Virus record (IMG/VR): IMGVR_UViG_3300022178_004108
Span: 1 to 29,207 of that record
Reading direction: 5' to 3' (one strand)
DNA from: a virus
Taxonomy: Duplodnaviria; Caudoviricetes
Length of the DNA stretch: 29,207 nucleotides
This document shows, piece after piece, positions 1-29,207 of this stretch. The position numbers and the translations under genes are program-made. A model generated the notes under the pieces. The model searched no databases. It saw only the letters and a list, made by a program, of their open reading frames with translations, and was not told where the DNA came from. Position 1 is the first letter of the stretch; each line of letters opens with the position of its first letter.

Positions 1-66
1 CCCTATGATGTAGCCGTTGTTTCCTTTAATCCCTAAGCCCTGAGGGCCTATTCCTTTTGTTCTCAT
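1..66 (-). CDS. 5' fragment of hypothetical protein (MRTKGIGPQGLGIKGNNGYIIG..., runs off the window)
   Basis: ATG at 66-64 overlaps the amidase TGA stop (ATGA coupling); open for 22 codons to the window edge. Not in the ORF track. Confidence 0.6.
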   Translation of the reverse strand, partial: MRTKGIGPQGLGIKGNNGYIIG

Positions 67-488
67 ACCCACATGTTTGTTATGTTTTCGTATTCAGTTT
101 TTGCGTCAAAGCAAGGACAAGCTTTACTAGCGAATTCATTATGTCCGTGAATTGTAATTTCAGGGTGAGCAATCTTAAAAAATTCTAGCATATCAACTAA
201 GGCTTCTTTCTGCTCTTCAGTTCTTGTATCTTTAGCTTTAAAATTAACTTTATCAATTCCACCAACATAAGCTATTCCAATAGATTCTTTATTATGACCT
301 TTGGTGTGAGCCCCTTGCTTTTCAACAGGTCTACCCGCGTGCACAGAGCCATCTAGATAGATTAGGAAATGATATCCAATATCAGACCAACCTCTATCTA
401 AATGCCATTGTCTAACGTCTTCTACGGTAGTATGCCTACTTTCAGGTGTTGCTGTGCAGTGAACTATTATTTTATTTATTTTCCTCAT
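63..488 (-). CDS. Endolysin, N-acetylmuramoyl-L-alanine amidase (Amidase_2, T7 lysozyme-like)
   Basis: Motifs IIVHCTAT, WSDIGYHF, GAHTKGHN, SIGIAYVGG and HGHNEFASKACPCF give the His/His/Cys zinc ligands and catalytic Tyr typical of the T7 lysozyme family. The start is probably ATG at 488 (MRKINKIIVH) rather than the TTG at 512. Confidence 0.93.
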   Translation of the reverse strand: MRKINKIIVHCTATPESRHTTVEDVRQWHLDRGWSDIGYHFLIYLDGSVHAGRPVEKQGAHTKGHNKESIGIAYVGGIDKVNFKAKDTRTEEQKEALVDMLEFFKIAHPEITIHGHNEFASKACPCFDAKTEYENITNMWV

Positions 489-633
489 CTTTAACTTTTG
501 ACCACTTAGCAATAGTATAGCCTATAGTAACTATTAATAGTATTATTTTTAACCAATCTTCTATTTGAGTAAATGTTGTTACACCTAGTGTACTCCCGTT
601 CATTACATATAACCTAATATCTGGTAAGCTCAT
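472..633 (-). CDS. Putative holin / small membrane protein, 53 aa (MSLPDIRLYVMNGSTLGVTTFTQIEDWLKIILLIVTIGYTIAKWSKVKDEENK)
   Basis: Translated by hand. ATG overlaps the stop of the 2370-aa gene (TAATG at 635-631). It has a hydrophobic segment (WLKIILLIVTIGYTIA) and a charged C-terminal tail, and lies directly upstream of, and overlapping, the endolysin. Confidence 0.7.
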   Translation of the reverse strand: MSLPDIRLYVMNGSTLGVTTFTQIEDWLKIILLIVTIGYTIAKWSKVKDEENK

Positions 634-3600
634 TATTTTTTATTTTTCATTTTTATAAAATCTTCTTTTGTTAGCCTACTTGGTTTATATTTTATTGTAC
701 TTCCAAAAGGGCTTTTCTTTTTGCTTTTGCTGCGTTCGCTGCTTTTACTGCTTTCTACAAGACCTAAATCCCACTGACTATAACCTAATAACAAAGCTAT
801 TGATTGCCAGTATTTAGTGTCGTTGTCAACAGCAACTCTTAAGTTATCAGCCTTTCTTATTGCTCTGTCTAAAGGAACATTAGTTAAAGCAGATACAATT
901 TGGCCACCTGCATAAAAGGCTGGATTGTCTAATCCAAATCCAACCATTTTTTCACGTGTGGTTTTATAGCTAAATGCTCTACCAGCACCCATTAGTTTAC
1001 GCATTTTAGAATCAATAGGAGGAGATATACTTAAAGATCTTTGAGCTGCTACCGTGAAGTCTGGCCTATCTTTTCCTGCTTGAGTTTTAATTTCTATAAT
1101 TATATTTTTAAGAGTAGAAGCAATAGCTCCATAAACCCCAACACCTCTTAATATAGAATCTAGCATAGAGTTAGCTACTCTAGTTTGCTTATTATCTAAA
1201 GCCTCTTCGTCATCGTCAAAAAGACTTGCAAATAAAGCGGCTTGTAAACTTGAAAATATAATATTTTGAACTGCCATATAGTAGGCAATCTTTGTTATAT
1301 TAGTTTTAGCATCACCTCTTCTATTCTTAAGGTCTAAGAAAGCTTTTTTAGTTAAACGCATATATTGCATAGGAGTATTCGCAAAAGCTAATATAATACG
1401 ACCTAACGGACTTGCTTGTTGTTGTGATACTCTATCAGGTCTTGAAGACTGTTGAGTTTCCTCTGCAATCTCTTGGAAATCTAAAAACGCTTGCTCTTCG
1501 GCAGCCTTAGCGTCCATTCCTTCAGAAATATATTTGTTTATTCTGTTTCTAACAAAGCTTGCGCCACCAACAGCAATTGCAAAACTATCAGCTATCTGTG
1601 TAGGCAAGAACCCCATTTTAAGTATGGAAGACAATACAGCTTTTGTTTTATTTGTAGCAGTCTCTGCAGCGTTGGCAATGTCATCAGCATTTACATCATT
1701 CTTTAATCCTGATCGTCTTTGCTTTAAGAAATCAGAGTTAAACAACATTGCGAAGTCACTCCAGAATTGTTTTTGATTTGCAAAAGCTTTTGCTGAGGCC
1801 ATTGGATTATTATCTCCCCAGTTTATAAAGTTAACAATAGACAATGTTTGCAACAATGCTGATCTAGTATTAAAGAACATTATTGTACCAACCGAATCGT
1901 TAACCCAATTCATAAACCTATTTGTTAACTTATTAGCGCCTGAAGGTCTGTTTCTACCAGTCTTCATTCGGTATAACATATCCTCCATTGCCTCTACGTA
2001 GTTATCTCCAAACGCTGCTCTGAGTTTATTAAAGTTTTCTTTAGTAAATATTGCATCAGCATTATTTTGCCATGCTTCTAAAAACCCCGCTCTTTTAACT
2101 GTATTAATCATATTAATAGCGTCGGTAGTAATTGTACCTGCTAGCCAATCATTTTGTGGTTCCGGATATCCTTCTAATACAGAATCCATTTGATCTGCAA
2201 AGTCTAAAAGATCTTGGTTTGCTTGTACTATAGCAATTAATTCTTTTTTATCTGTTTCAGATAAGCCATTAATATCATAACCGTTTTTTGCCCATAAGTA
2301 AACTCTTACGGCAACTTCGTTTGTAAATCCTGTCTCATTAATTTTTTTCAATCCAGAAGGAACGTTTTTAATGTCCTTCTTAAGCTGATTAACAATCCCT
2401 GTTACATTTTGTTTATAGCTTTCAAATTCACGCATAGCTTTAGCAAACGGATCAAACAGAGCTTCTTTAAACCAAGCTTGCTGAGCTTCACCAGTTTTAC
2501 CTTTTCCTGTAAGTTTATATAATAACCCCGCAAAATCATCTGCCGATGGCGGAATAAAGAATTTATATTTACCTTTGTCTTGGCCTCTTACTTTACCTTT
2601 AGCTTCTGAAAAAGTTTTAAAAGACTCAATGCCTGTAACATCTTCTATTATATTATTGAACTCTTTGCTTAAGTTTTTAGAAAATTGAACTTTAGCTTGG
2701 TGTACTTTTGATTTAACATCTGCTTCCTCTAATACTTCTTGTACTGCTTTAACATTTTTATACGCATCATCAGCAAAGTAAAAATCATTATAGCCTTCAG
2801 CTACTTTACCTACAACCCATTGAGCTTTAGCTAAAGCTGTCCCATCACCTAAACCAAATATATTTTCTAATTTAATGTCTAAGCCAATACCTTTTAAAAA
2901 CTCGTGTATAGCATATTTTGAATTCGCTGGTCGAGCAGTTAAAATGTATACGTTGTCATTACCAAATTTTTTATTACGAGCAATAGCCTTTTCAAACATG
3001 GGCCCTTTAGCACCCTCCATAACCTTGCTAAACTCACTAAAATCAAACTCAGCGCCCTGAGCCGCTAGCGTGTCGCTATTTAAAGCAAATTCAGTCGCAT
3101 CTATTTTACCTTTAGTACCATCGGGCATTGTATATAATACATTGCTTTTAGTCGTTGCAAGTGTGTCATCAAAATCCCAGACACTAATGCCTTTAACGGG
3201 TGCATCAGGTCTATTAACCATAGCCTTAGCTTTATTCAATGTTTTACTAAATTGAATAAGCCTATGCTCTCGCATTTCTTGATCCACGGCTTTTTGTTGT
3301 TCTGTATTTAGCTTTAGATAATCATTTTTAAATAATCTATTGCTAACAACATTAACCATGCCAAATGGGTCGGCTTTTGTTTTTGATGCTTGTAATATAG
3401 CCGATATTGAGTTAGTGTCAATTATTGACTTTGTTTTACTTTCAGCTAATTTTTTACTAGACTCTGTTGAGATTTGAGTAAACATTCTTAGCGGAAAAGA
3501 ATGCTTTCCATTCTTTTTTAATACACTTTTATATAGCCAAGATCTTGTGTATAAATCTACCTCAAGCTTAGGTACTGCTAAATTGTTTTTATTTTCACCT

Positions 3601-6600
3601 ACATAAAAAGTACCTATATCAATAAAACCTATATAGTAGGCGTCTTTTTTATTATATATAGCTTCAACTAAGCTCTCATTCAAACCTTTTATTTCAGTAA
3701 CGGTTTCTTTGTACAAACTGTTTGTTAAACCTAATCTATCAATTTGTTCTGACGTTAGTTCTATAGCGCCATTTTTATCCAAATATTTTTCACCTGGATA
3801 AAACTCAGCCATCATTTTTTCAACTTTAGAAACAAAGTTGTTTAAATTTTTGCTTTTCTTTAATTGGTCAAATATAATTTTTTCACTTACAGAGCCTGTA
3901 TATCTGGTAGTTTCATAATTATTAGGGTCAGTATAATTGTATACATTTACACTGGTAATTCTATCAGACCTATTACTTTTTATTTCAAATATTATTGTTT
4001 CTCCCTTGCTTTTTATTATAATATCAGGAGCTGAACTCCCGGATTTACCTGAAGGTCTTTTAGATACCATCTTTACGCCTGGCACTTTTTTAAATGCGTC
4101 CCAAGCTAACTGCTCAGCAACCAATCCTTTTTCAAATGCTTTTGTTTCTCTTAATCTTTGTAAAGAGTCTAAATAAGGGCCAATTATGGTTGATTCTAGT
4201 TTTTCAAATAACTCAGGGCCAAGCTTATATTCAATGTCATTTATTGCTTGCTTTCTATCTTTTACAAGAGGTCTTAATGTTTGCGAAATTACCTGGGCAA
4301 CAAGCTGAGCCATTGTGATATTGCTATCGCTTTCAATGCCTAATCTATTAGCAATTTCTGATCTTTCAATTTTAGTCAAGCTAAACTGAATAATATCAAA
4401 GCTTTTTTGTTCGCCTTTATATCTATCAATTTGAGATTCTAAATTATTAAGCCCCGCTTCTATGGTTATATTGTTAACAACGTCAGTAGACTCTGTCGGC
4501 GCTAATGACTGAATACTTTGTAAATTGGATAAATTTTCAGGGGTTGCATAGTCTGCAACAACTTGTTTAGCCAGTGGTTCAAGTATTTCTCTAAATAATT
4601 GCTTTTGTCTTTCTAATATAGTTGTTTTCTTACCCTCAACAAAATATGTTAAAAAAGCTTTTTTATCAATCTTTTTAATTCTAAAGATTGGGTTGCCTTC
4701 TGCTGTTAATTCTCTACCTATTTTTTCAATTGGGAATAGCTTGCTATAGCTCTTCTTAATGCTTTTAATCGGCAAAGCTTTAGTTATTATATCAAAAGTT
4801 TTTGGATCATTTAGGAAGTCTATATAAGCCCCAGGGATAACGGTTTCGCCGTTTCTTTCACCTATAGCTCCAAGTTTTTTAGATAACTTTTTAAATAACT
4901 GCTTATTTACATAGTCTTCAAGCCATGTAACTAAATAAGTATCTCTACCTTTTTTAACCGAAATTGTTTCTGATAAAGTTCCCTTCTGTACTCTAGTGCG
5001 TATTTCTTTATTAAGATCTTTTTCAATATCAGCAATTAAAGCGTCGTCTACAATATCAAGCTCATCAAATGTTGCTTGACCTCTTTCCGCGGAAGGTTCT
5101 TTAGGCTTTGTGGTTGTGGTGGTTTCTTCTATAATGTCTTTAGCAGTATCAATATCTTTTTTAATACCTCCTTCTTCTATAGATTCTATACCTAAACGTT
5201 TAGCCAAATCATTTGCTCTTAAGTATGCTCTACTTACTGCAAATTTTTCAAGATCTTGTTTTGTTGCATCATATTCATTAAGGATCATTGTTTCGATATC
5301 AGCTCGCATAGATTCTTTGAACTGTTCTCTTGTAACACCCCTTTTAGCGTCGTCTGCTATTTTATCATACAATGCTTTTGTACGATTTGTAACAATCTTT
5401 TCAACCAAAGGTTTTACGCCTTCAATAACTTCTCTTTCTAATCTTACTTGCTTTGCGCCCTTAATAGGTTCTTTACCAAATTTAGCGGCTATCGCAGCGT
5501 TTTCTTTTGCAAGATTTTTAATTTCTGTTATATTATCTGACAATGCAACTTTTGCATCTTCTGATAATGTTTTAGAAGCTTGTAGCTCATCTTGCAATCC
5601 AGCATCACTTAAATCAACATCTTTAAGAGCTCCCGCTGCTTTTGCTGTTAATTTACCTTGCTCTGCACTTTGGTCAAATTCCTTAATAAAATTATATACA
5701 TCTTTACCAGATTCAAAACCTACATTAGTATATCCTACAGGCTTAAAAATACTTACAACCGCATCACCTATTTTTTCAAATGTAGTTTTATCGTAATTAA
5801 TTTGTTTTTTACGTAGCGCATCAGAAAATACATTAACATATTCTGTATTGTATTCTTTCCCAGTATATCCTCTTTTTTTCATTTCAGCGTCAACAAATCT
5901 TCTTTGTGACGAAGTCATAGCTTTTCTAAATTGACGAACCATTTTGCCTTGCTGCTCAGCATTTCCAATAAGCTTGTTAAATACAGGGTGTAAAACTTCA
6001 TGCATCCCGGCGTTAATTGAACCTGTCTTTCTAGCTATATCTTTATCTATAACTATTTTGTTGCCAATAGCAAAAGCAGAAACCTCAGATCCCTTACTTT
6101 TGTTATCAAAGTAAGCTTTCTTATTCTGTTCACTTACTTTATCACTATTCATTAAAGCCTCAACTTCCGCTGTTGTCATAACATCTAAGTCTAAGCCTTT
6201 TTCTTTAGCAATATCTTCGGCAGTTTTTATATTTTGCTCGAGGTTCATATCAATAAGTTGCTGACGCACCCCATCATATTCAGACTTAAAACCTTGATAA
6301 GCTAAATCATACCCTGCTTTATCAATTTTCCCTGCTCTAAGCTTTTTATCTAACTCTATAACTTGAGAAGCAGCTACATCAGCTAAATCTGTTAAATTTT
6401 CTATTTCTTTTAATTGTCCTTCTGAAAGGTTATTGTATATATCTTTACCTTTTCTTACAGAGTCAGCTATTTCGGATATTTTTGTATCTACTAGTTTTTG
6501 TATACCAGCTTTTTCTGTTTTATCAGTCGCTTTATTTAATTTTACCCTTAGCTTGCTTAAATCTTCTAAATTTTTGTCAATTAAATCGCCGTCTACAGTG

Positions 6601-7745
6601 GTTCTTATTGTATTCATAGCTCTATAGCTCGTTCCAACACCAGCCATTCCACTTCCACCTATTAAGCCTTGCAGTCCAGCTTCTAGTCCTTCTTCGCTAA
6701 ATATAGCGTCAAATGTAGCTTGTACAAATTTAGCATCCTCTTCTGTACCTGCAGTTCTACCAAATTCTTCATTTATTTTATCTGTAGCATTCTGCAGTAT
6801 TTCTGTAGCAAATTCAGTCCCCCCTGATGCTAATATATTAGCAACATTTCTAGCTTTTTTATTATATATAAGTTTAGCGCTAACGTTTTTAATTATGCTT
6901 TTACCGGCAGTAGCCTTTAGAACTTGCCCAAACCCAAACCTTTCTAATCCAACACTAACAGCACCTAATCCAACAGGAGCTAAATTGTCTGCTTCGCCTG
7001 ATCTAATAAGTTCATCTAAAGACACACCTAAATTTTTAGCTTTTTGCTCGTTATATGTAATATAGTTTTCAGCAGCTACTTCAGAAAAAACACCTGCACC
7101 AAGACCTGTGCCTAAAAAATATATACCGCTAGAAAAAGCGTTTACTAAAGCTTCAACACTTCCAGCTATAAGCCCGCCTACGTCTCCTTCTTTAGCGCTA
7201 GCTACAAGCCCTTTAGTAGCAAAATTACTTTCGTCTTGTTCTACTTTGTATTTTTCTATAGCTTCTATAGTCGCTTCCGAGCCTAAGCCTTCTGACATAA
7301 AGCCGGGGTTATTTTTTGCATATTGATCAACAGCCTCTTGACTTGATAATAAAGAGTAAAATGAATTTGTAGCTATATCTAAACCAGACCCAGCTCCTTC
7401 TTCACCTCCCCAAAATTCAACAACATCGTAAATACGCTCACCGGCTTTTTTAAATGTATTTTTAATAGATTGCCATGCCGATAAAGGCTCTTCCAATTTG
7501 GATCCCGTATCTTTTTGGCTTGACTCCACAGCTGGATCCGCACTTGCAGAGTCGTTTGTCTTTACTGGTTCTGCAACGAAAAACTGAGTACTAAAATCAC
7601 CGAAAGATTTTGTGTAGTCGCCAGAACTTTTTAATGCTCCATATAATTTTTCTTGCCCTTCTTTAGATCCAAATTGTGTTTGAAACTCTTCAAAAGACTT
7701 AGTATATTTACCTTGCTCAGAAAGCGCGTTGAATAATTTTTCCAT
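633..7745 (-). CDS. Giant multidomain (polyvalent) protein, probably internal virion/ejection protein: HExxH zincin, sigma-region-2-like segment, PD-(D/E)xK nuclease, HAD phosphatase, helical C-terminal domain
   Basis: 2370 aa. Motifs HEVLH (aa 582), PD...EIK (~aa 1240-1256), and DFDDT/ILTAR/FADD. Last of three genes after the tail genes, the position of T7 gp16 or P22 gp16-type ejection proteins. Confidence 0.75.
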   Translation of the reverse strand: MEKLFNALSEQGKYTKSFEEFQTQFGSKEGQEKLYGALKSSGDYTKSFGDFSTQFFVAEPVKTNDSASADPAVESSQKDTGSKLEEPLSAWQSIKNTFKKAGERIYDVVEFWGGEEGAGSGLDIATNSFYSLLSSQEAVDQYAKNNPGFMSEGLGSEATIEAIEKYKVEQDESNFATKGLVASAKEGDVGGLIAGSVEALVNAFSSGIYFLGTGLGAGVFSEVAAENYITYNEQKAKNLGVSLDELIRSGEADNLAPVGLGAVSVGLERFGFGQVLKATAGKSIIKNVSAKLIYNKKARNVANILASGGTEFATEILQNATDKINEEFGRTAGTEEDAKFVQATFDAIFSEEGLEAGLQGLIGGSGMAGVGTSYRAMNTIRTTVDGDLIDKNLEDLSKLRVKLNKATDKTEKAGIQKLVDTKISEIADSVRKGKDIYNNLSEGQLKEIENLTDLADVAASQVIELDKKLRAGKIDKAGYDLAYQGFKSEYDGVRQQLIDMNLEQNIKTAEDIAKEKGLDLDVMTTAEVEALMNSDKVSEQNKKAYFDNKSKGSEVSAFAIGNKIVIDKDIARKTGSINAGMHEVLHPVFNKLIGNAEQQGKMVRQFRKAMTSSQRRFVDAEMKKRGYTGKEYNTEYVNVFSDALRKKQINYDKTTFEKIGDAVVSIFKPVGYTNVGFESGKDVYNFIKEFDQSAEQGKLTAKAAGALKDVDLSDAGLQDELQASKTLSEDAKVALSDNITEIKNLAKENAAIAAKFGKEPIKGAKQVRLEREVIEGVKPLVEKIVTNRTKALYDKIADDAKRGVTREQFKESMRADIETMILNEYDATKQDLEKFAVSRAYLRANDLAKRLGIESIEEGGIKKDIDTAKDIIEETTTTTKPKEPSAERGQATFDELDIVDDALIADIEKDLNKEIRTRVQKGTLSETISVKKGRDTYLVTWLEDYVNKQLFKKLSKKLGAIGERNGETVIPGAYIDFLNDPKTFDIITKALPIKSIKKSYSKLFPIEKIGRELTAEGNPIFRIKKIDKKAFLTYFVEGKKTTILERQKQLFREILEPLAKQVVADYATPENLSNLQSIQSLAPTESTDVVNNITIEAGLNNLESQIDRYKGEQKSFDIIQFSLTKIERSEIANRLGIESDSNITMAQLVAQVISQTLRPLVKDRKQAINDIEYKLGPELFEKLESTIIGPYLDSLQRLRETKAFEKGLVAEQLAWDAFKKVPGVKMVSKRPSGKSGSSAPDIIIKSKGETIIFEIKSNRSDRITSVNVYNYTDPNNYETTRYTGSVSEKIIFDQLKKSKNLNNFVSKVEKMMAEFYPGEKYLDKNGAIELTSEQIDRLGLTNSLYKETVTEIKGLNESLVEAIYNKKDAYYIGFIDIGTFYVGENKNNLAVPKLEVDLYTRSWLYKSVLKKNGKHSFPLRMFTQISTESSKKLAESKTKSIIDTNSISAILQASKTKADPFGMVNVVSNRLFKNDYLKLNTEQQKAVDQEMREHRLIQFSKTLNKAKAMVNRPDAPVKGISVWDFDDTLATTKSNVLYTMPDGTKGKIDATEFALNSDTLAAQGAEFDFSEFSKVMEGAKGPMFEKAIARNKKFGNDNVYILTARPANSKYAIHEFLKGIGLDIKLENIFGLGDGTALAKAQWVVGKVAEGYNDFYFADDAYKNVKAVQEVLEEADVKSKVHQAKVQFSKNLSKEFNNIIEDVTGIESFKTFSEAKGKVRGQDKGKYKFFIPPSADDFAGLLYKLTGKGKTGEAQQAWFKEALFDPFAKAMREFESYKQNVTGIVNQLKKDIKNVPSGLKKINETGFTNEVAVRVYLWAKNGYDINGLSETDKKELIAIVQANQDLLDFADQMDSVLEGYPEPQNDWLAGTITTDAINMINTVKRAGFLEAWQNNADAIFTKENFNKLRAAFGDNYVEAMEDMLYRMKTGRNRPSGANKLTNRFMNWVNDSVGTIMFFNTRSALLQTLSIVNFINWGDNNPMASAKAFANQKQFWSDFAMLFNSDFLKQRRSGLKNDVNADDIANAAETATNKTKAVLSSILKMGFLPTQIADSFAIAVGGASFVRNRINKYISEGMDAKAAEEQAFLDFQEIAEETQQSSRPDRVSQQQASPLGRIILAFANTPMQYMRLTKKAFLDLKNRRGDAKTNITKIAYYMAVQNIIFSSLQAALFASLFDDDEEALDNKQTRVANSMLDSILRGVGVYGAIASTLKNIIIEIKTQAGKDRPDFTVAAQRSLSISPPIDSKMRKLMGAGRAFSYKTTREKMVGFGLDNPAFYAGGQIVSALTNVPLDRAIRKADNLRVAVDNDTKYWQSIALLLGYSQWDLGLVESSKSSERSKSKKKSPFGSTIKYKPSRLTKEDFIKMKNKK

Positions 7746-9176
7746 TTAATAAAGATTGTCTAGTGGACCACCTCCTGTAGAAGAGGCAGTATTATTTTCT
7801 TTTGGTTTTGTAGAGTTACTTATATAGCTGCCATATTGTCCTATGTGATAATTTTGAGCTTTAGTATTCAGATTAGAATTTTTTAAATAAAACTCGTAAA
7901 GATCTTGAGGATCGTCTGTGTTTACTGGTACGGGCAAAGGCGAGGAAGGTTCCTTGTCGTTAAATATATAAATTTGAGAGTCACCGTACTTGTTTGCAAA
8001 ATCAGCGCGGGTTTCATCGCTGTCATCTAATTTGTAGTCATCCCCCCCCTGAAAATCCCGAAGATATAAATCATACATCGTCCCTCTGCTTACATAATTT
8101 CCCCTTTTAGTAGGGTCTATTGCGTTTAACTCTTGTACTAACAATAAAGTTTTATCTTCTCTTAGCTCCGGTTTAACATTTGTGCTATACACTTGCGAAA
8201 ACTCAAAAGCATCCTGAACTGCCGGCATTTCTTCATCTAAAGTTTTTCTGCCACCAGCTCCTCCACCGCTTCCAGAAACCTTAGGTCTGTTATCAATAGC
8301 TCCCTGCGCCGCGGAGTCTTCTAGCACACTCATATAACCATCTAAAACTGCTTGCTTTAATAAAGGTTCATTTTCTTTTTCAAACAAAGAGGGATCCTGC
8401 AAACCCAAGCCTCCTTCGATAACAAAATCATCAGATGCTAAGGATAATAAAGTATCTCTACCTCCGGAGCTTATCATGTTGTTTAGCTTTTGTCTAACCA
8501 TATTCCGTCTAGCACCGGATAATTCTTTTCCTGATTTATAAACTTGCTCATTCATTTGTAATATAGAATTGCCAGCTGTAGTGTCTTTTAAGAAAGGTTT
8601 GTTTATTTCTTCGTATTTTTTGAAATCCTCTTTATTTTCATCCCAAAAATTTAAAGCTCCACCTTCTCCAATCCCAACAAAACCTTCATCTGTATATATT
8701 TTAGAAGCTTCAACAAATGCGCCAGTCTCATTCCCAGCAGATAACATACTATTATCAAAGTCCTTTAAGTAATCAACCTTATCTTGCTTGTATTGATTTA
8801 ATGAATTAGCTAGATTTGTAAAATTCATTTGAACACCATTCATTTTATCTCTAAGCTGCATATAAGCAGGATGAGTAGGCTCTAATTTGGATATTTGCGT
8901 TGCAGCATTTGCATAAGCCATTTTTTGTTCCGTAAGATAATTTGACACAGCTCCTTGCTGCGAAGGGGATAAACTAGTGGCATCTACATTTGAATTTAAA
9001 CTTTCTATGTACGAAGCTGTTTTTGCATTAGCCCTAGCTTTCTCTGCTTTACGACGCATAGATATCTTAGCTCCTGCTGCCAATGAGGCGCTAAGATTTT
9101 CTTGAAAAGCTTGATTCCAAGTTGATCTTTTACTTGCTGCTACTTGGGCAGCTCCTTTTACTAATTGTTGATTCAT
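7746..9176 (-). CDS. Hypothetical protein, probable internal virion/ejection protein
   Basis: 476 aa, helical Ala/Gln/Lys-rich N-terminal half and a Gly linker (SGSGGGAGG). Middle gene of the small-medium-giant trio; function inferred from position only. Confidence 0.55.
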   Translation of the reverse strand: MNQQLVKGAAQVAASKRSTWNQAFQENLSASLAAGAKISMRRKAEKARANAKTASYIESLNSNVDATSLSPSQQGAVSNYLTEQKMAYANAATQISKLEPTHPAYMQLRDKMNGVQMNFTNLANSLNQYKQDKVDYLKDFDNSMLSAGNETGAFVEASKIYTDEGFVGIGEGGALNFWDENKEDFKKYEEINKPFLKDTTAGNSILQMNEQVYKSGKELSGARRNMVRQKLNNMISSGGRDTLLSLASDDFVIEGGLGLQDPSLFEKENEPLLKQAVLDGYMSVLEDSAAQGAIDNRPKVSGSGGGAGGRKTLDEEMPAVQDAFEFSQVYSTNVKPELREDKTLLLVQELNAIDPTKRGNYVSRGTMYDLYLRDFQGGDDYKLDDSDETRADFANKYGDSQIYIFNDKEPSSPLPVPVNTDDPQDLYEFYLKNSNLNTKAQNYHIGQYGSYISNSTKPKENNTASSTGGGPLDNLY

Positions 9177-9189
9177 AGTTTATATTTTA

Positions 9190-9819
9190 TTAAGAACCTA
9201 GGAGTGCACCACCTGGGCTTCCTTGCATACTTGGCATTCCACTCATAGCAGAAGCAACACCACCTACTGTAGAGCCAATCCCGCCAACAATAGCATTTGT
9301 AGCATCTTGTTTTGCTTGATTTGCGGCTGCTGATCTTTGTTGAGCCATCCCCATTAAGGTTGACACTTTATCTTTTTCAGCATCTCTTGAAATTAATTCT
9401 CCTTTTCTTTCATAAAGCTGTAAGTTTCCAGCTTGTTGTCTTTCAGCCATTTGATTAGACTGTTCTTGTCTACCAATATCTGCTGAAGCGCGTCTTAAGT
9501 TTTGAGATTGTTGCCCTGCTAATGATTGAGCTAATGCCGCAATACCAGATCCTCCGGCCGCTCCTTGCATTTGCCCCATTATATTAGAAAGACCTTGCTG
9601 CTCTTGTTCCGCTTGAAATTGCGCAGCTTGCTGGTTAACTGTTAGGTCTTCCATGGTGTTCTCCATGTTTTGATACACATTAGATGTATCTAACATTTCG
9701 TATTGACTTTTACGTTTAGCTAAATCTGCCGCTGCCGCTCTAGCTTCTCTTTTTCTTTTTCCGCTGCCGATTATACCGCTAGCTATACTAGTTAATCCGC
9801 CAACTATTTGTCCTACCAT
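9190..9819 (-). CDS. Probable ejection/DNA-pilot protein (T7 gp14 / P22 gp7-like architecture)
   Basis: 209 aa. Gly-rich hydrophobic N-terminus followed by a basic patch (GQIVGGLTSIASGIIGSGKRKR), a Gln/Ala-rich coiled middle and a Gly-rich hydrophobic C-terminus, typical of podovirus ejection proteins. Confidence 0.65.
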   Translation of the reverse strand: MVGQIVGGLTSIASGIIGSGKRKREARAAAADLAKRKSQYEMLDTSNVYQNMENTMEDLTVNQQAAQFQAEQEQQGLSNIMGQMQGAAGGSGIAALAQSLAGQQSQNLRRASADIGRQEQSNQMAERQQAGNLQLYERKGELISRDAEKDKVSTLMGMAQQRSAAANQAKQDATNAIVGGIGSTVGGVASAMSGMPSMQGSPGGALLGS

Positions 9820-9833
9820 TATATTAAGTTTTA

Positions 9834-9853
9834 TATATTATTATTACATGTTA
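9834..9853 (-). promoter_or_regulatory. Candidate late-promoter motif TAACATGTAATAATAATATA
   Basis: Near-identical to TAACACGTAATTAATAATATA at 29006-29026; both lie just upstream of the first gene of a functional module. Confidence 0.45.
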
Positions 9854-10180
9854 TTTGCTACTCTCAAATATCTCTGACCCTATAGAAAATAATTCCGCAT
9901 AGCTTGTGGAACTATTTCTAAATTGAGCCTCGGCATAGTAGCCTTTAAGTTGTCCTAAATATCCAATAGGATTTTCAGCATAAAAAATAAAATCACTTTG
10001 CGTAGGAGGGGCAACGCCAGCTGGAGCATCTATAACTATACCAACAGGGTTATTTGTTATTGAAATTATTGGGCCCATCTCTACCTCTACATTTGTAGTT
10101 GTATTTAGGTACCAAGCAATATCCCCGACCTGAATTCCCTCAGGCAGGGGATTTGAAAATGTTAAAGGTATATTTGCCAT
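9851..10180 (-). CDS. Small tail-associated protein (resembles a detached C-terminal segment of the nozzle/stabilization protein)
   Basis: 109 aa, beta-rich, ends LKGYYAEAQFRNSSTSYAELFSIGSEIFESSK. Located in the tail module. Confidence 0.55.
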   Translation of the reverse strand: MANIPLTFSNPLPEGIQVGDIAWYLNTTTNVEVEMGPIISITNNPVGIVIDAPAGVAPPTQSDFIFYAENPIGYLGQLKGYYAEAQFRNSSTSYAELFSIGSEIFESSK

Positions 10181-10189
10181 ATTTTTATT

Positions 10190-12253
10190 TTAAGTACAGT
10201 TTCCGTCAGGGCAGCATAGCCTTAAAGCATCCCATCCTGTTCCAGAAGGTCCTGTTATTCTTATTGTTGCATTTGGATTATTAGTATAATCGGCTGCTGT
10301 GTATTGCCACCAAACAACTTGTTGATAGGCGGTTCCACCTACAGTCATACTTGGTATAGTAAATCCTGTGTCATTAAAAAACTCTGAAGTTCTATTTGGA
10401 ATTGTTCCTTTGTCAGAACCTATAAATTGATCTGCGTTTAGCTGAGATGAAGCTGGTATTGCATTTAATGGAGATGTACCAAACGCATTATCAAAAGGTC
10501 CGGCATTTTCAGATGCTACCATACCTGATGTTGCTTTTTTATCATTAGCAAAAGGTAATCCGTGGAATATTTCAAACTTATCGGGTAAACCTTGGCCATT
10601 AACTAAAAACGCTACAAGGCCTCCAGCCGGGTCTAAGCCTAAAGAATAATCTGTTACACCTTCTCCACCGCTAATAGCAGTAGATCCACATGCGAGATTT
10701 GGTACAAAATTAAATATAGTATCTAAATCAACAATAAACGTAGAATCCGCGTCTCCATAGCCGGTAACATCAAATACTAGTGTTAATGTTCCAGACGAAT
10801 CCGTAGTAGGGGCGTATGAGATATTATTGATAGTAGTAACATTTCCATTATTTCTCCAAAAAGTTATTTTAGCGCCTTCTATTATTGATATAGCTGGAGA
10901 TATAGTTATATTAGTAGAGGAGTTAACAGCTGTCACTTCATACTGGAAAGGAGCAAACCCGCTATCTCCCGGGTTTTCAAAAGCAGTTGTTGGTAAATTA
11001 AATTTATCCCCTATAGCAAGGCCAGTGGTTTCACTCAAATCCAAAGAAGTACTATTTGTAACTGCAGATGTATTAGTGATTGCTAATACTGAGTCCATAT
11101 TTGTAACAATAGTGCTATCTGTAGTATTAGGATATTGTAGTAGCCCATCCGGCGTTGATATATTCCATTCTGCGGTTATTAAATTAGAATCTTCTTCTAA
11201 TCTAGTAAACGCGCTTCTTTCCGTTGTCACGGGAGTGTAGCCTGTTATTCCGTTTGTTGACGAACCTGTAAATGCTATTCTTGGCGACCACGCCGATTGT
11301 TGAATAACTATAGGGTTTGTTGCATTAAAAGGCGTTTCTAAGTCGCCTGACAAAGTAATAGTATATTCTTCACTACAGAATCCATTGCATGAACCATATA
11401 AATTAGGGAATTCTATATTTACAAGATAATTGCCGCAGCATTGCCGGATGACACCGTTGCTTACTAAAGTCCAGGAGTTGCCACGTGTATCTGTCATAAT
11501 AACAGAAAAAACAGCGCCAGGCTGACCAATAATTGGCCAATTAGTAACTATAGTCCCCGTCGCAGGAACTACATTTTTTATTGGCCCATACCCTGTAACC
11601 ACAGGGGTAGGGTTAGTGTAAATTTGCTTAGCTGCAACTTCGGAAATACTTAATCTATCTCCCGCTATACTTTGATTAGGGTAAGTATACCTAACAGCAT
11701 AGGAAATACCTGTTAAATTACCGTCCACATCATAAGTAGGCCCTTGAACTATATTATAGTTAGACGCATTACCTTCAACTACTTGAAGTCCAGTTGAGGT
11801 TAAATAGTACCCTGAGGCAGCTGTATAACTTCTTGTAAGTAGTAATTCAGCTTCCCCTACTAATCCAGAGTTAGCGTAGGGGGTGTTAGACTCGCTAACA
11901 TCTCCAGTTATATTAGCCCCTATGTCAGCAGATATTGTTCCGCTTATAGTTATCTCACCAACTTCACCTTCACCTACGACGCATAGAGGTATTGTGTAAT
12001 TACCAGAAGGCATAACAAATCCTGTGTCAAAAGTTACAGTGCAAAGTACGTTTAAACCGTCTTGAGTAAAAACCACAGATTGTACCGCGTTATCAGAAAA
12101 GCTAGGATCTAGCGAAAAGCCTGCTGCGGTTGCTGTATACCCAGGGTTTGGAACAATTGTTATTTGTGCCGTAGGATATAATATAGAAACATTATCCCCT
12201 TCTGGTATAGTATACTGTATATTTGTAAATGTATAATTATTAAAACTTGGCAT
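10190..12253 (-). CDS. Tail fibre/appendage-like structural protein with Ig-like beta repeats
   Basis: 687 aa, very Thr/Ser/Gly/Asn-rich and Lys-poor, with recurring motifs (PNPGY, AASGYY). Its C-terminal domain is homologous to the partial gene at 29042-29206. Confidence 0.65.
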   Translation of the reverse strand: MPSFNNYTFTNIQYTIPEGDNVSILYPTAQITIVPNPGYTATAAGFSLDPSFSDNAVQSVVFTQDGLNVLCTVTFDTGFVMPSGNYTIPLCVVGEGEVGEITISGTISADIGANITGDVSESNTPYANSGLVGEAELLLTRSYTAASGYYLTSTGLQVVEGNASNYNIVQGPTYDVDGNLTGISYAVRYTYPNQSIAGDRLSISEVAAKQIYTNPTPVVTGYGPIKNVVPATGTIVTNWPIIGQPGAVFSVIMTDTRGNSWTLVSNGVIRQCCGNYLVNIEFPNLYGSCNGFCSEEYTITLSGDLETPFNATNPIVIQQSAWSPRIAFTGSSTNGITGYTPVTTERSAFTRLEEDSNLITAEWNISTPDGLLQYPNTTDSTIVTNMDSVLAITNTSAVTNSTSLDLSETTGLAIGDKFNLPTTAFENPGDSGFAPFQYEVTAVNSSTNITISPAISIIEGAKITFWRNNGNVTTINNISYAPTTDSSGTLTLVFDVTGYGDADSTFIVDLDTIFNFVPNLACGSTAISGGEGVTDYSLGLDPAGGLVAFLVNGQGLPDKFEIFHGLPFANDKKATSGMVASENAGPFDNAFGTSPLNAIPASSQLNADQFIGSDKGTIPNRTSEFFNDTGFTIPSMTVGGTAYQQVVWWQYTAADYTNNPNATIRITGPSGTGWDALRLCCPDGNCT

Positions 12254-12269
12254 ATTTTTTTATTTTATT

Positions 12270-13125
12270 TTAAGGCAGTGGACAATCAGTTAAAGTATTA
12301 TATTGAGTTATAGATTCAACTACTCCGTTGCTATTTACAATTACTATTTCGTAAGAGTCTGGGGCAGATACGCCATTATCTCGTATAAAAACGTCATTAT
12401 CTAAAGCATTTGCCGCTGGTGGTCTTACTAATAAGTGAGCTCCAGAGCTATTAAGAGGTAGCGAAAGGTCATCCCGATCATAAAGTTGCGTGCCTACACT
12501 AAAGCCAATATTGCTATAAAAATAAAATCCTATTCCGCCTTGGGAGCCTCCCGTTGAAGTTTCATCAACAGTTAGCTGATATAAAGCCTCAAGCGCGCAC
12601 TTACTATCTAAAGCGTTGGAATAATTAGTTAAGGTCTCTACATGCGATCCCGTTTCTTCTGTTATAACTTGGAAATTAGTCCACATAGCCCAATAAGTAT
12701 CTGGCGTTGTTGGCGAGCATACTGTAAGAGAACTATATGGCACAACAGAATCAATAATACCATCCGATCCCCATATAACTATAAAATACGTATTAGGCAC
12801 TATAGTTGGGTTATTAGGATCTAAAGAGGGACTGTCTGGAGCAATTCCAATTGGCGGAGGTTTTATCCATAAATAAGCGCCTGCTTCAGTTATAGGCTGC
12901 AAAGTATCTTTATCATACATTTGAGTCCCTACAGATATTCCATCTGAAAACACATACTTAAATTGATTGCGATATATTGAGACGTTACTATAGAAGCCCT
13001 CTATAGCAGTGTAAAAATCATCTATAATACATTTAGCGTTTTGGGCCGTGGTTTCATTTATTATTGAAGATGTTTTTACCTTAGCATTCCACTGATACCA
13101 ACCTTCAAAATCAGTGTCTGGGGTT
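12270..13125 (-). repeat. Two diverged tandem ~140-aa domains at the C-terminus of the nozzle protein
   Basis: Copy 1: TPDT..W..AKC..Y..GISVGTQMYDKD..GAYL..PP..PNTYFIVI..GIIDSV..YSSLTVC. Copy 2: TPDT..W..SKC..Y..GFSVGTQLYDRD..GAHL..PP..PDSYEIVI..GVVESI..YNTLTDC. Confidence 0.85.
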
Positions 13126-16100
13126 GGAGAACCAGAGCTGCTACATGCTTCGTCAATGGTAACCGTTAATAAATAATCCTGGGGTGTTTCTTCTCCGCAA
13201 TCTAAACATGGTCCAATACCACTTCCATTTGGTTCGCATCCAATCAAAGTTCCTTTTATGTAATTAAAGTACTTACCTTCTTTCTTTTGAAATTCTTTAA
13301 TTTCGCCAGCTTCAAGATCTGTTCTAATAAAGCTAGTATACCAACCGTGCTTTTTAATTTGTGAACCTATAGGTATTATTTGATTAGCATTAACCTCAGC
13401 AATAGAATACCACTTTTGGTTTGGTCCTTCGTATTCAATAACCCTAGAAGCTGTGCCTGTATAATTTAAAGTGCTAAAACCTTTTACAACTTGAGGCATT
13501 TCGTTTATTAAAACATTAAACGAACTATCATATTGAACGCCATAAAAATTATTGTAAATAGAATTTGCTCCGTGCAACCATATAAGACCAGATTTAAAAG
13601 TATAATATAGATTGTTTAAAGTTATACCTGACTCTTGGATAAAACTTTTTCTGCTTGTCCAGCCGTCAATACTTTCTTTAAATGACAATGTTGTACTAGG
13701 TACTAAACTATCAGGAGCGTCTTCGCAATCTGGATCTAATTGGTAGTTAGCATCAAGGCTTAATCTTTTTTGCCAATAGTTAGACAAGTTGTTTAATGTA
13801 AGGTTGTATATATCCTTGTCATCATCATAACTACCTATAGCTGTAGTTGACGTTCTTAAGTTGTCAGCAAAAAAGCTTGACATACCTTTTTCAGCAATAT
13901 TAGTAATCCCATCTCTGGACAATCTTATTACCGCTCCTCTGTTTTTGTCTGTAAAGTAAACTCTAAATCCATAAGATGCAAAAGACTCGGGATTTTTAGA
14001 TATGCCAAATTCACCAGCATAGGGTATAGCTTGGCCTAAAACAGCATTATTACCGGTTAAATTAACATTGCCATCAGCATTATATAAAGCATCTTTATTA
14101 GCTAGTACACGTAAACATTTGTCTTCACATAAAGATATTAAATCAGTGTCTCTAGCGTGTAGCTTTTGTATTGTTCCGTATATAGGGTTAAGGTCTTTTG
14201 TAATTGGCTCTGCTTGTATAAACTGATTTAATCTATTTATACCCGATGTAGAGTTATATATTTGTGAAAATATAAACCCGCTGCCTCTTCGTTCAGCCGC
14301 ATATGGCTCATCTAATACAGTAGACACCTTAGGTCCCTTGTCTATAGTAACAGCGTTGTAGTCGTCTCTAATTCTATTTGACTCAACTCCATTACCATAA
14401 GAATAACAATTAAACCAATTTATTAGTTGGTTTGGAGTATTATAATTTGCAATCGGGATTGCGTTACTTGCTTCGTAAAACAAGTTTAAATCAACAGATT
14501 CTTTAGGTTCTGTTTCAAATATAGCTGGGTTTGAAGAAGATAAAAGCTTGTTGTTATCGCTGGTTATTGGCTCAACTACCTGTATACTAGGTAAAACATC
14601 TTGAAGATGAGCCCAGTCTCCTACATTTGGCATTAAAGGCTCGTTTAATTGTTCCTTAAGGGTAACCGTGCAGCCATACCTATAGTTCCACTGAGCGTTT
14701 CGGTCCCTACATACAAAATACGGGAGCTGAAAAAGCTTAAATATTTCTTTTCCAAATTCCGCTCCTCTAAACGTAGCTCTACCTATAGATTGGTCTACCG
14801 TGTATATATTAGAATAAGACCCGTCTTTAAATTTAAACCTAATTTTAGCCCCTGGAGCTATATAGCCATTAAGAGGTGTGCGACTTCCCCACATATCAGT
14901 CGACGATCCCACCATACCGTCTATAATGGTATTTAGTGGAGCGTTTAAATATTGAAAGCCAAAAACATTAGAGCCATTAGTAGGAGGCTGATAGCCGTCA
15001 TCAATATACGACTGCACGCCAGAACCAGCGCCTCCCCATCCGCCAACACCTTGTAAGTATCTTCCGCCGGCATTTCCATTACAAAATATCTGAAGAGCAT
15101 CTTCTTTTACGTGATTGCTTCCGCCGTCACCATAGTAATAGCCGTTTACACCGCCAATTTCATCATTTCTTGGATGCAAAGCTCTTGTAAAATCTATTTC
15201 GTCTTTAACAGCATATTGCGTTTTTAAAGCTTTAAAAGAAGATATAATATTTGTATCAAAACCAAAGTTTCTATTTATTTTTGCAAAGAATCTTCCTTCA
15301 AATTCTGGTAAATTTTTAGTTTCTTCTTCGTAAATCTCTATAACCACATCAGTTGTGCCGTCTGGTATTACTGGTGTATCAGCTCCTAAGGCTCGCTCAA
15401 GTCTTATAGTATAAGTTGTACCGTTTGTGCCGCTAATTTCAGCAGATTGCACCTCATATTTTTGAGTGCTCTGCCCTAAGTAATTTATTGCTATTTTAGC
15501 AGAGGAGTTTAATTTTTCTCTAAAACTAGAATTTGTATTATTGTCAGGGCCTGTAAATTTAATTTGTAAAAAACCGGGTTCTATTTCATTAAGTAGTGTA
15601 ACAGAAGAGGATGCTACAAAAGCATCAAATCTTGATATAAACTCTGGAGCCTCATTTGCTATAGATAATATTTTGTATCTATTTTCAGATGTTACAGCAA
15701 CGTCATTATCGTGCTGTTTCTTTAATATTAAATACGTTTCTTCGTCAACTTTATTTCTTTCAGAAGAAGGAAAAGATAGCCAAACATTACCATCTTCCGC
15801 TAAATAAAATCTGTCTAAAGCTAAGTTATAATATTCATTTGCTGTTTCCTTTATAAAAAACTTGTAATGGGTTGCTTCAGGGAAAGGCGGTTGTGATATA
15901 GGTGTTGCTTGTAGCTGAGTTACAGAAGAGGCTTCATTTGCATCTATCTGCAATCCAGCTTCTTCACTTGTAAATATAGGCGTTTCTCTTCCGTATTGAT
16001 CTTTAAATAACACCCCTAGCTGGTAGGTTCGTATAGATTTTAAAGACTTGTAAGGCATTCTTATATTTGGGTTTGGAGTCCCAACCTCAGTAGCGGGATC

Positions 16101-17768
16101 AATTTCAGAAGGCAGCGTTCCTGGGTGAACATTAGAAAATAATGTTAAGCCAAGCTTAACTGTATTATTTAAAGTATAGTTTTGTAAATAGTTTCCATAA
16201 ACTATTCTGTTGCCAATTATTTCTTGAGCTTTAGCTTTACGTGGAACGTTATCCCACGGCCTTAATATTTGGTTTGATTCAACTAATTTTGTAATTAGTT
16301 CAGTTTTAACATCATAATAAGTAGGTAATGATGTTAACGTATATGGTGTATAATCTCGCAGTTTTAAAGTATCTACAACATATACAGCTGTACTATTTGA
16401 TTCTTTATACAATATATCCAGCTCGTCGACTTCTTTTGAACCCCATTGCAAAGACTCTATCGCAAGTTTTCTAATATTATTAGTCATGCCTACATTATAT
16501 CCATTAGAAGAAACGTATTCAAATTCATTTCCAATAAAAGCAACTTCTGAGAATGGAGAAAAGCAAGAATATTCGCCGTCAATATATTTCCATCGGTATG
16601 CAAAACGGGGGAACACGTACTCAAACATAGGGTCTTTCTCTTGCAAGGTAGCCTCCCATTGTAAAGGAGTGCTAACTCCTTCAGCATCTATGTTTCTAAT
16701 TATATCCGTAGATATAGCTTGTATTTGGCCTGTTATTTCTGTGTTGTTTATTTGCGTTATTTTTATTTGCAACGCATAATTTTCAATTTGACCAAATTGA
16801 TTATTAAATTCTGCTTTAAGTGTTATTATATCATTATCTTCAGTGTTCCAAACAGTGACTAGTTGATCTGTAATAAAAGTAACCAAACCATTCCAACCAT
16901 ACGTAGAGTCATAATTTGGGTTATTAACGGGGTCATTAAAAGAGCTATCTAAATAATCGCCTCCAGATTCTATTTGTTCTAAATATTCACCATATGTAGG
17001 ATAAGAAGCAAATCGTTCTGGGAAAGATGTTAAATTTGGAGTGTAAGTGAAATTATGTAAATCAATATAATTAAATGTAGTTGTTGCTGGAGTATTACCA
17101 GTTCCAATAATATCATTGCCAAATTTAGAATCTGCCGCGGTAAAAGTAGGTGCGTTTAATGGAGATAATTTAATAACAGTAATATCTGTTTCAACAAAAT
17201 CGGGTTGGCCTGATAAGTTTGTATTGTAATTATTTTGATTGGCATCCCACTTAGGAATTTTAGTTTGAGTAACAAAATCAGTAGAACCTGTTTTAAACTT
17301 TTCAATGTTAATTTTCTTTGGCTCTGTTTGGTCGTCTGTCCAAAATAAAAACTTGTCAAGTATATTTATACCTGTAATTAAATAATCAGTTGAAAAATTT
17401 AAGATACCCGCGTTGTCCACTAATACTGGGCTAACCTCATTTTTTGTTTGGTCATATTCCGCAATCGCGCTAATGCCATCACTTGCTATGAACCAATATA
17501 TTCTTTCGTTTATATCATCTCTATAAGATCCAATACAAACAGGGTTTGTCATAGCGTCTATATAGCCACCTGTCCAAGTAGCACCTGTTCCAACCTTTGA
17601 ACGTAGTTGAATTGTGCCGGCAATATTCTGCATAGCTCCAACATCACTTGCGTCGGAGTTTGCTAAATCTAAGTTTAAAGCGTCTCTATATTCTCCATTC
17701 GGAACTAAACGTTCGTCAAGGTCTTTGTTCATTCTCCCCGCTTGGAAAACATGCACAAACTCTGCCAT
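12270..17768 (-). CDS. Tail stabilization/nozzle protein (functional analogue of P22 gp10 and the crAss Tstab/muzzle) with variable inserts
   Basis: 1832 aa. N-terminal GRMNKDLDERLVPNGEYRDALN, plus LFWTD, RFAYRWKY, GNRIVYGNY, YAGEFGISKNPESFASYG and YFTDKNRGAVIRLS, recalled as conserved in beta-propeller nozzle proteins of Bacteroidota podoviruses. It follows the two neck genes. Confidence 0.75.
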   Translation of the reverse strand: MAEFVHVFQAGRMNKDLDERLVPNGEYRDALNLDLANSDASDVGAMQNIAGTIQLRSKVGTGATWTGGYIDAMTNPVCIGSYRDDINERIYWFIASDGISAIAEYDQTKNEVSPVLVDNAGILNFSTDYLITGINILDKFLFWTDDQTEPKKINIEKFKTGSTDFVTQTKIPKWDANQNNYNTNLSGQPDFVETDITVIKLSPLNAPTFTAADSKFGNDIIGTGNTPATTTFNYIDLHNFTYTPNLTSFPERFASYPTYGEYLEQIESGGDYLDSSFNDPVNNPNYDSTYGWNGLVTFITDQLVTVWNTEDNDIITLKAEFNNQFGQIENYALQIKITQINNTEITGQIQAISTDIIRNIDAEGVSTPLQWEATLQEKDPMFEYVFPRFAYRWKYIDGEYSCFSPFSEVAFIGNEFEYVSSNGYNVGMTNNIRKLAIESLQWGSKEVDELDILYKESNSTAVYVVDTLKLRDYTPYTLTSLPTYYDVKTELITKLVESNQILRPWDNVPRKAKAQEIIGNRIVYGNYLQNYTLNNTVKLGLTLFSNVHPGTLPSEIDPATEVGTPNPNIRMPYKSLKSIRTYQLGVLFKDQYGRETPIFTSEEAGLQIDANEASSVTQLQATPISQPPFPEATHYKFFIKETANEYYNLALDRFYLAEDGNVWLSFPSSERNKVDEETYLILKKQHDNDVAVTSENRYKILSIANEAPEFISRFDAFVASSSVTLLNEIEPGFLQIKFTGPDNNTNSSFREKLNSSAKIAINYLGQSTQKYEVQSAEISGTNGTTYTIRLERALGADTPVIPDGTTDVVIEIYEEETKNLPEFEGRFFAKINRNFGFDTNIISSFKALKTQYAVKDEIDFTRALHPRNDEIGGVNGYYYGDGGSNHVKEDALQIFCNGNAGGRYLQGVGGWGGAGSGVQSYIDDGYQPPTNGSNVFGFQYLNAPLNTIIDGMVGSSTDMWGSRTPLNGYIAPGAKIRFKFKDGSYSNIYTVDQSIGRATFRGAEFGKEIFKLFQLPYFVCRDRNAQWNYRYGCTVTLKEQLNEPLMPNVGDWAHLQDVLPSIQVVEPITSDNNKLLSSSNPAIFETEPKESVDLNLFYEASNAIPIANYNTPNQLINWFNCYSYGNGVESNRIRDDYNAVTIDKGPKVSTVLDEPYAAERRGSGFIFSQIYNSTSGINRLNQFIQAEPITKDLNPIYGTIQKLHARDTDLISLCEDKCLRVLANKDALYNADGNVNLTGNNAVLGQAIPYAGEFGISKNPESFASYGFRVYFTDKNRGAVIRLSRDGITNIAEKGMSSFFADNLRTSTTAIGSYDDDKDIYNLTLNNLSNYWQKRLSLDANYQLDPDCEDAPDSLVPSTTLSFKESIDGWTSRKSFIQESGITLNNLYYTFKSGLIWLHGANSIYNNFYGVQYDSSFNVLINEMPQVVKGFSTLNYTGTASRVIEYEGPNQKWYSIAEVNANQIIPIGSQIKKHGWYTSFIRTDLEAGEIKEFQKKEGKYFNYIKGTLIGCEPNGSGIGPCLDCGEETPQDYLLTVTIDEACSSSGSPTPDTDFEGWYQWNAKVKTSSIINETTAQNAKCIIDDFYTAIEGFYSNVSIYRNQFKYVFSDGISVGTQMYDKDTLQPITEAGAYLWIKPPPIGIAPDSPSLDPNNPTIVPNTYFIVIWGSDGIIDSVVPYSSLTVCSPTTPDTYWAMWTNFQVITEETGSHVETLTNYSNALDSKCALEALYQLTVDETSTGGSQGGIGFYFYSNIGFSVGTQLYDRDDLSLPLNSSGAHLLVRPPAANALDNDVFIRDNGVSAPDSYEIVIVNSNGVVESITQYNTLTDCPLP

Positions 17769-17771
17769 ATA

Positions 17772-18692
17772 TTAGTGTTTTATGATTTTGGATTTATTAC
17801 GCATAACCTGTGTAATCTCCTCAATTTTAATATTTGATAATCTAATTTTTGCATTTCTTTTAGCAGCTGATGTTTCTCTTTTGAAACGAGCTACCAAATA
17901 TTCAGGTGTATTTGCTCTTGTAGATAAAATAGCATAAGCTATGTATTTATATAAAGCTTCTTCTGCAAATTTATGTACAACCATTTCTTCATCAGTGCCT
18001 AGGCCATCTGAGATATATTTTAATGTAACTATTTTTCCTACAAATGAAGAGTCAAAGAATATAATGCCTTGAAGTTGATCTATATAAAAAACTCCGTTTG
18101 TCTGAGCTTGTTGCGGTGAAATACCATAACGTCTACCAAAATGATTAAAATAATAACCTCCGTCTAATTTATTGTCTAGACTATTTAAATTATTATTCAC
18201 CTCATTGCGGTTTGTAGATTCAAATCTTTTTTTTGTTTCTGAAGATTGAGCTGATATGACCTCTTGATCTTGTTCGTCAAAAAGATATTCGTAGTTATTA
18301 TCTTGCAGAATTGGGAACGGATTACTAGTGTGCTGAGCTGGATATATAACGCGTTCTATACCGTTAGAATCAACCCAAACTAGTTTTACATAGTTTACGT
18401 AGTCTTTCGGCAATACGAAGTTTAAATTAGGCCCTATCTCAATTTCAGCTGATTTAACAGATGGTAATATATCAAAGCTAAATTCTTGTATTCCACGCTG
18501 AGCATGAAAAGCCACATCCGTTCTTTTAACTTTAGGTATAATTTTTTCTTCACCTACATAAGATATAATAAAATTATTTATAATATCTTTAATGCTAGTA
18601 AATTGATAATTGCCATAATCTTCATCCCAGCTATTCCAAACGCTATCTGGGCCTAAGTAGTATTGTTCGTCTGTTTGATTTATTAAACCCAT
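17772..18692 (-). CDS. Neck/tail tubular (adaptor ring) protein
   Basis: 306 aa, with LPKDYVNYVKL and VHKFAEEALYKYIAY motifs typical of adaptor-type ring proteins; located just before the nozzle gene. Confidence 0.65.
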   Translation of the reverse strand: MGLINQTDEQYYLGPDSVWNSWDEDYGNYQFTSIKDIINNFIISYVGEEKIIPKVKRTDVAFHAQRGIQEFSFDILPSVKSAEIEIGPNLNFVLPKDYVNYVKLVWVDSNGIERVIYPAQHTSNPFPILQDNNYEYLFDEQDQEVISAQSSETKKRFESTNRNEVNNNLNSLDNKLDGGYYFNHFGRRYGISPQQAQTNGVFYIDQLQGIIFFDSSFVGKIVTLKYISDGLGTDEEMVVHKFAEEALYKYIAYAILSTRANTPEYLVARFKRETSAAKRNAKIRLSNIKIEEITQVMRNKSKIIKH

Positions 18693-18695
18693 ATG

Positions 18696-19427
18696 TTATG
18701 ATTTTTCTTGTTGGATAGTTTCTTGCTCTTCTTGATTCATAACTTGATATAAGTTAAGATCTTTTATTAATATGCCTGATAATTCTAATATTTTAATTAC
18801 AAGCTCTGTTTCATCTGATGGGTGCAATTCGAAATTAACTGAATTAGCAGCGTTATATAATGGTTCATCAAATACTATTTGGTAAGCCCATTGAACCTTA
18901 GCTGGTTTCTTTATATATTGAAACTCTACTTCAGCAACATTTATTATTTCGCTGTTTCCATAAACTCTGATTCCATTTGTGTTTGCCACAAATACAGGTC
19001 TAACGTTTTTAGGTTTTGTTAATGGGGATGAGTTTATGTATAAAAACTCGTTAGCGTTAATACGCTCTGCTTCAATGCTTTCTGTAGATGATACACCAAA
19101 GGGGTTTGTTGTTGTATTTTTATATATTACCGTACCCAATCTGTATAGGTCGGTTGGCTCGTCAAAAAAGTTTCCTGTACGAGTTGGTTGAGCTACAGTT
19201 TCAAATATGTTAATCTTTTCGTTAAGGAGATTTAACATGTCCGAATACTCTGTGCTATTACCTGGTATTCTACCAAATTGGTTTATATCGTAAAAGTATT
19301 GTTCGAATAAATCTTGTTGCGCTTGATTAGCAAATAAGTTAAATTCTTGAGCTGTTACATAGCCTCTTTGTTCTTTGTTAAGTATGCCAAGCACTCGCTG
19401 GTAAACACTATCCACGCTTATTGCCAT
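18696..19427 (-). CDS. Head-tail adaptor/ring structural protein
   Basis: 243 aa. N-terminal helices (LNKEQRGYVTAQEFNLFANQAQ), then YIKKP and FELHPSDETELVIKIL, a pattern typical of ring proteins. Position between capsid and tail genes. Confidence 0.65.
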   Translation of the reverse strand: MAISVDSVYQRVLGILNKEQRGYVTAQEFNLFANQAQQDLFEQYFYDINQFGRIPGNSTEYSDMLNLLNEKINIFETVAQPTRTGNFFDEPTDLYRLGTVIYKNTTTNPFGVSSTESIEAERINANEFLYINSSPLTKPKNVRPVFVANTNGIRVYGNSEIINVAEVEFQYIKKPAKVQWAYQIVFDEPLYNAANSVNFELHPSDETELVIKILELSGILIKDLNLYQVMNQEEQETIQQEKS

Positions 19428-19446
19428 TTGTATATTTTTTTATTAT

Positions 19447-19489
19447 TTATAGTAATTAGGCCACCATTACAGCGGCCTAGCTACTATAA
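19447..19489. other. Long intergenic inverted repeat/hairpin without a U-tract
   Basis: Minus strand TTATAGTAGCTAGGCCGCT-GTAAT-GGTGGCCTAATTACTATAA: about 19-bp stem with G-U pairs and one mismatch, followed by an A-rich leader. Confidence 0.7.
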
Positions 19490-19497
19490 TTAGTGAC

Positions 19498-20325
19498 TTA
19501 TTTAAGTCTTTTTAAAATTGTTTTGTAAACTTCCATTCCATCATCAGTCTTAAAGAAAGATGCTAATGCAGAATATGGGTGTTCATCAAAAGGAACTGTC
19601 ATTAATTTTCTGTTCCCATCGCCATATGTAAATGTACGTTGGTCTCCAGAAAGTTTTAATATACCGGCTTCAACGGCTTTAGCTCCTACATTCCTTAGCT
19701 CAATGGCATCGTCATTAGCTAATTCCATAAATAAGATAGGATTTCTTTTTGCAAAGATCATCAAATCTCTTTTTAATTCGCTTGAAGATAATGTCGTAAC
19801 TTTTTCCCCAAACTCAGATCTTAATATTGCTTCCGCATAATTAATATCCATACTTTTAGCAGCTGTTAAAGCTTCTAATTCATATTCAATCCAATCTAAT
19901 TCATTAACTGAATCTTGAACTGGATCTAGTTCTTTATATATACGATCTTTAAAAGGATGGTATATAGATAGTAACTTTTGTAAAGCAACGTCTTCTTTCT
20001 TTACAGTTAATGTACCATTTCTAAAAGCAATTCTACCTAGTGTTACTTCTCCCTTCTGCTCATCAACAAGTGGTGTTGGTTGATTAGTGGCATAACGAAG
20101 CTCACGTGCATAACCTAAGTCTTTGTCAAAATACAATAAAGGCTTACGCTGGCTGTGCCTTGATGGGATAGTAAATAATAAAGGAGATTTACCTGTAGCA
20201 AGGTAATAAGTTCTATCTTTAAATTCAAACACCGGTGTAGCTGGTGCTTTTTGAACTGGTGCGTTTTTTGCGACAGTTGGTTGAGGTGCAACCTCAGTTG
20301 TTTCTGCTGTAGCTTTTTTAGCCAT
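19498..20325 (-). CDS. Conserved virion-module protein downstream of the MCP (function unknown)
   Basis: 275 aa with a low-complexity Ala/Thr/Pro N-terminus; good coding context. Confidence 0.6.
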   Translation of the reverse strand: MAKKATAETTEVAPQPTVAKNAPVQKAPATPVFEFKDRTYYLATGKSPLLFTIPSRHSQRKPLLYFDKDLGYARELRYATNQPTPLVDEQKGEVTLGRIAFRNGTLTVKKEDVALQKLLSIYHPFKDRIYKELDPVQDSVNELDWIEYELEALTAAKSMDINYAEAILRSEFGEKVTTLSSSELKRDLMIFAKRNPILFMELANDDAIELRNVGAKAVEAGILKLSGDQRTFTYGDGNRKLMTVPFDEHPYSALASFFKTDDGMEVYKTILKRLK

Positions 20326-20350
20326 GATATAATATAATTAAATAATTGAT

Positions 20351-20396
20351 AAAAAGTAATAATTACCCCCGTCAGTACAACGAGGGTAACAATTAC
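20351..20396 (-). terminator. Rho-independent terminator after the major capsid gene
   Basis: Minus strand GTAATTGTTACCCTCGT-TGTACTG-ACGGGGGTAATTATTAC followed by TTTTT, about 10 nt after the MCP stop. Confidence 0.75.
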
Positions 20397-20405
20397 ATTA
20401 ATTTA

Positions 20406-21833
20406 CTATGCTGTTGCTTTTTTCAACAATACAAAGTTGTTAGCTCCTTGAACACATAAACATCTTTCTGATAAGAAATGAACGTTCATTGCATCTTCGT
20501 CACTTGTATAGTTTCCACCAACGGATCCGGTAATCCAAGACTTCATCTTACGATCGTCAGCTTCAGAAGCTCTATAACGGATGTGTAAGAATGGTCGTGA
20601 AATATTTTTTCCTAATTGCTGATCGTAAACTGTAGAAGTTCCTGCAGGTACAATAACACCTTCAACATCTCCAACTAATCCACGAGTAGTAGCGTCGTTT
20701 AAGTATTTCCAGTCAGTCTTATAGAAATCGTAAGATCCTCTACGGAATCCGCTAAACCCTAAGTTCAACGCCATATCTTCAGAGTTGTCAAATACACCGT
20801 AAGATGTACCTCCCCCACCGTAAGAATTTTGAGCGGCTAACATATTGTCAATGCCTAAAGAAGTAGCACGGTCTAAGAAAAGCATGTTTTCCTCAATAGC
20901 TCCTTGCTTATCAAGTTCCTGTAGAATTTGATCAAAATCTTCTAATCCACCTGCAGCTCCAAAATTAGAGTCTGTATAAACAAGACCTCTAGTTTCAAGA
21001 GCAGCAAAAAGCCCGTCAGAACCTGTAAGCTCAGTACCTCCGCCCAATCCAGCAGCTGGTGTGATTGCTGTAGCTGCTTTTTCAGCTTCAATCATTGCCA
21101 TTTCTAATTGGTCTTCAAAACGAATACGTGCTTCGTGCTCAGACTTTAAGTACCATAAGTAACCAGATGTTCCAGCTTCAGTAGTAACTTCAACCCATCC
21201 AATTTGAGCAGTATCAGAACCGCTTACGTTGTATTTATCTCTAAGGATAATTGGTTTGTTGTTAAACTGCTCGAAAGCCGCATCAACAGAAGTACCTGCG
21301 TTAGAAGTTCCTTTTGCATATTCAGAACCGTATACAAATACTTTACCATCAGCGTGAGCTGTGATTGTTGTAGCTGCATAACCTACTACTGTTAATGTAA
21401 CAGCGCCTGCTACTGGGGCAGCTGCTGACTGAACATAAGCTTTTTCTACCGTTAACCCGTCAGCTGAAGCGACTACGATTGTAGCTCCTGGGCCAATAAC
21501 GTTTTGGTTAACCCCACCTGCTCCTGCTGGAATTGTTACTGTAGTTGTAGTTGTTACTACTGGGTCATATGCGATATGTAATCTCCCCTGCTCAGACCAT
21601 ACTACTGTATCTGAAGCCATAGGCATTTCTGCTCCTACCATACGTAAGAATCCAGAGATCGTACGGTTTCCGTAACGCTCTACTTCTTTCTCATATACTT
21701 CTGGTAAGAACTGTTGTGTAAAATCTAAATCATTTAGAGTTAGATAGTTATCGTTAAATAACGTTTGTGTTGGGCGTGGTGTTAAGTGCGCTAAAGCACC
21801 TGCACTGCCTGTAAATGAACCTGCTGCGGCCAT
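20406..21833 (-). CDS. Major capsid protein (HK97-like fold presumed)
   Basis: 475 aa, follows the portal and scaffold genes and is followed by a terminator. Motifs QQFLPEVYEKEVERYGNR, WSEQGRLH, GLFAALETRG, LGFSGFRRGSYDFYK and HFLSERCL. Codon usage suggests high expression (CGT, GCT, TCT). Confidence 0.88.
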   Translation of the reverse strand: MAAAGSFTGSAGALAHLTPRPTQTLFNDNYLTLNDLDFTQQFLPEVYEKEVERYGNRTISGFLRMVGAEMPMASDTVVWSEQGRLHIAYDPVVTTTTTVTIPAGAGGVNQNVIGPGATIVVASADGLTVEKAYVQSAAAPVAGAVTLTVVGYAATTITAHADGKVFVYGSEYAKGTSNAGTSVDAAFEQFNNKPIILRDKYNVSGSDTAQIGWVEVTTEAGTSGYLWYLKSEHEARIRFEDQLEMAMIEAEKAATAITPAAGLGGGTELTGSDGLFAALETRGLVYTDSNFGAAGGLEDFDQILQELDKQGAIEENMLFLDRATSLGIDNMLAAQNSYGGGGTSYGVFDNSEDMALNLGFSGFRRGSYDFYKTDWKYLNDATTRGLVGDVEGVIVPAGTSTVYDQQLGKNISRPFLHIRYRASEADDRKMKSWITGSVGGNYTSDEDAMNVHFLSERCLCVQGANNFVLLKKATA

Positions 21834-21858
21834 AATTTTTAAGTTTTAAGTTGTTGTT

Positions 21859-23049
21859 TTATCTTCTTTTAATTCCGAATTTAGGCGAACTAGAAGATTT
21901 AATTGACTTAACCGTAAAGCCGCCCGGCATACTGACTTTTTCATGAGCACCTCTTGGGCTCATATCAATATTCTTGGCTTTTTCAACACTGCTTCTCATT
22001 GCGTCGGCTTTGCCTTGCTCGTAGAAGTGGTTTGCAATTGCATCTGGGTTCATAGCTGTAAATAAAGACTTGTGATAACCAGCCGCGTCACTCATTTCAT
22101 TTTTATCGTTCAAGAACTTCTTGACCAAATTATTGATGTCGCTTTGGGTGTCTTTAACCTGATCCACATTGTTTACTTTAAACCTAAACTTCTTTTCCCC
22201 AACGTTGAAATCAAAACCTTTGAAATCATTAGAAAAAAGCTTTTCTGTTTTGTTTTTAAATGTAGATACTTGTTGTTCAACTACTTTAGTTGCCTGTTCG
22301 TTTTCTTTTGTATAACGGTTAAAAAACTCAACCGCTTTTTGTTGTTCTGGATTTAATTTTGATCCAGCTTTTATTTCTTCGTAATACCTAGTCTTTAATC
22401 CGTCTAAGTGATTTTTAGCTTTAGCCAACTCTTCCTTGTGAGCTAACTTTTTTCTACGTACCTCACGATCGTCGTCTAGTTCTTCGTCATAAGCAAAATT
22501 ATCTTCCATTAAGAAAGAAATTTCTTCAGAGTCTAAGTGAGGACGCGTTGTTTCGTAATACTCTCTTAATAATTGTGTTTCATTTAATGAAGCATAATCG
22601 GTATTAAGCTTTACATAGTCTTCTAAACTTCCACCCGTATCATTCATAAACTCAACTACCTTTTGAATATTCTCTGGTAATTCAATTCCTGAATCTTGCT
22701 GTTCAGCAATAGCTTCTTGAATATCTTCTTGAAGATCTTCTACTTGTTCCGCAACCTCTTCATCTGTTATTTCTTGAAGAACGGATTCTTCAACCTGAAT
22801 GGACTCTTCGTTATTTTGGACGGGCTCCCGTACTTCTTCAACCACTTCTTCGCTACTTGACGTGTCTTGGGGTTGCTCGACAGGAACATCGCTTGCATCT
22901 GTTTCTTGCTCTGGAATGGCATCTTTTGTTGGTTTATTTAATTCTGATAAATCAACCTTAATAATGCCGTCCTCAAACGACATAGGTTTTGTTTCTTGTG
23001 CCGTAGTTTCTTCAACTGCAGTCACATCTTTTTCTAGTTCTTCTGACAT
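21859..23049 (-). CDS. Probable capsid scaffolding protein
   Basis: 396 aa, extremely acidic disordered N-terminus, helical body and basic C-terminal tip; located between portal and MCP. Confidence 0.65.
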   Translation of the reverse strand: MSEELEKDVTAVEETTAQETKPMSFEDGIIKVDLSELNKPTKDAIPEQETDASDVPVEQPQDTSSSEEVVEEVREPVQNNEESIQVEESVLQEITDEEVAEQVEDLQEDIQEAIAEQQDSGIELPENIQKVVEFMNDTGGSLEDYVKLNTDYASLNETQLLREYYETTRPHLDSEEISFLMEDNFAYDEELDDDREVRRKKLAHKEELAKAKNHLDGLKTRYYEEIKAGSKLNPEQQKAVEFFNRYTKENEQATKVVEQQVSTFKNKTEKLFSNDFKGFDFNVGEKKFRFKVNNVDQVKDTQSDINNLVKKFLNDKNEMSDAAGYHKSLFTAMNPDAIANHFYEQGKADAMRSSVEKAKNIDMSPRGAHEKVSMPGGFTVKSIKSSSSPKFGIKRR

Positions 23050-23083
23050 GATAAAATATTATATAATTATTATTATTATTACC
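23050..23083 (-). promoter_or_regulatory. Candidate promoter/leader GGTAATAATAATAATAATTATATAAT upstream of scaffold-MCP
   Basis: Shares the GTAAT(W)AATAAT core with the motifs at 9834-9853 and 29006-29026, and overlaps the portal stop codon. Confidence 0.35.
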
Positions 23084-25505
23084 TAGGCTCGAAGGAACCT
23101 AAGTTAAAATTGCCGCTAAGTATGTCGTTTCCGCTAGATTCGAAGTTTTTAGGAGGCAAATCGTTTTGTCTTTGACTTATTAATTCACTTTGTTGTGTTG
23201 CTTGTAATTTCGTACGTTCGTCTTTACGGTCTTCTTTTTCTTTTATTTCCGTTTTCTTTCCTTGCACTTCAATGCCTTTTAAACGCATATTCATTTCAAA
23301 CTCTAGTTGCATAAGCTCCTTTTTAAGAGAAGCTTCTTGAAGTAGCTTTTGAGAATCAATCTGGGCCTTAGCTTGCTCTAATGCAATCTTCTGTTGTATT
23401 AATGCTTGTTGTTTTTGTACTTCCGCTTGAGCAGCTACTTGCTGTGCTTGAGCGTTAGCGTCAGCTTGAGCTTGTATATTTTGCTGTTGCATTTGCTGAT
23501 CTTTCAATTGCTTTTCGTTTCTTCGTATCTTAAGTAATTGATTAGCTAGTTTAAGGTTTTTAATTTCTCTTAAATCAATAGCGTCTGATAAATCAATAAG
23601 ACCACTTTGAACAGCTGCTTGTATATTGTTTTCTAATACAGCTCTTTGTTCATCATCTGGTTGCAATTCAATAAATATACCAAAGTCATATAAGTATAAA
23701 TCACTCATTTCCTCTAGTACTGCTACATTCTGATTACCTATCTTATGTATAAACGCTTCTTTTGTTGGCGAATATTCTAGTATATCAGATATTCTTAATG
23801 ATAATCCTTCACATAAATCTGCAGTTAAAAATAAACTACCTTCTAATATATGTCGTGTTGCTACATTTGAATTAGCAGCAGCAAGTTTTTGAACGCCAAC
23901 TAATGCTCTAGCATCCGGTGTACTTCCATCTCTAGCTTCATTCAGACCCGTTACATCACGGATCATTTGCATGTAGTAATTGTAATTAGTAATTAAGCTT
24001 TGCATTTTTTGACCACCTGCTCCAGTTGTTATTTCTTGAATAGGTACTTTGCCGGGGTTCATATCGCCGTCTTGCGTAAATGATCTACCAATTACAGAAC
24101 CAGTTTGAAAAAACATATTTAATGCTTCTTGCGGATTGTAATTTGTTCCATTACCTAAATCAACCTCAGCTAAACCATCAGCGTCAAGGTAAACTCCATC
24201 TGGAACCATTCTTGACATAACTTGTTGAAGCTTTAAATGCGTAAGCTGAATCATATCTGCAAACCCTGTTATACGGCTTACTATAGACTCAATCCTGCCT
24301 CTATACATTCTTGGAGCTACAATACTGTAATTCATTTTAACTTTAGAATAATCGCTTTTTGGTCGTATCATATTCTTAGCTAACTCCCATTTAAGCAACT
24401 CTCCACCTAGTATTTTCACGCCTTCATAAACAACTTCTAAAGATTTTGACAATTTAGATATGCCATACTCTTCATACATTTCTTCCGGAGGATTAAACTC
24501 ATCAGTCTTAGGTATTATTTTTGCTGCTCCCGTTGCTGTTTCTTTAACTTTGTAAACTTCGTTCGTAAAAGTCTTATAATTAAAGTAAAGAACCTGTACA
24601 GTATTTGAATCATCATAATCAGAGTTACTGAGCGTTCTATCGTAGAATCCATTGTTGCTTGTGTTTTGTCCTGCAATTTTTTGCAAATCGTCATTAGTAA
24701 GCCAAGGAAATTCTTTTTTAAGTTCGTTCAAATGAACAGCTTTTACTTCACCTACATAATATATGTCTTCAAAATAAGGTGAATCAGTATATGACCAAAC
24801 TAAATTAACTGGATCAACATAATCTACAGTAGCTCCTTCTGCTTTGCTAAATGTATTTTTAACTGCTCCAATTCCTATAGTAGTTAAATCATAATTACAT
24901 CTACGTCTAATTAAATCATAATTATTGCCTTCTAATAAAGTGTTTAAAGCTTGCTCTTCAGCTAGTTCAACTTGTTGTTTATAACTAAGTTGCATATGCA
25001 AATCAAGCTCTTCTTTGTTTTTAGGCAATGGATCTACGTTGCTTTCAAATAAATTTACACCAAATTCTTTTCTAGCAAAGTCATTTAGTTCTTTAGTTTG
25101 CATATCACGTATAATAGCTTCCATGTATTTAGTTCGTTTCTCAACGCCATATGGATCTTGTGAATACGCTTTAATATCAAATTGTCTATCTGAAATACCG
25201 TTAACAACTATATCTACAAATTTTGGAATAATAGGAACTGGTTTCCAATCTAAATTTAAATAAGATAAATCACCGTTAATAGATAATTCATCTTTATATT
25301 TCTGTATACCTTGCTCTCCTCGAGCGTACAATCTAAGATTGTGAAAAGTCGCTTGATTACTTTTAAATCGGCTATTTCCATTATCGGAACTAAACCATTC
25401 ATTTTCTATAGCTCTACCAATGGTGTTACCATAATCTTTTGACATTTTCTCGGCATCGCTTGCTATTTGACTCGGAAAATAACTTGTTACAACTGACTCA
25501 GCCAT
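23079..25505 (-). CDS. Portal protein
   Basis: 808 aa, directly after TerL. Motifs PIIPKFVDIVVNG and IRDVTGLNEARDG, and a long Gln-rich C-terminal coiled coil resembling a P22-type portal barrel. Confidence 0.88.
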   Translation of the reverse strand: MAESVVTSYFPSQIASDAEKMSKDYGNTIGRAIENEWFSSDNGNSRFKSNQATFHNLRLYARGEQGIQKYKDELSINGDLSYLNLDWKPVPIIPKFVDIVVNGISDRQFDIKAYSQDPYGVEKRTKYMEAIIRDMQTKELNDFARKEFGVNLFESNVDPLPKNKEELDLHMQLSYKQQVELAEEQALNTLLEGNNYDLIRRRCNYDLTTIGIGAVKNTFSKAEGATVDYVDPVNLVWSYTDSPYFEDIYYVGEVKAVHLNELKKEFPWLTNDDLQKIAGQNTSNNGFYDRTLSNSDYDDSNTVQVLYFNYKTFTNEVYKVKETATGAAKIIPKTDEFNPPEEMYEEYGISKLSKSLEVVYEGVKILGGELLKWELAKNMIRPKSDYSKVKMNYSIVAPRMYRGRIESIVSRITGFADMIQLTHLKLQQVMSRMVPDGVYLDADGLAEVDLGNGTNYNPQEALNMFFQTGSVIGRSFTQDGDMNPGKVPIQEITTGAGGQKMQSLITNYNYYMQMIRDVTGLNEARDGSTPDARALVGVQKLAAANSNVATRHILEGSLFLTADLCEGLSLRISDILEYSPTKEAFIHKIGNQNVAVLEEMSDLYLYDFGIFIELQPDDEQRAVLENNIQAAVQSGLIDLSDAIDLREIKNLKLANQLLKIRRNEKQLKDQQMQQQNIQAQADANAQAQQVAAQAEVQKQQALIQQKIALEQAKAQIDSQKLLQEASLKKELMQLEFEMNMRLKGIEVQGKKTEIKEKEDRKDERTKLQATQQSELISQRQNDLPPKNFESSGNDILSGNFNLGSFEPR

Positions 25506-25509
25506 ATTT

Positions 25510-27723
25510 TTATTTTTCTATTAGTTTTGATAAACCACCGGAATTGGTGTATTTAGCTATTTTTAAATTTATTTTATTTTTTTCTACTTGAGGCTTTGGA
25601 TGATACAAATGTCTGTTGCATGCCATTATCGCTAATCCCGAACTAATAGCAGCATCAAATTTTGTTCTTTTATTTATATCAAATCTAGACCATTCATTTA
25701 GAGTGGTGTTAAAATACATAGTACCATAACTACCATCCTCTTGCAAACCTACATGACTATCTATATAACTCTCAATAGCTGCCGCGTGAGCTTGCTTAAT
25801 ATCTTCACTTGAGTTAGGCATTCCACCAATTTCACGCTCAGTAACTGAAAGTTTATTCCAAACCTTATCTGGCCTGTTCATAGAATAACCTCTATATCCC
25901 CTGCGTTTAAAATAGTATAACAATCTAGGTTTATTATTTTCTGCTAATATAGGCATTCCGTAAAAAACACAAGCCATCAAAACATCTTCAAAAAACATTT
26001 CTGCGGTTTGTGGCCTAGCTATATATTCTAAAAAAAACGTATTCGCAGGAGCGTCTTCCATACTAAACTTAGTTAACCCATGCAATGCGCCTTTAGAACC
26101 TTGTCCATCTGTTGTTCCCGATATATCATAACTATCACAACCAAATGCACCCATATGTTCATTACCTGGACTTTTCAAACCATTTTTAAGGTTTTGTCGG
26201 TTTTGTAAATTTACACCAGGCACCCAAGATACCTTAAATCTTCCACTAGGATTTGGTGTAAATATAACCGTAGAGTCCTTAACTCCGTTAGCCCACTGAA
26301 AATTACCTTTGGTTAATACATTAGTATTACCTAGATCTTCATTGTAATCTATTTGTTCGTATATTTTTACTAAGTTAAATATACTGTTTTTTGTTTCATC
26401 TCTAAAAGCGTGTTCCTCTGTACGCGGAAACTGTCTATAAAACTCATTTAAAGCATCCTGGTCGCCTTTTAATCCTTCAGCTTCATTATTCCAGTGCTCT
26501 ATTACTCCAACGTCTATAATGTCTCCATTTGGATCTACTGTTTCTTTTTCTGGAGTATCAAACACAGGTATTCCGTATTCATCAATAAAACCTTCGTAAT
26601 TCCATTCCATTGGTATAAACAAAGAATATAAACCCGAAGCCGTTTGTCCGTTTCTATTTCTTTTGGCGACATCAGAGTTATTATAGAGTTTTTTAAAATT
26701 GTCTCCTCCTTTGTCTAAAGCATTTGATGTTGATCCCATCATACACTTACCAATAACTCTAGAACCTAATCTTAGGGTAGTTTTTGTAACTCTCCAGTTG
26801 TTTAAAATATTATCTGGCCTTTCCCACTTTCCACTTTCATCATGCACCAGCAGTTTTAGTTTTTCACCATCATAAGAGTTGTCCCCTGTATTTTTCCAGT
26901 CAATAGTTGTATCAAGCCCTTCTAATAATTCTTGACCTTGATTATTTTGTATAGATTTTCTAGTTAATCTTGACGCGGGAATTCTATAAGCAAGTTCTGT
27001 TTTTGGTCTATCCATACCGTCTTGTATTGGCTTAAAAAAGAACGGGTAGTTAACGGATATTGGAACGACTTTATCTGTGAACATTTTTTTAGCATCAGAA
27101 CCTGATTTTGACAATATGCCAAATCTTGCATCAGATGATATTGTTGCAAGGTTAACGGTTTCTGCTGATGACATAAAAGAGAATCCAGATCGCCGGTTTT
27201 TAAGATAGCACATTCCGTAACAACGTGAATCTGCTTTGCAAGCCTCCCAGAATATAAAGAATAGTCTGTTTGCTTCCCTAAAGTCTGGCTTCCCAATGTC
27301 AATCTTGCTGAACTGCAAGTACATAAAGTGAGTGCCAGTAATGTAAGTAGCCACGCCTTTATTATTGAACCAATGGCCTTCTTCTCTGCGTTTAAATTGT
27401 TCATCTATATAGGGTTCCCACTTGTTTTGAAAATTCTCTGGGTAATCCCGCCAGTCAAACACACTCGATATTGACTTTAGCTCTTTAGGATATTCCTCTG
27501 CTTTCCATTTATTAGCGGATTTATTTATTGTACTAGGTTGTTTTGGAAGGGCTATTTTAAGATTTTGTATATTGTATATTTCGCCAATCTGTCCTGTCTT
27601 GCTTATAACAACAACGTCGTGTTCTTTGTTATAACCATATTTCCACTTTTTAGCCTTATTAAGTCTTGCTATAGTATTTGATCTTATTGGCGTAACTACG
27701 CTATATAATGACTGCTCGTACAT
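25510..27723 (-). CDS. terL: Terminase large subunit
   Basis: Walker A-like LKNRRSGFS, Walker B LLVHDESGKW, coupling motif GSTS, RNase H-like nuclease motifs GCDSYD and FDAAIS. Confidence 0.92.
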   Translation of the reverse strand: MYEQSLYSVVTPIRSNTIARLNKAKKWKYGYNKEHDVVVISKTGQIGEIYNIQNLKIALPKQPSTINKSANKWKAEEYPKELKSISSVFDWRDYPENFQNKWEPYIDEQFKRREEGHWFNNKGVATYITGTHFMYLQFSKIDIGKPDFREANRLFFIFWEACKADSRCYGMCYLKNRRSGFSFMSSAETVNLATISSDARFGILSKSGSDAKKMFTDKVVPISVNYPFFFKPIQDGMDRPKTELAYRIPASRLTRKSIQNNQGQELLEGLDTTIDWKNTGDNSYDGEKLKLLVHDESGKWERPDNILNNWRVTKTTLRLGSRVIGKCMMGSTSNALDKGGDNFKKLYNNSDVAKRNRNGQTASGLYSLFIPMEWNYEGFIDEYGIPVFDTPEKETVDPNGDIIDVGVIEHWNNEAEGLKGDQDALNEFYRQFPRTEEHAFRDETKNSIFNLVKIYEQIDYNEDLGNTNVLTKGNFQWANGVKDSTVIFTPNPSGRFKVSWVPGVNLQNRQNLKNGLKSPGNEHMGAFGCDSYDISGTTDGQGSKGALHGLTKFSMEDAPANTFFLEYIARPQTAEMFFEDVLMACVFYGMPILAENNKPRLLYYFKRRGYRGYSMNRPDKVWNKLSVTEREIGGMPNSSEDIKQAHAAAIESYIDSHVGLQEDGSYGTMYFNTTLNEWSRFDINKRTKFDAAISSGLAIMACNRHLYHPKPQVEKNKINLKIAKYTNSGGLSKLIEK

Positions 27724-27998
27724 TATTTAGATCTTTTTTCTGCAAACCCTTTGAAAGCTTTTTTCTCAACTTCTTCTTTAGGTTTATTATTCAACAAGTC
27801 CTCCTCTTCCTTTATTCTATTTAATATCTCAAAAGCATCAAATATTGCTAGCTTTTTTGTAGCAGCAGCATTTTTAAGTCTGTCAGCTGATATATCATCT
27901 CCTGAGTCAACGATCTTTTCGCCTGCTACCTTTATTAATTCCTCAACTGCTTTGTGTCCAGCTTGGATTATATTCCTCTTCGTTTCCTTGATATTCAT
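27723..27998 (-). CDS. Putative terminase small subunit (91 aa, start MNIKETKRN)
   Basis: Helical, charged protein whose stop overlaps the TerL ATG (TAATG). ATG at 27998 is preferred over the track start at 28085. Function inferred from position. Confidence 0.5.
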   Translation of the reverse strand: MNIKETKRNIIQAGHKAVEELIKVAGEKIVDSGDDISADRLKNAAATKKLAIFDAFEILNRIKEEEDLLNNKPKEEVEKKAFKGFAEKRSK

Positions 27999-28542
27999 AT
28001 TTAATTGTAATTGAATTGGTGGGTACCCGATATACTCTTTGTGAATTAATAACAAATTCGTATTCTGCCCCAGGCTTAAAGCCAATTAAGTCTCCATCTT
28101 CCACCGTGTGTAAGTCTGGATCTTTCGCATACAAAACGCCAACTCCTTCTTTTTCAAAATTAGTTGAAAACATTTTATTTTCTTTTATAGGCTTTACAAA
28201 ATTAAAACCTTTACAAGCCATCCATCCGCAACATCTTCTGTAAGCATACACTTGATCCTCACTTGCAAAATAAATATTATCTTTATAATATGACTTGCTA
28301 TTTTTCTCCTGACCCCTAATGTCTTTAAAACGTCTAAAAACATTATGGTGTACTATTATTTCGTCACCTACTTCAATCTCAGTTTCTATTTCTGAAGGAA
28401 CTGCTATAACCTTAGCTACTCTATTCGAATAATTGTGATTATGTAATTCTGTATTTAAAATAAGCTCTGAATCTTCTATTGATTTTTTATTATTATACCT
28501 ATCCCCCACGGGCTCTATAATAAAGTCAAATAAAGCTTTCAT
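27943..28542 (-). CDS. Co-chaperonin GroES-like protein with two tandem GroES-like domains
   Basis: Half 1: FIIEP..ILNT..AKVIAVP..IEVGDEIIV. Half 2: NFVKP..GVL..VEDGDLIGF..AEYEFVINSQRVYRV..SI. Both match the GroES pattern (V.V.P..G.V.AV..V.VGD.V.F....E..I.G..Y.....DI). Confidence 0.65.
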   Translation of the reverse strand: MKALFDFIIEPVGDRYNNKKSIEDSELILNTELHNHNYSNRVAKVIAVPSEIETEIEVGDEIIVHHNVFRRFKDIRGQEKNSKSYYKDNIYFASEDQVYAYRRCCGWMACKGFNFVKPIKENKMFSTNFEKEGVGVLYAKDPDLHTVEDGDLIGFKPGAEYEFVINSQRVYRVPTNSITIKYEYQGNEEEYNPSWTQSS

Positions 28543-28760
28543 TAATATTGCAAATCATATTCAACTGCAATTGCCATGTTTTTATTAAAATCTTTCCAAG
28601 GCAATAACTCATCTCCTTTTTTTATATATATAGAATACTTATTTTCTTCTTCTATTATATTAGCTATAGTATGACCACCATACACTTCCTGTCCAACAGC
28701 GTAGTGCATGGCATCATTTTTATAGTCTCTTCCAATGCTAATCTTCCGTACTAGACTCAT
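28542..28760 (-). CDS. Hypothetical protein (72 aa)
   Basis: Coupled to the GroES-like gene by TAATG; plausible globular beta-rich sequence. Confidence 0.75.
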   Translation of the reverse strand: MSLVRKISIGRDYKNDAMHYAVGQEVYGGHTIANIIEEENKYSIYIKKGDELLPWKDFNKNMAIAVEYDLQY

Positions 28761-28980
28761 CTTCTTTTATATCTCCGGTTGAGATATCTACTGATACTTG
28801 CCCGTAAATATCCTCTAATTTTTTTTGTACTTCAGCTAAAGTTGATTTTGCTGTTTCCATAGAATGCAAAAGCTCGTGCTTCTGAGCTTCTAATCCACCT
28901 ATCTGTAGCTGCAGATTATTCATACCGTTTACGGCTTCTTGCAATTCTTTTAATTCTTCTTGTGTTAACTTTTTTGACAT
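28738..28980 (-). CDS. Small coiled-coil protein (80 aa)
   Basis: Heptad-rich helices followed by YGQVSVDISTGDI; A-rich leader. Confidence 0.75.
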   Translation of the reverse strand: MSKKLTQEELKELQEAVNGMNNLQLQIGGLEAQKHELLHSMETAKSTLAEVQKKLEDIYGQVSVDISTGDIKEDESSTED

Positions 28981-29005
28981 TTTATTTGATTTAATTGTTA
29001 TTACT

Positions 29006-29026
29006 TATATTATTAATTACGTGTTA
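29006..29026 (-). promoter_or_regulatory. Candidate late-promoter motif TAACACGTAATTAATAATATA
   Basis: Intergenic, about 25 nt upstream of the first gene of the packaging/head cluster; matches 9834-9853. Confidence 0.45.
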
Positions 29027-29041
29027 TACATAATAGCTACT

Positions 29042-29206
29042 TTATGGACTGCAGGATCTTTCTAGCTGCCATACCGTGTCCTGTGGGCCTGTAACTCTAA
29101 TGGTAACGAATGGCGATGCTTGATAATCCGTCGTGTCATAAACCCACCAAACTAATTGTTGGTAAGGCGAAACCAAAGGGTTTGCGATTCCGGTATCTTG
29201 AGTGTA
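29042..29206 (-). CDS. 3' end of a fibre/appendage-like gene (...YTQDTGIANPLVSPYQQLVWWVYDTTDYQASPFVTIRVTGPQDTVWQLERSCSP*)
   Basis: Translated by hand; open from the window edge to TAA at 29044-29042. Clearly similar to the C-terminus of the 687-aa protein. Confidence 0.8.
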   Translation of the reverse strand, partial: YTQDTGIANPLVSPYQQLVWWVYDTTDYQASPFVTIRVTGPQDTVWQLERSCSP

Positions 29207-29207
29207 T

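Follow-up and report, generated by a model that had tools for sequence, protein, structure and literature searches.

The Giant Protein and Its Gene Context

The window, which is the whole 29,207-nucleotide stretch analyzed here and spans half of a genome, carries the gene for a giant protein from an aquatic bacterial virus (Table 1). The gene order is the same in Elemovirus, Callevirus phi38:1, and Baltivirus phi13:2. Because it is syntenic with proteins annotated as structural in cultured relatives, the giant protein is likely packaged in the virion and ejected, and its separated parts are probably injected into the host. In homologs, the N-terminal region is related to the N-terminal part of giant structural proteins of cultured phages, as seen with homolog P0155 and elemo gp93 (E 9e-9).

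The protein has the attributes of a polyvalent protein: several unrelated enzymatic domains in one large chain, an architecture that varies between relatives, and a late-gene setting beside virion genes. No match to a Pfam LPD family or to ART-PolyVal was obtained for the giant protein itself. Among relatives, PF18760 (ART-PolyVal) is found in P0103 (E 5e-17) and, under the curated cut-off, in the L008 cassette (E 2e-6). A tblastn search of GenBank phages with the whole giant protein gave no match, and an Atlas search returned clusters without names, plus one where 18% of members have LPD23. A polymorphic toxin reading was also considered and set aside, as the C-terminal domain is conserved and the variation is internal.

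Table 1 Features of the giant-protein gene and their positions in the window
Feature	Coordinates	Strand	Basis or remarks
Giant polyvalent protein, 2,370 aa	633..7745	(-)	Final gene of virion module; 209-aa and 476-aa genes precede, amidase next
N-terminal region, aa 1-~493	6267..7745	(-)	Motif-free; always accompanies zincin
Zincin-like metallopeptidase domain, aa ~494-716	5598..6266	(-)	Strands, HExxH helix, later Glu helix
HExxH (HEVLH), aa 582-586: H582, E583, H586	5988..6002	(-)	Sequence, model
Downstream Glu helix residue E635	5841..5843	(-)	Sequence, model
Motif 1, LQASKT, aa 721-726 (Q at aa 722)	5568..5585	(-)	Sequence; loosest site among homologs (F/L/A/T after Q)
Conserved segment, aa 727-1118; first ~135 aa with predicted sigma-factor domain-2 fold	4392..5567	(-)	Fold search of model
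Motif 2, IQFSLT, aa 1119-1124 (Q at aa 1120)	4374..4391	(-)	Sequence; strictest site; opens variable zone
Variable cassette, predicted PD-(D/E)xK nuclease fold (E1211, D1241, E1254, K1256)	3396..4373	(-)	Model, fold search
Motif 3, LQASKT, aa 1451-1456 (Q at aa 1452)	3378..3395	(-)	C-terminal edge of nuclease fold
Small optional helical cassette, 46 aa motif to motif	3258..3377	(-)	Model, segment families
Motif 4, IQFSKT, aa 1497-1502 (Q at aa 1498)	3240..3257	(-)	Sequence, model
Optional predicted HAD-family phosphatase cassette (DFDDT), 189 aa motif to motif	2691..3239	(-)	Profile, fold search
Motif 5, VQFSKN, aa 1686-1691 (Q at aa 1687)	2673..2690	(-)	Sequence, model
Conserved C-terminal domain, ~680 aa	633..2672	(-)	No family match, no internal motif

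The Zincin-Like Domain and the Modules That Follow It

In the predicted model, the zincin-like domain has a gluzincin-type layout, with strands, an HExxH helix, and a glutamate on a later helix, from which protease activity is inferred. HExxH is found in 137 of 143 close homologs, and the remaining six are N-terminally incomplete. The catalytic glutamate is invariant over the 31 rows of alignment A1; it is retained even in the EELSH sequence that replaces HExxH in five proteins, whose motifs persist. No homolog has the zincin apart from the N-terminal region. Solved zincins were absent from the fold and sequence search results, where a 656-residue model was used and the lists were filled by the sigma-like domain. 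A predicted complex of the zincin (aa 494-715) with a 31-residue motif 4 peptide and Zn scored 0.25 (mark 0.32), which is evidence neither way.

The sigma-like, nuclease, and phosphatase identities of the downstream modules are fold-level predictions. The sigma domain-2 fold spans aa ~726-862, directly after motif 1, in keeping with the initial annotation, which had placed this motif between HExxH and a sigma-like segment. The best match is 4x8k_A (Z 9.2, rmsd 4.2, 115 aligned), a score that is weak for helical bundles by the tool's own warning (Z under ~13), and rows 1-24 of the results are nearly all sigma factors. Another search on this segment gave a weak result, and its remainder has no assigned fold in the fold search.

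The nuclease prediction covers aa ~1205-1453, with a core fold carrying the PD...ExK residues (HhaI, 6uke_X: Z 10.5, rmsd 3.9, 182 aligned; Hjc: E 0.03). Motifs 2 and 3 bracket this fold as first described, except that motif 3 overlaps its final aligned residues (aligned ranges end at aa 1453-1458) and is at a domain edge, not in an open linker. The bracketing of the HAD domain by motifs 4 and 5 holds; the domain lies at aa ~1516-1682 and has a DxDxT motif within a Rossmann-like fold (phrog_415, E 7e-4; T4 Pnkp phosphatase, Z 7.1). The small helical cassette is 46-60 aa long across 35 homolog segments.

The mapping of motifs to linkers is mostly borne out in the predicted models, where motifs 2, 4, and 5 lie in stretches with pLDDT<50 and motif 1 at pLDDT ~56; motif 3, at the nuclease edge, departs from it. 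Short beta bridges are modeled at motifs 1 and 3. These bridges and the position of motif 3 would fit a purely structural role, in which every module requires a terminal capping strand and no other domain recognizes it. However, the same peptide stands beside unrelated folds, and joints change in concert when the N-terminal half changes (see below), making this reading highly improbable.

A Repeated Peptide at the Joints Between Modules

The five motifs reported in the initial annotation are present at the glutamine positions it gave, with its nucleotide ranges corresponding to the four codons from the glutamine on. More than two matches occur in 0 of 20,000 shuffles of the giant protein, but the pattern was picked after the fact, so the count in homologs serves as the independent check. 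Scored with an I-Q-F-S-K profile, 149 homologs average 3.8 sites per protein, and 60 shuffled proteins 0.12. Motif 2 has a scored site in all 137 full close homologs. Among the homologs, there are no sites upstream of HExxH in 87,679 residues, while 540 are found downstream. Tandem motifs spaced 5-24 residues apart also occur. These counts exclude exact duplicates and L020, which has a broken frame, and very distant lineages are under-sampled in the homolog set.

Downstream of the zincin-like domain, each boundary between swappable modules carries the motif peptide. In 143 proteins, 711 motif-bounded segments fall into 32 families and 59 architectures. After masking of the motifs, breakpoints in homology still cluster at the sites, with 1,074 of 1,840 lying within 10 residues of one compared with 5% at random, as expected from the earlier suggestion that breakpoints in homologs would coincide with the motif.

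Clustered breakpoints and tandem remnants could also arise if the motifs served DNA recombination, or were scars left behind by cassette exchange, and did nothing as peptides. The codon data largely refute a DNA recombination site. Serine codons in 98 distinct sites include TCT (53), AGT (16), AGC (16), TCA (10), and TCC (2). Serine alternates between TCN and AGY even at one orthologous joint, and synonymous variation is about that of the whole gene. The use of both codon types indicates that selection acts on the peptide and not on a DNA site; a conserved site independent of coding, as in integrons or shufflons, is not seen at the motifs. New sites also arise through point changes within otherwise identical linkers. 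The DNA-level reading is therefore very unlikely, and the proposal of cassette-exchange junctions stands for the peptide, through breakpoints and architectures, but not for DNA recombination sites. No joints at the motifs were seen in contigs from four runs.

Rewriting of the Motif with the N-Terminal Half

A new feature of this family is that the motif appears to track the N-terminal, zincin-bearing half of the protein. Near-identical cargo found with a different zincin has rewritten junctions (ASRE; RKASxR; VKSSIN versus QFSR). P0170 and P0165 are ~100% identical in the C-terminal domain and 92% in the HAD domain, with N-terminal halves ~20-37% identical. Between identical flanks, KVKFSKAS in P0165 became FRKASTRD in P0170. 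In P0170, PKASVD also became RKASIR next to the old IKFSE, and RKASIR agrees with the KAASIR and RAASVR present at two further joints. In a second case, the P0126 group is compared with K-F-S relatives, with identities of 85% in segment 1, 88% in the HAD domain, and 94% in the C-terminal domain versus at most 21% in the zincin. This group uses ASRE at three joints (3 proteins), and P0160 has ASRE at two joints plus ASKE; a search for further ASRE-type zincins returned the same 5 proteins only. In a third, the L053 group has a zincin within the window protein's clade (SH-aLRT 99) and a C-terminal domain that groups with L035/L036/L054 (support 100). Its junctions are Q-F-S-[RK], those of L036 are VKSSVN/VASSIN/VKSSIN, and those of L054 are RASI/KASL/KASI/KASI. 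These lineage patterns were picked after the data were viewed, and several rest on single proteins.

Junctions within a protein resemble each other more than junctions between proteins for J1-JH (p 0.006; control 0.37) and J1-JC (p 0.023; control 0.38). The JH-JC test (p 1e-4) was discarded, since its control likewise reached significance (p 0.001).

The tracking is not universal. A K/R-F/Y-S-K-type site before the HAD domain is kept in 8 of 22 zincin lineages that share 25-40% identity, several of which carry cargo 91-99% identical, and the divergent zincins keeping K[FY]SK include one with EExxH. A zincin swap thus often leaves the motif unchanged. Inspection of the active-site residues revealed no clean rule by which they would predict the motif class. 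The HAD-to-C site is lost in most of the largest distant clade; L035 and L049 have no evident motif, and L033 has only a doubtful one.

A Modular Polyprotein That May Cut Itself

Rewriting of the junction peptide where the protease-like front half is replaced suggests that the protein likely cuts itself into parts. On balance, sequence comparison favors a modular phage polyprotein in which the junction motif is likely the site recognized and cleaved by the protein's own zincin. The giant protein would be packaged in the virion and then ejected, and cutting, either in the capsid or after ejection, would free its modules (sigma-like, nuclease, phosphatase, and ART) to act as individual early proteins. 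Thermolysin-like enzymes cut before a hydrophobic residue, and by analogy the zincin might cut Q|F-S-K. A new cassette would need only one site at each end for release, and this requirement would account for exchange staying at these positions. The original proposal of own-zincin cleavage sites thus gains indirect support from rewriting under swapped N-terminal halves, while the several swaps that leave the motif unchanged speak against it.

Since the zincin is never separate from the N-terminal region, the reader of the motif could be that region or a co-varying host factor. One alternative is that the N-terminal half reads the motif without cutting, using the zincin fold as a peptide binder. 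Such docking might fold cargo for packaging, keep modules inactive in the capsid, or pace tail threading. It accounts for the co-variation equally well, the EELSH proteins retain motifs, and the available account of the N4 vRNAP gives it a beads-on-a-string layout within a single chain (PMC13434306). Against it, the catalytic glutamate is invariant, and closely spaced tandem motifs suit cut sites more than ordered docking. Docking is considered unlikely.

A second alternative is trans cleavage, either by an enzyme of the host or by a head protease that the phage encodes separately. The N-terminal half would then vary from host to host, with the motif adapted to the enzyme of each. In other phages, prohead proteases are reported to process head proteins that are ejected (PMC10052503), the N-terminal half and zincin are inseparable in the data, and one motif is common to many zincins. 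However, the 14 other window ORFs scanned, including scaffold, capsid, and portal, have no site, nor are there sites upstream of the zincin. The many private motifs among close phages would also be hard to match to conserved host enzymes. Trans cleavage is considered unlikely.

Distant Giants and Relation to Known Systems

Related junction peptides flank an ART cassette on both sides in other phages, crassviruses among them. Each of the six unrelated ART-bearing giants examined carries HExxH or HExxxH; HExxxH is the form in two distant giants. A motif-like peptide follows ART in five of the six; the sixth, cr85_1, has a looser TRYR. Three ART-bearing giants repeat their own peptide form upstream. 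The phi38:1 and phi13:2 giants have no HExxH (gp127 of phi13:2 to aa 1,818). A de novo gapped-triplet search in these two and in the giants of elemo and the Manatee Spring phage found nothing convincing, but it was insensitive, since the motif already known from the window's giant protein escaped it as well.

Self-processing of polyvalent proteins by autoproteolytic domain release was proposed in 2017 (Iyer et al., PMC5512222). The protein described here resembles the phage-type polyvalent proteins with zincin-like MPTase domains in that account, being giant and multidomain, encoded beside virion genes, and having HExxH...E, with ART-PolyVal in relatives. In the portion available, that account names no recognition site and does not mention sigma factors, whereas here a junction motif is tied to breakpoints and zincin lineage. 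No description of the motif was found in the literature searched. The family supplies candidate sites for zincin self-processing, for which the searched papers since the 2017 proposal named no site, and the natural protease-swap pairs (P0165/P0170, P0133/P0126, and L036/L053) make the question testable with short peptides. If self-cutting is correct, a very large virion cargo would become separate early effectors, fixed cassette exchange points would be explained, and giant phage proteins, crassvirus ones among them, could be parsed by rule.

P1 DdrB/DarA and phi24B gp47 share a virion-carried polyvalent protein with a metallopeptidase; the P1 protein is reported to be processed before packaging, and the gp47 peptidase is proposed to act on peptidoglycan (PMC5512222; bioRxiv 10.64898/2026.04.10.717836). 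No repeated site is described in the parts of these sources that cover them. The coliphage N4 vRNAP, the third of three ejection proteins, is likewise a giant ejected protein with an HExxH subdomain, but it is a single chain with an RNA polymerase, while the protein here has no polymerase and carries a sigma-2-like module and a variable cassette zone (PMC13434306). Two observations from such systems count against self-cleavage: N4 vRNAP has been studied as a full-length recombinant protein despite its HExxH, as described there (PMC13434306), and the metalloprotease activity of ArdC is reported as unnecessary for antirestriction (PMC7213743). Prohead-protease maturation, as with SPN3US gp245, provides a parallel for the site-specific cutting of packaged, ejected proteins that is predicted here. 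In the SPN3US account (PMC10052503), many head proteins are substrates of a separate protease; here, a single protein carries both the motif and the candidate protease.

More speculatively, tailed phages might widely run an RNA-virus-style polyprotein program, a possibility with somewhat less than even odds, in which an ejected giant carries its own metalloprotease and a co-evolving, lineage-specific site code. Effector cassettes would then cross between phages as distant as crassviruses by gaining the local code at both ends, and the cut products of thousands of polyvalent proteins would be readable from sequence. In positive-strand RNA viruses, one polyprotein chain carries its own protease and repeated short sites at domain joints. 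The resemblance is one of analogy between unrelated systems; here the chain is virion cargo of a dsDNA phage, the candidate enzyme is a metalloprotease, and the modules are exchanged as cassettes.

Module Joints in the Giant Protein

The five I-Q-F-S-K-like motifs of the giant protein are present where first reported, and scanning 14 other ORFs of the window for motif sites returned none. An iterated I-Q-F-S-K-T profile finds 3.8 sites per protein in 149 distinct homologs and 0.12 in shuffled copies of 60. Homologs carry 540 sites downstream of HExxH and none in the 87,679 residues upstream. An N-terminal region ~450 aa longer than that of the window protein, with no motif inside, occurs in L006, L007, L012, P0066, P0086, and their kin. 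Some homologs have tandem motifs 5–24 residues apart, which are likely remnants of lost cassettes.

The initial annotation read the motifs as domain boundaries and cassette junctions, and this part of the proposal stands. With motifs masked, 1,074 of 1,840 BLAST alignment ends lie no more than 10 residues from a site (random 5%), as counted over nonindependent pairs among 35 of the 143 close homologs; unmasked, the figure is 54%. For 84 distant homologs, 831 of 4,487 breakpoints lie near a site versus 3.8% at random. Splitting the 143 close homologs at their sites yields 711 segments, which fall into 32 families and make up 59 architectures, with the N-terminal half, segment 1 (the piece after motif 1), and the C-terminal domain constant and a variable zone in between. 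ART-PolyVal is among the exchanged cassettes.

AlphaFold models reproduce the predicted order, with a zincin layout before motif 1, a sigma-like fold after it, and the nuclease and HAD phosphatase between later motifs. Motifs 2, 4, and 5 lie where model confidence is low, whereas motif 1 forms a short bridge and motif 3 touches the nuclease end. The sigma domain-2 fold opens a conserved segment of a virion-type protein, with no domain 4 assigned. In segment family 14 (P0027, P0052, P0057, L003) the HAD cassette is enlarged to ~328 aa, apparently by internal insertion, and HAD insertions also occur in P0131, P0147, P0154, P0142, and P0144. The giant gene of L020 is broken just before the C-terminal domain by a stop or frameshift, or possibly by an assembly error.

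Coordinates of features in the window and in homologs
Feature	Residues (aa)	Nucleotides
Giant protein, 2,370 aa	1-2370	633-7745 (-)
Zincin layout	~494-716	
HExxH	582-586	
Motifs 1 to 5 (Q)	722, 1120, 1452, 1498, 1687	
Sigma domain-2 fold	~726-862	5160-5570 (-)
PD-(D/E)xK nuclease fold	~1205-1453	
HAD	~1516-1682	
1,832-aa virion protein		12270-17768 (-)
GroES-like gene, phrog_13932		27943-28542 (-)
Tandem motifs, P0017	1406-1417	
Tandem motifs, P0054	1183-1206	
Tandem motifs, L002		9389-9421
Enlarged HAD, L003		9005-9988
Broken giant gene, L020		9908-11977

Exchange through a DNA recombination site is unlikely, given that serine codons mix TCN and AGY forms (TCT 53, AGT 16, AGC 16, TCA 10, and TCC 2 in 98 distinct DNA copies) and that Gln, Phe, and Lys codons are close to gene-wide usage.

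Covariation of the Motif with the N-Terminal Half

Sequence comparison indicates that the motif follows the N-terminal half. K/R-F/Y-S-K is usual in distant homologs, and three cases depart from it. P0170 and P0165 have ~100% identical C-domains, 92% identical HADs, and N-halves only ~20–37% identical; at the HAD-to-C joint the motif alone differs, KVKFSKAS in P0165 versus FRKASTRD in P0170. Before HAD, PKASVD gives way to a new RKASIR adjoining the old IKFSE, and the other P0170 joints are KAASIR and RAASVR.

A very divergent zincin, VWHE[SG]LHF, is found in five proteins (two sequence types, one event), whose cargo is 85–94% identical to that of K-F-S relatives yet carries ASRE, three times in P0126-128 and twice in P0160 and P0162; the first joint of P0160 is ASKE. 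After a shared LIVDP comes VASRE in all five, and in the other 25 proteins KFS (24) or KAS (1).

On quick trees with long branches, the zincin of the L053 group branches within the window's clade (SH-aLRT 99) and its C-domain clusters with L035, L036, and L054 (support 100). Its junctions read Q-F-S-[RK], those of L036 (HAD 75–80% identical) VKSSVN, VASSIN, and VKSSIN, and those of L054 RASI, KASL, KASI, and KASI. Among 21–24 representatives, a protein's own joints resemble each other more than joints between proteins (J1–JH, p 0.006; J1–JC, p 0.023), and controls were null. A third joint-pair test was discarded when its control failed.

The N-terminal region and zincin always move as one across homologs, and therefore the data do not name the motif's reader. 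The N-half might recognize the motif without cutting, which we consider unlikely, and action of a host protease or a separate phage protease at the motif is about as unlikely. Several results do run against a zincin-matched motif. EELSH replaces HExxH in five proteins that retain motifs (P0130, P0138, P0141, P0157, and P0158); their zincin may be a variant that is still active, or it may be dead. The 142 proteins that have both zincin and HAD represent 22 zincin lineages, with pre-HAD sites that are, by patterns picked after the fact, Q-type (6), K/R-F/Y-S-K-type (8), K-x-S-E/D (3), ASRE, SSIN, and ASxR (1 each), or unscored (2); thus one motif is common to several zincins only 25–40% alike, some of them on near-identical cargo. 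No motif was found in L035 or L049 and a doubtful one in L033, and most of the largest distant clade has lost the HAD-to-C site.

ART Cassettes in Other Phages

The ART cassette of P0103 matched 18 phage records, and all six ART-bearing giants examined among them have HExxH or HExxxH. DDIRYS follows ART in vB_PalP_Y7, Y11, and crassvirus ctcc615, DNIRHSS in cr271_1, DDIRFRE in BF1-TP2, and DDTRYR in cr85_1. By these post hoc patterns, three of the six repeat their own form upstream of ART: SS[VI]TE twice each in ctcc615 and cr271_1, and [IV]RFR four times in BF1-TP2 (0.54 expected). The peptide downstream of ART may have moved together with the cassette. ART-PolyVal cassettes bounded by IRYS/IRFR/SSVTE-type peptides occur in L069-L074, from crassviruses and Pseudoalteromonas, Shewanella, and Bacteroides phages. 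In four closer relatives, cultured or named, an insensitive test saw no motif in the giant.

Genomic Setting

The window holds a phage virion module (GroES-like gene, terminase, portal, capsid, and tail-type genes) that ends in 209-aa, 476-aa, and 2,370-aa genes followed by an amidase. Matches to its terminase and capsid protein come from Elemovirus, Callevirus phi38:1, and Baltivirus phi13:2, phages of Flavobacterium and Cellulophaga, in which the same three-gene set closes the module and the giant is annotated as structural. From this synteny we infer a virion location for the window giant and, from the relatives, a flavobacterial host. Tblastn of the window giant found no match in GenBank phages, and its homologs match N-terminal parts of those giants weakly.

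The GroES-like gene lies directly upstream of the terminase region, and cultured relatives have one too. The 1,832-aa virion protein matches the crassvirus muzzle C-terminal domain (PF25729, E 9e-6), slightly short of the cut-off; its C-terminal extension apparently contains an internal repeat. Eight runs contain half or more of the giant gene's words; all are labeled freshwater metagenome, and four are flagged as possible sources. In metatranscriptome run X12, contigs at 90–99% identity span most of the giant gene (window 2932-7563); these contigs may come from DNA in the library.

Proposed Mechanism and Known Systems

The motif is real, belongs to the protein level, and is mechanistically suggestive; the cleavage role also proposed initially is putative. 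Most likely the whole chain is packaged in the virion, and its N-terminal region would serve ejection. The zincin would then cut at each motif, first at the site beside it, which is relaxed in homologs, and next at the downstream sites, which are stricter, setting free sigma-like, nuclease, phosphatase, or ART modules. Thermolysin-type enzymes cut before a hydrophobic residue, so the candidate cut position by analogy is before the motif's hydrophobic residue.

Autoproteolysis of polyvalent proteins by the MPTase was proposed by Iyer et al. 2017 (PMC5512222), who cite phage P1 processing and packaging of unprocessed N4 vRNAP; in the passages searched, no cleavage site is named. The N4 structure paper describes HExxH within a full-length protein (PMC13434306), antirestriction by ArdC dispenses with protease activity (PMC7213743), a prohead protease cuts SPN3US head proteins (PMC10052503), and phi24B packages the polyvalent protein gp47 (bioRxiv 10.64898/2026.04.10.717836). 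The literature searched yielded no description of a junction motif. The window protein is a variation on the polyvalent-protein theme, and a readily testable one.
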